Part shown: positions 1-60,073 of the stretch, in pieces
Numbering within the stretch: position 1 is the first letter of the stretch
How the letters are laid out: every line of letters begins with the position of its first letter
Origin: Candidatus Saccharimonadales bacterium
GTDB lineage: Bacteria; Patescibacteriota; Saccharimonadia; Saccharimonadales; JBBQAJ01
DNA length: 60,073 nucleotides
Assembly (NCBI GenBank): GCA_038206875.1
Contig: JBBRAK010000007.1
Span: 1 to 60,073 of the forward strand
Direction: 5' to 3'
Notes under the pieces: model-generated
What the model was told of the DNA's origin: nothing
Seen by the model: the letters and a program-made list of their open reading frames with translations, nothing else
Database searches by the model: none
Program-made: the position numbers and the translations under genes

Positions 1-252
1 TCGGTAAGGGCCGTATGCACCTGGCTTGTCTGGTCCTTCCTCGTAATTCAGTCCTAGCGCATGCAAACAATCCATGATGTGCTGGTCAGCACCTGCGACC
101 TCACGAGACTGATCAGTATCTTCTAAGCGAAGAATAAACTGACCTTTATTTTGGCGGGCTACCAACCATGCAAATAGTGCAGTACGAACTCCTCCAACAT
201 GTAAAAGTCCAGTTGGGCTAGGTGCAAAACGAGTGCGTACAGAATTATTCAT
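1..252 (-). CDS. gltX: Glutamate--tRNA ligase, N-terminal part (runs off the window edge)
   Basis: Reverse strand reads [29 protein letters not shown], the class I GluRS N-terminus with a HIGH-like HVGG. Not in the ORF track because it is truncated. Confidence 0.93.
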
Positions 253-259
253 ATCTGTA

Positions 260-268
260 ATTGTATCA
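260..268 (-). promoter_or_regulatory. Extended -10 promoter (TGATACAAT) of gltX, probably leaderless
   Basis: TGnTACAAT ends 7 nt before the gltX ATG; no SD sequence. Confidence 0.55.
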
Positions 269-278
269 GACATAATTA

Positions 279-353
279 GCTAACGGCTAACGGCTAACGG
301 CTAACGGCTAACGGCTAACGGCTAACGGCTAACGGCTAACGGCTAACGGCTAA
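279..353. repeat. Perfect heptamer tandem repeat (GCTAACG)x10 plus GCTAA
   Basis: Read directly; it fills the gap between the stop of 355..1356 and the gltX promoter. Confidence 0.97.
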
Positions 354-354
354 A

Positions 355-1356
355 TTACAAACTGTTGGCGATGTTCAGGAGTTGATCGCTATTTAATTTG
401 CTGTTGCCTTCTATTTTGTACCATATGCCACCATCTACCCAGGTTGCATTGCTGCCATCAAATAAATACACCGTTTTCCCTTTTCCTTTGATTGTTTGGT
501 AAGCGGCATCGTTTTTTAGTGCATCGTAATTTTCAACCAATGTTTCACTGTTCCAGGAAGATGTTCTTTGGGTGATTGTGAATTCCCTATCGTCACTGTT
601 GGAGTTATATCCAAGTACAATTTGCCCAGGTGAGTACGAAATTCCTCCCTTAAGCCCAAAGCCCGAAGGCTGATAGCCCGGGACTGTGCCCTTTACGTTT
701 GCACGGGCCGAAGCAAGGCGCATGGATATATTTGACATGTTCTGAAATGCAAAAAACCCGACGACGATAAGCCCCGCTAATACTATTGTGCTTGCACTCA
801 AGGTTCTTGTGGATATGTGTAGTTTTTTTGCAATTCGTGTACCTACTCGAAGTTTTTTGGGTTTTGGCTGTTTATGGCTGTCGGCTTTTGCCAAACCTCG
901 AGAAATTGGGTCATCATTTACGGTAGTCGCAGTAGCAACCGCTTGGACTCTTCGGATGGTTTTTTGGTTCGTATCAGGGTTACTACTCTGCTTGTTATGT
1001 GGTGTAACATCGCCAAATCTATGAACTAAGGGGCTCTTTTTTATTGCTCGAGATTTGGATAGTATCGCAGATGATAATAAAGAGGGAGATTTCTGTACCA
1101 TAGATGAATCATCGTAAGATTTTTTTTCGGGAGGTTTTACAGTATTTCGCATGAGGGTTTTTGATTTTTCTGCTTGATGCGCCGAAACATTGTTGCCAGA
1201 TTTTATAATCGGTTTCACTGTTTTTGCAAATCCATCTAAACTGGTAGTTGATACGGGAGTAGCTTCAGGTTTGGCGGGCTTCAATGTTACCATCTTGCCA
1301 GTTACCGCGTCATATCGTCTACCGTTTAGTTCAATTATATGTTCTTTGGCGCCCAC
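355..1356 (-). CDS. Membrane-anchored protein with DUF4367-like C-terminal domain
   Basis: Basic disordered N-terminus, one TM segment, then PGYQPSGF...ATWVDGGIWYKIEG...LLNIANSL. Confidence 0.65.
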   Translation of the reverse strand: MGAKEHIIELNGRRYDAVTGKMVTLKPAKPEATPVSTTSLDGFAKTVKPIIKSGNNVSAHQAEKSKTLMRNTVKPPEKKSYDDSSMVQKSPSLLSSAILSKSRAIKKSPLVHRFGDVTPHNKQSSNPDTNQKTIRRVQAVATATTVNDDPISRGLAKADSHKQPKPKKLRVGTRIAKKLHISTRTLSASTIVLAGLIVVGFFAFQNMSNISMRLASARANVKGTVPGYQPSGFGLKGGISYSPGQIVLGYNSNSDDREFTITQRTSSWNSETLVENYDALKNDAAYQTIKGKGKTVYLFDGSNATWVDGGIWYKIEGNSKLNSDQLLNIANSL

Positions 1357-1488
1357 TGTGGTTTGACCCTCGTTTTTTGTATGTACCTATCTTACAGCTA
1401 CCACATGACTTTCGCAAGAGGTTCAGTGTACTTATGTTATAAAAATTAAACCTAAAAAACATAAAATAGCTTATAATTAAACTCGTCT

Positions 1489-2961
1489 ATGGACTTTTTA
1501 GATCCCAAAAAAAAACGTGCTCATACAATAAAACTTTATCTAGGCTACGCCCTAATTGCCATCGCGCTGGCATTTGGAACTACAATACTCGTTCTGGCTG
1601 CATATGGTTTTGATATTGATAGAACTACAGGTGATGTTATTCAGAATGGACTTCTAATCGTAGATGCGCATCCGGAATCTGCCAGAATAATTGTGGATGG
1701 GGTTGACAAGGGTGCCACCAGTAACAGGTTGGCATTACCAGCAGGTAAATATTCACTAGAGCTCCAACGTAAAAACTATCGGACATGGAGGCATGATGTA
1801 AATTTAGAAGGAAGTAGCATAGAGCAAGTGGTGTATCCGTTTTTGTTTCCAGAGAAACTAGAAACAAAAACAATATCAGAACTGCCTATTGTACCGAGTA
1901 TGGTTTCAGAAAGTCCCGATAGACATTGGTTGGTGGTGCATCTACCTAATACTGCAAATAATTTTGATGTTGTGGATCTTAGTACTACCAAAAATCCTAA
2001 AACTAGCATAAGCCTCCCCGCAGACACTTTTACGCCAGCACCTGGTTTGCATGAGTATGAAGCTATCGAATGGTCTACAGACAATGTTCATTTGCTTCTT
2101 AAACACACGTTCAGTACTGGTGTAGAATATATCATGTTGAACCGAGAGAGCCCACCGAGCAGTTTAAACCTAAACAAAATTTTTGTTGGACAGCCCTTTA
2201 CCAGTGCTACGCTCCGAGACAAAAAGTTCGATAAGCTTTATTTGCTAAATTCTGCAGACGGGGGGTTGTATCAGGCAGATACAGGCACGCTTCAAACTAA
2301 ATTACTTGAAACAAATGTACAAAGCTATAAGTCATATTCAGACAACACCATTTTGTATGTCAAGATTCCTGCAGTAGATTCTGCGAGTGCAAACGTTTTC
2401 GTAAGGCAGGATGAACAAGATTACACTCTAAGAACTATCCCTAAAGCAGACGTATACATGTTGGACATGGCCAAGTTTGATGGAAAATTTTATTTGGTGT
2501 GTGGTAGCCCGACGGACGGAAGTGTATATATTTACAAAGAACCTTTCATAAATCTAACTCGTCGTCCATCAAAAACTCCTTTGCCTTTTCGTGTTTTAGT
2601 AGTTCCTGGCGCTGAATACTTGTCGTTTTCAACTATAGCTAGATTTATTTCAGTACAAGGAGCAAGCAATTTCGCAGTCTATGACTTGGAAGTAAACAGA
2701 CAGTTTAAATATGATATAAAACTGCCAATCGACACAAATCAAAAAGCCGAATGGATGGACGGTCATCGTTTGAGTCTGGTTAGTAATAACGAAGTTAACA
2801 TATTTGATTTTGATGGCAAAAATTTACAAAAACTTAGCTCCAGTTCACCTAGTTTCAGGCCGTTTTTTGATCGAGATTATACTGCGATGTTTACACTAGT
2901 TCAGAACGGAGATAAGTCAAGTATTAGTCGCACTGAACTAAAAGTCCTGCCTCAAAACTAA
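1489..2961 (+). CDS. PEGA-domain membrane protein with probable beta-propeller
   Basis: N-terminal TM, PEGA-like GLLIVDAHPESARIIVDG...LPAGKYSLELQRKNYRTW, beta-rich remainder. Confidence 0.75.
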   Translation: MDFLDPKKKRAHTIKLYLGYALIAIALAFGTTILVLAAYGFDIDRTTGDVIQNGLLIVDAHPESARIIVDGVDKGATSNRLALPAGKYSLELQRKNYRTWRHDVNLEGSSIEQVVYPFLFPEKLETKTISELPIVPSMVSESPDRHWLVVHLPNTANNFDVVDLSTTKNPKTSISLPADTFTPAPGLHEYEAIEWSTDNVHLLLKHTFSTGVEYIMLNRESPPSSLNLNKIFVGQPFTSATLRDKKFDKLYLLNSADGGLYQADTGTLQTKLLETNVQSYKSYSDNTILYVKIPAVDSASANVFVRQDEQDYTLRTIPKADVYMLDMAKFDGKFYLVCGSPTDGSVYIYKEPFINLTRRPSKTPLPFRVLVVPGAEYLSFSTIARFISVQGASNFAVYDLEVNRQFKYDIKLPIDTNQKAEWMDGHRLSLVSNNEVNIFDFDGKNLQKLSSSSPSFRPFFDRDYTAMFTLVQNGDKSSISRTELKVLPQN

Positions 2962-2973
2962 GAGCCTACAAAA

Positions 2974-4131
2974 TTAATTAGTAAGCCACTCTGTAAGCCG
3001 GCTCCAAAGCGTAGGAGAATTGCTTGGAAGTATGGCTGGTGCGTTGGCTGTTGTAGCAGTGCTTGCTACGTTTGAATTCGGGTCGGGGGTAATTTGCTCT
3101 CCAGTAACCACTAGACGCCTTAGGCTAGTGCCAGGCGGGTCACAGGTAATTAAACTAAATGTTGCTGGTTTACTATAGTCAGTAGTTAAGATTGACACTT
3201 CATTAGGCGAAACGACTTTTTTATCAAAAACACGGTACACGTATCTTTTGCTGTCTTTTTGTAGAACAAACGTATCCCCCGACTCCAGCCGACTTAGCAG
3301 AACAAAGGCAAATTTATAGTCGCCTTTGTTCAATATGTTGTTCGAAGAATGCCCAAAAATTGCACCGTGCCCAAGCTCGCCAGGATTTGATGTTGTTGCA
3401 TAATGCAACACACCATGTTCAAGTGCTTTTTGAACATCGTTTTCGGCTACGGACGGCTGATCATAGATGACGGGTATCTCGACATTTATTTTAGGTATGA
3501 TGATTTTGGCTTCAGGACCTGCCGAACTGCTATTCGGGTCAAGAATAATTGGCGTGGAACTAACGGTTTTGCTTGGTGTTATGAATGGCGCCAAAAATCT
3601 TTCATTAAAAAAGCCGAACAGTAAAATAACAACCACTAACAAGCCAGTTGATAGTCCAAAAAGAAGCGATTTTATGTGACTTGATTTATTTTGCCCCGAT
3701 TTGCCCCGGACCTGAGATAGTAGGTGTTTTTTAATATCAGTAACCGTTTTTGGCTTACTTGATTTAGAGTTATGCGATTTTACCGGCGGGTGACTAACAA
3801 TTTTTGGCGTGGCGACTGGTGTACCCTGCCGACTACGGCTAGCGTGATCTTTATAAAATTCATTCCAAACATGGTGTTTTTCGACATCTGGAAGTGCTAG
3901 ATAGTAGTTGTGCCAGGCAGTTTGAATTTCTGCCAACGAGCGACCGGACTGGCTGAGCTGTACCATAAAATGTTGGTGTTTAGAGTGGTGCCTGGGTGTA
4001 TTGACGTCTTGTAGCTCTGCTTTAGCACTTGGCTCCTCTGCGTATACTTGATTCAATTTTTGTCGTATCAAATCAGCTGCTGAATTGTTATCACCTGGTT
4101 TGTTAGTTGGTAGAGATGGGATTGTCTTCAT
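2974..4131 (-). CDS. Sortase family protein with N-terminal extension
   Basis: TM segment followed by IIIPKINV, GHSS (His), LITCDPPG (Cys) and RRLVV (Arg). Confidence 0.88.
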   Translation of the reverse strand: MKTIPSLPTNKPGDNNSAADLIRQKLNQVYAEEPSAKAELQDVNTPRHHSKHQHFMVQLSQSGRSLAEIQTAWHNYYLALPDVEKHHVWNEFYKDHASRSRQGTPVATPKIVSHPPVKSHNSKSSKPKTVTDIKKHLLSQVRGKSGQNKSSHIKSLLFGLSTGLLVVVILLFGFFNERFLAPFITPSKTVSSTPIILDPNSSSAGPEAKIIIPKINVEIPVIYDQPSVAENDVQKALEHGVLHYATTSNPGELGHGAIFGHSSNNILNKGDYKFAFVLLSRLESGDTFVLQKDSKRYVYRVFDKKVVSPNEVSILTTDYSKPATFSLITCDPPGTSLRRLVVTGEQITPDPNSNVASTATTANAPAILPSNSPTLWSRLTEWLTN

Positions 4132-4195
4132 AAATGCTTAAGCTGGTTTAACAGATATCAGTATAGTATAATTCACCCGACCATCATAACGCTAT

Positions 4196-4239
4196 GGGCG
4201 AGTGGCGGACCTGCCTGCCGGCAGGCAGGACTGGTATAC
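4196..4239 (+). pseudogene. tRNA(Leu-like) 5' remnant with a 20-bp palindrome in the D-loop
   Basis: Removing 4210-4229 gives GGGCGAGTGGCGGAACTGGTATAC, close to the intact tRNA-Leu start GCCGGGGTGGCGGAATTGGTAGAC. TATAAT at 4167-4172 lies upstream. Confidence 0.6.
4210..4229. repeat. Perfect 20-bp palindrome CCTGCCTGCCGGCAGGCAGG (REP-like)
   Basis: Self reverse-complementary; a partial copy is at 8911-8930. Confidence 0.9.
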
Positions 4240-4260
4240 AAGTTAAGTCAAATAATTTGA

Positions 4261-4497
4261 ATGTATTACGTATATGCAATATCGAGTACTCGTAGAAAAT
4301 ATATTTATGTGGGTTTAACTGATAACCTTGAGCGTAGAATCCTTCAACACAAAAGAGGTCAAAGTAAAACCACTCGAGCATATTCTCCATTTGATTTGAT
4401 ATACAAAGAAGAGCTACCAACTCGTGATCTAGCCAGAAAACGGGAAAAATACCTTAAATCTGGTATTGGCAAAGAGTACTTGAAAACGCTATTATAG
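4261..4497 (+). CDS. Stand-alone GIY-YIG nuclease (78 aa)
   Basis: YYVYAI...YIYVGLTDNLERRILQH...ARKREKYLKSG: GIY-YIG motifs with the catalytic Arg and Glu. Confidence 0.92.
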   Translation: MYYVYAISSTRRKYIYVGLTDNLERRILQHKRGQSKTTRAYSPFDLIYKEELPTRDLARKREKYLKSGIGKEYLKTLL

Positions 4498-4507
4498 ACT
4501 TGTTCAC

Positions 4508-4594
4508 GCCGGGGTGGCGGAATTGGTAGACGCGCCGGACTCAAAATCCGGTGATAGCAATATCATGCGGGTTCAAGTCCCGCCCCCGGCACCA
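4508..4594 (+). tRNA. tRNA-Leu(CAA)
   Basis: Acceptor GCCGGGG/CCCCGGC, anticodon arm CCGGA-CTCAAAA-TCCGG, long variable arm, T-loop TTCAAGT, encoded CCA. Confidence 0.97.
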
Positions 4595-4811
4595 TGAATA
4601 TTTGATACTTTACATAAATGTTTTGCAGATGATTGATCTAGCATTTTAAGTTCAAGCACTAGTAAATCCTTTTTTCAAAGTTGAAGTTATGGGTTCGCGG
4701 AACGTGACCGAGCCCTTGCCCACCAAACAACCTTGCTTAGCTTCACATGTAAGAGCTATGATGCCCGAAGAGTATTTGAAACAATAGATAAAAATGTTAT
4801 AATATCTTGAA

Positions 4812-5765
4812 ATGTTAGTAGATAACTTGGGAATTGAGCGATTGCTCGTTGTTGTAAACCCTCATAGTACAAACTTTGATAGAGTTCAAAGCGAAGTTAT
4901 TGATAGGGTCATTGCGTCAGACTGGGCAAGGCGTAGTGAAATCGTGGAAACGGTCAATCCAACTCTGCTAGGAAAAGATAATATTCAACACATTGCGGAG
5001 AGTTTGGTGCCAAATCAGGCTATCATAATTGCTGGCGGTGACGGGTTGGTAAATGATGTTGGAAATAGTGTTGATTCGGTGGAAGACGGAATTCGAGATT
5101 CAAGCTATTGTCTTGTAAGACCGCATGGATGTGGGAATGATACCGCTAGATCCCTAAACGGTGGAAAAGGCAAAGTAGATATTTTTGATGTACTTGCTAC
5201 GGGAGATGTACGTGAGATAGACCTGATAGATGTAGAGATAGGAAATACCAAAAAAGTTGCAGTGAGCTACATGGGTATAGGCTGGACAGCTCTAGGTTCC
5301 GAGGCTATTAATCGGCCAGAAAAACGTCAGCAAAAAATGAACCATAGACGAATTTCTCACAAAGTTTTTGATGGCATTACACTATCGGGAGTTTTAGCGG
5401 GCGAAAGATTTAGGCCATCTTTTAAATATTTCGAAAATGACGGTGGCGTTAGAGAAGCAAGTGAAATTCTGTTTTCAAATCTACCCTCAATGGCTGGCGG
5501 TGCTATTACTGTCGAGAAAAGCACACCAGGGCATGTGGTGTGTATAGAGATTGAGCCCGATAATTTTTTGACAGAGATTATGAAGAGGCTAGCGTTGCAA
5601 AAATTCACGGGAGGCATGAAGGGCGCGCACATTACGGGCAGGTCTATCGTGGTTGATGCGGGAACTATGATTCATTTAGATGGCGAGTTTCAGCGCCTTG
5701 AAGAACCGACTCCAATAAGCGTGGGGGTGAAACCTAACCGATTAAATTTTTTAGTAAAAGCTTAG
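4812..5765 (+). CDS. Diacylglycerol kinase (DAGK/YegS) family lipid kinase
   Basis: VVNPHS, AGGDG, GCGNDTARSL and HLDGE motifs. Confidence 0.85.
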   Translation: MLVDNLGIERLLVVVNPHSTNFDRVQSEVIDRVIASDWARRSEIVETVNPTLLGKDNIQHIAESLVPNQAIIIAGGDGLVNDVGNSVDSVEDGIRDSSYCLVRPHGCGNDTARSLNGGKGKVDIFDVLATGDVREIDLIDVEIGNTKKVAVSYMGIGWTALGSEAINRPEKRQQKMNHRRISHKVFDGITLSGVLAGERFRPSFKYFENDGGVREASEILFSNLPSMAGGAITVEKSTPGHVVCIEIEPDNFLTEIMKRLALQKFTGGMKGAHITGRSIVVDAGTMIHLDGEFQRLEEPTPISVGVKPNRLNFLVKA

Positions 5766-5780
5766 ATGCTGTTGGTCGGT

Positions 5781-6581
5781 CTAAACTGAATGGAGAGAAT
5801 TAATAATTGAAGTGGTGAGGGCTTCGAAGGGCTTTCTGGGGTTTTGGAGCCACCAAACTGATGCCCGGGCGGCAGTGCTTACCTGCCATATGGGTAAACC
5901 AGTTTCTAGATTGGTGGTGCTCACTTGCCCGTTAGTTGCTACAATCATCTGATTCTGGTGTTTTACAATAATATTGGCAGGATACTTTAAAGTGAATTCG
6001 TGAAGGCTTTCTACAAGATGAATCAAATCCATATCTAGCTTGAACGCCTTAGTATGTTGTGCGCTAACAGCAAGCTTCTGTAGTTGTGACATGTTGAGTA
6101 CTAGCAAAGTATCGATTCTGTTAAGTACGATTTTTGGTATCGTCAAGCAGTACTCAACTGCGTCTTTGGTGATTGTAACTGGTCCAGCATGTTTTGACAG
6201 AAAGCTTTCTATCAAAATCGCTGTCTCGCTGTTGTGGCCTATGTCTCCTGCAAAAAGCACACCGTCTGCCCACACGGCATGTTCTATAAATTCACCCAAA
6301 GCTGTTTTGCTAAAACTGCCGGACGGCGTGCTCGTCGCATACTCCAACTCTGGCAACAGCTTGCCCGCAACTTTCTTGACAGCTAGGGGTAATAGCACTC
6401 GTGTCAAGCCTACCCCGGCATCCGTTGCATCCCCGTATGCTTGAGCAGGCGCAGAAAAGGCATATTGATTACCCCCTATTATAAGTAGTTTGCCGGCATG
6501 AACTTTGTTTTCGGGCCTACTCCAAAGCAAATCCGGGAAAAGCGGACTATTTTGACTTTGTTTTTGCCAATACGTATTCAT
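5781..6581 (-). CDS. NAD(P)HX dehydratase (YjeF C-terminal/NnrD)-like protein, divergent
   Basis: NKVHAGKLLIIGGNQYAFSAP...AGVG N-terminal motif. Confidence 0.7.
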   Translation of the reverse strand: MNTYWQKQSQNSPLFPDLLWSRPENKVHAGKLLIIGGNQYAFSAPAQAYGDATDAGVGLTRVLLPLAVKKVAGKLLPELEYATSTPSGSFSKTALGEFIEHAVWADGVLFAGDIGHNSETAILIESFLSKHAGPVTITKDAVEYCLTIPKIVLNRIDTLLVLNMSQLQKLAVSAQHTKAFKLDMDLIHLVESLHEFTLKYPANIIVKHQNQMIVATNGQVSTTNLETGLPIWQVSTAARASVWWLQNPRKPFEALTTSIINSLHSV

Positions 6582-7272
6582 TGTTTTTTCTCTCCAGTTT
6601 GTAAATCACGTTTTTGCGTTCTACTACTATTTCCCAACTAGCTTTTTGGGCATGCGCTAACAAAGTTTTTTCTGGGTTGAATGCAATCGGTCGCTCAACC
6701 AACTCCATCATAGGGATGTCGCTGTTACTGTCTCCTACTGCGACGCTGTTTTTTAGAGTTAAGTTGTGTTTAGCCATCAATTCTTGTAAGACTTTGTCTT
6801 TGTGGAATACAGTCAAGTCGATTTTGCCTGTGAAACGTCCTTTTTCACGGTGATAATAACTCCCCACGAAGTCGTCAAAATCATAATATTCGGCTATTTT
6901 TTGTACAATTTCTGATTGTGACCCAGAAATAGCCAGTAGTAAGTAGCCCTGTTGTTTTAGGTCTTTTATCAAGTCGCGGGTAAATACATACACCTGGTCT
7001 TTGTATTCTTCGAAAACAGCATTTGCAGCTAGCTCAAAACGAGGCACTGTGAGCTCTGTCAAAAGCAAGCGATATGCAATCACCAATTGATCCTCATAGG
7101 CTTTGAACGAATCGTCATGGGTACGTTTTTTCCATACAAAACGTGCCTCGCGGATGTTGGTGTAGGTTTCAGCATCAATATGCCCTGACTTAGCCAACTC
7201 ATCCGCAATCGCGTGATACAACTGCCAACGGATTAGTGTCCCGTCAATATCAAAAACTGCGAATTTTTTCAT
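6547..7272 (-). CDS. HAD-IB family phosphatase (SerB-like)
   Basis: FDIDGTL, ISGS, K and GDSNSD motifs. Confidence 0.88.
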   Translation of the reverse strand: MKKFAVFDIDGTLIRWQLYHAIADELAKSGHIDAETYTNIREARFVWKKRTHDDSFKAYEDQLVIAYRLLLTELTVPRFELAANAVFEEYKDQVYVFTRDLIKDLKQQGYLLLAISGSQSEIVQKIAEYYDFDDFVGSYYHREKGRFTGKIDLTVFHKDKVLQELMAKHNLTLKNSVAVGDSNSDIPMMELVERPIAFNPEKTLLAHAQKASWEIVVERKNVIYKLERKNNEYVLAKTKSK

Positions 7273-8063
7273 GATGCAATTTCGATACTTATTGGGCAGT
7301 GGTCGGAGCCCATTTGGTAGGCATGAATTTTGGCAGATTTAACCTTAGCTTTTAAGGCATCTGATACCAAGAAATAGTCAATACGCCAACCGACGTTTCT
7401 TTCTCTGGATTTTGCCCAATGTGTCCACCAGGTATAGTGTCCATTTCCTTTAGTGAATATTCGGAAAGTGTCTAAAAAACCTGCCTTGAGCCAGTTTTCA
7501 AACCCGGCGATTTCTTCTGTAGTGAATCCCCTTTTTCCGACGTTTTCTTTAGGGCGGGCTAAATCTTCTTCGGTGTGGGCAACGTTCATGTCACCGCAAT
7601 ATATAACCGGTTTTTTTGACTGTAACTGGTCGCAGAATTCTATGATTGCGCTGTCCCACTTTTCTCGCAGCGGAATTCTTGAAAGATCATCTTTGGCATT
7701 GGGGGTATATGATGTGACCACATAAAAATCAGGAAATTCAGCAGTAATCACCCTACCCTCATGGCTTGAACTCCCATAACCGTCAGCAATTAAGCCGTTT
7801 TTTTTGGCAATATCTTCGGGAATGTTATTGATGACTTTGATTGGTTTTGATTTGGTGAAAATAGCCGTACCAGAGTAACCCTTTTTTTCTGCGCTATTCC
7901 AGTATTCTTCATATTGTGGCAAATCATATTCTGCTTGCCCCTGTTGAGCTTTTGTTTCCTGAAGGCATAAAATGTCTGGGTCATGCTTGGTAATAAACTC
8001 AGAAAACGCCCCTTTGTTTATGACTGCCCTAATCCCATTTACATTCCATGAGTATATTTTCAT
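7269..8063 (-). CDS. xth: Exodeoxyribonuclease III
   Basis: SWNVNGIRA, LQETK, GDMNVAH, WRIDYFL and SDHCP motifs. Confidence 0.96.
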   Translation of the reverse strand: MKIYSWNVNGIRAVINKGAFSEFITKHDPDILCLQETKAQQGQAEYDLPQYEEYWNSAEKKGYSGTAIFTKSKPIKVINNIPEDIAKKNGLIADGYGSSSHEGRVITAEFPDFYVVTSYTPNAKDDLSRIPLREKWDSAIIEFCDQLQSKKPVIYCGDMNVAHTEEDLARPKENVGKRGFTTEEIAGFENWLKAGFLDTFRIFTKGNGHYTWWTHWAKSRERNVGWRIDYFLVSDALKAKVKSAKIHAYQMGSDHCPISIEIAS

Positions 8064-8111
8064 ATATTAAGTATAGCGTGTCAGTATATCAATCTGCTAT
8101 GCTAGAGCTTA

Positions 8112-8819
8112 ATGAGTTATAAACGAATACTTTTAAAAATTTCAGGAGAGCAACTTTCGGGCAAATTTGAAAATGGAATTGACCCAGAAGTTGGAAGTTG
8201 GCTAGCAGAAGAGGTAAAAAAAGCGACCGCGATTGGTACCCAGGTGGTAATAATGGTAGGTGGTGGAAACATGGTGCGTGGTGCCCAGATTGCTGATAAT
8301 GGTATACAGAGAGTTACGGCAGACCATATGGGCATGTTGGCTACTATGATAAATGCGTTAGCTATTACTGATATATTTGAAGCAAAGGGCGTAAAAACTA
8401 GGTGTTTAAGCAATATTTTTGCACAGCAAGTTGCGGAACCTTTTGTACATAGACTAGCAAACAAGCACCTTGAAAAAGGACGCGTGGTGATAGTTGCGGG
8501 TGGTAGTGGTCGACCCTATGTCACTACTGATACGGCTGCGGTTATACTAGGGCTCGAACTTGGATGTGATGTCGTGCTCAAAGCAACAAAAGTAGACGGA
8601 GTTTACGACAAAGACCCTTCTGAGTTTAGTGATGCTGTAAAAATCGAGCAGCTCAACTATCAACAAGCGGTGGAAAAAGACTCCATAAAAGTTATGGATA
8701 AAGCTGCGCTAGGGCTTGCCATGGAACAAAAAATCCCGCTTATAATTTACGACGCAATGACTACTGATAACCTAGTCAATATTATAAAAGGCGAAAACAT
8801 AGGCACGAAGATATCCTGA
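8112..8819 (+). CDS. pyrH: UMP kinase
   Basis: RILLKISGE, GGGNMVRG, DHMGMLAT, TTDTAA and KVDGVYDKDP motifs. Confidence 0.97.
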   Translation: MSYKRILLKISGEQLSGKFENGIDPEVGSWLAEEVKKATAIGTQVVIMVGGGNMVRGAQIADNGIQRVTADHMGMLATMINALAITDIFEAKGVKTRCLSNIFAQQVAEPFVHRLANKHLEKGRVVIVAGGSGRPYVTTDTAAVILGLELGCDVVLKATKVDGVYDKDPSEFSDAVKIEQLNYQQAVEKDSIKVMDKAALGLAMEQKIPLIIYDAMTTDNLVNIIKGENIGTKIS

Positions 8820-8860
8820 GTTGGTAGTTGGTAGACAGTTGTTGGTAGGTGGTAGTTGGG
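8819..8860. repeat. Degenerate heptamer tandem repeat (AGTTGGT-like x6)
   Basis: AGTTGGT AGTTGGT AGACAGT TGTTGGT AGGTGGT AGTTGGG starting at the pyrH stop. Confidence 0.75.
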
Positions 8861-8873
8861 AGTGTTGGGATAA

Positions 8874-8904
8874 AAAAAGAAGGGCTATTTTGGCCCTTCT
8901 TTTT
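8874..8904. terminator. Bidirectional intrinsic terminator between pyrH and the pilin gene
   Basis: AAAAAGAAGGGC-tattttg-GCCCTTCTTTTT between convergent genes. Confidence 0.85.
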
Positions 8905-8910
8905 GGCTTC

Positions 8911-8930
8911 CCTGCCTGCCTGCCGGCAGG
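8911..8930. repeat. Partial copy of the CCTGCCTGCCGGCAGGCAGG palindrome
   Basis: CCTGCCTGCCTGCCGGCAGG; 8915-8930 is identical to 4210-4225. Confidence 0.8.
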
Positions 8931-8944
8931 TCGTGAACTAAAAG

Positions 8945-9394
8945 CTAGTTCAAACTGTTTTTGGTGAACTTAGAACCACTTTCTAGCAACGCTTCAAGTG
9001 TGTATGAAACACAATCTGCAGCTGCGGTTGTACAAGTGCTTGGAGATGGAACATAGCTGTATTTTGCAGTTGTAGATGCCGTTGAGTCGATAGCGGTTGA
9101 ACTGTTTGGCGCAACCAACGCGTCAGCGTCTAAGCCCGCTAGAGTAGTTGTGTTAACTTCTGCAAGAGCTGGGTACCAGCCGTTTTGTGCATAGTAAGCT
9201 TCTAGCTGACTGTGAATTGCTTTGATGTCTGTTGTTCGCTCAGTATCGCGCGCTTTTCGCTGGATACCTGTAAACGTTGTGATTACTAGCGCGGCCAAAA
9301 TACCAATCACCACAATCACGATAAGAAGTTCTACGATGGTAAAACCCTTCGAGTTCCTCAGGGCAAGACCCTGTTGCTTAAGTTTATATGTCAT
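8945..9394 (-). CDS. Type IV pilin / pseudopilin
   Basis: KG|FTIVELLIVIVVIGILAALV class III signal with E5; C-terminal Cys pair. Confidence 0.92.
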   Translation of the reverse strand: MTYKLKQQGLALRNSKGFTIVELLIVIVVIGILAALVITTFTGIQRKARDTERTTDIKAIHSQLEAYYAQNGWYPALAEVNTTTLAGLDADALVAPNSSTAIDSTASTTAKYSYVPSPSTCTTAAADCVSYTLEALLESGSKFTKNSLN

Positions 9395-9476
9395 TAGAGT
9401 GATCCCACCCTTTCCTTTTGGTTAATTTTTATAATAACAAGCGCATTGTAGTCCAGTTAAGATATAAACGCAAGCG

Positions 9477-9485
9477 TTATCCACA
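9477..9485 (+). promoter_or_regulatory. Consensus DnaA box (TTATCCACA) in the divergent pilin/pgl intergenic region
   Basis: Exact 9-mer match, single copy; function not shown. Confidence 0.35.
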
Positions 9486-9617
9486 GGGGTTAGAGGCAGA
9501 TAGATTCTCCTGGTTTTCTCGGGTTAATTAACAGTAGCTTACCATCAATTTCAATGTCCAAACAGGAGTGCTCGTATTTTGTAATCTTCGTACAACTAAG
9601 TATACAATGTTAAATAG

Positions 9618-10295
9618 ATGGAGTTTATAAGGACTAAAGATTCTAATGTCGCCGTTAGTGCAATTACTGGGAGGTTGCTAAAAGAACTTGCTAGTGGGAA
9701 AAAGGTTTTGTGGCTGTTGTGCGGGGGGTCAAATATAAAAATAGAAGTCAAAATATTGACAAAACTTCAAGCCAGCAAAAATTTAGAAAATTTAGCTTTG
9801 TTGCTTATGGATGAGCGGTTTGGAGCGGTTGGTCACAAAGATTCAAACTGGCAACAACTACTAGACGCTGGGGCGGATTTTAATGGAGCTTATACCCTGC
9901 CGGTAATTTCTGATTCAAGTAAATCTTTGGAACAGACCGTTGAGGAGTATGAAGAATTATCAAAAGTTGCCCTGGGCAACGCGGATGTAATAATCGGATT
10001 ATTTGGTTTAGGAGAGGATGGTCACACAGCTGGTATTTTGCCCGAAAGCTTGGCTGTAAAATCTACTCGATTGGTTGTAGGTTACGATTCCCCGCCGTTT
10101 AAAAGGATTTCCATGACAAAAAGTGCTTTAGCTAAAGTAGATATAGCGTTCGTATTTGCTTTTGGCGGTGCGAAGCGAAGGGCGCTCGAAGACCTGATTG
10201 CTAACAAAAAATCATTTGCCGAGCTGCCTTCCAAAATATTTTGGGATTTACCCGAAGTATACGTATATAATGATCAGGTAGGAGAAATAGCATGA
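9618..10295 (+). CDS. pgl: 6-phosphogluconolactonase
   Basis: LCGGS, MDERFG, GLGEDGHTAGI and RISMT motifs; first gene of the pgl-gnd-zwf operon. Confidence 0.85.
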   Translation: MEFIRTKDSNVAVSAITGRLLKELASGKKVLWLLCGGSNIKIEVKILTKLQASKNLENLALLLMDERFGAVGHKDSNWQQLLDAGADFNGAYTLPVISDSSKSLEQTVEEYEELSKVALGNADVIIGLFGLGEDGHTAGILPESLAVKSTRLVVGYDSPPFKRISMTKSALAKVDIAFVFAFGGAKRRALEDLIANKKSFAELPSKIFWDLPEVYVYNDQVGEIA

Positions 10296-11227
10296 AAATC
10301 GGTATGGTCGGTTTGGGCAAAATGGGTGGCAATATGGCAGCTAGATTGGTTGAATCTGGACATGAAGTCGTTGGGCGAGACCCCAGCGAAGATAATGCTC
10401 AGAATGCATCAAAACGGGGTGTAGAGGTGGTTTCCGATAAGCAAAAATTACTTGATACGTTGCCAGAACAAAAAATAGTGTGGTTGATGATACCTAGCAA
10501 ATTTGTGGCGGATGAAGTTTCGGCATGGCTGGAAATTTTGCCAAAAGGCTCGATTTTGATTGACGGCGGAAATACAAAATTTGAAGAAACAATCAAACAC
10601 GCTCAGCAGGCAGGCGAAAAAAATGTGCAATTTGTAGACGTGGGAGTGAGTGGCGGGATAGTTGGTGCAAATGTAGGATATTCGTTGATGGTTGGAGGAG
10701 ATTTAGCTGTGTTTGGTCAGCTTAGACCAATATTTGAATCGCTAGCTCAAACTGGGGGTTATGGACACTTTGGGCCGTCAGGGGCTGGGCACTATGTCAA
10801 AATGGTTCATAACGCTATTGAATATGGGATGATGGAATCCCTTGCGGAGGGGTTTGAACTCATGGAGGTCAGTCCCTTCCCCTCAATTGATTATTCAAAA
10901 CTGGCCGAGGTTTGGCAGAATGGTTCCGTTGTCCAGTCGTTTTTGAATGGTTTAGCAGTCCCTATATTTAGCAAAAATCGGAATTTGGAAGGAATCGAAG
11001 GCAAAGTAAATATGCTTGGTGAAGCACAGTGGTCCGCGGAACTTGCCAGAACAAACAATGTTGATTTTAGAACTATACAAGCATCAATTGACCGCCGAAC
11101 GGATTCGATGGCTGGAAAAACTTCATTTGCGACCAAGTTTTTGGCGGCTCTTAGAAATGAGTTTGGGGGGCACGACATAAATAAAACTTCAGAAGATGCA
11201 GATAAAAATAGTTTGAAAAACGTCTAA
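10292..11227 (+). CDS. gnd: 6-phosphogluconate dehydrogenase (short YqeC-type)
   Basis: GLGKMG, IDGGN, DVGVSGG, GHYVKMVHNAIEYG and LRNEFGGH motifs. Confidence 0.95.
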   Translation: MKIGMVGLGKMGGNMAARLVESGHEVVGRDPSEDNAQNASKRGVEVVSDKQKLLDTLPEQKIVWLMIPSKFVADEVSAWLEILPKGSILIDGGNTKFEETIKHAQQAGEKNVQFVDVGVSGGIVGANVGYSLMVGGDLAVFGQLRPIFESLAQTGGYGHFGPSGAGHYVKMVHNAIEYGMMESLAEGFELMEVSPFPSIDYSKLAEVWQNGSVVQSFLNGLAVPIFSKNRNLEGIEGKVNMLGEAQWSAELARTNNVDFRTIQASIDRRTDSMAGKTSFATKFLAALRNEFGGHDINKTSEDADKNSLKNV

Positions 11228-12618
11228 TGAAAAAGACTGCGGTTGCTGAACCTGCAATAATAGTCATTTTTGGAATTACTGGAGATTTAGCGCAAAGAAA
11301 ACTACTTCCAGCTTTGTATCATTTGGTAAAAGATGAATTGTTGCATCCAAAAACTCAGATTGTAGGCATAACTAGACAAAAAGTAACTAAACAACAGTTT
11401 CTAGGTAAGGTTGAATTTTGCGTAAACGAAATCGACAAAATATGTGACCCAGCTGCACTGAAAAAAATTGGTGAGAGACTTCAGATTCACCAGATGGATG
11501 TTACGAATCAGACTGATTACGATAGCCTTCATAAATTTTTGGACAATATCGAAAATCAACAAAAAGTGTGCATGAACAGGCTGTACTATCTATCGATACC
11601 ACCGCAAGTTTTGGGACCTATTGTGCGTTTTATGGGTGAACGCGGTATGAACACCAGTTGTCAGCATGGATCGGCGAGTACAAGGTTACTTATTGAAAAA
11701 CCTTTTGGATATGATTTGGAGTCTGCAAAATTACTTGTAAAAGAAACGGAAGAGCATTTTTCTGAGAATCAAATATTTAGAATCGATCACTATTTAGCAA
11801 AAGAGACTGCCCAAAATATATTGCAGTTTCGATATGCTAACCCAATCTTTATTCCTATTTGGAATCGTGAGAATGTTGATTCGATTATGATTAAAGCGAC
11901 CGAAAAAATTGGTATAGAGAACAGAGTAAAATTTTACGATCAGACTGGCGCACTTCGGGATTTGATACAGAGTCATTTGTTGCAACTATTGGCTCTTGTA
12001 ACTATGGAGTTGCCTGCCAAGCTCGAAAGTAATCAAATCCATATGCGGAAGCAAAATTTGTTCAAACAGATAATCCCGGTGCCACCAAACAAAATTGCGC
12101 AACGCGCCATACGTGGACAATACGCTGGGTACAAGAAACAAGTTGGAAAGCCCAAGTCTTTTACAGAAACTTATGCCGAGTTAGAGCTATATATTGACAA
12201 TCCAAGTTGGGAAAAAGTACCTATCAAACTTGTAACCGGAAAAGCCATGTCGAAAAAAAGAACAGACATAACTTTGCAGTTCAAGACTGACAAAAACGGT
12301 GAACATAACAGACTGACGTTTCGTATACAGCCAGACGAAGGTATAGAGCTTCGACTAAAAGTAAAAAAACCTGGTTTTTCTCAAACTACTGAAACCGCGC
12401 TGATGGATTTTGATTATGAAAATACTTTTGAAAACCACGGACACCCAGATGCATACGAAAGAGTGTTGTTAGACGCAATCAAGGGTGATCATACTTTGTT
12501 TGCGACAGCATATGAAGTGATAGCCGGTTGGAAAATAATCCAACCAGTAATCGACGTATGGTCTAGGAATGACGACGGTCTGAAAATGTATCCAGTCGGT
12601 TCTGACGGACCAAAATAA
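11227..12618 (+). CDS. zwf: Glucose-6-phosphate 1-dehydrogenase
   Basis: FGITGDLAQRKL, EKPFG, RIDHYLAKE and DAYERVL motifs. Confidence 0.96.
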   Translation: MKKTAVAEPAIIVIFGITGDLAQRKLLPALYHLVKDELLHPKTQIVGITRQKVTKQQFLGKVEFCVNEIDKICDPAALKKIGERLQIHQMDVTNQTDYDSLHKFLDNIENQQKVCMNRLYYLSIPPQVLGPIVRFMGERGMNTSCQHGSASTRLLIEKPFGYDLESAKLLVKETEEHFSENQIFRIDHYLAKETAQNILQFRYANPIFIPIWNRENVDSIMIKATEKIGIENRVKFYDQTGALRDLIQSHLLQLLALVTMELPAKLESNQIHMRKQNLFKQIIPVPPNKIAQRAIRGQYAGYKKQVGKPKSFTETYAELELYIDNPSWEKVPIKLVTGKAMSKKRTDITLQFKTDKNGEHNRLTFRIQPDEGIELRLKVKKPGFSQTTETALMDFDYENTFENHGHPDAYERVLLDAIKGDHTLFATAYEVIAGWKIIQPVIDVWSRNDDGLKMYPVGSDGPK

Positions 12619-12706
12619 AAAGACCATTGATATTTCTTAGATTAAATTAGTGTTCTTGTTCGGAAAACTTGACGACGAAAAGCGATAAATTGTTATAATG
12701 ACAATC

Positions 12707-13114
12707 ATGGGTAATTTTCTATTTGCATATATAACTTCGTTTGGCACAATGACTGTTCTTGACGCATTTTGGCTGGGTTTAATAGCTCCGTCATTTTATA
12801 AAAAGCATATTGGTTTTATCATGGCGGAAAAGCCAAATTGGTTTGCAGCACTGGCTTTTTATCTCATATTTATAGCGGGTGTTACGTTATTTGTTGTCTA
12901 TCCAGGTTGGAAAAACGTCGATAGTTTCCTAAAAATTGGATTGTTAGGGGCGATTTTTGGTCTAGTAACATACGCTACGTATGATCTGACAAACCAAGCC
13001 ACGCTAAAGAATTGGCCATATATTGTAACGATTATTGATCTGTTGTGGGGTACACTGCTCACCGCTGTGGTTTCTATTGTTGCGGTTTTAGTTCTTAGAA
13101 CTCTTATACACTAG
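12707..13114 (+). CDS. DUF2177 family membrane protein
   Basis: LDAFWLG...[19 protein letters not shown]...IDLLWG. Start placed 7 nt after TATAAT (12694-12699). Confidence 0.85.
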
Positions 13115-13116
13115 TT

Positions 13117-13890
13117 ATGTTTTTGGATATATTTGTATTTAGTTCACTGGTAATTTTGGCATATATGACTGTGTGGTTTGTGGTTGCACTAGCTACCAAG
13201 CGCAATGATGTTGCAGACATTGCATGGGGGCTTGGTTTTGTAGTTGCCAGTGGTGCAAGTTTGCTTAAGACACGAAACTTCACGTTTATTGCAGTTTTGG
13301 TAACCGGGTTGGTATTTATATGGGGGCTACGTTTAGCCTGGCATATTGGACAAAGAAATATAAAAAAATCCGAAGATTATCGCTACAAAGTCTGGCGGGA
13401 TAGCTGGGGGAAATGGTTTGTGCTTCGTTCTTATCTACAAATATTTATACTTCAAGGCGTGTTAATGCTTTTGATTGTCTCTCCAGTCATATTAATAAAC
13501 ATGTATTCAGACAATGGCATATCACCGATTGCTTTAGTCGGAATATTGCTTTGGATATTTGGATTTATGTTTGAAAGTGTTGGCGACAAACAGCTAAAAG
13601 AGTTCATCAGAAATCCTGAAAACAAGGGACATATTATGGAATCGGGGCTATGGAAATATTCCAGGCACCCCAATTATTTTGGAGAAATTACGCAGTGGTG
13701 GGCAATTGGTTTGGTCGCTTTAACCGTCAGCTATGCTTGGCTGGGGTTAATAGGCCCGCTGGTCATTACGTTTTTGATAATAAAAGTGTCAGGAGTCCCC
13801 CTGCTAGAAAATAAATACAAAGACAACCCCGACTATCAGGCATATAAACTTCGCACTAGTATGCTGATACCTCTACCAAGCAAAAAGTAA
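13117..13890 (+). CDS. DUF1295 (steroid 5-alpha-reductase-like) membrane protein
   Basis: DIAWG, WGLRL, EDYRY and [14 protein letters not shown] motifs. Confidence 0.9.
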
Positions 13891-13989
13891 AGCTTTTCAA
13901 TCGATAATGCTCAAAAACTACTAGCCCAAACCCCCCCGCACTGTGCTTAAAGTTCGATCACTCGGCTTTTGACATGCTATGCTGCCTTT

Positions 13990-14691
13990 ATGAGTTTTGA
14001 TGTCAATCAAATCATTTCATATCGAGAAATGTGTAATGTGGAACAGCAAGAACAGCTACAGCGCGGCATGAATTTTGAGATTGGTGATGGTTATTCCGTG
14101 GTTTTAATGTCGGTAAAACCAAACGCTCCTTATGCTGATAGAATTTCTGAGGATGGGCTAACCATATATTATGAAGGCCATGATGTACCGGGCGATAAAA
14201 CTAAACATGCAGACCAGCCCATAGCCTACCCGTCAGGTACTTTGACTCAAAATGGACTTTTCAAAGACGCAATAGATCATGCTAAGAATACTGGCGAGTT
14301 TCCGCTCGTGAAGGTTTACGAAAAACTACAGACGGGAATCTGGACATATCGTGGTCTTTTTGAAATGATAGACTGTCAATTTATTGAACGAGATGGCCGA
14401 AATGTTTATGAATTTACATTTACCATTACAGACCAAAACGTAGGTGTTGCAGAAAAGCACTTGCAAAAAAAGAACATTGACCTGGAACAAACGCGACAAA
14501 TACCTGGCAAAGTAAAACTTGCAGTTTTCAAACGCGACAAAGGAGAGTGCATAATGTGCGGGTCAAATGACAATCTACACTTTGACCACCTACTTCCCTA
14601 TTCCAAAGGTGGGACTAGTCTGAAGGAAGAAAACATACAGCTTCTTTGTGCCCGCCACAACCTACAAAAATCCGCAAAACTAGATTTTTAG
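13990..14691 (+). CDS. HNH endonuclease with N-terminal SRA-like domain (candidate modification-dependent restriction enzyme)
   Basis: C-terminal CIMCGS...HFDHLLPYSKGG...NIQLLCARHN. N-terminal PYADR...IYYEGH...WTYRGLF resembles SRA/PUA-type domains (inferred). Confidence 0.75.
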   Translation: MSFDVNQIISYREMCNVEQQEQLQRGMNFEIGDGYSVVLMSVKPNAPYADRISEDGLTIYYEGHDVPGDKTKHADQPIAYPSGTLTQNGLFKDAIDHAKNTGEFPLVKVYEKLQTGIWTYRGLFEMIDCQFIERDGRNVYEFTFTITDQNVGVAEKHLQKKNIDLEQTRQIPGKVKLAVFKRDKGECIMCGSNDNLHFDHLLPYSKGGTSLKEENIQLLCARHNLQKSAKLDF

Positions 14692-14802
14692 ATTCTGGGT
14701 ATTTTGATGAACATATTATTTAGTAGAGACTAGTTCCAAATTATCTGCTTTGAATCCATTGTTCGAATTATTGTCTACGTTTCACGGCTTACCTTAAGAA
14801 TT

Positions 14803-15330
14803 TCATTGTCGTGAAGGCACCGGTAGTCCTAGCTCGTGAAGAGGCAAATATTCAAAATAATATCTGCAGCCAACGGATACAATATAATCACGAACATCTT
14901 TATATTCTTTTTTTCTGAACCAATCACTCAAGACATACATATATTCAACTTCATAGTTGAGGGACGAGAAAAGCTTCTGGTATTGCTTCTTTTTGAAATC
15001 GCACGTCTGCAGTTTTTCATCTACAGAGCCGGCAACTACCTGGAATTTAACTTCGATAATGTTGACAGTGTTGTCTTTAATTACGTAAATCGCGTCATCT
15101 GGAAGAAGTTTTTTTGTAATGTAGACTTTATAGTCTATGCCCTGTTCTTTGAGGAATACATACAGAGCGTTTTTCCTGTAAGAGTAAGCCACTTCTTTTT
15201 CTTGGTAAAGTATTGTATTGCCCTTTATGTCGTACCCGGGTATTTGGTCTAGCTTTGTCAGTAAATCAACCCTTCCTTCAAACTTAATTCCCGTTTGAGT
15301 GTTGGCGCCGCCAATTCCACCCTTTTTCAC
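14803..15330 (-). CDS. PD-(D/E)XK nuclease, putative type II restriction endonuclease
   Basis: LLPDDAIYV...IIEVKFQ...GSVDEKLQTCDFK; ORF overlaps the MTase stop by 4 nt. Confidence 0.8.
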   Translation of the reverse strand: MKKGGIGGANTQTGIKFEGRVDLLTKLDQIPGYDIKGNTILYQEKEVAYSYRKNALYVFLKEQGIDYKVYITKKLLPDDAIYVIKDNTVNIIEVKFQVVAGSVDEKLQTCDFKKKQYQKLFSSLNYEVEYMYVLSDWFRKKEYKDVRDYIVSVGCRYYFEYLPLHELGLPVPSRQ

Positions 15331-16226
15331 AAGAGACCTATCTGTTTTATTTGTTGTTCGTATCTTTTTTGAGATAGTTCTAAGTATTCTTTTTCGGTGT
15401 CTATGCCTATAAACTTCCGATCGAATTTGATTGAAGCTAAGCCCGTAGTAGAACTGCCAGTGAAAGGATCGAGCACAATATCGCCTGGGTTAGTGGATGC
15501 TCTAATAATTCGCTCTAGCAGTACCATTGGCTTTTGGGTTGGATGCTTGCCAAAAATTTTCTCATCTGCTTTGGGAGTTCCTAGTGCCCATACGCTACGC
15601 ATCTGCTTACCTTCCTTTTTAAGAAAGTCGATTTTGTGCGCATTACCATTCTTCATATCTTGATAATTATAGGTGTGCTTAGCACCGGGGTCTTTGCGGG
15701 CCCAGATTAGGGTCTCGTGGCTTGCAGTAAAGTATCTTCCGCTTAAATTTGGTGACGCATTTGGTTTGAACCACGCCACATCGTTTAAAATTTTATATCC
15801 CAAAATCTGCAACGCAAACCCACACTGATAGATCGAGTGATAGGTGCCACTGACCCAAATAGTGCCTTCCGGTTTCAATACTCGGCGACATTCTGCCAAC
15901 CACTTTTTATGAAATTCAAAGTCTTCCTCTGGCCCTTTACTTTCGTCCCACTTGCCTTTGTTTACGCTGACTCGCTTGCCTGCGTGTACTGTAAAGCCAC
16001 CATTCGATAGGTTATAGGGAGGATCGGCAAAGATCATGTCTATAGAGTTTTCAGGCAACTGCTTGAGCAGTTTGATGCTATCGCCGTGATAAAGTGCGAA
16101 ATCGTGACTCGCAAAGTAAGGTTTTTGGATGAAATGTGAAAGTAATTTTGGCTTCTTTTCTTCAGTTGCCACGGTTTTCTTTGTAGCAATACCCATAGGT
16201 TTTGTCAGTGTTACCCCATTTGCCAT
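15327..16226 (-). CDS. Beta-class N6-adenine/N4-cytosine DNA methyltransferase, DpnA-like
   Basis: DMIFADPPYNLSNGG, HPTQKP, LDPFTGSSTT (motif IV before motif I); N-terminal segment resembles DpnA (M2.DpnII). Start uncertain (16226 or 16196). Confidence 0.9.
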   Translation of the reverse strand: MANGVTLTKPMGIATKKTVATEEKKPKLLSHFIQKPYFASHDFALYHGDSIKLLKQLPENSIDMIFADPPYNLSNGGFTVHAGKRVSVNKGKWDESKGPEEDFEFHKKWLAECRRVLKPEGTIWVSGTYHSIYQCGFALQILGYKILNDVAWFKPNASPNLSGRYFTASHETLIWARKDPGAKHTYNYQDMKNGNAHKIDFLKKEGKQMRSVWALGTPKADEKIFGKHPTQKPMVLLERIIRASTNPGDIVLDPFTGSSTTGLASIKFDRKFIGIDTEKEYLELSQKRYEQQIKQIGLL

Positions 16227-16304
16227 ATACAACAAGGGTAACATTTTTACCTCTGTTTTTGAATTGTTTTCTTTGTTGGCGTTGTATTGGTGTATTTGCC
16301 TTCT

Positions 16305-16394
16305 TGGCGGAGAGAACAGGATTCGAACCTGCGAAAGGATTGCTCCTCAACACGCTTTCCAAGCGTGCGCCTTAAGCCACTCGGCCATCTCTCC
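16305..16394 (-). tRNA. tRNA-Ser(GGA)
   Basis: Reverse strand GGAGAGATGGCCGAGTGG...CACGC-TTGGAAA-GCGTG, long variable arm, GGTTCGAATCC, TCTCTCCGCCA. Confidence 0.97.
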
Positions 16395-16477
16395 GTATTT
16401 ATATTAGTATATCTGATAAATTTTTGATTTACACCTTGAAACTTTAGTATCTAAAGAGTTAAACTGTATATAACTTT

Positions 16478-17368
16478 ATGCCACTTATAGAATTACAAGA
16501 AGTTAGTAAACTATACGGCTTCGGAAACGCAACTACTGTTGCTTTAGACGAGGTAACTATTACCGTGGAGCCAGGCGAGTTTGTGGCTATAATGGGACCA
16601 AGTGGATCTGGAAAATCTACTTTGATGAACGTAATTGGTATGTTGGACAAGCCAACTCATGGAAAATACAAACTTGGCGATAGGCATGTTTCAAGGCTAC
16701 GAAATCATCATAGGGCGAAAGCTCGTCGAGATACAATTGGTTTTGTATTCCAATCGTTTAACTTACTCCCAAATGCATCTGTTTTGGAAAATGTAGCCCT
16801 GCCACTTGCCTACAAAGGCACAATGAGGACGCGTAGGTTGACCCAGGCTGGGCAGATGTTAGAAAGAGTCGGATTGGCAGACAGAGAATACTTTTACCCA
16901 TCACAGTTAAGCGGTGGCCAATCGCAAAGAGTGGCGATTGCCAGGGCGCTGGTAAACAACCCAAGCATAATAATTGCAGATGAGCCGACCGGTAATCTAG
17001 ATAGTGCGGCGTCAAGATTGGTGATGGAGTTGCTAAGTGAAATTCACCAAACCGGAAGTACGATTCTCATGGTAACTCACAATCCAGAGCTAACTCGATA
17101 TGCATCACGTGTGGTTTTTATGAAGGATGGTTCTATAGTAAACGACGAACTTTCGGAGATTGGCGAATTGCCAACTACCATCAAGCGCAGAGCTTATTTT
17201 GTTCCTAAAAAAACCGCCGAGGATGATTTAGCGGGAGTTTCTGCGCTCATGGATGCAGGTTTGTCGGAGCCAAAAGTCGAGGTTCATCCAAAACCTGCGA
17301 AGAAGTCGCGAAGTACGTCTCGCAAATCGTATAAATCCAAACCCAAAAAATCTGGGAAAAAGAAATGA
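16478..17368 (+). CDS. ABC transporter ATP-binding protein (MacB/LolD-like) with basic C-terminal tail
   Basis: GPSGSGKS, LSGGQSQR, IIADEPTGNLD and VTH motifs. Confidence 0.95.
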   Translation: MPLIELQEVSKLYGFGNATTVALDEVTITVEPGEFVAIMGPSGSGKSTLMNVIGMLDKPTHGKYKLGDRHVSRLRNHHRAKARRDTIGFVFQSFNLLPNASVLENVALPLAYKGTMRTRRLTQAGQMLERVGLADREYFYPSQLSGGQSQRVAIARALVNNPSIIIADEPTGNLDSAASRLVMELLSEIHQTGSTILMVTHNPELTRYASRVVFMKDGSIVNDELSEIGELPTTIKRRAYFVPKKTAEDDLAGVSALMDAGLSEPKVEVHPKPAKKSRSTSRKSYKSKPKKSGKKK

Positions 17369-17375
17369 CAAGCTC

Positions 17376-18608
17376 ATGAGTTCAAACAACAATTTTCAGA
17401 TTGCAAGAGCTGCAATAGGTGCCTCAAAATGGCGAAGTTTTTTGACGATGCTGGGGGTAATAGTTGGCGTTTTGAGTGTGGTGACAATTGTATCTCTAGG
17501 TGAAGGAGTAAAAAAACAATTAACCAATCAAATCAAACATACAGGTGCAGACCTCATCACAGTTAGGGGTGGTCAAATTGCCAATCGTGATTCCAGTGGC
17601 AAGATTAAAAAAGTTAACTACCTTAACTTTTTTGCTGGAGCCAACTTAAGCGACGCAGATTATCTAACAGTACAGAAAATACCTGAGCTGTCAGTCGTTG
17701 CGCCTTTTGCCGTAGTCCCCGGGGTCCCCAAGGCATATGACGGGACTGTTAGCACGAACACGTCAGTAGTTGCTACGAATAGTTTGGGTGCAGTTGCTTT
17801 GAAACAAGACATTGCATACGGTGAAATTTTTGACGAAAAAGCTAACGCAAATCCGGGTGCTGTAATTGGTAAAAATGTCGCTGAGCAACTTTTCAAAGAA
17901 AATGTACCTATTGGTAAATCATTTGAACTACGTGGTCAAAAAATTGTAGTCCGGGGTGTATTTCAGGAGTTTGAAGCGAGCCCATTGACCCCTGGTGTAG
18001 ATTATAACAACGCAATATTTATACCGTATGAATTTGCCAAGAAACTTGCCGGCGGTTCACTACAGCCTTACCAAATACTAGTCAGGCCAAAAGATGACTC
18101 CAAAATTTCACAGTCAGTCAGAGCTATTAGCAGTGCCCTAACCGCATCACATGGTGGAGAGGCTGATTTTACTGTACTGCAAGCCTCTGACAATATAGAA
18201 GTTGCAGATAGTGTTCTAAACGTCATCACCAGTTTGGTAAGCGCTATTGCAGGGATTTCACTGTTTGTTGGCGGAATTGGAATTATGAATATTATGTTTG
18301 TGGCAGTTAGCGAGCGAACTCATGAGATTGGTATCCGAAAAAGCGTAGGTGCAACAAACAAGCAGATTTTAAACCAATTTCTGGTTGAATCAATTGTGTT
18401 AAGTGGTACGGGTGGTCTGATGGGGGTAATTGCGTCGCTTTTTGTCAATTATTTGATAAGAATCTTTACCCCGCTTCAGCCGGTAATTACGCTACCAATT
18501 ATGGGAATCGCAATATTTGTAGCACTTGCAGTGGGAGTATTTTTTGGAATTACGCCAGCATTAAAAGCTGCCCGCAAAGACCCCATTGAGTCCCTCCGCC
18601 GAAACTAA
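17376..18608 (+). CDS. ABC transporter permease (MacB/FtsX family)
   Basis: RSFLTMLGVIVG, GGIGIMNIM, ERTHEIGIRKSVGA and PALKAARKDPIESLR motifs. Confidence 0.93.
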   Translation: MSSNNNFQIARAAIGASKWRSFLTMLGVIVGVLSVVTIVSLGEGVKKQLTNQIKHTGADLITVRGGQIANRDSSGKIKKVNYLNFFAGANLSDADYLTVQKIPELSVVAPFAVVPGVPKAYDGTVSTNTSVVATNSLGAVALKQDIAYGEIFDEKANANPGAVIGKNVAEQLFKENVPIGKSFELRGQKIVVRGVFQEFEASPLTPGVDYNNAIFIPYEFAKKLAGGSLQPYQILVRPKDDSKISQSVRAISSALTASHGGEADFTVLQASDNIEVADSVLNVITSLVSAIAGISLFVGGIGIMNIMFVAVSERTHEIGIRKSVGATNKQILNQFLVESIVLSGTGGLMGVIASLFVNYLIRIFTPLQPVITLPIMGIAIFVALAVGVFFGITPALKAARKDPIESLRRN

Positions 18609-18618
18609 TTAATATAAG

Positions 18619-19347
18619 TTATCTGTATTCGGGGTTTTCGAAGTCAAACCTGGAGCCGGCATCCCATTTGGACCTTTGGTTGCCTTGTACGGGAATGCCC
18701 CCGTTGTCTTTAAGCATTTTTGCCAAATGCATGAGGTTCCAGGTCATAAAAGTTGTGTTTCGGTTGGTAAAATCGTTGTCTAGTCCTGCTCTGGTGCCGT
18801 CTTCAAGTTTGTCGCCGTAACTCGGTCCAGGCCCAGCTTCTCCAATCCAACCTGCGTCGGCTTGTGGTGGGATGGTATAACCCAGGTGTCCCAAGCTGTA
18901 TAAAACGTTCATGGCGCAGTGCTTTACGCCGTCTTCGTTTCCGGTAATCAAACATCCGCCAACTTTGCCATAGTCTGCATACTGGCCATCTTTGTTGAGT
19001 ATGTGACTGTTCGCATATAAACGTTCTATCACTTGTTTCATGACAGAGCTATTGTCGCCAAGCCAAATTGGTCCTGCCAGAACGACGATATCGGCTTTTT
19101 GCACCTTTGCATAAATGTCTGGCCAGGCATCTGTTGCCCATCCGTGGTCCCGCATATCAGGATACACGCCCGTTGCAATATCATGGTCGATTGCCCGGAT
19201 TGTCTCGGTTTTTACACCATGTTTTTTCATAATATTGGCACTTGTGTCTATTAGAATTTGAGTATGGCTAGGGGCTGGAGATTTAGACAAAGTACAGTTA
19301 AAGAAGAGGGCGTTTAGTTCCGTAAAATCCCATTTTTTGTCTGCCAT
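18619..19347 (-). CDS. Flavodoxin family / NADPH-dependent FMN reductase-like protein
   Basis: NCTL...SHT, GPIWLGD and ITGNEDG motifs. Confidence 0.85.
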   Translation of the reverse strand: MADKKWDFTELNALFFNCTLSKSPAPSHTQILIDTSANIMKKHGVKTETIRAIDHDIATGVYPDMRDHGWATDAWPDIYAKVQKADIVVLAGPIWLGDNSSVMKQVIERLYANSHILNKDGQYADYGKVGGCLITGNEDGVKHCAMNVLYSLGHLGYTIPPQADAGWIGEAGPGPSYGDKLEDGTRAGLDNDFTNRNTTFMTWNLMHLAKMLKDNGGIPVQGNQRSKWDAGSRFDFENPEYR

Positions 19348-19356
19348 AATGAACCT

Positions 19357-20028
19357 CTATAGACTAAATTTTAAAGTTTTGGTAATCATAGTGTCAAAAT
19401 CTGCAAGTACATCTGGGTAGCCAGAATTTTGAAAATACGTAGCAACGTAAGTTCGGTTGGTGTTTGCCACAAAAATATATCTGACAACTTTAGTTCCATC
19501 AGGTAATCCACCAGGTCCTTCAGTGGCGTTTTGCCCCTGAGCAGTCCCAACGATTCGGCTTCCTTGAATACCATCAACTGCTAAAACCACTGAACTAATT
19601 CCCGTGTAAAAATCCGGATTGAGTGCATATTCGTCATCCTGGTTCCCTGGCGCCGACGAAACATTCATTTGTCCAAATGACTCCGAAGCACACTTCCCGA
19701 CACTTGCGCTATTGCCACCGAACAACACAAGTCCTTCACTACACAATTCTGGCGAACTTGCGGTTACCCAAGTTTTGGGGTGCTTTAGCGTAAATATTCC
19801 TGGCGTATTTGTATAAGTAACCCAATCAGTTGTAGGGTCGCTACTTGTCTTGGATGTATCTTTTTTGTCAGATTTTTGGGGATCAGTTTGAGAATTTGCA
19901 GATTTGTCATATGAATCACTTGATTTGTTGCCGGCCTTCCATACGTACCAGCCTGTACCACCTATCAATCCAAGTATCAGTAACAGTAGTAGTAATTGTG
20001 TAATTGCAAAACCACGTTGATTTTTCAT
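19357..20028 (-). CDS. Prepilin-like-leader membrane protein with PsbP-like domain
   Basis: MKNQRG|FAITQLLLL... then a linker and WVTYTN..FTLKHPKTW...FDTMITKTLKF. Confidence 0.6.
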   Translation of the reverse strand: MKNQRGFAITQLLLLLLILGLIGGTGWYVWKAGNKSSDSYDKSANSQTDPQKSDKKDTSKTSSDPTTDWVTYTNTPGIFTLKHPKTWVTASSPELCSEGLVLFGGNSASVGKCASESFGQMNVSSAPGNQDDEYALNPDFYTGISSVVLAVDGIQGSRIVGTAQGQNATEGPGGLPDGTKVVRYIFVANTNRTYVATYFQNSGYPDVLADFDTMITKTLKFSL

Positions 20029-20118
20029 AATCCCCAGACCCCCCATTTATAACTACATTATGATTCATTGCTAATAACTTGCAAGTGGTATCACTAGATT
20101 TTGATGTTAGGGGTTTTA

Positions 20119-20276
20119 CTGGACTAACCCAAATCTCCCCCATCCCCAGACCAAATAATCTCGGCTGGTAGTGGTCTGCCTTCTCTCTATGTACCAACAG
20201 GTACCTATCCTTCAGACAAACCACTCCCAACTCGAGCTAATTTAACCTTGGAACGGGCGATTTTGCGTAAGTCCAG
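20119..20276. mobile_element. Putative MITE (158 bp) with imperfect terminal inverted repeats and TA on both flanks
   Basis: Left TA|CTGGACTAACCCAAATCTCCC; right end reverse-complemented TA|CTGGACTTACGCAAAATCGCCC. No transposase inside. Confidence 0.6.
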
Positions 20277-20325
20277 TATAAGTGTATAATCATCTGAATA
20301 TACACGGCCAAGAAGAAAGTAGCAG

Positions 20326-21345
20326 ATGTCCAAATCCGTAAAAAATTACAAGATTGGTACCCTAGGTAGCCATTCTGCGCTGCAAATTCTTAAAGGTGCT
20401 CGTGATGAAGGCTTCCCAAACATTGTTTACTGTTTAGATACGTCTTCGGTACCATATCGTTCTTATAAAGTAGCCGACAAAATTGTCGAACTCAAAAAAT
20501 ATTCAGACATCAAAACTCACGAACAACAGATGATCGATGACAGTGTAATCCTGATTCCTCACGGATCGTATTTTGATGCTTATGGACTAGAGGCATTGAA
20601 TAAATCTAATGTGATGTATTTTGGCAACAAAAAGATTTTGGCTCTGGAGGAAGACAGAGGTTTGCAACGCGACTGGTTGGCCCAGGCCGGGCTGACACTG
20701 CCAAAAATATACAAAAACTTCAAAGACATTGATGGTCCGGTTATTATAAAGTTTTTTGGAGCTAAAGGTGGCAAAGGATACTTTTTGGTCAAAAGTCCAG
20801 ATGAGTTTGAGCGTAAAATCAAAGACCATCCAAACCAGCGCTATATAATTCAACAGTATGTGGTGGGCGCTCCATTGTATATCCACTATTTCTATTCACC
20901 GCTTACTAAAGAGTTAGAGATTATGAGTCTGGATAGACGTTATGAAACAAATGTTGATTCGATAGGCAGAATAAGCGCCAAAGACCAGATGGATTTGAAC
21001 ATTGAGTCTTCCTACAACATCATGGGAAATTTGACAGTTGTAGTGCGTGAATCATTGTTGCCGAAAATGTTTGCTATGGGTGAAGCAGTTGTAAAAGCTT
21101 CGCAGGAGCTGGTAGATAGAGGTTTGTTTGGTCCGTTTTGTTTAGAAACAATCGTTACGCCCGATTTGGAGTTTTACGTGTTTGAAATTTCTGCCCGGAT
21201 TGTAGCCGGAACTAATCCGTATATCAAAGGCTCCCCCTACACTGATTTGCGCTATGATGAACCTATGAGTACCGGACGCAGGGTTGCAAGAGAAATCAAA
21301 AATGCAATTGATGAAGACAGGCTCAGCGAGGTTCTAAGTGATTGA
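20326..21345 (+). CDS. purP: Formate-dependent FAICAR synthetase (PurP, ATP-grasp), paralogue 1
   Basis: IGTLGSHSALQILKGARDEGF, IPHGS, GAKGGKGYF, DRRYE, GPFCLE and FEISARIVAGTN motifs. Confidence 0.9.
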   Translation: MSKSVKNYKIGTLGSHSALQILKGARDEGFPNIVYCLDTSSVPYRSYKVADKIVELKKYSDIKTHEQQMIDDSVILIPHGSYFDAYGLEALNKSNVMYFGNKKILALEEDRGLQRDWLAQAGLTLPKIYKNFKDIDGPVIIKFFGAKGGKGYFLVKSPDEFERKIKDHPNQRYIIQQYVVGAPLYIHYFYSPLTKELEIMSLDRRYETNVDSIGRISAKDQMDLNIESSYNIMGNLTVVVRESLLPKMFAMGEAVVKASQELVDRGLFGPFCLETIVTPDLEFYVFEISARIVAGTNPYIKGSPYTDLRYDEPMSTGRRVAREIKNAIDEDRLSEVLSD

Positions 21346-22456
21346 TGTCCAAAAAATACTTGAGGGGTACGACCATAGTAATATTCGTATCGGTTCACTT
21401 GGTGGGCACAGCGCATTGGACATATGTAGGGGTGCCAAAAACGAAGGTTTTGAGACAGTTGTTGTAGCACAAAAAGGTCGCGAAGACACTTATTCTAAGC
21501 ACTACAAAACTAGGGGGCAAAAAGGTTGTGTCGATAATGTGATATTGGTAGATAAATTTTCTGATGTCACAAAACCTGAAATCCAAGAACAGCTACGAAA
21601 GCTAAATGTAATCTTTATCCACAGCAGGTATTTCTGGGTTTATTGTCACTACAAAGAAGTAGAAAATAGTTTCAATGTGCCAATTTTTGGCAACCGACAG
21701 TTAGTGCGCAAAGAAGAGCGTAATGAAGAAAAAAACCAATATTATCTGCTCAAGCAGGCAGGCATAAGCATCCCCAAGCAGTTCGCTAGCCCGAGTGACA
21801 TTGACCGCCTAGTTTTCATAAAAGCTGCCGAGGCATCTCGTGGTTATGAAAGAGCATTTTTCCTCGCAAGCAGTGAAAAAGAGTATCTTGAGGAATCTAA
21901 AAAGTTGATTGACCAAGGAGTAATTACTGCGCAGTCGCTGAAGGAAGCGGTAATAGAAGAATTTGTGGTGGGGCCTCAGTTGAATCTAAACTATTTCTAT
22001 TCCCCGCTTGACGATGAGGTAGAACTCATGGGTACTGATACTAGACGGCAGACAAACATTGACGGTTTGTTGCGGCTCACGGCACCAGAGCAAACAGAGG
22101 TTTTGAAACATGTGCGTCCAAAATATATCGAAAACGGTCACCAGGCCGTGACTATCAAAGAATCTTTACTGGAAAAAGCATATAAAGCCGGAGAAGCATT
22201 TGTTAGTTCTGTCCAAAAACACTATCCACCCGGAATGATTGGACCATTTGCCTTGCAGGGAGCCATTACTGCTGGCCCACCTGCTGAAGAGTTGCTTGTT
22301 TTTGATGTTAGCATGCGAATCCCTGGTAGTCCTGGCACGCAGTTCACCCCATACTCTGGTTATTTGCATGGTGAAAATATGAGTTATGGTCGTAGAATTG
22401 CCCAGGAGATCAAACGAGGCGTCAAAGACAACCGTTTGGAAGAGCTTTTAACTTAA
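21338..22456 (+). CDS. purP: PurP-like ATP-grasp protein, paralogue 2 (DUF1297/DUF1246)
   Basis: GGHSALDICRGAKNEGF, ERAFF, DTRRQTNIDG, IKESLLE, GPFALQ and FDVSMRIPGSPG motifs. Confidence 0.85.
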   Translation: MIDVQKILEGYDHSNIRIGSLGGHSALDICRGAKNEGFETVVVAQKGREDTYSKHYKTRGQKGCVDNVILVDKFSDVTKPEIQEQLRKLNVIFIHSRYFWVYCHYKEVENSFNVPIFGNRQLVRKEERNEEKNQYYLLKQAGISIPKQFASPSDIDRLVFIKAAEASRGYERAFFLASSEKEYLEESKKLIDQGVITAQSLKEAVIEEFVVGPQLNLNYFYSPLDDEVELMGTDTRRQTNIDGLLRLTAPEQTEVLKHVRPKYIENGHQAVTIKESLLEKAYKAGEAFVSSVQKHYPPGMIGPFALQGAITAGPPAEELLVFDVSMRIPGSPGTQFTPYSGYLHGENMSYGRRIAQEIKRGVKDNRLEELLT

Positions 22457-22469
22457 CTCAGGTGCGTGC

Positions 22470-23786
22470 TTAGCGAACGATAGTATCGGCGCCTGCCGGT
22501 CCAGTGCCGATGATTGTTACGGGTACGCCGACAAAATCTTCTATAAATTCAATAATGTTTTGGATTTCTTGATTTAGATTTTCAAACTTTGTAACCCCTT
22601 TTATATCACCGCCCGTAGGCATTTTATGATATATGGGTTCGGCTCGACTCAATTCTTCTGCCGAGCTTGGCAAAGTTGTTGTCTCCTTGCCGTCTATGGA
22701 ATATGCTGTTGCAATATTTGTATATGGTTCTTTGTTTAGCACATCAGCTTTTGTGAGGGCAATCTCATCGATGCCGTTAATTGCCACGGCTTCTTTTAAG
22801 AGAACTAAGTCCATGTATCCAATGTCTCGCGGTCTTTTGGTGGTTTTGCCAAACTCACCGTCTACACTTTTGACATTTCCTCTGTAAAGTTCGGCGATTT
22901 TATCATCTGCAATTTTGGTGACAAATGGCCCGCCACCAACTTTTGATGGTATGGCTTTTACTACACCTATAACTTTTCCAATCTGTTGATGGTTTAAGCC
23001 TACGCCACTTGCAACACCTACAGAGGTAGTTTCAGAAGATGTCACGTAGGGGTATTTGCCGTGGTTTATATCCAGTCCAAAGGCTTGGGCTCCTTCGAGT
23101 AATATATTTTTCCCAGACGCCAGCGTTTCCCGCACGAGGATTTTTGTATTAGTTAGATATGGTTCTATTTCTTTGGCGGCTGTGGCGAATTCAGAGGCTT
23201 GAGATTTGAACAATTTATCAGTTGTGTCGTCGATTTTTACGTTGCTTTCAGCAGCAGTTTGTAGTAAACCATCATATGCAATAGCAGTTAGCTCATCTAT
23301 TGATTTGGCAAATTCGTGCGAACGCAAACCAACACGGAGTACTTTATCAGAAGCCACAAAAGAAATTCCGGATTTGGTACTGCCTTGAGCGGCAGTGCTG
23401 TTTTCCCTAAGACTGTCTAAAAATTTGTGTTTGGGCAAAACTACATGTGCTGTGTTGCTTATAGCTAGGTTCTGGGGGCTGATTTCAATTCCTAGCCCCC
23501 GGACTGTGGTAATTTCTTGTACTAAGTTTACCGGGTCCAAAAACATCCCGTGACCCATGACGTTTAATTTATCTTTGTTAGTAATGCCCGACGGCAGTTG
23601 GTGTGTGTTTACCTCCTGGCCTTTGTACGTAAACGTATGACCAGCGTTTGCCCCGCCTTGGCCTCGACAGACTACATCAAACTCTCCGGAAAGTACGTCT
23701 ATAACTTTGCCCTTTCCTTCATCCCCATATCCAGTTCCGACAATAATTGTGGTGTTGGGTATTTTTTGTTTGATGGTGCTTTGCAT
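22470..23786 (-). CDS. purA: Adenylosuccinate synthetase
   Basis: GDEGKGK, GGANAGHT, EGAQAFGLDINHGKYPYVTSS, TTKRPR, TKAD and GTGP motifs. Confidence 0.92.
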   Translation of the reverse strand: MQSTIKQKIPNTTIIVGTGYGDEGKGKVIDVLSGEFDVVCRGQGGANAGHTFTYKGQEVNTHQLPSGITNKDKLNVMGHGMFLDPVNLVQEITTVRGLGIEISPQNLAISNTAHVVLPKHKFLDSLRENSTAAQGSTKSGISFVASDKVLRVGLRSHEFAKSIDELTAIAYDGLLQTAAESNVKIDDTTDKLFKSQASEFATAAKEIEPYLTNTKILVRETLASGKNILLEGAQAFGLDINHGKYPYVTSSETTSVGVASGVGLNHQQIGKVIGVVKAIPSKVGGGPFVTKIADDKIAELYRGNVKSVDGEFGKTTKRPRDIGYMDLVLLKEAVAINGIDEIALTKADVLNKEPYTNIATAYSIDGKETTTLPSSAEELSRAEPIYHKMPTGGDIKGVTKFENLNQEIQNIIEFIEDFVGVPVTIIGTGPAGADTIVR

Positions 23787-23793
23787 AGAGTCG

Positions 23794-25086
23794 TTAGTAC
23801 CTGTAATGGTCGGCTTTGAAGGGTCCGTTTTTGGTTACTCCCAAATACTTAGCCTGCGAGTCGGTCAGGGGGGTAAGTTCCGCACCCAGGGCTTTTACGT
23901 GGACTGCGGCCACTTTTTCGTCTAGCTCTTTGGGCAGTCGATGTACGCCGATTTCATATTTTTTGGTATACAGTTCAATCTGTGCCAAAACTTGGTTGGA
24001 AAACGAGTTCGACATAACAAATGAGGGATGTCCGGTTGCGTTGCCTAGATTAACTAACCGGCCCTCAGAGAGTACTATGAGCCGTCGACCATTTGGCATG
24101 GAGTAAAGATCTACTTGTGGTTTGATTTCTTTTTTCCCTACACCATCTAGTTCATTGAGTTGCTTTATTTGAATTTCGTGATCGAAATGACCAATGTTAC
24201 ATACAATCGCGGTGTCTTTCATCTGTTGCATGTGTGCAAGGGTGATAATGTCTTTGCATCCAGTTGCTGTTACGAATATATCTGCTTGCGGTGCTGCCTC
24301 ATCCATAGTAACGACTTCATAGCCTTCCATAAGAGCCTGCAAAGCACAGATGGGGTCAATTTCGGTTACTAGAACCCTGCATCCAAAGGCTCGTAGCGAC
24401 TGCGTGCTTCCTTTGCCTACGTCACCGTAACCAGCTACGACTGCGACTTTACCAGCTAACATCACATCAGTAGCTCTTTTGATACCGTCAACGAGGGATT
24501 CTCTACAGCCGTACAGATTGTCAAATTTGGATTTGGTGACACTATCATTTACGTTTATTGCAGGTAGTTTGAGCTTGCCGTCTCTTAGCCATTCATTCAG
24601 TTGTTTTACTCCGGTGGTGGTTTCTTCTGTGATGCCTTTTATCTCTTGTAATAGTTCGGGGTGTTTGTCGTGGACCAGAGCAGAAAGATCACCGCCATCG
24701 TCCAAAATCATGTTTGGCCCCTTGTCTCCGAATGTTAGCGTTTGTTCTACACACCACCAGTATTCATCTTCTGTTTCGCCCTTCCAGGCAAAGACTGGAG
24801 TGCCAGCTACGGCAATGCCGGCCGCGGCGTGGTCTTGGGTGGAAAATATGTTGCATGAAGACCACCGAACTTCAGCGCCAAGCTCCTGCAATGTTTCAAC
24901 GAGCACGGCAGTCTGGATAGTCATATGAATTGAGCCGGCAATTCTGGCGCCTTTGAGAGGTTTGGCAGTGCCAAATTCTTTTCGAAGCGCCATAAGTCCC
25001 GGCATTTCTTTTTCTGCAAGTGTTATTTCGGTTCTGCCCCAATCTGCTAAACCAATATCTTTTACTTTATAGTCATTGTTTGACAT
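23794..25086 (-). CDS. ahcY: Adenosylhomocysteinase
   Basis: [39 protein letters not shown] and [18 protein letters not shown] motifs. Confidence 0.98.
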
Positions 25087-26037
25087 CTATAGTTCTATCT
25101 CCTGATTAAATGTTAATTTGTACCGCGCTATAACTTCTGCTTTGGTGTATATTGCCTGTGTCCCGTGAATCTGTACTGCAAATGATGCCAAAACAGCTCC
25201 TAGCTGTCCACACTTAACCAGCTCCCATTGTCGCAAGTATCCATACAAAAAGCCAGCTCTATAGGCGTCACCAGCACCACTGGGGTCAACTGCTTTGGTG
25301 GGTTTTGCGATGCCGATTTTTATGGGAGATTTGACAGACGACCCTTCAATGATTGATCCATTTCTGCCCAAAGTTGTCACAACTACCGGGGTTTTTGATT
25401 TGATTTCGTCAGCTTTTTGGCCAGTACGCGCGCAAAATACACCGAACTCATAGTCGTTCAACATTAGTATTTCGGCGACCTGTGCACCTGAGGAAAGATT
25501 GTCTTTGGACAAACTACTCACTTGTTGACCGGGGTCGTAGAGAGTTCGGATGTTGAACTTCTCAGCCTCTTTTATTTGTGCCTGCATAGTTTCGGGGTCA
25601 TGTGCTGATATGCTGATAAAAACCTCTTGCCCTGCCCATTGTTTTAAACTCAAAGATTTTGAATCGGCCATAGCGCCAGTATAAAAACCACCTACTTGGT
25701 TGTGGTCGATGTCGGTTATTACGTTGAAGGTGGCTGTTGGTAGTTTGCTACGGTGTATATAATCTGTATTTACGCCCTTTTTTGACAAGTTATTGATATA
25801 GTTTTCCGCGTCTGGACCGGCCGAGCCATACAGAATTGGGCTTTCATCCAGGCTGGCGTAATTGTAGGCAATATTTGCTCCAACACCTCCATGCGTGTCA
25901 TGAACTTCGTCAAGCAATACGCTAAGCGAGAGAACATGCAGTTTTTGCGGATGAATCATATCAGCATATTTACCCGAAAAATTCATAATTCGGTCTATGG
26001 CTATTGATCCACATATAACCAGTTTTGGGGTAGGCAT
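25087..26037 (-). CDS. PfkB family kinase, adenosine kinase-like
   Basis: GSIAID, GGVGANIA, DPGQQ, NDYE and DPSGAGDAYRAG motifs; directly upstream of ahcY. Confidence 0.85.
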   Translation of the reverse strand: MPTPKLVICGSIAIDRIMNFSGKYADMIHPQKLHVLSLSVLLDEVHDTHGGVGANIAYNYASLDESPILYGSAGPDAENYINNLSKKGVNTDYIHRSKLPTATFNVITDIDHNQVGGFYTGAMADSKSLSLKQWAGQEVFISISAHDPETMQAQIKEAEKFNIRTLYDPGQQVSSLSKDNLSSGAQVAEILMLNDYEFGVFCARTGQKADEIKSKTPVVVTTLGRNGSIIEGSSVKSPIKIGIAKPTKAVDPSGAGDAYRAGFLYGYLRQWELVKCGQLGAVLASFAVQIHGTQAIYTKAEVIARYKLTFNQEIEL

Positions 26038-26090
26038 TAGACATTGATTATATAGGATTTTCGCGCATTTAGAACTTATTCAGTCACGCT

Positions 26091-26471
26091 TTAGTCGTCA
26101 AGTGAGGAAATAATATTCGGTAAATCTGCTGGAAGTATGTCAGATTTGATTAGGTAGCCATCTGCTCCGTTACCTATGGCGCTATCTGTGACACTGCGCT
26201 CAGCTAAATTCGTTAGCACTATAATGTCGGTTTTTTGACAGCCGTGGACGGGGTTTGTTCGAAGTTCCTTCAGAATATCAAGTCCTGAAAGTCCCGGCAG
26301 CATGATATCGAGTAAGATTAAGTCTGGTTTAAAATTTTGTAATTTGCGGAATACTTCATCAGAATTTATGGCAACATCTACAATATACTGGCTGTTTACC
26401 AGCGTAGTCCTGTAGAGTTCGCGAATCATTACATCATCTTCTACTAGAAGTATTTTTTTTGATCCAGCCAT
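26091..26471 (-). CDS. Single-domain response regulator
   Basis: LLVEDD, LLDIMLPGLSG, LTN and YLIKS motifs. Confidence 0.93.
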   Translation of the reverse strand: MAGSKKILLVEDDVMIRELYRTTLVNSQYIVDVAINSDEVFRKLQNFKPDLILLDIMLPGLSGLDILKELRTNPVHGCQKTDIIVLTNLAERSVTDSAIGNGADGYLIKSDILPADLPNIISSLDD

Positions 26472-28716
26472 GGATGCCTACCGTCTCCTTTTCTTTTGAA
26501 ATTAACTCGGAATGCTTCAATGGGTCAAAAATTGGTAAGGTGAAATAAAAAGTTGAGCCTTTTTCTGGATTTGGCTCAAGCCCAATTTTGCCGTGATGTA
26601 AGTCCATAATTGTTTTTGAGATGTATAGACCAAGCCCAGTCCCGCGGTTGCCAGCGACTAGGCTTCTTTCTACTCTATAGAACTTTGTAAATAGTCTGGA
26701 CCGTAGTGCTGGGGGTATGCCTGGTCCATTATCTACAACTTCAACTCGGACTTCGTCTTTGTTCGTCAGCAAGTTGACATGTACTGTGCCACCGGTGTCG
26801 GTGAACTTTAGAGCATTTCCGATAAGGTTGTTTAAAACCTCTCTCAGTGATGAGGAATCACCGGGTACGTATACATATTTGGATGCGCTCGGGTTAAAAA
26901 CTATATGTTGTTCTCTTAGCGTGGCTGTGGTGCTTTGCTGAGTAACTACTTCTTTTGCCAAACGTTGCAAATCAATTTTACTGATGATTATTTCCATTTC
27001 GCCTCGTTCTATACGCGATATGTTTAGCAGGTTGTTTATCAATATGCTCAACTGGTCAGTACCAACAATAGCTTTTTGCAGATTTTCTATGTTATATATC
27101 GACAATTGACGTATGGCATCGGTGTTTAGGAGGTTTAAATATCCACGAACTACAGTAAGCGGTGTTCGGAGTTCATGGGCGGCAATTGCAACAAAATCTA
27201 ACTTCATGACATCAAGCTCTCGGCCGGGCGTTAAGTCATGGATTGTAATAATCGCGGCAACTTCACTTTCTTTGCGGTCAAGAACCGAAACCACCAAATC
27301 GAGATAGGACACATCGTCGCCGTGTGGCAATACTAAGTCGGTGTAGTGATCCAATCCTTGCTTCTCTAAGTTTGGAATAAATTGTTTACCATCACGTACC
27401 CAGAGAAAATAGTCAGACATTAATTTGCCAGTTAGGCTTTCCGCTTGTTTCCCAATCAATCTGGCTGCTGGTGGATTAATGGAAATTATCTCGCCGTTTT
27501 GGTTAAGTGCTATTACGCCGTCACTTACGCTCCGGAGTATGCTATTTAATTTGGTTTGCTCAACAATCAAATTGATGTTTTTTGTCTTTAGATCACCAAC
27601 TAGTTTTTTGATACTATAGCCCATATTGTTGAAGGTGCCTGCCAGGTCCTGAAGCTCATCATCGCTTTTTAAGGTAATCGTTTGGCTAAAATCACCACTC
27701 CCAAATTTTTTCGCACCGAGTGATAGCTTTTTGATTGGGTCGAGAAGTTGCTTTCTAAACGCTAGACTGAGCAAAATAGAGAAAACTACCGCACCAAGTA
27801 TTACGGCAGTAGAAATTTTAATAAATGCGAGTATGCCACCATAGATACTGGACACTGGCTCTTCGACAATCACCGCCCAGCTGCTTTGTGTCAACTTTCT
27901 TGGGGTACTAATAACTTGCGTACCAGTTTCGGAAGTTGTTTCATGTGTTTCGATATTATTATGAATAAAATCTTGTACTGACTGTACGTTGTTAAGTTTT
28001 TGGTTTTTTACTAGAAAATTCTTATCTGGATGGGCAACCAAGTTGCCTAACCCATCAACGACATATGCATATCCACCTACACCTATTTTTGTAGACAAAA
28101 CTGATTCCCACAAATTACTAATATTATATTTTGCTACAATAACGCCCTGTATATCTTCCGGTTTATTGTATTCTCCAAACTCAACGTGATCTGAGGCTGA
28201 CGTATCCTTGGTGATTTTGGATTTAAGAATTGGAACAGCAATTGTTATCTGTGGTTCACTGTTTTCGTTATAGCTAACCGAGCTTACGTATTCTTTCCCA
28301 GATAGAAACCCTACAGCTTTATATGCGTCGCTTCTAGATTGATCGGTATAATTTTGCAGTTGACCAGTTTTGTTGAAAATAATTTCTTCCATCCCTTTTG
28401 CGCCTAGTACGGATACTTGCTCTAAGTCAGAGTCTTGTTTTATGAGCACTGCAAACTTTAGTTGTGAATTTGATTTGTTTTGAATTTCCGTGGAGTATAT
28501 TCGTGACTGATAAAACAAAACATTTATTTTACCTGCCAAATAGTTATCCACACTTTCGGCAGTCGATTCTGCTACGGTTTGTTGTCGGGAACTAGCAGAT
28601 TTGAGAAGAAGTGATCGGGCCGAACTTAGTAGTACAAAATTCACCACAAACAGAGGTATAATTGAGATTATTACAAAATATATCAATACCTTGGAAGAGA
28701 TTTTCATCCTAAGCAT
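26434..28716 (-). CDS. Sensor histidine kinase (Cache-HAMP-PAS-HisKA-HATPase)
   Basis: Two TM segments, YAYVVDGLGNLVAHPD (Cache), HAMP, PAS, AHELRTPL, NLIGNALKF, DNGPGI and GTGLGL. Confidence 0.94.
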   Translation of the reverse strand: MLRMKISSKVLIYFVIISIIPLFVVNFVLLSSARSLLLKSASSRQQTVAESTAESVDNYLAGKINVLFYQSRIYSTEIQNKSNSQLKFAVLIKQDSDLEQVSVLGAKGMEEIIFNKTGQLQNYTDQSRSDAYKAVGFLSGKEYVSSVSYNENSEPQITIAVPILKSKITKDTSASDHVEFGEYNKPEDIQGVIVAKYNISNLWESVLSTKIGVGGYAYVVDGLGNLVAHPDKNFLVKNQKLNNVQSVQDFIHNNIETHETTSETGTQVISTPRKLTQSSWAVIVEEPVSSIYGGILAFIKISTAVILGAVVFSILLSLAFRKQLLDPIKKLSLGAKKFGSGDFSQTITLKSDDELQDLAGTFNNMGYSIKKLVGDLKTKNINLIVEQTKLNSILRSVSDGVIALNQNGEIISINPPAARLIGKQAESLTGKLMSDYFLWVRDGKQFIPNLEKQGLDHYTDLVLPHGDDVSYLDLVVSVLDRKESEVAAIITIHDLTPGRELDVMKLDFVAIAAHELRTPLTVVRGYLNLLNTDAIRQLSIYNIENLQKAIVGTDQLSILINNLLNISRIERGEMEIIISKIDLQRLAKEVVTQQSTTATLREQHIVFNPSASKYVYVPGDSSSLREVLNNLIGNALKFTDTGGTVHVNLLTNKDEVRVEVVDNGPGIPPALRSRLFTKFYRVERSLVAGNRGTGLGLYISKTIMDLHHGKIGLEPNPEKGSTFYFTLPIFDPLKHSELISKEKETVGIHGWIKKNTSSRR

Positions 28717-28764
28717 TTTTAGCTATTCCTAATCCGGGTATAATAAAACGAGCGACTAAAAGTC

Positions 28765-28794
28765 TTGACAGAGGAACACATTACTTATTATGCT
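28765..28794 (+). promoter_or_regulatory. Sigma70 promoter TTGACA-N18-TATGCT
   Basis: Perfect -35; the -10 ends 7 nt before ATG 28802 (leaderless arrangement). Confidence 0.65.
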
Positions 28795-28801
28795 AATGCT
28801 T

Positions 28802-29518
28802 ATGGATAAAGAAAACAACACCAATTTAGGCGGAAACAACGAAAATCAAAATACGGGAAGTGCTCAATCAACAAATCAAACAAGTTCTAACTTCGGCAGG
28901 ACAAACTTTTCTGGCTCATCTTCACCAGAAAATAGCTCGCCAAAACCAATAACTTCATCTAAAAAATCGAAAAAGATGAGCGCAAAATTACTTTTTGTTC
29001 TAGTGGTATTTATATTATCTATAGGTGCAGGAACTGCGGGCGGGTATTATCTTGGCAAGGGCAAAAAAGAGGTCGCTCAACCGGCTGTCGCGACGCCAAA
29101 ACCAATTAGTCTACCGCCAGAGGCTATTGTTACTGCCGAGTGTGTTCCTGGTCGTGGCAAACAGTACATTATTCCAAAAGATATACCTCAAGGCCCAATT
29201 TACGATGTGAACGGCGACAAAGTAATCGCCATTGAGTACTCGGTTAGTATTGGCGAATTACTATATTCACAATCGAGCACGTTTTCAGACCTAATTTTAT
29301 CGTTAACAAAAGAATACCCCGTAGATCATTTCTCGGTAATTCCGGAACAATCAACGTCAGCAGATCTAGCTGCGCAACAAGTGCATTTGATTATGTTTGT
29401 TGTATCGAAGGATGAATCAAATAGCATAACTTGTGGAATAGATCCTGCAGTCCTAAAACAACAGGCAGAAGAAGCTCAAAAAGCACTTCAAGCTCAGCAA
29501 GCCAAGCAAACTCCATAA
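28802..29518 (+). CDS. Hypothetical single-TM protein
   Basis: Long ORF with disordered N-terminus, TM segment and a CVPGRG...GPIY...IAIEY domain. Confidence 0.7.
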   Translation: MDKENNTNLGGNNENQNTGSAQSTNQTSSNFGRTNFSGSSSPENSSPKPITSSKKSKKMSAKLLFVLVVFILSIGAGTAGGYYLGKGKKEVAQPAVATPKPISLPPEAIVTAECVPGRGKQYIIPKDIPQGPIYDVNGDKVIAIEYSVSIGELLYSQSSTFSDLILSLTKEYPVDHFSVIPEQSTSADLAAQQVHLIMFVVSKDESNSITCGIDPAVLKQQAEEAQKALQAQQAKQTP

Positions 29519-29537
29519 TAAAATTAAAGCTGAATAT

Positions 29538-30392
29538 CTAGTTGCTAAATATAGTTCTAGTGAGCTTTTGGATAAAGCTCACTCTGGACGCTCTGTCGGA
29601 TAGATTACCAATCTTGTTGTTTGTAAATATTGACATTGCAAAAACTCTGTCTTTGTATTCCACAAGAGCGATGTCGTGCATGTTACCGTATAAATAGCCT
29701 GCTTTGTGGTGCACGACTGCGCCACTTGGAAGTGCCGGAGGAATTAGGTCATCGGTATCGGTGTTTTGCATAAATGGTAATATTTGATTTATGTTTTTTA
29801 CATAGACCAGTTGACCTTTGTACATTTTTTGCAAAAAATTTGTAGCTTCTTCCGCCGTGATGGTGTTGTATCTTCTATCGTATGACGGTATGCCAATTTC
29901 GTGAGCATAATGTTCCAGCCGTGGGTAGGTTATATAGTTGTCCACAACGGCCCAGGCACTGTTGTCGCTTTGGTTTAGCATACGTTGAAACAAGTCTATT
30001 GGTTTTTGCCCACCGATGGGTTTGTCCATTGATGCCTCGCCAGTTTCAACTAAGTTTAAATAAGCTACGACTGATAGAAGTTTGGTAGTACTTGCAGCGG
30101 TGTATTCTTCTTTGCTACCGACATTTATTTTCTGGTCGCTCGCTAGGTCGATTACTGAAACAGATGCTCTCAAGTCAGAGCGGCTGTCGATAATTTCAGA
30201 TAGTTTTTTGATAGTTTCGTCGGAAAAGATGTCTTTTGGTTTGACGTATTTTCCCTCTGAATTGGCTGTTTTTGTGGGGTTTTCAGAGTACGTTTCTGCC
30301 GTGAGTTGGATGTTGTTTACCCACAAAAACAACAGTGCTACGCCTGCAACAGCTGTGGAAGCTAATAAAACTTTTACTTTTGTTTGTGACAT
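29538..30392 (-). CDS. Class A beta-lactamase-like serine hydrolase (Beta-lactamase2 family)
   Basis: SxxK (STTK), SDN and HKAG motifs after an N-terminal anchor. Confidence 0.85.
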   Translation of the reverse strand: MSQTKVKVLLASTAVAGVALLFLWVNNIQLTAETYSENPTKTANSEGKYVKPKDIFSDETIKKLSEIIDSRSDLRASVSVIDLASDQKINVGSKEEYTAASTTKLLSVVAYLNLVETGEASMDKPIGGQKPIDLFQRMLNQSDNSAWAVVDNYITYPRLEHYAHEIGIPSYDRRYNTITAEEATNFLQKMYKGQLVYVKNINQILPFMQNTDTDDLIPPALPSGAVVHHKAGYLYGNMHDIALVEYKDRVFAMSIFTNNKIGNLSDRASRVSFIQKLTRTIFSN

Positions 30393-30491
30393 ACGAGTAT
30401 TATATACGAATCCCACACTTCATCGTAGCAACAGTTCTACAATAGCTACGGCTATGCACAAATTGATAGAGCTGAAGAGCTGTTCCTGAAT

Positions 30492-31454
30492 TTACTTGTT
30501 TAGTTCACGCTCGCTTGGTTTGTGCGAAGTGCCTACATTGCACTCAGTAGTAAATTTAACTTTTTCACTCCCGGGTAACGAATCTTCTACGTCTTTTAGG
30601 TTGTCAGTAAAAGTTCTGCCGTTTTCGTCTTTTAACTCTTCTGGCTTTGGCCATTGCGTATCCTCGACGAATCCAACTGTAATGTTTTTTCGAGCATAAC
30701 CTTGCTGTGCATACCAGTCTTTTACTGCTACGTTCGCTCGATTGTCTGGTGGCGCAACTTTCCATGCTTCATCGACACATGCTGTTGACTGAGCAGCTAC
30801 CTGCCCAACCCAAGCTATATGTGTTTCAGCATCTCCGCCGTTGCTAAAATTGCCGCCACTAAATCTATGGAAAACTCTTGACTCATATGACTCACTTCCG
30901 TCAATCCTAGACGCCGGTGTGTTATATTTACCGTCTCTGGCAAAAACTCTTTCTTTCGGAATTACAGGTGAACCCGAACGTTTTACTATATAACCATCTT
31001 TAACCTTAAATGAGTTATCGGCATTTTCGGGGTTCAAAACCAGTCTGGGTCTGCTCTCTGCAAGCTTACTTCTATCAATTAGCACTGTTACTTTGTCGTT
31101 TGGTAGTGGTGCAGACTTCAAGCTTTCTCTTGTAGTGTCGACCTGCTCAGATGCACCATCCTTCAACACAAAGCTTATGTCCCCAACAAAACTACCGGTA
31201 TATGGGTCTTGCCAATGGGTTTTAAGTGGTCCAATGCCAACCGATCCTTCTGCGTTCAATTTTACTACTGAAGAAGTGGATAATATCCCTAGGCTAACTT
31301 CCATACCGACCGCGTCACGTACAATCGTGTTGTGGTCTGCAGTAGCACTTTCACTAGTTTCGGTAGAAAAGGGGTTGATGTCGAGAAATTGTCCTGCTAG
31401 TAGTCCTACGCCTACTAGCGCTGCCCCAGCAATAATTTTCTCACCTGTGCTCAT
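30492..31454 (-). CDS. Hypothetical secreted or membrane-anchored protein
   Basis: 320-aa ORF, N-terminal hydrophobic segment, SD (AAGGAG) upstream. Confidence 0.7.
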   Translation of the reverse strand: MSTGEKIIAGAALVGVGLLAGQFLDINPFSTETSESATADHNTIVRDAVGMEVSLGILSTSSVVKLNAEGSVGIGPLKTHWQDPYTGSFVGDISFVLKDGASEQVDTTRESLKSAPLPNDKVTVLIDRSKLAESRPRLVLNPENADNSFKVKDGYIVKRSGSPVIPKERVFARDGKYNTPASRIDGSESYESRVFHRFSGGNFSNGGDAETHIAWVGQVAAQSTACVDEAWKVAPPDNRANVAVKDWYAQQGYARKNITVGFVEDTQWPKPEELKDENGRTFTDNLKDVEDSLPGSEKVKFTTECNVGTSHKPSERELNK

Positions 31455-31515
31455 GACTGACTCCTTTTAACTGAGTTGATGTATACACTACGATAAACAA
31501 GCATATAAGTCAACA

Positions 31516-34023
31516 TTATTTTGTTAGTTCCTCTAGGTGATTACTCTCTATAACATCTGTCAGAACTGGTACGTAATTCGGTGCGGTCGCATACGCAGGT
31601 TCGCCAGGGTTAACTAAAGCACGTAAGTATGCAGGCCAGTTATCTTTTGCCGCTACTGCATCTCTGTAATGTGGCGCTCTTAGAATCAGCTCATTGTGAT
31701 CTATAATCCAATCTTTCAAAGATGTATATTTTTTAAATACATGTGGTTCTTCTTTTCTGACCCCGTTGTAATATTCGAAAGTCATAAATGTCTGAGTTTC
31801 GCCATGCCAGTATCCGTCTGGTTTCATCCCAGAACAATTGTTTCCTGGACAGTCATGGCCCGCGTTTGACTCAACCCACCATTGTGCTAACGTCACTGTG
31901 TCGTTGGTTGTCGAATATTCCATGATTAGGGGGAGAATAGTTTTTATGTTGTCTTTTTTCCACTGTTCGATTGGCAGATTATCGATTATGGATATTTTTT
32001 CGGGGGTAAGAGCTACTTGTGCTCCTTTTTCTGGTGTGGGTGCGACCGTCTGAGGAGGAGTTGGTGCCTGTGGTGGCGCCGGTGCTTCCTGGGGAACAAT
32101 CGGTTCGCGACTGAGCGTCGAAACATGAATATGAGTACGATGATTTTCTTTTGTTGCTCCTGTAAAGGTAAAGGCCTCCCCATGCCTAAGACCAGTGGTG
32201 CCTTCTGGTGGATCAGCATGTATAAGCTCGTTTATCTCAAATATTTCTCTAGCATCATATATGTCTCTATATAATCTCTCGACTTCGGCTTTATCTGCAT
32301 CATCGTCTATATCAAATGCCAGCCCCATGAAGTGATTGCTGTTGGAAACATGGTTCCCCGTGGTCATTGAGCCTATGGTAATTTTATGGCCTTTTTCGTT
32401 GACCAAGTACAAAATCATTTGCAATAATCTAGGACTAACGTCTATGTTTTTAGTGCCCTCTTGGCTCAAATCATGCGCAAAAGTTTTTCCACCATCAGCA
32501 ATGTCCTGCATGGACTTTCGAACCTGGTCTCCTTCTGAGTCGCCAATCGTTATATTTGGATTACTCAAGATCTGCTTCATAAGTCCTTGCGGTGAAACTT
32601 CAGCTGCTAGGGCTTCGTTATGCTTGATAGTTTCAGAGAGTTGTTTGATATCGTGCCAGGTTTTGTCCCACTCTGCTTTGGAGACTCCTGGCAGTCTAAG
32701 CACAGCGTGTTCGGCCAAGTTGTTTAGGTCTTGATGCTTGTTGGCTTTCTCTATCCATTTTGTTGCGACCTCTGGGCTGACTTTATGTATTGCTCCCACA
32801 ACCACAGCTACTTGACTGACAGACAATTTTTTATCTACATGCCAGCTCATCGACTCGCCTTCTGGCAAGGGTGGAGTATTGTCATGCGGTTTAGTATGTT
32901 CTGGTGCTGTTGTTGACGTAGTTACAGGTGCATCGGTGGTTGTAGTTGTAGGTGCTGGCGCAGGTTTTTGAGTCAAATGTTCTTGTGTAATTTGTGGAGT
33001 AACTTCTTCCACTACGGCAGGGCTAACGGGAATAACTAAATATTCGGGAAGTTTTTTGTGCGCTTTACTTGCGTTCAAATCGTTCATTTCATCAATCCCT
33101 TGCTCTACATCTTTTCTGTTTAGCCCGGTTTTTTCTACTAAAATATCAACGATTTCTTTTTTTGTTGCTCCTTTTGGAACCTTCATGACTCCTGCTGTAG
33201 CTTTTCCGGTCACGACCGCGTCGGACAGAGGGCTTTTATATTCTTTCATCAGCCTACGAGCTTCTTTGGACAAAGGTTTATCGACTTGTGTTTGTGCAGT
33301 ATTGGGAGTCACTGGCTGATGTGGAGCTTCCACTGTGGCTGGCGCGGGTTCTAAAGCTATTGGAACGACTTTGTTTATCTTCATGACAAAACCAGGGTTG
33401 ATTAGGCTTGGGTTTGACAGCCCATTATCTGATGCTAATTGATTTACTGAAATCCCATTTCTATTGGCTATGTCCCAAGAGGTGTCGTTTTTCTGTACCG
33501 TATAGAGTGTTGTTTCAACACGTGTGGTGTTACCGCTAGTTTGTGTAGTTTGCGCAGGCTCACCATTTAGAAATTTGATATTTAACTGGTCATTTGGGTG
33601 GATTACATGATTGGCAGTTTGGTTATTGACAGCTTGTACTAGTGGGATTGCTATGACCTTTTGCGCATCTGTTAGTTTGGTGTCTCTAGCGAGCATGCTC
33701 CAGTAACCATCACCGACTCGTGCTGTACTTAATTCCGGAGCCGGTGGAGCTACGGTTGCAGGGGCTTCTGAAGTAACGACAGTCGGTGCCGGTATTGCTT
33801 CTGTGGCACTAGCGGGGGTTGGATTAGCCAAGCCTGTTAAGCCTAGCAAGCTACCGGCTGCAACTGACACGGCTGCGACGGCTTGTACAGGATTCCCAAA
33901 TACATCAGTTACACGTTCTGGCAAATCAGCTTGCGGTTCATTCGCCAGAATTTCTACATTCGCCAGAAACTGTTGCAGAGCCTCTGGCGATAAATTATCT
34001 ATAACCGAAGCTTCAGCACTCAT
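31516..34023 (-). CDS. Multi-domain peptidoglycan hydrolase: LysM + M15-like Zn peptidase + GH73 glucosaminidase
   Basis: LysM YTVQKNDTSWDIANRNGISVNQLASDNGLSNPSLINPG; SNHFMGLAFD and HIH; QWWVESNAG...NNCSGMK...YATAPNY. Confidence 0.82.
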   Translation of the reverse strand: MSAEASVIDNLSPEALQQFLANVEILANEPQADLPERVTDVFGNPVQAVAAVSVAAGSLLGLTGLANPTPASATEAIPAPTVVTSEAPATVAPPAPELSTARVGDGYWSMLARDTKLTDAQKVIAIPLVQAVNNQTANHVIHPNDQLNIKFLNGEPAQTTQTSGNTTRVETTLYTVQKNDTSWDIANRNGISVNQLASDNGLSNPSLINPGFVMKINKVVPIALEPAPATVEAPHQPVTPNTAQTQVDKPLSKEARRLMKEYKSPLSDAVVTGKATAGVMKVPKGATKKEIVDILVEKTGLNRKDVEQGIDEMNDLNASKAHKKLPEYLVIPVSPAVVEEVTPQITQEHLTQKPAPAPTTTTTDAPVTTSTTAPEHTKPHDNTPPLPEGESMSWHVDKKLSVSQVAVVVGAIHKVSPEVATKWIEKANKHQDLNNLAEHAVLRLPGVSKAEWDKTWHDIKQLSETIKHNEALAAEVSPQGLMKQILSNPNITIGDSEGDQVRKSMQDIADGGKTFAHDLSQEGTKNIDVSPRLLQMILYLVNEKGHKITIGSMTTGNHVSNSNHFMGLAFDIDDDADKAEVERLYRDIYDAREIFEINELIHADPPEGTTGLRHGEAFTFTGATKENHRTHIHVSTLSREPIVPQEAPAPPQAPTPPQTVAPTPEKGAQVALTPEKISIIDNLPIEQWKKDNIKTILPLIMEYSTTNDTVTLAQWWVESNAGHDCPGNNCSGMKPDGYWHGETQTFMTFEYYNGVRKEEPHVFKKYTSLKDWIIDHNELILRAPHYRDAVAAKDNWPAYLRALVNPGEPAYATAPNYVPVLTDVIESNHLEELTK

Positions 34024-34811
34024 AATTCAGTTTCCTCCGGTTGGTGGTTAGCTCGTGGTCGTATACTACCGCCTGTAACTTGGCCTGTTTCTTTATCTCG
34101 GAGTACCTCTGATGCCATTTCTGCAACAGCGTTAACTATTTCCATGTCGTCCATCTCCTGAACTCCTAGCAACTCGCCAACTAGTGAAAAGCGCGAAATA
34201 GCTCGCTTATCTTTTCCTGCTAAATACCAGGCGACTTTCTGTCGTAAGTCTGGGTTTTCTATGGCGTCCCTTGCTTGTGTTTTAAGGTCTTCGACTTCTT
34301 CTACGCGAGTAAAGCTGGAGCTTAGAACTTCTTCCCACGGCGAGTCAAGAACTCCATCTTCTGTGTCCATGGTTTCCATACGAACTCGACTGACAACTCG
34401 AATATTTTTTGGCTTTGAAGTCGGGGGTGATATGTTTCCATATTTTCTATTTTCGTTAGGTTCATCATAATACGCATCATTTGCATGCAACTCCCCGACG
34501 TATGTATCGTCAACCAAGTGTAGCCGTGGTCTACTTTGCTCAAGTACTCTATTCACACCTTCACTAAGTATTTGATTTGATAACTGTTCGGCAACGTCGT
34601 GGAATGTTTCTGAGTCTATGGCGGGGTCATTGTCATATAGCCGAGCTACGTCAGTAATAAAGTCTGCTGTCATTTCGCTTCCGCCATTACGAAAAACATC
34701 TCTGTCAATCAATTCGACAAGATTTGAATAGAGCTGATTACTGCCTATGTTAGGGTCCTGCTCAGGCTGCGCCATGCTGCGGTGTCCTTCCTCTGGGTGC
34801 CTAAAAGACAC
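34020..34811 (-). CDS. Hypothetical acidic protein, translationally coupled to the hydrolase
   Basis: 263-aa ORF whose stop overlaps the downstream ATG (ATGA). Confidence 0.65.
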   Translation of the reverse strand: MSFRHPEEGHRSMAQPEQDPNIGSNQLYSNLVELIDRDVFRNGGSEMTADFITDVARLYDNDPAIDSETFHDVAEQLSNQILSEGVNRVLEQSRPRLHLVDDTYVGELHANDAYYDEPNENRKYGNISPPTSKPKNIRVVSRVRMETMDTEDGVLDSPWEEVLSSSFTRVEEVEDLKTQARDAIENPDLRQKVAWYLAGKDKRAISRFSLVGELLGVQEMDDMEIVNAVAEMASEVLRDKETGQVTGGSIRPRANHQPEETEL

Positions 34812-34922
34812 CTATTGATTGGTAGTCAACAGATAAATAACCTGCTTCAATACATTAATATATCATAAGCTTTAATATTAAGCAAGTTTATATTACAAAC
34901 AGTATACTTTCAGTCGGCTATA

Positions 34923-34958
34923 ACTAAAACAGAGCACGTCATAGTGCCCTGTTTTAGT
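34923..34958 (-). terminator. Hairpin/terminator downstream of the small ORF 34972..35130
   Basis: 15-bp stem whose single mismatch is a G-U pair on the minus-strand RNA. Confidence 0.65.
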
Positions 34959-34971
34959 GTGTTCTGTCGGC

Positions 34972-35130
34972 TTAGATTTGTGCTACAATCCAGACCACAC
35001 CTGCTAAAGCGAGCAGGAAGATGCTCAGCACAACTGGAGAGCCCCAGCTGAACCATGAACCCCACGAACGCCAGTGTTTGTGGGACGTTTCGTACCAGTT
35101 CATCTCTTCTTCTTTTGTCATTTTAGACAT
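34972..35130 (-). CDS. Small Trp-rich membrane protein (52 aa), absent from the ORF track
   Basis: MSKMTKEEEMNWYETSHKHWRSWGSWFSWGSPVVLSIFLLALAGVVWIVAQI*, with AGGAG SD and a downstream hairpin. Confidence 0.7.
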   Translation of the reverse strand: MSKMTKEEEMNWYETSHKHWRSWGSWFSWGSPVVLSIFLLALAGVVWIVAQI

Positions 35131-35349
35131 AAGACGACTCCTTATTAAGTTAATAGAGAGTTTCTATTTAAGCGTTTGCCAGTAAATAGTTGTTCTTAGA
35201 AACAAAGAGCTACTCGATGTTCTGGACTTATCAACTCTGCAATTGTAGCAGAAAGTCCACTAGTATAATCTCCCACGTCATTGTCGATAAAATTTATAGC
35301 CCTTCGATGTGCACAATAATTGAAAGTAAAGCTGTCCTTATCGTCGAAA

Positions 35350-35964
35350 TCAAAAAATCTTTGGCGGATGCCAGTCTGGGTCTTCGGCCATATGATCTTT
35401 ATTGGCTTTAAACTCAGATAGTCCACGTTCTCTAATTCGTTTGTCGGTCGCAACAACCACAGGATCTGAAACGAAGTTTTTAGAAAAACTAACGACTACG
35501 AAGCCTTTTTCAGGTCCGTCAGTTAGCTCTTCTCGTCCCGTCTCAAAGTATCCTGCGCGAGAATAAAGCTTGAGTGCGGCAGTTTGTGTGCTAAGAGTGC
35601 TAACCGCGCTTTCTTTTAACCCTATATTCTTCATATCCGCTTCTAGTATACCTAGAAACCATGGTCCAATTCGTTGACCTTGTAATTGAGGAGTTACTCG
35701 CATCCTTTTAACTTCTGCAATGGTTTGTGATAGTCGTTTAAATCCGCCCATTACAACCATTTCCGCTTCGAGGTGACCAACTAAAAACTCGCCACCACTT
35801 CCAGCAAAAGTTTCACTAATTCCTACCATGTCACGTCTCCAGTCTCCACTCTCAGACCCTATGCCAATATGCTCTTCCGCTTCACGATTTAGAATAACTG
35901 CGTTCGGAAAATCTGCATCTTCCCAAGGGCGGACATGTATTTGCTCAACAAGAGGAGTTGCCAT
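35350..35964 (-). CDS. GNAT family N-acetyltransferase
   Basis: AEVKRMRVTPQLQGQRIG (motif A) and AALKLYSRAGY. Confidence 0.88.
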   Translation of the reverse strand: MATPLVEQIHVRPWEDADFPNAVILNREAEEHIGIGSESGDWRRDMVGISETFAGSGGEFLVGHLEAEMVVMGGFKRLSQTIAEVKRMRVTPQLQGQRIGPWFLGILEADMKNIGLKESAVSTLSTQTAALKLYSRAGYFETGREELTDGPEKGFVVVSFSKNFVSDPVVVATDKRIRERGLSEFKANKDHMAEDPDWHPPKIF

Positions 35965-36069
35965 AGATAAATGATACCACATTGCGGAGTATTTGTAAAG
36001 GCTTAGATTTTATTAGGGGTGTGGGATTAGAACAATTTATTTCAACTAAAACGTGATCTATAAATTTCT

Positions 36070-37884
36070 CTATTGCATTCTGGAACCAAAAGCTCGACTT
36101 GAGCCACGGTTAAAAACTTCCATAAATAATCGCGCTAGCGGGCTAAAATTCGCTTGTTTCAAACGCGTACGCCGTATTTTGGGGCTCATGATCTCGTTTA
36201 ATATTTTAGCTAGAGCCTGTCTTGAGGCAATTCCCTGAACTGGGTCAAGATTGAGAGGACGCAAGGTGTCGTCTATATTTTCTGTTCCGTCTTTGTAACT
36301 GAGAAGTCCTTTTTTCTCCAAAGCGCGGTATGCGGGTGTCCCAGGGATTGGTTCAAAAGGAAAAAGTATCAACCCTGGATATGATTTACTCCATTCAACC
36401 CATGTACTAATCATTTCATCCCATTCTTTCTGAGCTAAACTTTCGTAGGGTACAATTGGCTTTTCGTTAACAGCATGTGGTGACCATAGTTCTTCGGGAA
36501 GGCCTACCATCGCCGTGCCAAAAACAATAATACCCAAATCATTTAGTCGCTTGATAGCAGTATTGTATTGGTCAGGGTTTTTGCCTTGCGTTATAGTTCC
36601 TTTGACCTTTACTGGCTGTTCCAGGCCTACCTCGACAGCTAGCAGAGTGTCTTTTAATAATTGCGCTCTGTATTCGTCGTCCGGTGAGCCATCGAAAAAA
36701 AAGTTTTGAGGGTTGCCCTCTTCGGGTTGTTCAAGATAAAACATAAGCTCGCCTTCGTACGCAAACCGCTTACCGTGCTTTTTGAGCATCTCCAAAAAAC
36801 TTACAAAGTAATCTCGACCATTTGCGGTAAAATTTTGGTCGACTATAGCTACAACTTTTGCTTCGGTTGCAATGAGCTCCGTTTCAATAGATTGCAGGTC
36901 TCGATGACGCATCTCTATGCCTTGGAATGGTTCGGTTGCACAAAACGAACAGCGCTCTGGACATCCAAACGACGTATTGATTTGGTGTACTCGCAAAAAG
37001 CTTGGGATTTCATATTTTTTACCCTTGAAGCTGAATCCTGTTCTCATCATTTCGAGTGCCTCGAGTCGGCGAGCTAAATTACCACCACTTACTTCGTGTT
37101 CTTCTGAGTACGCGTCTTTCATGTCAACTTTTCCGTCAACGGGAAGTTGCACTGTATCGTTAGGGTTATTGAGTAGGGTTATAGAGCGTTTCCCAGGAGT
37201 GCCTGCACGAGTAAAAATGCGGGGTGAGGGGTCTTTTACGAGCTCATCTATCAGGTATCCGGCAGCACCTTCAATCTCACCGCGAAAAACTGATGTTCCA
37301 TCGTTCACGTAACGAAAAGGATGCGGGTCAAGCGTGGGTGCCACTCCACCATTGACAGTAATAATACCCTGTTCGGCTAAGCGCATGTTAAGGTCTCGGA
37401 CATGGTATCTATCGTAGGTCGTTGCCCCGGCCACAAACGCAAAGTCTGGCTTTTCTTGAATCGCCTCCCTGACACGTTCTTCGTCTCTGAAGTCTACAAA
37501 ATCTAGAGCCGAAAAGCGTCCAGTACCCATAAGCTCAGAATATAAAATGGCACTTCCAAGGTACGGCATTATGCCTCCCACTGCCATCACAGCAGAACTT
37601 GCCAGTCTGTCTGGAGATGGAGGTTCGTTACTAACAGTTCCTGGTTCATAACCAAAATTAAGTCGTGTTTGGGTAAAGATTGTTCCCACGTATGGACCAT
37701 TTGGCTCGTCGATTCTGTGGTCTAGCACATCAAGCAATCCTCCCAATTGCTCATGAGCTTCATGCTTTTGGTCGGCGCTAGTTTGTTCGGACCGTGCATG
37801 CCGTAGCACCCCGCTCAACAGCCGGTGTCGAGGGGTTTGACCGATAATACGCCTCATCACTGGGTTCCACCTCGGCAATTCCAA
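36070..37884 (-). CDS. B12-binding radical SAM protein (may extend to 38142 across an in-frame TAG)
   Basis: GGVAPT and RGEIE in the cobalamin-binding region; TSFGCPERCSFC; VDQNF; PIPGTP. Confidence 0.85.
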   Translation of the reverse strand: MELPRWNPVMRRIIGQTPRHRLLSGVLRHARSEQTSADQKHEAHEQLGGLLDVLDHRIDEPNGPYVGTIFTQTRLNFGYEPGTVSNEPPSPDRLASSAVMAVGGIMPYLGSAILYSELMGTGRFSALDFVDFRDEERVREAIQEKPDFAFVAGATTYDRYHVRDLNMRLAEQGIITVNGGVAPTLDPHPFRYVNDGTSVFRGEIEGAAGYLIDELVKDPSPRIFTRAGTPGKRSITLLNNPNDTVQLPVDGKVDMKDAYSEEHEVSGGNLARRLEALEMMRTGFSFKGKKYEIPSFLRVHQINTSFGCPERCSFCATEPFQGIEMRHRDLQSIETELIATEAKVVAIVDQNFTANGRDYFVSFLEMLKKHGKRFAYEGELMFYLEQPEEGNPQNFFFDGSPDDEYRAQLLKDTLLAVEVGLEQPVKVKGTITQGKNPDQYNTAIKRLNDLGIIVFGTAMVGLPEELWSPHAVNEKPIVPYESLAQKEWDEMISTWVEWSKSYPGLILFPFEPIPGTPAYRALEKKGLLSYKDGTENIDDTLRPLNLDPVQGIASRQALAKILNEIMSPKIRRTRLKQANFSPLARLFMEVFNRGSSRAFGSRMQ

Positions 37885-37905
37885 AAGATATTGCTCAGGG
37901 TCATC

Positions 37906-38142
37906 CTAATGTAGTAGCTCTAGAACTTGTTCGTCATCCCCGTCCCCAACAGTAATCGACTCATCATTAAACGGTATAAGTTCTACTCCTACTCCTTGTA
38001 ACGCCCACGTAGCACGCAAGGCGTCACGGCGTGCAACCACGGCAACTTCTGGTTCTTCAAAAATCTCAATTCCGCCGATAAGACGAACACCAAGATGCCC
38101 TACTCTATCAAGAACAGGACTATTTCTATCTGCCTCTGACAT
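37906..38142 (-). CDS. Small ORF in frame with the radical SAM gene (possible N-terminal fragment)
   Basis: Same frame; separated only by TAG and 7 sense codons. Confidence 0.45.
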   Translation of the reverse strand: MSEADRNSPVLDRVGHLGVRLIGGIEIFEEPEVAVVARRDALRATWALQGVGVELIPFNDESITVGDGDDEQVLELLH

Positions 38143-38244
38143 ATTGACATACAGTATACTAAAACAGGATAAAATACAAAACTGGAGTATATTTTCTAAT
38201 CCACCGCGTGTCTTGAATTACATATGTTCCATTCAAACCGTCGG

Positions 38245-38826
38245 TTATTTAATCTTGAATTCGACCATGGGTTGTAGTGAATCAGGGCTGACCGCGTATA
38301 CGACATAATATTTGCGCTTGGGATTTATGATGCGTGAAAGTAGGCTTGGTTTTAGCAAGAGAGCGTTTTTTTCAAGCAGTACTTCTTTGATTATGCCTTT
38401 GATTTTTTTTGTTTTCAAAATGCCATTTGAGTAACCTTTGTATTTATCAAACCATAGCGACTCGATAGGCTTTTGCTTCGCTTCAATTACATGCACTTCG
38501 ACGCGTTTTCCGCTGTACAGTTTTTGATTACGCTGGGTCATTTCGGTCAACTGCGTGCGACTCAAATGCTTGATTTGTTCTGCCTGTACTTTTTTAATGT
38601 GGGCGTCAACACTGGCTCGGGAAATACTGTCAGTGGAATCACTTGGAATAAGTCGCGGGTTCAATACGCCGTCACCGCCAAAGTAATTTAGTTGTCCTAT
38701 TGCTAGTTCTTCAGATTTTTTGGCTTCATGGGCGCTAACTTCGGCAGTTACCAGGTTAAACATAGTAGACTGAAAATCTGCCAAAAGTTGGGCGCCAGTG
38801 ACTGGCAGGCCATCGTTTTTATTCAC
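38245..38826 (-). CDS. Hypothetical protein
   Basis: 193-aa ORF; TATGAT 6 nt before the GTG start. Confidence 0.65.
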   Translation of the reverse strand: MNKNDGLPVTGAQLLADFQSTMFNLVTAEVSAHEAKKSEELAIGQLNYFGGDGVLNPRLIPSDSTDSISRASVDAHIKKVQAEQIKHLSRTQLTEMTQRNQKLYSGKRVEVHVIEAKQKPIESLWFDKYKGYSNGILKTKKIKGIIKEVLLEKNALLLKPSLLSRIINPKRKYYVVYAVSPDSLQPMVEFKIK

Positions 38827-39065
38827 AAATTCATCATATCAGCTTATGTATACGTTTGTTCCCTATAATTTGCAGGTTTTAAAACTGTTCAATTGGATAC
38901 CTTAGCTTCATGAGCTCCAAAAAACTATCAGAACCAACTAGTAAAGGTAAGGTGGCAGGATAAAATCGAGAGTAAAACGCTTGTGTTTTTTTAGAAAAAA
39001 TGATACATTATCTGCGTATCAATCTGGCGCAGCACATTTTAGTTTCAAAAAGGAATAGAATCAAA

Positions 39066-39725
39066 ATGAAAACAAAGCAAAAAAAAGTTTCAAAAAAATC
39101 TAGGTTTTCAAAATTTAGACCAAAGTCTAAAGGTGCATTTGGTTGGAAGTTTGTAGTGTTTACAATTGCAATTGCAACAATTGGCAGTTTTGCAATTATA
39201 CGCTCCTTTGCTGCTTCTACCACTGTCGGAAGTGTCACTAATTGCGGGCAAAAATACTGCTATTATACAATTGATGCAAAAGTGGCTGGATGGGTAAAAA
39301 ACCTTAGGAGTCAGTATACTCCATACAATCAATACTTGCCGTTAAATGACTGTGTTTCTGGCTTTGCCCGTGGCTGGGCTGTGCATATATCCAATTTAGA
39401 TCATCCAATGACTGATGCCGATCATTCGGGTCAAGGCTACAATTGTGGTGATTGGTCTGCGAAAGGCGAAATTATGTGGAAGGGTTTTTGCCAAAATCTG
39501 GCTCCAGCTGGCAACACAGCTTTGGCTGAAAAAAATGCCGACGATTGCGCCTGGAAAGCAGTTTACGGTGATCCTGGCGGAAGTTTCTGGGACGATAAGC
39601 AACCAGGCCAACCCCACAGGGCAATTATGCTTGACCCTAAATATAATCGCATCGGTGTTGGCGCCATTCAAGATTTCCGCACTGGCACAACTTCCATAGT
39701 AATTGATTTTGTACAGTTGAGATAG
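39066..39725 (+). CDS. Secreted CAP/SCP-domain protein
   Basis: Basic leader and TM ending RSFAA; HRAIMLDPKYNRIGVG at the C-terminus. Confidence 0.75.
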   Translation: MKTKQKKVSKKSRFSKFRPKSKGAFGWKFVVFTIAIATIGSFAIIRSFAASTTVGSVTNCGQKYCYYTIDAKVAGWVKNLRSQYTPYNQYLPLNDCVSGFARGWAVHISNLDHPMTDADHSGQGYNCGDWSAKGEIMWKGFCQNLAPAGNTALAEKNADDCAWKAVYGDPGGSFWDDKQPGQPHRAIMLDPKYNRIGVGAIQDFRTGTTSIVIDFVQLR

Positions 39726-39737
39726 CTAATTAAATAG

Positions 39738-41375
39738 TTACTTCGAACCTGATTTCGGTTTCAATCTAGTTTTTTTCTTATCGGCTGTCTGATTGTAAGT
39801 TGTGCGTGTTTTCAGCCCGAGACTCGCCAATACCGCTATAGCAATAATGAGTGTCCATTCGCCGAGCCTAGTATATGGCGTCTTTGTAGTCGGCGTTTGA
39901 ACTTCAGTTATCCCTACTTGCAAGCCTGAATGGCTGAAATCAACCAAGAAATTGCCATTATTATCAATAATAAAACTATAGCCTCCCCTGGCGGATTGTA
40001 TAAAGGGTCGATTATTAGCTACGGCTTGGAAGCGCGCGAACTGGCGTGCCTGTTGATGGTACCAAGTGGCATTGCGGAATTGATTGAGAGAGGCTGTGTT
40101 TATGAGTACATCTGCGCCGTTGTTGGCTAATCGGCGATAATTTGACGGCGTAACTACTCCTGAACACGCTAACACACCCAAAGATAGCCCGTGCGCTTGC
40201 ACTGGCTGTTCAAGCGTTGGCGATTTGGCAACTGCAACTGTGCGATTGAAGTAATCCACTGTTTCCTGCTGATGGAAAAGTCTTAGGTTGTTGCTGACAA
40301 TCCAGGGCAAATACTCACCCGTCGGGATTAAAAATGACTTTTGCTGGCGCGAGACGATATGTTCGGCTTGATCAGACACGATAATTTCGTTAGTTGACTT
40401 GCCGTCTCGGACCGGGCCCCTCGTTGTGTACACCAGAAGCCCTGGGTTTTTTCCAAACGCTGTAGATAAGACGTTTTGACGCTCGGATGGGGTGCCGTTT
40501 TCTAAAAAGTAGCTGTATTCTGGCAAGGCTAAGATATCTAGCGGTTGGTCTACTCCTTGACGCAGGGACTTTAGTTTTCCCGCCAAGTCTTGGTAGTAAT
40601 AATTGCTGCCGGCATCCAATTGCACGCTGCCGACGCGCAGAGACTGCACATTCCCCTGTCCGAGGTTTCTGCTACCAAATGCTAGACAAGCGATGACTAT
40701 CAGGGTAATCACACTAAAGCGATATTTCCTTTGTAGCAACCAAAAGATACATAAGTTTATGATTACAGCTACCAATGACATGCCGTAAAGCCCTACAAAA
40801 CGGGACAAATATCCCAGTGGTGTGGCTGTGGCTGCGAATCCCAATGTACCAAAATCCCAAAATGGCCCAAGACTACCACCTTTGCCATAAGCTACTAGCG
40901 ACACCAGGTAACTGCGCACAAACTCACCCGTTATCCAAGCTGATGGTAAAACAAGTAAACTTAGGGTAAAAAATGATACTCGTTTGGCGAAGTATCTTAT
41001 TACTAATCCCAAAAACACAAAACCGACAGATAGTGTTAGACCCAGCAAGAGCCAAACAGAAAATATCGCTATTTTTAATGCCGGGCCCTCGATTTGAAGC
41101 CATCCCTCTGTATCCGCAGAAACAAACCAACCACTTACGAATAGCATAAAAAACAAACCCATGAGCCAAGTTGGAAGTACGACTCGTGAATCGGGTTTTC
41201 TCAGTTCTAACTTTAGGAACAAAAGGTACGGAACGGTGGCAATAAACACAAGTGCACTTAGCCGATAGTTTATAAAAGCTATTACCATCAGAAGTGTTGA
41301 TAGTGCCGGCAACGCAAAAAATAGCAATTCAGTGAATCGTTGATGTTTGTCCACGGTTGTTCTATTTAAGCACAA
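39738..41375 (-). CDS. lnt: Apolipoprotein N-acyltransferase
   Basis: Multi-TM N-terminus with GLYGMS; nitrilase domain LPE, KSFLIPTGEYLP, LACSG and AVANNRPFIQSARGGYS. Confidence 0.82.
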   Translation of the reverse strand: MCLNRTTVDKHQRFTELLFFALPALSTLLMVIAFINYRLSALVFIATVPYLLFLKLELRKPDSRVVLPTWLMGLFFMLFVSGWFVSADTEGWLQIEGPALKIAIFSVWLLLGLTLSVGFVFLGLVIRYFAKRVSFFTLSLLVLPSAWITGEFVRSYLVSLVAYGKGGSLGPFWDFGTLGFAATATPLGYLSRFVGLYGMSLVAVIINLCIFWLLQRKYRFSVITLIVIACLAFGSRNLGQGNVQSLRVGSVQLDAGSNYYYQDLAGKLKSLRQGVDQPLDILALPEYSYFLENGTPSERQNVLSTAFGKNPGLLVYTTRGPVRDGKSTNEIIVSDQAEHIVSRQQKSFLIPTGEYLPWIVSNNLRLFHQQETVDYFNRTVAVAKSPTLEQPVQAHGLSLGVLACSGVVTPSNYRRLANNGADVLINTASLNQFRNATWYHQQARQFARFQAVANNRPFIQSARGGYSFIIDNNGNFLVDFSHSGLQVGITEVQTPTTKTPYTRLGEWTLIIAIAVLASLGLKTRTTYNQTADKKKTRLKPKSGSK

Positions 41376-41429
41376 TTAGCTTAACTTGCTCTATACCGTC
41401 AAACGCCGTGGTGTGCTTGAAAGATTGAG

Positions 41430-41879
41430 TTAGAAGTCTGCAAGAACGATTTTATGCATCTTCATTAGTTTAGCGAAAGCGTTTGGTCGCTTCATCAGCT
41501 CTTCGATATTTCTTGGTACAATCTGCCAACTCAAGCCGTATTTATCTTTACACCAACCGCATTGCTCAGATTCTGGTACTTTGGAGAGCTTTTCCCAAAA
41601 ATAGTCAATTTCTTTTTGGTCTTCGCAGTAAATGGCAAATGACACCGATTCGTTAAATTTAAACTCTGGCCCAGCGTTTATCGCTGTAAACATGTTGCCA
41701 GAAAGATCAAAATCAATAGATAGTTCTTTGCCGGCGAAGTCTTTCTGGAAGTCTTCCAGTCCTTCTGTCGGGTAATATGCAGTTAAAATAACTTTACTAT
41801 CTGGAAATACAGATACGTAAAAGTCAACCGCTTCTTTTGCCTTATGATCAAACCACAAATTAGGTGTTATTGTCTTCAT
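41430..41879 (-). CDS. VOC/PhnB-like (3-demethylubiquinone methyltransferase-like) protein
   Basis: ITPNLWFD...FKFNESVSF...CGWCKDKYGLSWQIVP. Confidence 0.9.
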   Translation of the reverse strand: MKTITPNLWFDHKAKEAVDFYVSVFPDSKVILTAYYPTEGLEDFQKDFAGKELSIDFDLSGNMFTAINAGPEFKFNESVSFAIYCEDQKEIDYFWEKLSKVPESEQCGWCKDKYGLSWQIVPRNIEELMKRPNAFAKLMKMHKIVLADF

Positions 41880-41883
41880 AACC

Positions 41884-42099
41884 CTACTTGTTGCCGTTGC
41901 CATTTAAGTACTTGCCGGCAATGCTAAGCGCAAAAGAAGGCAGGATAATAAACGCATTTATAAAAAGCAGTCTTGTAAATATTTGGCTTATGTTGGAGTC
42001 TGGTTTGTTCGGACCGGAGGCTGTTAGTACTACTATCACTCCCACAATACCAAATGTGATAGATGCATAGATAAATATTCGTGTTGCTATTTTTTGCAT
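41884..42099 (-). CDS. Small 2-TM membrane protein
   Basis: Two hydrophobic helices; TATAAT 6 nt before the ATG. Confidence 0.7.
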   Translation of the reverse strand: MQKIATRIFIYASITFGIVGVIVVLTASGPNKPDSNISQIFTRLLFINAFIILPSFALSIAGKYLNGNGNK

Positions 42100-42196
42100 A
42101 TTCACATTATACCAAACAAAAACACAGCATACGCAAGCTAGGTCAAAGCGAAGAAATCAGGTAGATGTTAGTCCAGACCTGACACTATTAAATTTT

Positions 42197-43915
42197 TTAG
42201 CTACCAAATGTGAATGCGTTGAGCGTGACGCCTGGTGGGAAAGTCAAGGTTAGACGTTTGTTGGACTGGAATTTATCTGCTTTAACAAGCTTGTATAAAC
42301 GCGCACCGTCTAGGCTCACTTGTCCATTACTATTAACATCAGAACCTCCGGCAGAACTTAGTCCGTCTACTGAGACGTTGACTAGCGCTCCAGGTGGGCC
42401 ACTCATCACTAGATAGACTTCCTTGGCAGAAAAATTAAAACTGAGTTTTGCGGTGGGCTCTAGACTCTGAATTGAGTCACTATTTATTTGCCACTGCCCT
42501 CCAAGTGACCATTCGTGCTCTTTTAGGTCGCTTGCCAGAGTATATTTGACGGGTTTATCAGCCTCAAACTGTTCGGTGTTGGCAAAGCTTTCGGCACGTT
42601 CGTAGCCTAGATACGTTTCAGGGCTTTGCCCACGCACTGCCGTACTCGAGCTATGCTCTATTTCAATTTTTTCTGTAACTGTTTGTCCTGATTCTTTCAA
42701 CAGTGCTTGAATAGTTTTCTCTGTTTCGGAATAGTCTCCTTCGCCAAAGTGCGTATAACGGACTTGACCATCTTTATCTATCAAGTATTTTGCAGGCCAA
42801 AATTGGTTTTCGTATGCTTGCCAGGTGGCAAAGTCATTATCCAGCGCAACAGGATATTTAATCTTTGCGTCTGACACGGCTTTTTTGACATTTTGAGTAA
42901 CTTTTTCAAAAGCAAATTCTGGTGCGTGAACTCCCAAGATAACAAATCCGTCGTCTTTGTACTTGTCATACCAAGCATTTAAATATGGTTGGGTACGTTG
43001 ACAGTTGATGCAGGAATACGTCCAGAAATCTATCAAAACAACTTTGCCTTTTAGGCTTTCTATCGTCCGAGGATCACTATTTATCCATGCAGCGATATTC
43101 TTAAGTTCTGGCGCATCATATGCTGTAACATTGAACTTTTGTTTGTTGGTTGTGCTATTGCTATTTGATTTTGTGGAATTGTCATTTTCGGGTACCAGTT
43201 TTTGCTCGAGTCGGATGAGATTTAGATAATCTTTGTCTACTAGCCATGTCTGCACTTTTTTGTCCCATCCGGTAATGATAAATATACCTACCCCGATAAA
43301 TAGGATTGCAATTGCTCGTTGGAACCAGCCTTTTGGATTGCTAGCCCATTTGACTTTTTCAAGCAATTTTCGACCAAGTAATGCAATAGCTAGCAAAGAT
43401 GTAGCTACACCCAAGCAGTAGATTGCTAGGTAAAATAATCCGAGCAAAGTGTTGGAAGGCAGTACAGTTGCCAGTACCCAGGCGTATGTTGGGCTACAAC
43501 TGCTAAATACTGGGCCAAGTGCCCCGCCGATAAGGATTGCTGATACGGTTTTATTTTTGTTCTTGAAAGCTTTTCCTAGCAGTGATTGAGATCTATGCTC
43601 TACCCCGAGCCCGCCGATGGCTTTAGCCCACAGATCTGGGAATAACATGAACAGCCCAAGAATAATCACGAGCACACCGGAAAAATAAACCCAGACCTTG
43701 GGGTCAACGCCAATCAAAACCGTAGATGCTTTCAGGATAATTGTAAACAAAATCAGAGACACTACGAGGCTGGCTGTAATAATATACGGTCGCTTTCGGT
43801 CTTTGTCTTTGGGGTCTAGGCTTCCTCCCAAAATAATTGGGAGTAGTGGCAATACGCACGGAGCTAAAGCAGTGAGTAGACCCGCAACGTAAGATAGTAA
43901 TGCTGTTATTAACAT
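42197..43915 (-). CDS. dipZ: DipZ (CcdA/DsbD TM domain + thioredoxin + C-terminal domain)
   Basis: PCVLPLLP, SSCSP, DFWTYSCINC, GVHAPEFAFE, SPETYLG and AFTFG motifs. Confidence 0.9.
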   Translation of the reverse strand: MLITALLSYVAGLLTALAPCVLPLLPIILGGSLDPKDKDRKRPYIITASLVVSLILFTIILKASTVLIGVDPKVWVYFSGVLVIILGLFMLFPDLWAKAIGGLGVEHRSQSLLGKAFKNKNKTVSAILIGGALGPVFSSCSPTYAWVLATVLPSNTLLGLFYLAIYCLGVATSLLAIALLGRKLLEKVKWASNPKGWFQRAIAILFIGVGIFIITGWDKKVQTWLVDKDYLNLIRLEQKLVPENDNSTKSNSNSTTNKQKFNVTAYDAPELKNIAAWINSDPRTIESLKGKVVLIDFWTYSCINCQRTQPYLNAWYDKYKDDGFVILGVHAPEFAFEKVTQNVKKAVSDAKIKYPVALDNDFATWQAYENQFWPAKYLIDKDGQVRYTHFGEGDYSETEKTIQALLKESGQTVTEKIEIEHSSSTAVRGQSPETYLGYERAESFANTEQFEADKPVKYTLASDLKEHEWSLGGQWQINSDSIQSLEPTAKLSFNFSAKEVYLVMSGPPGALVNVSVDGLSSAGGSDVNSNGQVSLDGARLYKLVKADKFQSNKRLTLTFPPGVTLNAFTFGS

Positions 43916-43920
43916 ATGGG

Positions 43921-44451
43921 TTAAGACTTAATGCCCGCTATGACTTTGTCTAGACTGCTTGCGCTCCACTGTGCCGTTTCATTGCCACTGTTGTCAACTT
44001 GAACAAAAGTGTACTGAGTTGTAACACCATATTTTTGCCGTAGTTCGGTGGAGTTGTCGAAGTCAGTTTTGATAAGTGTTACACCAGCGGGGATTTTGGA
44101 CATATCTGCGTTGATTTCTTTTTCTATTCCTTGGCAGATAGGGCACCAGCTGGCATGAAAGAAATAGACTTTTTTGGAATCGGCATACTTGGTTGGGTTT
44201 GCGTTGTAATCAGCTAGCGTCACGTAGCTGCCGGATTTGCTCATGGTGTCGCCTTCTTTTGCCATCTTGTCCTTTTCCATAGCCGCCGCTTCATCCTTTT
44301 TCATCATGGCTTCGTCTTCAGACTTTTTCTCCATTGCCATTTTTTCTTGTTCTTTTTTGTTATTTTGGTTTTTGGCATAAGCGAGTGCTCCACCACCTAC
44401 TATAGAAAGTCCAACGACAATGCTTACTGCTACTAGTGCTTTTTTGTTCAT
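43921..44451 (-). CDS. Membrane-anchored thioredoxin family protein
   Basis: FFHASWCPIC; Met/Lys-rich linker; GAGGG SD. Confidence 0.88.
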   Translation of the reverse strand: MNKKALVAVSIVVGLSIVGGGALAYAKNQNNKKEQEKMAMEKKSEDEAMMKKDEAAAMEKDKMAKEGDTMSKSGSYVTLADYNANPTKYADSKKVYFFHASWCPICQGIEKEINADMSKIPAGVTLIKTDFDNSTELRQKYGVTTQYTFVQVDNSGNETAQWSASSLDKVIAGIKS

Positions 44452-44529
44452 GATTACCCTCATTTACATTTTATTGTTGAGCTAAGTATAATTAGCTCGT
44501 GCATACAATGTCAAGTTGACCAGACATAG

Positions 44530-44895
44530 TTATTTACCGTCCTTTGTGCGTTGAACGATTATTTTAGTAGCAATCATGGCCAGTAGAGCCACTGGAATAG
44601 CTGAATCAAGGTTGTGGTTTAGGCTTTGTATCAACAACCCAACGATAAGTACGATTGAGCCGACTATGTATGCCGAGCGACTGGCGAGAGCCTGGTTCTG
44701 CATTTCACGTTCGTCGTCTGGCTTTTCACGCCATAAAAAAACTAAAAATGCCGCAACAAGTCCCAGAACTAGTGCAACGATAAGCATCTGTAACCTAGAT
44801 GGCATAACGAATGTTTTTGGAGCAATTGCAAAAACTGCGATGATGGTTAGGCCAAGTAGCAGAATAATGTCCAGTAGTTGCTTATATTTTTTCAT
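44530..44895 (-). CDS. 4-TM membrane protein with DERE motif (DUF2178-like)
   Basis: PDDEREMQNQALASRSAY; coupled to the Xre gene. Confidence 0.65.
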   Translation of the reverse strand: MKKYKQLLDIILLLGLTIIAVFAIAPKTFVMPSRLQMLIVALVLGLVAAFLVFLWREKPDDEREMQNQALASRSAYIVGSIVLIVGLLIQSLNHNLDSAIPVALLAMIATKIIVQRTKDGK

Positions 44896-45106
44896 ATTGA
44901 AAGATTTCCTCTACCCTTTTGTTAAGTATACCGGCAATTCTCAGTGCTAGTAATACGCTGGGAATGTAGTTACCTTTTTCTATAGCGATAATTGTTTGCC
45001 GTGTAGCTTGGACTTTTTCGGCTAACTCATCTTGAGTCATATTTAATGAGGTGCGTTTTTCTCGCACTGAATTGACTACCGTATGTCCCGTGTCTTTAAC
45101 AAACAT
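44882..45106 (-). CDS. Xre/Cro-family HTH regulator
   Basis: MTQDELAEKVQATRQTIIAIEKGNYIPS. Confidence 0.92.
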   Translation of the reverse strand: MFVKDTGHTVVNSVREKRTSLNMTQDELAEKVQATRQTIIAIEKGNYIPSVLLALRIAGILNKRVEEIFQYEKI

Positions 45107-45224
45107 GCTACACGTAAAGTTAACATAACATTAGGATAGATGTAAAGCGAAGTTACTCTATTGAATGGGTCGGCTTTACATTTGTTTGGTCTGGCTATCA
45201 GTAGTGATGGAGGTCAGTACTATT

Positions 45225-46463
45225 TTACAAACCTTTTGTGGTGGCAAACAGGTCTTCGGGAGTTTCATGTCGTCGAATGAGCTGAGTAGATCCATCTAGA
45301 CGCACCAGAACTTCACCCGCGCGCAGTCTGAAGTTGTAGTTATGAGAGTTAGCCCTAGAATGAGCACCTGCATCATGAATGACCATCAGATCGTCAGCGG
45401 CGGTAGAAATGGGTAAAAAATGTTCTTTGAAGAATATGTCTGTGTTTGCACACATCGATCCAGTAATGTTCATCGGCTCCAAATGATCGCCTTCTCGACC
45501 CAGTACATCAATCTGGTGATACGCACCGTGGACAGTTGCCAGTCTAGCCATATTGTTTATGGAAGTGTCCACCATAACAAAGCGCTCGTAAGTTTCTACT
45601 ATTCCATGTGTTACTCTCGTTAGTAAGTATCCGTGAGGTCCGGTAACATATCGTCCATATTCGGTAAATATTGGTATATCTAAGTCGCCTAGTTGGGCCT
45701 CAACGGCCTGGCTTACTGAAGGTACATCGGCAGGATTATCTGAAGGATTGTAATTGATTCCAAGTCCACCTCCAATATTTATAAAGTCGATATCTATTCC
45801 GAACTCGGTAACTGCCCTATCTGCCAGGCGTCGCAATAAAGCCGCTGTGTCACCGAAATAGTCGGGGTTGCGTTCATTACTGCCAACCATGGCGTGAAGC
45901 CCTAAGCTCCTTACGCCGCCATTGCGCATGGCTTTTAATCCGTCTATGACATGCTCTTCTGTATCACCAAACTTTTGTTTTTTAGGGTCGCCAATGATAC
46001 TGCTGCCTTCTTTGAGTGGTCCGGGGTTGTAGCGTATAGCCATTTTCTCGGGTAGTCTACCGCCCAAAGCGCTTTGAACTTGAGGAACATATAGACCTTT
46101 GTCAACGTTGATCGTAGCTCCGATTTCGTGGGCCAGTCGGTAGTCATCATCTGGAGTATTGTTAGACGTATAGAATACACCGTTCCCAGTAATCCCCTCT
46201 TGTTGAACCATCATTAGTTCGGGTCTAGAACTACAATCAAAACCCATACCTTCATCCGCCACAACTCTTAGTATCCCCGGTGTCGGCGTGGCTTTAACTG
46301 CAAAGAAGTTTGTATAATCTGGGCTCCACTGGAATGCCGTGTTTACGGTTTTTGCACTTCGTCTTATTCCTGCTTCGTTATATACAAAGACGGGTGTGCC
46401 ATATTCCTCAGCGATTTCGTGGAATACGTCAGGATCAAAAGGCAAACTCTTCTCAGCGCTCAT
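45225..46463 (-). CDS. lysA: Diaminopimelate decarboxylase
   Basis: GTPVFVY, FAVKATP (PLP Lys), KFG, NIGGGLG, EYGRY, GSMCANTD and HDAGAH...NYN motifs. Confidence 0.88.
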   Translation of the reverse strand: MSAEKSLPFDPDVFHEIAEEYGTPVFVYNEAGIRRSAKTVNTAFQWSPDYTNFFAVKATPTPGILRVVADEGMGFDCSSRPELMMVQQEGITGNGVFYTSNNTPDDDYRLAHEIGATINVDKGLYVPQVQSALGGRLPEKMAIRYNPGPLKEGSSIIGDPKKQKFGDTEEHVIDGLKAMRNGGVRSLGLHAMVGSNERNPDYFGDTAALLRRLADRAVTEFGIDIDFINIGGGLGINYNPSDNPADVPSVSQAVEAQLGDLDIPIFTEYGRYVTGPHGYLLTRVTHGIVETYERFVMVDTSINNMARLATVHGAYHQIDVLGREGDHLEPMNITGSMCANTDIFFKEHFLPISTAADDLMVIHDAGAHSRANSHNYNFRLRAGEVLVRLDGSTQLIRRHETPEDLFATTKGL

Positions 46464-46717
46464 AGTAAGTTAAAAGATATAATAATATCGAGGATAAAGC
46501 AAATATTGACTCCTCGTAGTGTTGAAAATTAGAACTCTATTGAGGCTTAATTCATAAGATGCATCAGATTCGCGTACTTTGCATAGAACTGCACCCCTGG
46601 CTTAACCTCGTCGCACTGGGCTTGTCGAATCGATAGTCGCGTTCAATGGCTCTTTCAGCTGTTCTTGTCGTTCACGCGCTCGCAATTGTCCGTTCAATAC
46701 CCCAGTTGCATTTTTGT

Positions 46718-47152
46718 CTAGCCAGAAAACTTCATGATAACGTTTAGGTATGTGTCTAGTTCTTTACGTGTGATTTTGGCATAAACCTTTTCTCTGAGCT
46801 CTCTTCTTGTATCGGACTCAATCTTTAGAAACAATTTCTTGCGCTTGAAGTTGAATACAATCTTTCTGGAGCGGCTATCGGTAGTGCTGGAAAGTCTACC
46901 GACAAAGTCTTTGGCTTCGAGTAATTTAACGGAATTGGTTACATATGCCTGTGTCGTGGCCAAGGATTTGGCCAAATCGGATGTTCTCACACCCTTTTTC
47001 CCACCATCATAAATATTGCCTAGCACAACCCAGTGCATACTAGTTAAGCCATATTTTTTTAGTACTTCGGTTTTAAGTGCGTTCAGAGAACGATTGGCTT
47101 GAGCCTGTAGAGTGCCTGCCTGATAAGTCGTAATTTCGCTAGCATTAATCAT
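46718..47152 (-). CDS. MarR family transcriptional regulator
   Basis: GLTSMHWVVL, SDLAKSL...VTNSVKLLEAKDFV and DSRSR. Confidence 0.88.
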   Translation of the reverse strand: MINASEITTYQAGTLQAQANRSLNALKTEVLKKYGLTSMHWVVLGNIYDGGKKGVRTSDLAKSLATTQAYVTNSVKLLEAKDFVGRLSSTTDSRSRKIVFNFKRKKLFLKIESDTRRELREKVYAKITRKELDTYLNVIMKFSG

Positions 47153-47160
47153 CTAATGTC

Positions 47161-47562
47161 TTATTCAGTTACTGTAACTGTTCCTTTCATATATGGATGT
47201 AGCTCGCAAAAATAAGAAAACGAACCAACCGTGTCAAAAGTAAAGCTTACTTTTTCGCCTTTACTGATGAATTTGGAATCTTCTACCTTGCCTGCCGATG
47301 AATCATCGAACACTACATTATGTTTAGTCGGGTCGTTATTTATCCAGGTTACTGTGGTTCCATTCTTTACAGACAGCTCATTTTGTGTGAATTTGAAATT
47401 ATCAATTTGAACTGTGTTGGGCTGGTTTTGTGAATTCGAGTCACTAGAATTGTTGCTGTTATTGGCATCATGTTTGACGCCGTTATTGTTCATGATCAAG
47501 AAACCGCCTGAAACAAGCAGTGCTAATATTACGATAACTGCTACGATTGATTTTCTGCCCAT
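47161..47562 (-). CDS. Cupredoxin (plastocyanin/amicyanin-like blue copper protein)
   Basis: VTWINNDPTKHNV and YFCELHPYMKG (H, C, H, M ligands). Confidence 0.92.
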   Translation of the reverse strand: MGRKSIVAVIVILALLVSGGFLIMNNNGVKHDANNSNNSSDSNSQNQPNTVQIDNFKFTQNELSVKNGTTVTWINNDPTKHNVVFDDSSAGKVEDSKFISKGEKVSFTFDTVGSFSYFCELHPYMKGTVTVTE

Positions 47563-47587
47563 TGTTGTGCCCCTATCTTAAGATTCA

Positions 47588-47626
47588 TAATTAGGTGTAC
47601 TCGCATGGTAGCAGTACACCTAATTA
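47588..47626. terminator. 14-bp perfect inverted repeat inside the operon (terminator or stabilising hairpin)
   Basis: TAATTAGGTGTACT-N11-AGTACACCTAATTA. Confidence 0.6.
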
Positions 47627-47668
47627 CTTTATATGTTTCGGGTTGTTTGGTATAGTCCAGAACTTTGA

Positions 47669-48352
47669 CTAGAACTTGTCTGGAAATTGTTTGACAATCG
47701 CACCACTAAGTGTGTCGCCAAACATTTGTATATGCATGTCAGCTTCACGTTGCATAGCGTATGATTTTTCATAATCACCTGCGCCGTACGCGTCAACGAT
47801 ACCAATTACCTGTTGAAGGTGAGTCTTCAAACCTTCCTTTATAGCTTCCTTTGGCAAGTTTGGGTTAGCTTCAGAGAAGAAAGTAGAGGCTTGGTCTGTG
47901 TAGCCTTCTAAATCTGCTTTTGCTTTGTCCATGCCGGCCTTGTCGCCAGCTTTTGCTGCTTTTGTATAGTCAACGAAGAACCCAATGTGCTTTCTCCATA
48001 AATCCAAAAATTTATCCTTGTTACCAGGGTAAGCACTGTCAATCGCCGTTGCAATATTAACGCTATTTACATCCAAGGCGGTTGTAGCGCCAGTTGCAGA
48101 TGCTGAGCCGTCAAACACTGCCCTTAGTGCTGGGGAAGCCAGCTCGATATGTTCGCTTAGGGCGTTGTTTAAGTTGACTCTTAGTGTTGCTGCTTTGGTG
48201 TCAGTCTTGGGGTTTGCTTCGGACATCGAGTGATTGGTGCCCGATGAGTTATCTTGTTTGTAATTTCCGATACTATAGCCTCCGGCCATCCCTAGTATTA
48301 AAGCTACAATCGCTATAATCACGATCTTGCTTGTGTTTGATTTGTCTTGCAT
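47669..48352 (-). CDS. Secreted His-containing helical-bundle protein (possibly copper-associated)
   Basis: TM segment then LSEH...LWRKHIGFFVDY...H...AIVKQFPDKF; function inferred from the cupredoxin neighbour. Confidence 0.6.
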   Translation of the reverse strand: MQDKSNTSKIVIIAIVALILGMAGGYSIGNYKQDNSSGTNHSMSEANPKTDTKAATLRVNLNNALSEHIELASPALRAVFDGSASATGATTALDVNSVNIATAIDSAYPGNKDKFLDLWRKHIGFFVDYTKAAKAGDKAGMDKAKADLEGYTDQASTFFSEANPNLPKEAIKEGLKTHLQQVIGIVDAYGAGDYEKSYAMQREADMHIQMFGDTLSGAIVKQFPDKF

Positions 48353-48386
48353 TCTACCTCCTTATTTATTGGTAACAATAACTATA

Positions 48387-48409
48387 TTTACTTTACTTAG
48401 TAAAGTAAA
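48387..48409. promoter_or_regulatory. Perfect 11-1-11 inverted repeat, candidate MarR operator
   Basis: TTTACTTTACT-T-AGTAAAGTAAA, 35 bp upstream of the first gene of the operon. Confidence 0.6.
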
Positions 48410-48845
48410 GTATATGATAACAATCAACAAATATTTACAGAGTGAATAGTCGGGTATATTTAACAACGCTTGGGTAAACAGTATGCCTTTGTGGCGTCTT
48501 TATCCTGAATTATTTCATAAGTTATGGTGGTGTATGCGCTATACCCTGCTCTTACTGGGTCGTAGTAAGGCTAGGATTGTTCGTGCCAGTATAAATGCAC
48601 TAGCCTGTCGGGGTTCTATCGTAAGGACAGATGATGGCAATGCAGTCGCAATGAATCAGTTTGACCCTAACTGGCTATTAATCTAACGTATAAGTTATAA
48701 ACTCATGCTTTTGGTTCAGCACAATAGAGGAAGTTATAACCATAATTAAATGGGATTTACAGATTAATTGCAAAATCAAAAATTAATGCTTGCATCTAAA
48801 GTACATAAGGAGTTTAATAGAGGTGGATAAAATAGGAAATAAAAA

Positions 48846-49298
48846 ATGTCAAAAAAGAAAAAATTAATAAAACAAAATAGATTTAGTTTTTTAAAAAAGT
48901 CGCGAGTGCTTATCGCACTAGTTTTTATTCTAGGAGTTGGTGGAATAGGACTATATAAGCTAAATTCAAGCAGTGCCGCAACGCCGTGCATAAGTCGAAG
49001 ATTTGTAAAAGGTGCACCTAAAAGTGCATGCGTGGCGGATATTCAAGGTCTATTTAATTATCATAATATTATTGAAGGTTATGGTTCTAAACCGTTAGTT
49101 GTTGACGGTGTTTTTGGATCAAACACTGCGAATGCGATACTTATCGTACATGTAAAAGATAATATTAAACCTTACGATTCAGTCGTTGGACCACGGATCT
49201 GGGACACATTATGTGGTCAGGCACTTTACGCTTCAGGAAACCTTCAATGGGCTAAATTGTATGCTATTCATGCAGGTTGCATCCCCCCAACAAACTAA
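48846..49298 (+). CDS. Secreted protein with peptidoglycan-binding (PG_binding_1-like) domain
   Basis: IQGLFN...LVVDGVFGSNTANAI...DSVVGPRIWDTL. Confidence 0.75.
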   Translation: MSKKKKLIKQNRFSFLKKSRVLIALVFILGVGGIGLYKLNSSSAATPCISRRFVKGAPKSACVADIQGLFNYHNIIEGYGSKPLVVDGVFGSNTANAILIVHVKDNIKPYDSVVGPRIWDTLCGQALYASGNLQWAKLYAIHAGCIPPTN

Positions 49299-49385
49299 AA
49301 TGCCCAGCTAAGGGTTGGGATTTATAGATAGTCTCCGGAGACCGGACAGCTTACTTCGTCCTTTTCCGCTCCGGCATGCTCGAAG

Positions 49386-49649
49386 TTACAATTGCTTTAA
49401 TCGTACTAAATCTCCTACGACCAAAGCTTCTTTTTTGGCAACTGTCCAATGTTTGAGTTGCTTCTCGCGTTTCATGGCCAGAGCTCTAGTTTCGTATTCT
49501 TCGCTATAAACCAAATCAAAATCACCGTATTCTTTGATAAATTTAGCACCATGACCCGTGCCATGGTCTTTTAGTCTTTGAGCAATGTTTTTGGTTTGAC
49601 CAATATATAGACGATTCCGGTTGTTGCGAAGAATATATAAGTAGTACAT
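49386..49649 (-). CDS. Stand-alone GIY-YIG nuclease
   Basis: YYLYIL...LYIGQTKNIAQRLKDH...AMKREKQLKHW..KKEAL. Confidence 0.92.
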   Translation of the reverse strand: MYYLYILRNNRNRLYIGQTKNIAQRLKDHGTGHGAKFIKEYGDFDLVYSEEYETRALAMKREKQLKHWTVAKKEALVVGDLVRLKQL

Positions 49650-49671
49650 GCAGATAGTATACAAAAATCTG

Positions 49672-49807
49672 AGTCTTTCGACTCACTGCATTCGCTCAAG
49701 ACATTCGCCACGCTATGCCACTCATACTGAAAGCCATGAGCCCTATCTTCGATTTTGCTCAAGACTGAATGGCCATGGCCATGAGCGAGCATAGCGAGTC
49801 GAATGGC
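49672..49807. repeat. Cluster of nested REP-like imperfect palindromes upstream of the GIY-YIG gene
   Basis: GTCTTTCGACTCACTGCATTCGCTCAAGAC; TCTTCGATTTTGCTCAAGAC; GCCATGAGCGAGCATAGCGAGTCGAATGGC with a decayed inverted partner near 49702-49726. Confidence 0.7.
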
Positions 49808-50037
49808 TCCGTCTAGTTGAAACATTGCGAACTAGTAGTGAGCAGTATGATAATTACGAGTTTGATGACCTGGCTGCTACCGTTCGACTGTATGAACCAA
49901 GTCTAACATTTAGTTTTGATAACCTGTAGTTTCTCACTTGCAAGGCGGGGGTAGTCCCCTTTATTACTACCAAATGAGATACCACCGTATAAATACCGAA
50001 AATGTCGGGGTAAGATTTTCCAAGCGTTTTTTCTGGT

Positions 50038-50265
50038 CTAAATATCCTTGAACAAATCAGCGACATTTACCTTTAGACTATTTGCGATTTTATTCAAAGT
50101 ACCAAGTCTAGCCCAGCGTTTGCCCGTTTCGATATAAGCGATAGCTACGACGCTCATACCTATATTTTCAGCTAGCTCCTGTTGCGTAACGCCTCTGCTT
50201 TTGCGAACCTCGGCAACTCTTTTGCCGAACGCTTTCATCAATTTTTGCTCTGGTGCATTTGTCAT
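50038..50265 (-). CDS. Xre family HTH repressor
   Basis: FGKRVAEVRKSRGVTQQELAE...IAYIETGKR. Confidence 0.92.
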   Translation of the reverse strand: MTNAPEQKLMKAFGKRVAEVRKSRGVTQQELAENIGMSVVAIAYIETGKRWARLGTLNKIANSLKVNVADLFKDI

Positions 50266-50373
50266 ACACCTAGCGTAAAAATTATAAACAGATAGTTACA
50301 TAAACTAACTGTTTATTATTGTTGCTTAATGGTATATATTTGACAGAGACAAATTAAACAAGGAGTTTATGTA

Positions 50374-50934
50374 ATGAACTGGTTCAAAAAGCACAAAATA
50401 CTAACTGTAATCGGCATTATAGTTTTACTAGCTATCATCGGCGGTGCTGCTGGCGGCGGTAATAAGACGGCTACCAATAGCGGCGACACTAAAAAGACAG
50501 ATACTGCCAAGACCGAAAATAAGGCAGCAGTTACGGCCAAACTCAATGAGGTTGCTCGTGACGGAAAATTTGAGTTTACCGTTGCTAGCGTTGAGTGCGG
50601 CAAAACCTCTGCTGGCACAAATCAGTATTTGCAAAAGCAAGCACAAGGCCAATTCTGCTTTGTGAACGTAACAGTTAAGAACATTGCTAGTGAGGCACAA
50701 ACATTTGATAGCAGTAGCCAGTATTTATACGACGCTGCTAACGCTAAATATTCTGCTGACGGCACAGCCTCACTATATGCAAACCCAGAGGGTAGCACGT
50801 TCTTAAATCAAATCAATCCAGGTAACAGTGTAAGCGGTATCTTGGTATTTGACCTGCCTAAAGATAAAACACCAGTAACTGCTGAACTACACGACAGTGC
50901 CTTTTCAGGCGGCGTAAAAGTTAGCTTACAGTAA
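50374..50934 (+). CDS. DUF4352-domain membrane-anchored protein
   Basis: NWFKKHKILT plus TM; AQGQFCFVNVTVKN...INPGNSVSGILVFDLP...ELHDSAFSGG. Confidence 0.85.
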   Translation: MNWFKKHKILTVIGIIVLLAIIGGAAGGGNKTATNSGDTKKTDTAKTENKAAVTAKLNEVARDGKFEFTVASVECGKTSAGTNQYLQKQAQGQFCFVNVTVKNIASEAQTFDSSSQYLYDAANAKYSADGTASLYANPEGSTFLNQINPGNSVSGILVFDLPKDKTPVTAELHDSAFSGGVKVSLQ

Positions 50935-50951
50935 AGTAAACCGACACGCTA

Positions 50952-50978
50952 AAAAAGAGGCTGCATAAGCCTCTTTTT
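50952..50978 (+). terminator. Intrinsic terminator
   Basis: AAAAAGAGGCT-gcata-AGCCTCTTTTT. Confidence 0.85.
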
Positions 50979-51086
50979 GTATATACCGCACCTTACTAAC
51001 TCTGATTAACTTGCCATATTAGCATAAGCATAGTATGGCTGTATTTTGAACAGCTTTAACGGTATAATGTAGGCAGAAAGAAAGAT

Positions 51087-51686
51087 GTGATGACAATGTT
51101 TGATGAGTATTACAGAAAACTATATGGCACTGACCCGCCCTCTAAATTGCCCAAGCCGCCAGCTAACCTTTCCAGCTTTTTGCGGGCTTCACTACCAAAA
51201 CCACAGCCAAAGCCTGGCTTTATACGAGTAACAAAAGCACAGCCACCTAAATTGTATGTGCGTCTAGCAAAGCCTAAAGTATTCGTTAGCTTTGATTACG
51301 AAAATGACCGCCTATATAAACAGGCACTTGATATGTGGGACACCAACAAACGTTTTGAGTTTACATTTCAGAGCCATACGCCTAGCGAAATACAATCTGA
51401 CGATATAAGCCGTGTAAAGGCTGTTCTGACCGCTAAAGTTAAGGCTGCTACGTACGTTATAGTGCTAGTAGGTAAATATGCCAATCAGCCGCACCCAGAC
51501 CGTGCAAAAATCGGTTTCCGTAACTGGATTAACTTTGAGGTTTACCAGGCTAGGTATTACCGTAGAAAAATTGTGGTTGTAATGCTTAATCCGCACAACA
51601 CCCTGCCAGAGTGGTTGCACCAATCAGGGGCAAAACTCGTTAGTAGCTTTAATGAAAAAGACATAATTGAGGCACTGAAAAGCTAG
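51087..51686 (+). CDS. ThsB/MTH538 (DUF1863)-like TIR domain protein with Pro/Lys-rich N-terminal extension
   Basis: KVFVSFDYEND, YVIVLVG and WINFEV (catalytic Glu position). Confidence 0.85.
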   Translation: MMTMFDEYYRKLYGTDPPSKLPKPPANLSSFLRASLPKPQPKPGFIRVTKAQPPKLYVRLAKPKVFVSFDYENDRLYKQALDMWDTNKRFEFTFQSHTPSEIQSDDISRVKAVLTAKVKAATYVIVLVGKYANQPHPDRAKIGFRNWINFEVYQARYYRRKIVVVMLNPHNTLPEWLHQSGAKLVSSFNEKDIIEALKS

Positions 51687-51691
51687 GCGAT

Positions 51692-52345
51692 ATGGCTAAC
51701 ATAACCCCTGATACAAAGCTGACGGTTTTAAGTGAACATTACAATAACACCGTTGCTGACTTTAAAAAGCTCAACAAGGCTCGTGACACTAACTTTCTCT
51801 TTTTACTGATTTTGCTCGGCGTTATGGCGTTTCAGTATGTATCGCCAGGCCAATCGCAAAGCGTCTTGGTCCAAGTGGCACAAAAAAAGTTAGAAATAGA
51901 CGCTACTCTAAGTATCAATGTAATCAGCTCGCTTGTTTGGTTTGCCTTGCTTTATTTGGCCGTTCGCTACTTTCAAAATGTTATCAACATCGAAAAGCAG
52001 TATAACTACACGCACCAACTTGAGAGCGAGCTTGCCAGACACTATAATGGCAAGGCTTTCACTCGTGAGGGCAAGGCTTATTTAGACAATTACGCTATCT
52101 TTTCCGACTGGGTGCATATAGTTTATTGGTATATTTTCCCTGTGCTATTTACTGCTGCTATTACGGTTAAAATCGCTGGCGAGTGGACGGCTGCTAACCA
52201 GAACACGCTGCAAGTATGGCTGAATACTATAATTTTTGCGTCGCTGGTAATCTCAACCGCCCTCTATGTGTTCTCGCTTTACCGAACCCGAAAGAATACT
52301 GAAAAAGACATAAAGAAAAATAACCGAACAGCAAACAAAAAATAA
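51692..52345 (+). CDS. 4-TM membrane protein, candidate effector of the TIR protein
   Basis: About four hydrophobic helices with a soluble linker IEKQYNYTHQLE...FTREG; starts 5 nt after the TIR stop. Confidence 0.7.
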   Translation: MANITPDTKLTVLSEHYNNTVADFKKLNKARDTNFLFLLILLGVMAFQYVSPGQSQSVLVQVAQKKLEIDATLSINVISSLVWFALLYLAVRYFQNVINIEKQYNYTHQLESELARHYNGKAFTREGKAYLDNYAIFSDWVHIVYWYIFPVLFTAAITVKIAGEWTAANQNTLQVWLNTIIFASLVISTALYVFSLYRTRKNTEKDIKKNNRTANKK

Positions 52346-52377
52346 CAGAAATACGCTGTCAGAAATTGTCAGAAAAC

Positions 52378-52764
52378 CTAATTGTTTTCTAATACGTCTT
52401 TCAATTTTTGCAGAGGCTCTTGTGTAAAAGGCTCGTCAAGGTCGCCACTATCAGTCCACTCATAATACTCTAGTTCGCACTGGTTATCATCAATGGGCGT
52501 TAGCGTATATCTGACGTGATAACTGCCGTCCTTTCGGCTCAAAACAAACATAATACCAGGCTCGTAAGCAGTTATTTCATACTCGTTCCAGTTACCCTCT
52601 CGGTCTTGGTTTTTGTAAATCGTGCCTAGTTTAGTAGGTGTTTCGTTGGTTTGCTCTTTAACAATGCCGCCAATCCACTTTGGCGTATTTTTGGGATTAA
52701 GGGTAAAGTCAAAAACCTCTTGTGCTGGTCTGTAAATGGCAATGTTTAGTCTTACGTCTCTCAT
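52378..52764 (-). CDS. SRPBCC/polyketide cyclase family protein
   Basis: IAIYRPAQEVFDFTLNPKNTPKW...LQKLKDVLE. Confidence 0.82.
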   Translation of the reverse strand: MRDVRLNIAIYRPAQEVFDFTLNPKNTPKWIGGIVKEQTNETPTKLGTIYKNQDREGNWNEYEITAYEPGIMFVLSRKDGSYHVRYTLTPIDDNQCELEYYEWTDSGDLDEPFTQEPLQKLKDVLENN

Positions 52765-52768
52765 AGTG

Positions 52769-53431
52769 TTAGCGTGTCTCGACAATCTCTACTCGTGCTG
52801 GCTGCCGCATTATCTTTGCGAACCTGTATTTATAATCATCTTGTCGCAGCTTTATAACCTCGTTGGCTACCCAAGCAGGGTCAAGCATTTTATCTAAATC
52901 GTCTCGCTCTATACCGTCCCAAAATGCCGTGTTCATACCCGCTGGACCAGCTACTAACACTTTGCCAACCCTGCCGTCCTCTGCCACTGAATTGCTAAAG
53001 TGAGCAGCACCAGCCTTTGCAAAGTTATAGATAGGCTCTAGCTTGCGTGGTGTCCATTGAGAGGTAGAGGTAATGGTAACAAGCTCGTCTAATGAGCCTT
53101 GTTTATCTAGCAAAGCCTTAACAAAGTAGATTAGCCCACGTCCGCCAACGTCAATCATTTCCTCTATTTGCTGCTCGCTCAAATCAGTAACTCGGCCCTC
53201 TTGAAAGTAGCCAGCAGCGTATACCAATGTGCTTATTTCTGGCAGCCGCATTACAAGCTCGCCAACCCTTTGAGGCAAGTCAGGTGCTGCTAAATCAAAT
53301 TTTTCATAGTTCAAGCCTGGCTCGTCAAGTTCACGCCGACCAGTAACGTATACCTCGCCACCAGCAGAGTGTAATTCTTTTGCTATCTCTAGTCCCAACC
53401 CTGATGTGCCACCAACAACTAATGCAGACAT
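52769..53431 (-). CDS. Short-chain dehydrogenase/reductase
   Basis: VVGGTSGLG, YAAG and YNFAK (YxxxK) motifs. Confidence 0.9.
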   Translation of the reverse strand: MSALVVGGTSGLGLEIAKELHSAGGEVYVTGRRELDEPGLNYEKFDLAAPDLPQRVGELVMRLPEISTLVYAAGYFQEGRVTDLSEQQIEEMIDVGGRGLIYFVKALLDKQGSLDELVTITSTSQWTPRKLEPIYNFAKAGAAHFSNSVAEDGRVGKVLVAGPAGMNTAFWDGIERDDLDKMLDPAWVANEVIKLRQDDYKYRFAKIMRQPARVEIVETR

Positions 53432-53445
53432 TTTTTAACCTTTCC

Positions 53446-53628
53446 TTAATTCTTTTCCAAATACTTTAATAAATTAGCTCGCTTATAGCGTCGTAAACCA
53501 CGCTGACCAATACGAATAGCTTTAAGTGTGCCTGACTTGTCCCAATTACGCAGCGTGTTCGGGTGCACTTGCAGCAGCTCGCAAGCCTGTTTTAGTGTTA
53601 GCAATTCTGGTAAATCTTTTTGTGACAT
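53446..53628 (-). CDS. MerR/excisionase-like HTH DNA-binding protein
   Basis: LLTLKQACELLQVHPNTLRNWD...GLRRY. Confidence 0.88.
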   Translation of the reverse strand: MSQKDLPELLTLKQACELLQVHPNTLRNWDKSGTLKAIRIGQRGLRRYKRANLLKYLEKN

Positions 53629-53703
53629 ATAACCTCATACTTGATACCATTATCATACAAGAGTGTGAGTAGCTGCGATAGTGCAGTTTTTGAGAAAAAT
53701 GTG

Positions 53704-54939
53704 ATGAAAAAAGACGATAAACAACCAGACAAGCCCAAGAAAAAGCCGCTAAAAAAAGCGGCTGATAAGTCGTTGGCAAACAAAAAGTCTAAACAGCAAG
53801 ACAATAAGCCGACTGAAATTACCCTGCCAGCTAAGTCTAAGCCCAACAATCCGACCCCTGCTCACATTTTTAAAGAAAGACGGTTTAACCTTGACGCTAA
53901 GAAATACAGAGATAGTCTTTCGGTTGAGCAGTGGCAAGAACTAGCCAAAAAAGACCCTAACCTGCTTACGCCAAATCAGACAAAACAGCTAGCAGAGGCA
54001 AACAAGCAAGCCGCCGAAATAGCCAAGCGTTTAACAGAGATGTATGACTTTAAGGGCATAGCGGCTATGTTCAAGACCGTAGATACAATACCGATTACCC
54101 GTGTTATGCAGCAAGCACAAGAAACGGCCCTGGTCATAAGCAAGTTCCAAACTAATCTCATACTGCCAACCATACCGACACAACAGCTTGTAGCTTTTCA
54201 GCAAAACCTAGCAATAACCACTGGTATTATCAACCAGTCGTTTGTGTCGGCAATTAACGCCTCTAACATTTTGCACAACTTTTTCGCAGATTGGCAGATA
54301 ATACACGAGCGGCTAATAAAGGCATTGAGCATTGATATTGGTTCACTAGCTAATAGCCTATCAAGAATAACGCCAACGCAGTTTATTGATGTTGATGTGA
54401 TAGACGTTATTGACCGTGACGGCAATGTAGCCATTATTACTGACACGAGCCAAACCCAGCGTATTAACGATGACTTTATTTATGTAAGCTCGGCCAAAGT
54501 GGACCTGCTATTCACTGAAATACAGGCTAACCGAAAAGAAATTAGCGAGCTAAAGCAGCTTATTACAGGACAACTACCGAGCGGTCTGTCTAAGATTGCT
54601 TATGCTGACGTAAGGTTTATTTTCGAACGTTCAAAAATGATTATTAAAGGCATTGAGGTTGCTGTTTCTCGCACCTCACAGCAAGCTCGGTTTTGTGGCT
54701 TTTTCTTTAGCTCAAGGGACAACTTTATAAAGAAATGGGACATTGTTGAGTTTATGTCTATCGCTTTCGACGAACATAAAGGCATAGATGATGAGGCTGC
54801 TTTTGTAAGTAGAATTAAGGGCATAGTAAACGCTCTAAACGATAAGATAGCGATTGCGAGCAAAGGGCAGATAACACAATTCTTTGTGCTGCTTAGTTAC
54901 GAGGTTTATATCAACCCCGAACATATTTCTAATCTGTAA
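53704..54939 (+). CDS. Hypothetical protein, possibly with a C-terminal winged helix
   Basis: Long ORF; Lys-rich N-terminus, coiled coil, C-terminal ...VNALNDKI...YINP. Confidence 0.65.
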   Translation: MKKDDKQPDKPKKKPLKKAADKSLANKKSKQQDNKPTEITLPAKSKPNNPTPAHIFKERRFNLDAKKYRDSLSVEQWQELAKKDPNLLTPNQTKQLAEANKQAAEIAKRLTEMYDFKGIAAMFKTVDTIPITRVMQQAQETALVISKFQTNLILPTIPTQQLVAFQQNLAITTGIINQSFVSAINASNILHNFFADWQIIHERLIKALSIDIGSLANSLSRITPTQFIDVDVIDVIDRDGNVAIITDTSQTQRINDDFIYVSSAKVDLLFTEIQANRKEISELKQLITGQLPSGLSKIAYADVRFIFERSKMIIKGIEVAVSRTSQQARFCGFFFSSRDNFIKKWDIVEFMSIAFDEHKGIDDEAAFVSRIKGIVNALNDKIAIASKGQITQFFVLLSYEVYINPEHISNL

Positions 54940-54990
54940 AGACATAGTTATCCACCAGTTTAAACTCTGCTAAACAACACGGTCGTCTTA

Positions 54991-55191
54991 ATGGTTACTA
55001 TGCAGCAGCAAAGTAGCCAACAGCCTAAAATCGTCACTCTACAAGACTTTCTTGCCGAGTTAGGTCGAGACGATGTAGCAACCGCCAACTTGGTCGGTTA
55101 CTTTGACGTGCTGATAGAAATGGACCTGGAACTTAAAGAACAAGAAAGGATTGATGAAAATGAGCGACGAAAGCAAACTAGCGATAGCTGA
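54991..55191 (+). CDS. Hypothetical small protein
   Basis: First of the overlapping ORF chain leading to Rep (NLVGYFDVLIEMD). Confidence 0.55.
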   Translation: MVTMQQQSSQQPKIVTLQDFLAELGRDDVATANLVGYFDVLIEMDLELKEQERIDENERRKQTSDS

Positions 55192-55462
55192 TACGGTTAT
55201 AGGTTGGTGCAATAAGTGCCGACTACACGCCGCAATGCTAATAATTTGGAACGCTGAATTAAACGAGATTGAGCAGATTGTGAAAGAGGCAGAGGGTTAC
55301 TTGCCAGCGATTATCGGTAGCCAAGCAGCCTCTAACCATATAAGGTCGCTTATCTGTGACCTAGACCATAAGCAAATGAGGGCAATACGGGCTTATACTA
55401 GCCTACTACTTGAGGGACCGTGTAAAACGCCAGAGTGCCAAGAGGATTGCAATGTTAGTTAG
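55160..55462 (+). CDS. Hypothetical Cys-containing protein
   Basis: SD AAGGA upstream; overlaps both neighbours; CNKC and CKTPEC. Confidence 0.5.
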   Translation: MSDESKLAIADTVIGWCNKCRLHAAMLIIWNAELNEIEQIVKEAEGYLPAIIGSQAASNHIRSLICDLDHKQMRAIRAYTSLLLEGPCKTPECQEDCNVS

Positions 55463-55796
55463 CGAGGTAAACATAGTGCCAGTAAAGCCAAATAACGGCT
55501 TGGTAGCGTTTGCTAGTGTTGTCCTAGATGAAAGCCTGTACCTCGGCTCTATTGGCGTTCACAGCCGCTTAGACGGCTCATATAGGATTACTTACCCTAC
55601 TAAAAAGCTGGGTAGTAAAGAATTGAACCTTTACCACCCGATTAACAGGGATTTTGGCAAGCAGATTGAACAGGCGGTTGTTGCCAAGTGCGAGCAACTT
55701 TTTAAAGGACGTGATGACAATGATAGACACAATAAAGCTAGTGATAAAAATGGACAAACCCCTACACTCACGAGCCAACTTTCAGCCAACGCTTGA
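55452..55796 (+). CDS. SpoVG family nucleic-acid-binding protein
   Basis: VSEVNIVPV...LVAFASVVLD...IGVH...ITYP...HPINRDF..IEQAV. Confidence 0.8.
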   Translation: MLVSEVNIVPVKPNNGLVAFASVVLDESLYLGSIGVHSRLDGSYRITYPTKKLGSKELNLYHPINRDFGKQIEQAVVAKCEQLFKGRDDNDRHNKASDKNGQTPTLTSQLSANA

Positions 55797-56841
55797 TAGC
55801 ATAAACCCTGACTACTTTGGCTATTTCAAAGCAATGGCTAATCCGTCAGCAGCTATCAAAAAGCTCGGCAAGTATCAGCCACGCCTAACCTACACTCAGC
55901 GACCCAGAGGCTATAAACGGGCTGCTTATGAGCTTGCGATTGAGCTGTCGCTACCAAAGATTGCGTTTGGTAATAACTTTGATGAGCTAACCGACGCTGA
56001 TTACAACATTGTTGTTCAACAGCTACAAGATACACTGCGAGAGATGGGTGTTTGGCTGTTCACAAAGCAGATTGAAAATGCAGAGATACGAGCTTTACAT
56101 TACAGCAAGAACTTTGTGTTTAAAGACTACACCTCGTGTTCGACTGTGCTGCAAATGCTACGCACTGCCGATATTAGCAAGCGTTACGACGTGCAAGACA
56201 CCAACTTTCGCAATGGCGGCTATGTTCTACACGTCCACACAAACTCGCTCGACATTGCGATTTACGATAAGCTGGCAGATTTGCGGCAAGCCAAGACTAG
56301 CGAAAAACGTTCGCAAGAAAAAGACAACTTTGTGCAACTTGACCTGCTCGACCAATTAGCTCGGCAACAGCCCGTTGCGGTTATGCGGTATGAGGTTAGG
56401 TTAAATGGCAAAAGAAAGATTAAGGACGCTTTAGCAGTCATCGGCTTTGATAAGCCACTAACCTTTAGTAATGTTTTCTCTGCCGAACTTTCCAAAACCT
56501 TGCTGCAAGACCATTGGCAGAACTTTTTTAGCTCCCTGCCAAAGCTGGCATTAGACACTGATGAGCCTGACAAGCTCCTGGCAAACATTTTGCAGTCAGC
56601 AGACGTTAAAGGTCCATCGCAAGCTGCCGCTAGGCTTGGTATGACGCTACTACTTACAAAGAGCGAGCAACGGCACGTTAGGGCAATGTTTGAGGACCGC
56701 TTTGGCAAACACGCTTGGTCACGGCTCAAGCCGCTCACTAAGCCACCGCACAAGGTCCAATACAAAACCATACTAGGCATTAACCAAATGCTTGAGCAGT
56801 TTGAACCAACCAAAATGGACCAGATTAAAGGTCATCTATAA
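55720..56841 (+). CDS. Phage/plasmid replication initiator (gene II/X, Rep_trans-like rolling-circle type)
   Basis: MIDT start, IELSLPKIAFGNN, IAIYDK and MRYEVRL motifs. Confidence 0.7.
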   Translation: MIDTIKLVIKMDKPLHSRANFQPTLDSINPDYFGYFKAMANPSAAIKKLGKYQPRLTYTQRPRGYKRAAYELAIELSLPKIAFGNNFDELTDADYNIVVQQLQDTLREMGVWLFTKQIENAEIRALHYSKNFVFKDYTSCSTVLQMLRTADISKRYDVQDTNFRNGGYVLHVHTNSLDIAIYDKLADLRQAKTSEKRSQEKDNFVQLDLLDQLARQQPVAVMRYEVRLNGKRKIKDALAVIGFDKPLTFSNVFSAELSKTLLQDHWQNFFSSLPKLALDTDEPDKLLANILQSADVKGPSQAAARLGMTLLLTKSEQRHVRAMFEDRFGKHAWSRLKPLTKPPHKVQYKTILGINQMLEQFEPTKMDQIKGHL

Positions 56842-56892
56842 TTGTTACTTATTGTTATATAATGGTATATACTACCAGAGAAAGGAATTACT

Positions 56893-58413
56893 ATGAAAAC
56901 TAAGGCATTTTTGATAGCAAGGGTCTCTGACCCAGAGCAAAGACAAGCGTTACCTGCACAGGTTTTACGCCTCGAAAAATACGGTAAAGATAAAGATTAC
57001 GACTACGAGCTGTTTGAGTTTGACGAAAGTGCATACAAGGACAACCGTAAGACGTTTGGCAACATTGTAAAAAGTATCCAAGCCTACCCTAATGAGTGCA
57101 TAGTCGTTTTTGATAAAATTGACCGCTATACACGAGACAGTTCAGCCGATGAGGTAAAAATACTCAACAAGCTGCGAGAGGACGGCAAAATTGAGATACA
57201 CTTTCCGTCAGACAATTTATGCGTCACAAAAAACTCTGGTGCTCCTGACCTGTTTCGCTTGGGCATTGGCGTTGCTCTAGCTCGTTACTACTCTGACAGT
57301 ATCAGAGATAATGTTAAGCGACGGTTTGAGCAAAAGCTCAATGATGGCGAGTGGCCTGGTAAAGCACCGATTGGCTATGTAAACCACAGGATTAGCGACA
57401 AAGAAACAACTGTGCTGATAGACCAAGAGCGAGCTGGCTACATTAAAAAAGCCTTTCAGCTACGGCTTGTAGGCACTCCGTTTAGAGGCATAGCCGCTCA
57501 ACTTAAAGCAGATGGCTTGCGTAACAATACTGCTAAACGCACAGCGATTGGTCAGAGTTACGTTGAGCAGATACTTAAAAACCCGTTTTACTACGGCGTT
57601 ATGCGTTATAGTGGCAAGCTATATCCGCACAAGTATGAGCCGATTATAAGCCGTAAGATGTTTGATAAGGTTCAAGCTGTTAATGAGCAGCGTGGCACGA
57701 ACAGGACCAAGAAACAGGCTATTGATTACACGTTCAACGGATTGCTCAAATGCGGTAGCTGCGGTTGTAGCGTGTCGTCTTACACCGCTAAGGGTAACGT
57801 GTATATGCAGTGCAGCAAGGGCAAAGGTCCCTGCAAACAGGTCCATATCAAAGAAAAGGACCTTGTGCCGCAAGTTGCTCAAATGGTCGGCAAGCTAGAA
57901 ATGAACGAGGATATTGTTAAATACGTTATTGATGAGTTGCGTAAGCACCACGACAACCAGCAGCTTTACTATGCCAATGCCATTGAGCAGACCCGTGCCG
58001 AATACGATACAATTCAGAAAAAGCTCGGCATTTTGTATGAGGATAGGCTCGATGGGCGTATTACTCTCAATGACTATGACGAATACGTTAAGGACCTAAA
58101 GGCTCGACAAGAGCAATTAGACGACCAGCTTGTTAATTTGACCCATAATGATAAAAGTTTTCTTTTAACCAGTTCATATCTGTTAGAGATAGCTACAAAA
58201 GCCCCTAAACTATTCCAAAGTTCGAAAGCGGCTCTAAAATCCAAGTTATTACGCTTTCTACTTTCGAACCTCGTAATTCAGGACAAAAAGCTCGTTTTCA
58301 ATCTCAAAGCACCCTTTGATGTAATCGCAGAGTGCTCTCAAAATCAATCTTGGCTCACCACAATAGAGGACGTTATAACCGCAATTAAGCATGATTTTGC
58401 ATACGTAAGTTAG
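56893..58413 (+). CDS. Large serine recombinase (resolvase + recombinase + Zn ribbon + coiled coil)
   Basis: ARVSD (catalytic Ser), DKIDRYTR, APIGY, ILKNPFYYG, YEPIIS and CGSCG...C...C. Confidence 0.95.
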   Translation: MKTKAFLIARVSDPEQRQALPAQVLRLEKYGKDKDYDYELFEFDESAYKDNRKTFGNIVKSIQAYPNECIVVFDKIDRYTRDSSADEVKILNKLREDGKIEIHFPSDNLCVTKNSGAPDLFRLGIGVALARYYSDSIRDNVKRRFEQKLNDGEWPGKAPIGYVNHRISDKETTVLIDQERAGYIKKAFQLRLVGTPFRGIAAQLKADGLRNNTAKRTAIGQSYVEQILKNPFYYGVMRYSGKLYPHKYEPIISRKMFDKVQAVNEQRGTNRTKKQAIDYTFNGLLKCGSCGCSVSSYTAKGNVYMQCSKGKGPCKQVHIKEKDLVPQVAQMVGKLEMNEDIVKYVIDELRKHHDNQQLYYANAIEQTRAEYDTIQKKLGILYEDRLDGRITLNDYDEYVKDLKARQEQLDDQLVNLTHNDKSFLLTSSYLLEIATKAPKLFQSSKAALKSKLLRFLLSNLVIQDKKLVFNLKAPFDVIAECSQNQSWLTTIEDVITAIKHDFAYVS

Positions 58414-58424
58414 TGGTTACCACT

Positions 58425-58622
58425 TTAGTCAAGGCTTGGCTCTAAATTAAGGGGCAGAACAAGCGAGTCATAATCAACCTCTGCGTCACGCTTATATAAA
58501 GGTGTGGCGTCAAGTATGTCTTGAGGTATAACTACTTGTTTTGCCTGTCGGGACAATAAACTAGGCGATACTAAATCTATGTAATCGCGACAGTATTTAG
58601 CAAGTTGTTTTAGATTTGCCAT
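58425..58622 (-). CDS. Hypothetical protein, possibly a truncated N-terminal fragment
   Basis: 65-aa ORF with TATAAT upstream, ending next to the recombinase stop. Confidence 0.4.
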   Translation of the reverse strand: MANLKQLAKYCRDYIDLVSPSLLSRQAKQVVIPQDILDATPLYKRDAEVDYDSLVLPLNLEPSLD

Positions 58623-58892
58623 AATTGTTGTGTATTATACAAAAATTTACCTCTCATTAACAGTAGGAACAGACATCTAATTTGCTGATACGCAACAAGA
58701 TGGTGTTCGTACCCAGCTTTCGTTCTAAAACCTCGCCTATGACCTCTGGAGAGCCGCCAGGGGTACTTTCCCTGGGGTATGTGGTTCATCCTTTTACTTT
58801 TAGAAACACTAAGCAGTGGTACGGAAATTTTTTTCCCAGATTTTCGATCCCTCAACGCCATTTACTGCTATCAGTGCTTTAAAAAGAACTTT

Positions 58893-59078
58893 TCATTTTT
58901 TACTGTTGATCACGGGCAAGATGGTCGTTATCAATTCATCCGCATCGTTTTGAAGCATAGTTCTTTTCGGCTGAACTTTTTGTTTCGACGCAACACGCTT
59001 AAATACTTTTTTTATAACTCCAATTATTGAACTAGCAATAAGACCCCCAATAAAACCGTAAAATATAATACCTAACAT
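58893..59078 (-). CDS. Small membrane protein
   Basis: N-terminal TM; follows 59082..59318 by 3 nt. Confidence 0.55.
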   Translation of the reverse strand: MLGIIFYGFIGGLIASSIIGVIKKVFKRVASKQKVQPKRTMLQNDADELITTILPVINSKK

Positions 59079-59081
59079 GCT

Positions 59082-59318
59082 CTACCCTTCTTTTGGGTAC
59101 TTTTTGCCTAAACGAACATACTTATAGAACCAGATTCCAAAAGCAATCGTTATTAAAGTATTTATAGCAAGCATTACATGGCCATTAACGTCAGCACCAC
59201 CACTACTCTTGTGCCCAAAAATCATACCTGCAATAGCATCAAGTAAGATTGCTGCCGGGATGAAGAATATAAATGATAAAACTACTGTTAAAATTATTTT
59301 TCTAATTTTTCCTGCCAT
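59082..59318 (-). CDS. Small 2-TM membrane protein
   Basis: AGGAGG SD and two hydrophobic helices. Confidence 0.7.
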   Translation of the reverse strand: MAGKIRKIILTVVLSFIFFIPAAILLDAIAGMIFGHKSSGGADVNGHVMLAINTLITIAFGIWFYKYVRLGKKYPKEG

Positions 59319-59451
59319 ACTACCTCCTTAATTAACTGTCTGCTGTGGACTATCGCCAATATTGTAATTATCACATATCAAAAGAGATATAGAAAGTTTT
59401 TGTAGGCTATAGTCTACTGATATATAACACCTACACTGCCATTCTTGTGGC

Positions 59452-59667
59452 ATGGGTAGAACAAGCTCTAAACAAAAACTTGGTAAGAAGTTGCATGATT
59501 TAAGAAAAAATCAGGGTCTTTCACAGGAGCAGCTTAGCTTTATAGCTAAGGTAGATCGAAGCTACATTTCAGAAATTGAGAATGGATTACGCAACCCTTC
59601 ACTGCAAACGCTTGAGAAATTGGCAAAAGCATTGAAAATTAAACTATCTGAACTAACTAATTCTTAG
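59452..59667 (+). CDS. Xre family HTH regulator (C-protein-like)
   Basis: GLSQEQLSFIAKVDRSYISEIENGLRNPSL. Confidence 0.92.
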   Translation: MGRTSSKQKLGKKLHDLRKNQGLSQEQLSFIAKVDRSYISEIENGLRNPSLQTLEKLAKALKIKLSELTNS

Positions 59668-59718
59668 AATTTACTGACAGTAATTTTCTTAAAATCGTCT
59701 ACAAAGCTACTAGTTAAG

Positions 59719-59952
59719 CTAGGGTGTTGTACGAAAATTAAAAGATACTTTGTCCCGACACTCGATTGCATAGTTCATCCGAGCTGAAAAGACGACATTG
59801 GTCCTCATGTGTCTGTAGTAAGTGTCCTTCGATACTCCAGCCCATGCACAAGCATCAGCCACACCATAATTGTTTTTTAGAGCATCAGCTATCATTTCCA
59901 TCCTACCGATGGTCATTTTCACGGGTCTTCCCACGCCTTTTCTGTAGGTCAT
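59719..59952 (-). CDS. HTH protein resembling a phage terminase small subunit N-terminus
   Basis: GRPVKMT...ADACAWAGVSKDTYYRH...F. Confidence 0.55.
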   Translation of the reverse strand: MTYRKGVGRPVKMTIGRMEMIADALKNNYGVADACAWAGVSKDTYYRHMRTNVVFSARMNYAIECRDKVSFNFRTTP

Positions 59953-60073
59953 AGATCTCTTTTTGTTTTTAATATCTCTTACTTATTATGACAGGTGTCT
60001 TAATTTGTGATTCATGCCCTAAATTCTAGAACCAAACGCAACTTGCGTTAAGTCTAGCTGTTTATCTTGGTTT

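Follow-up and report, generated by a model that had tools for sequence, protein, structure and literature searches.

A probable integrated element of Saccharibacteria whose attachment site lies inside its own serine recombinase gene

Gene content of the element

The window is the whole 60,073-nucleotide stretch that was analysed. It comes from the reduced genome of an ultra-small member of the Saccharibacteria. It contains a putative integrated, plasmid-like element of about 8.5 kb (8,547 bp, 49804 to 58350). The presence of its genes was scored across 10 close elements.

The first gene encodes an XRE-family regulator (50038 to 50265, minus strand; PF01381, E 6e-14) found in 8 of the 10 elements. 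A DUF4352 lipoprotein-like cargo protein (50374 to 50934, plus strand; PF11611, E 8e-33) has weak Sie-like PHROG matches and is present in four. The cargo also includes a ThsB-like TIR protein (51087 to 51686, plus strand; PF08937, E 6e-9; PADLOC ThsB1, E 9e-11). Its gene adjoins one for a 217-aa hydrophobic cargo protein (51692 to 52345, plus strand), which matched unnamed Atlas clusters (0.96) and nothing in Pfam, PHROG or PADLOC. Both are present in the same two elements. Two cargo genes on the minus strand encode an SRPBCC/polyketide-cyclase-like protein (52378 to 52785; PF10604, E 3e-8; one element) and a short-chain dehydrogenase (52769 to 53431; PF00106, E 3e-18; none of the 10).

The core module starts with an excisionase-type HTH gene (53446 to 53628, minus strand; PF12728, E 5e-14; TIGR01764 above cut-off), a candidate directionality factor encoded by 10/10 elements. 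The remaining core genes are on the plus strand. A 432-aa protein (53641 to 54939; 10/10) belongs to an unnamed Saccharimonadota Atlas cluster (0.93) and has no family match, nor have two small ORFs of 66 aa (54991 to 55191; 10/10) and 103 aa (55151 to 55462; 9/10). A SpoVG-like nucleic-acid-binding protein (55410 to 55796; PF04026, E 9e-9; 10/10) may bind single-stranded DNA. A promoter scan stayed at chance level.

The gene at 55711 to 56841 (plus strand, in a frame open from a TTG at 55654) encodes a rolling-circle initiator of the Rep_trans/inovirus G2P type. The sequence-only reading had proposed a gene II-like Rep, and PF05144 in homologues and the Rep_trans fold support it. PF05144 was matched by 14 of 40 aligned homologues; the window protein itself has no match. 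It is predicted to have a Rep_trans rolling-circle fold. The model has a pLDDT of 88, and the top four Foldseek matches were to 4cij (E 2e-4). Against RepDE/4cij it gave Z 8.5/8.3 with rmsd 6.5 and 5.8 over 213 residues; the next Z was 5.9. Y185, D186, K187, R226 and E228 are invariant; in 18/40 homologues, the window Rep included, the R-x-x-D motif has H in place of D. The nearest Rep profiles are inovirus G2P replication proteins. The Rep had no match in 72,556 plasmids, tblastn against 50,697 phage records gave none either, and its profile had no meaningful match among PDB sequences. A hairpin at 55610 to 55639 was rejected as a double-strand origin; it is not conserved among related spoVG genes.

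Alternatively, the Rep_trans protein could be a relaxase. The element would then be of the integrative mobilizable kind, using a helper's conjugation pore and not replicating by itself. Rep_trans-family relaxases are described as mobilising such elements (PMC7563843), and no capsid genes were found here. We regard this as rather unlikely: none of the 13 ORFs was recognised as a coupling protein or relaxosome gene, the nearest profiles are G2P proteins, and related contigs assemble as circles. The relaxase and replication roles are not mutually exclusive.

A filamentous prophage or phage satellite would account for the G2P-like Rep, the adjoining SpoVG-like small protein, the excisionase and the defence-like cargo. 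It is nevertheless very unlikely. Among ORFs of at least 50 aa, no Zot/pI ATPase or coat protein was matched (Pfam, 13 ORFs; PHROGs, 9/13), and the Rep is without a match in the phage records. IMG/VR contained one recombinase at 33% identity and no Rep relative, arm or close relative. Satellite genes (capsid-hijacking, terminase) were not recognised in Pfam or PHROGs, and no evidence was found for a satellite lifestyle. The earlier statement that the element has no recognisable capsid or conjugation genes holds in the same searches (Pfam, 13 ORFs; PHROGs, 9/13).

The last gene encodes a large serine recombinase of 506 aa (56893 to 58413, plus strand; PF00239, PF07508 and PF13408 above cut-offs). 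It contains resolvase, recombinase and zinc-ribbon domains, and its N-terminal catalytic S is invariant (alignment A2). It ends in WLTTIEDVITAIKHDFAYVS and a stop. Codons 1 to 486 are the element's own and codons 487 to 506 are read across the junction; close relatives match residues 1 to 488 only.

Junctions, tRNA target and neighbouring arms

TGGCTC occurs on the plus strand at 49804 to 49809 and at 58351 to 58356, the latter being codons W487 and L488 of the recombinase, as first read from the sequence. That reading cautioned that a hexamer match may arise by chance, rightly so: there are 15 copies on the plus strand of the window. The genome has 440 copies on both strands, and the repeat was rejected as evidence for the element. 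Of these copies, 77/440 open at least 41 codons. The proposed W-L peptide pattern fits only these 2/440 hexamers, but it was itself drawn from those two.

The boundaries were instead given by relatives, whose recombinases are 72 to 98% identical and with which the window aligns from 49804 and up to 58356. Identity breaks at the W-L: 11 of 13 close loci end their alignment exactly at 58356, and the other two at 58354 and 58360. At the left end the alignment begins exactly at 49804 in seven of the 13; four are cut before it and two carry a homologous arm (motif or tblastn). Assembled contigs of public runs have loose ends at 49804 (X2, X3, X4), and a contig break and loose ends at 58356 (X1, X3). 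Circle or empty-site junctions of the element were absent from the assembled contigs of four runs, and contigs drop rare forms. One of these runs, X1, may represent the source sample; runs in which the sequence has a small share carry no information on habitat. An imperfect palindrome (49671 to 49809; inverted repeat I1; fold z -3.9 for 49665 to 49810) abuts the left junction. It lies beside a GIY-YIG nuclease gene outside the element (49386 to 49664, minus strand; PF01541, E 1e-18).

The TGG of the core is the antisense of the CCA of the target tRNA, mostly tRNA-Asn, and the left core is the antisense of the tRNA-Asn 3' end GAGCCA. The W codon of the recombinase is where the tRNA gene begins in 68/90 related loci, duplicates included. 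The core co-varies with the target: it is TGGCTC in Asn-type loci and TGGCGG at both ends of the Asp-type locus L010. The two ends share 6 to 8 bases. CGAA[C/T] is found at position 25 in the left arms of 9/10 relatives and of the window, and at position 20 in 9/10 right junctions. Phage serine integrases show the same shift: in their known attP/attB pairs, the binding motif of the element arm is 5 bp more distal than that of the host arm (PMC3783163). Here the offset is seen in the right arm only; the left arm of attP has no clear mirror of the CGAAC motif. The motif of the recombinase zinc domain would be the tRNA T-loop TCGAAC, with the element-arm version lying 5 bp more distal, as in those pairs.

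The tRNA-Asn is not in this assembly, so the target of this element rests on relatives and on synteny, which places the gene past the right end of the contig (genes at 1 to 26 kb of the window and contig C10). The queries used did not detect the left-flank genes in G002 and G003, which left the comparison without an exact empty site. An Rfam scan of 40000 to 60073 gave no match.

The usual integrated tail in this recombinase family is tRNA antisense (WLGRPDSN..., WLRQLGSNQ...). The present 20-aa tail has another source, an attachment arm of the WLTTIEDVIT family (58351 to 58413, plus strand) identified by a pattern survey of genomes and fetched regions. The sequence-only reading of the two sites as attL and attR needs correcting here: this tail is not a host-derived counterpart of the one at 49804. 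Among 401 genomes, 50 contain the arm pattern (reversed control, 0), and 14 of 20 fetched regions have a tRNA downstream. It heads elements of 9 to 13 kb whose recombinases are 24 to 26% identical to that of the window. Of the distinct arms in the family, 59/61 keep an open frame across 16 codons and vary mostly at third positions, and many head recombinase-less cassettes. By these comparisons the integrated tail is neither host nor tRNA sequence and belongs to an arm of another element family. That both tails fit one pattern follows from both being attachment arms of the element type, each from a different family.

The present tail was likely supplied by the neighbouring, likely younger element whose left part runs from 58357 to the contig end at 60073. 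This part contains small ORFs of 61 and 78 aa, an XRE gene (59452 to 59667) and a 77-aa HTH gene (59719 to 59952). It shares two ORFs with L213, which opens with the same arm as 58351 and ends in a recombinase and tRNA-Asn. The HTH is common to an element of G003.

A second such arm, missed by the first reading, lies at 48712 to 48759 (plus strand; WLTTIEEVIT family) and reads WFSTIEEVITIIKWD. It is identical to the 58351 arm at 27/30 bases and at 81% over 48 nt. It is likely the left end of an older 1,092-bp cassette, whose cargo is a 150-aa protein (48846 to 49298, plus strand) with a weak peptidoglycan-binding/endolysin-like match (phrog_1493, E 9e-4; NF052335, E 0.002, far below cut-off). 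Because the 58351 arm belongs to another family and has this second copy, the locus is likely part of a tandem array at tRNA-Asn, unassembled here and indicated by synteny.

The near-repeat of 48 bp could also bound the mobile unit itself (48712 to 58350), with 49804 internal. It is far stronger than the hexamer, and L008 likewise has a 58351-type arm 1,027 bp outside its 49804-type arm. Yet relatives start at 49804 with unrelated flanks, 48760 to 49803 has no match among the loci compared apart from the window's own copy, and the arm goes with another recombinase clade. Excision between the two arms would only return the same tail type. We rejected 48712 as the true left end, a reading largely refuted by the relatives' starts at 49804 and by the arm's other clade; it is extremely improbable.

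For the element at 49804 to 58350, the claim of attL and attR sites stands as to the boundaries and the location of the site inside the recombinase gene. The right site is likely a P-arm/P'-arm hybrid instead of a standard attR, since the usual integrated tail is tRNA antisense whereas both tails here are element-type arms. Such a hybrid may work against a simple excision event joining the two hexamers. Because its right end holds two element-type arms, this copy would probably excise poorly as long as the neighbour is in place.

The recombinase tail

The element's own P' arm and a 41-codon recombinase tail lie at 49804 to 49929 (plus strand; CGAAC motif at position 25). The frame has no start codon and ends at a TAG (49927 to 49929), as first reported. 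The stop is at codon 42 in 8/8 copies, and the DNA preceding the TGG of the copies is only 12 to 30% identical. In codons 11 to 41, pN/pS is 0.29, against 1.24 and 2.74 in the other two frames, and 15, 10 and 27 of the 31 columns vary at the three codon positions. This pattern indicates purifying selection on the stored tail as a protein. The constraint is weaker than in the enzyme body (pN/pS 0.29 vs 0.08). The comparison identifies the frame as the element's own conserved tail, removed by insertion.

Homologous tails are fused to the recombinases P0005, P0008 and P0161. These fusions and circular contigs support the earlier suggestion that a circle would give the recombinase a different tail. 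Over 486 aa, P0161 (529 aa) and P0162 (499 aa) share 99.8% identity; the former has a homologous tail and lies on an 8,857-bp contig, the latter a tRNA-type tail on a 122-kb contig. L093 carries a terminal repeat of 55 bp, and in it the 6-bp core connects the right end of the integrated L034 (97.6%) with the left end of L034 (95.7%). L096 has a 123-bp repeat, and L094 is circularly permuted. The circular contigs belong to relatives at 51 to 52% recombinase identity. They may be collapsed tandem copies; L099, which opens with the same junction, includes L096 at 100%. The tail WLRLVETLRT was absent from the 15 members listed, out of 40 examined among the 82 of the recombinase's 90% cluster. When P0005 residues 462 to 529 were used to look for more tails of the fused kind, the search had only 11 candidates and recovered P0005 itself. 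A degron reading of the tail, which ends ...FSFDNL, was considered; a tmRNA is uncalled in the assembly.

We put at roughly 0.8 the combined reading that an 8,547-bp element, with its attachment core at codons 487 and 488 of its own recombinase gene, inserted at the CCA end of tRNA-Asn, that the circular form would regain the 41-residue tail kept at 49804, and that a later insertion by another element family replaced a tRNA-derived tail with the present 20-residue tail. The circle would replicate by a Rep_trans rolling circle. Elements would stack with the newest nearest the tRNA, in the order 48712 cassette, this element and right neighbour.

With its own tail the enzyme may have full competence for integration, and losing that tail may lower or redirect its activity, which we favour slightly. 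The tail may instead be no switch but a C-terminal helix for folding or stability on the circle, the overlap being economy and the integrated enzymes weaker or unstable. This is possible, though we think it less probable. Integrated tails vary freely from 4 to more than 50 residues (90% cluster and close loci), and the P' tails of distant clades share only their first ~10 residues, which double as DNA site. The model of P0008 with its tail has low confidence (pLDDT <50 for 480 to 516, two low-confidence helices, pTM 0.34) and gives no information about contacts. Against the no-switch reading, selection reaches 31 codons past the binding motif, and a conserved excisionase-type gene means that excision has to remain possible for the integrated form. 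The specificity of Mx8 was also reported as altered after such a tail swap (PMC6070905).

A single enzyme is found in nature bearing any of three kinds of tail (own, tRNA-derived and foreign), which offers a ready comparison. Foreign P-type tails recur in the window, P0152, L227 and L038. A bolder and unlikely idea is that the helix encoded by the att site serves as a portable on-switch common to serine recombinase clades that share only 25% identity. An enzyme displaced by an incoming element, or by a cassette that lacks a recombinase, would be re-tailed and become an active integrase resident in the genome. It would load small cargo cassettes into the array at tRNA-Asn, making an integron-like system of Saccharibacteria, and this genome would be in the re-armed state. 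Simple inheritance from full elements explains the recurring foreign tails and open arms equally well.

Comparison with known systems

SCCmec cassettes use the serine recombinases CcrAB or CcrC and form composite tandem islands. The recombinase matched the CcrAB/CcrC profiles at E 1e-16 to 2e-10, with 40 to 60 bits against cut-offs of 700 to 900. It differs in being a single recombinase with a tRNA target. Integrons are alike only in array layout; here the recombinase is serine-type, not IntI, and the arms are of tRNA-end type, not attC hairpins.

The attP of the phage serine integrases LI/A118, phiC31 and Bxb1 lies outside the int gene. The elements described here differ further in their frequent tandem stacking and in a host left arm that is nearly free of constraint. 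The resolvase, recombinase and zinc-ribbon domains and the 5-bp motif offset are shared (PMC3783163). Rep_trans/MobT mobilizable elements, as described in PMC7563843, are likewise small and integrative without transfer machinery of their own. The Rep shares fold and Y-x-K and R-x-E motifs with the Rep_trans initiators (pT181 RepD, RepSTK1 4cij, inovirus G2P) at 10 to 14% identity. No element of this kind, a small replicon with a tRNA-targeting integrase, was found described in the literature on Saccharibacteria.

The Mx8 integrase is a tyrosine integrase of a tailed phage. The enzyme here is a serine recombinase with a 6-bp core. In myxophage Mx8, attP lies inside int and integration yields a new 3' end and alters specificity, as tested experimentally (review, PMC6070905).

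A similar design is that of the Dehalococcoides ssrA islands, whose DsiB was proposed to be fully functional only on the circle or with the 3' fragment of an adjacent island (McMurdie et al. 2011, PMC3146451). There too, a large serine recombinase gene overlaps att at its 3' end with the stop codon outside the island, and tandem arrays contain recombinase-less neighbours. The target differs, being tmRNA (ssrA) there and a tRNA CCA end here. The module described for those islands is dsiB-dsiA-parB-mom without a replication gene, and no dsiA-parB-mom is present among the 13 ORFs here. In the parts of that report drawn on, neither a fused-tail circle nor a test of selection on the tail is given. 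The design is hence already proposed for DsiB and shown for the Mx8 integrase, and the dsiB-end alignments in the PMC3146451 supplement may bear on novelty. The elements described here make the 2011 idea testable, namely that the activity of a serine integrase is set by a tail gained and lost through its own recombination. They offer a small replicon with a tRNA-targeting integrase native to Saccharibacteria, and would explain the stacking of defence-like and metabolic genes at tRNA-Asn in these reduced genomes.

Element boundaries and the tRNA target

The element occupies 49804-58350 (8,547 bp) of the window, which spans its contig entirely. It ends in a large serine recombinase gene (56893-58413, 506 aa), in which W487-L488 forms the right core, TGGCTC at 58351. 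The sequence-only reading had described two TGGCTC copies, the end of the recombinase, and a 41-codon frame at 49804, and all were found as stated. TGGCTC occurs 440 times in the 863-kb genome and opens at least 41 codons at 77 of these copies, so the hexamer taken alone is uninformative. A repeat search retrieved a stronger pair at 48712 and 58351 (27 of 30 bases) that was absent from that reading. It had also proposed looking for a break at the W-L in homologous recombinases; the best relatives match residues 1 to 488 and none further. The closest loci are labeled Saccharibacteria. DNA alignments end at exactly 58356 in 11 of the 13 close loci and start at exactly 49804 in 7, with the left end missing in 4 and a homologous arm present in the other 2. 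Over the 60 bases preceding the left TGG, the window and 7 relatives share 12 to 30% identity. Ten close elements are 6.6 to 9.9 kb long. Among assembled contigs of four public runs, those of X1 are broken at 49809 and 58356, and loose contig ends lie at 49804 in X2 to X4 and at 58356 in X1 and X3. Both junctions therefore vary in nature. No circle junction for the window's element was seen in these contigs. The anatomy of the element is real and well supported.

In relatives, the W codon leads into the antisense strand of a tRNA 3' end, and TGG is the complement of its CCA. A tRNA gene begins at the W codon in 68 of 90 loci (duplicates included) whose recombinase has an identity of 45% or more and a match reaching residue 440 or beyond. 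The remainder have a tRNA-like arm (7), an element-type arm (4), or something else (7), or were unscorable (4). The target is mostly tRNA-Asn; ARAGORN calls some intron-bearing targets Thr or Tyr. In L010, a relative that targets tRNA-Asp, each end carries TGGCGG, and the core therefore follows the target. The T-loop sequence CGAAC lies at position 20 of tRNA junctions and at position 25 of element arms (9 of 10 each). The same offset is described between the zinc-domain motifs of attB and attP (PMC3783163), and by analogy CGAAC may be the zinc-domain motif in this family. Its spacing would place the crossover near positions 5 to 6. In seven loci (L003, L007, L008, L011, L013, L016, and L032), an insertion of ~230 to 540 bases apparently interrupts the anticodon loop of the target tRNA-Asn.

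The stored tail and the foreign arm

The frame stored at 49804 ends at codon 42 in the window and 7 relatives. Past the DNA motif (codons 11 to 41), the variable columns number 15, 10, and 27 of 31 at codon positions 1, 2, and 3. The tail has a pN/pS of 0.29 (uncorrected, from related sequences); the two other frames give 1.24 and 2.74, and the enzyme body gives 0.08. By its pattern of substitution, the stored tail is protein coding. A homologous tail ends the recombinases P0005, P0008, and P0161, which are natural fusions. P0161 and P0162 are one enzyme (99.8%), with the element tail in the former and a tRNA tail in the latter. Terminal repeats occur in 2 of 164 loci (L093 and L096) and L094 is circularly permuted, although tandem copies, such as L099, may assemble as circles. 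All three encode Rep and a recombinase bearing an element-type tail. L093 is a circular permutation of the integrated L034, 96 to 98% identical, with the joint through the core. The circular and fused-tail relatives stand at 51 to 52% identity.

The arm at 58351, which gives the recombinase its present 20-aa tail, is not tRNA sequence. Among 401 genomes of the order, 50 have this arm pattern, at most three times each. In 14 of 20 regions around such matches, the next junction or a later one is at a tRNA. Between arms, units measure 0.3 to 15 kb, and the short ones contain no recombinase. The long units L213, L216, L218, and L221 end in a recombinase 24 to 26% identical to that of the window, in frame into tRNA-Asn. 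Two small ORFs at 58.9 to 59.9 kb are shared with L213. No tRNA-Asn was found in the window's genome assembly. In three same-genus genomes, it lies between homologues of genes from the window's contig (3' side; G002 and G003) and from contig C10 (5' side; G001 and G002), and in G003 three stacked arms adjoin it. Because arms of the 58351 pattern lead to a tRNA and the ORFs are shared with L213, the array probably runs from an old 1,092-bp cassette (48712) through the window's element and a younger neighbor cut by the contig end to tRNA-Asn. A contig from X1, possibly the source sample, spans 58327-60018 without differences. Foreign element-type tails are also found in P0152 (same 90% cluster), L227, and L038. 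Excision of the window's element alone is probably disfavored, since its right site now carries two element-type arms. LI integrase and Ccr have been reported to recombine attP with attP within one molecule (PMC3783163), so such excision may still occur. The last 64 bases (60010-60073) are a 97% match to C12:24564-24626 and the X1 contig diverges after 60018; this stretch is a repeat or an assembly join at the contig end.

Gene content and neighboring units

The common core runs from an excisionase-type HTH gene through the recombinase. Six of its genes are present in 10 of 10 close elements and one in 9. Cargo genes are each found in 0 to 4 of the 10, with XRE matched in 8. Rep (55711-56841) has no Pfam match itself; PF05144 (G2P N-terminal) is matched by 14 of 40 homologues. 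The closest counterparts of its structural model (pLDDT 88) are initiators (RepSTK1-type and RepDE) and models of inovirus G2P. Rep belongs to the Rep_trans class, and its earlier description as gene II-like is borne out by the PF05144 homologues and the model similarity. Residue 130 is D in 22 of 40 homologues and H in 18, including the window's Rep, a clade-level change at a probable metal ligand. In the element, nothing was recognized as an origin or as a gene for coat, morphogenesis, or coupling proteins.

The cargo at 51087-52345 contains a ThsB-like TIR gene and, 5 bp after it, a gene for a hydrophobic protein (217 aa) whose family has no name. Of the 10 close elements, L002 and L004 have both genes and the others neither; the two are a candidate two-gene defense system without ThsA. 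The circular relatives L093 and L096 each encode a 570-aa and 943-aa pair that, judged by size and eye, looks like type III restriction-modification.

A GIY-YIG gene and an imperfect palindrome ending on the att core lie at 49386-49809. Short related motifs were also located at C11:11718, C11:27632, C1:129857, and C13:15671; all but the first lie no more than ~150 bases from a tRNA gene. A GIY-YIG gene adjoins tRNA-Asn in L218 as well. The gene and palindrome are possibly a separate small mobile unit favoring tRNA ends.

Cassettes of 0.3 to 2.8 kb without a recombinase were found at tRNA-Asn (L211-L228 and, in G003, L167). They finish in a few recurrent hairpin types directly ahead of the following TGG, and these hairpins have the form of terminators immediately past the CCA when read on the tRNA strand. 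Some cassette ends resemble the final bases of the recombinase gene in full elements (L221 versus L214), which suggests that such cassettes are internal-deletion derivatives.

A further arm family (WLPIQVTELLQ...) has the motif at an intermediate offset (L002:11459, L108, L123, L215, and L223; P0004 and P0157). Another kind of serine-recombinase element, L081 (G003:C1:130155-140115), sits at tRNA-Arg(GCG) and has a P-loop-type protein where Rep would be. The recombinase of L081 likewise runs into the tRNA, and the left arm of the element encodes WYSIINEVRT....

Comparison with known systems

No description of this Saccharibacteria element family was found in the literature searched. In the account of dsiB by McMurdie et al. 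(PMC3146451), the gene always overlaps attL, with its stop codon outside the island, and is possibly functional only on the circle or with a 3' fragment from an adjacent island. That proposal already foresees a swapped tail and a foreign one. Mx8 is an experimentally tested tyrosine-integrase counterpart of the att-in-integrase design (reviewed in PMC6070905). Tycheposons stack at tRNA genes in a similar way, with mostly tyrosine enzymes, unlike the serine enzyme here (bioRxiv 2020.12.28.424599). The design is thus already known, and this Saccharibacteria family is a new variant of it.
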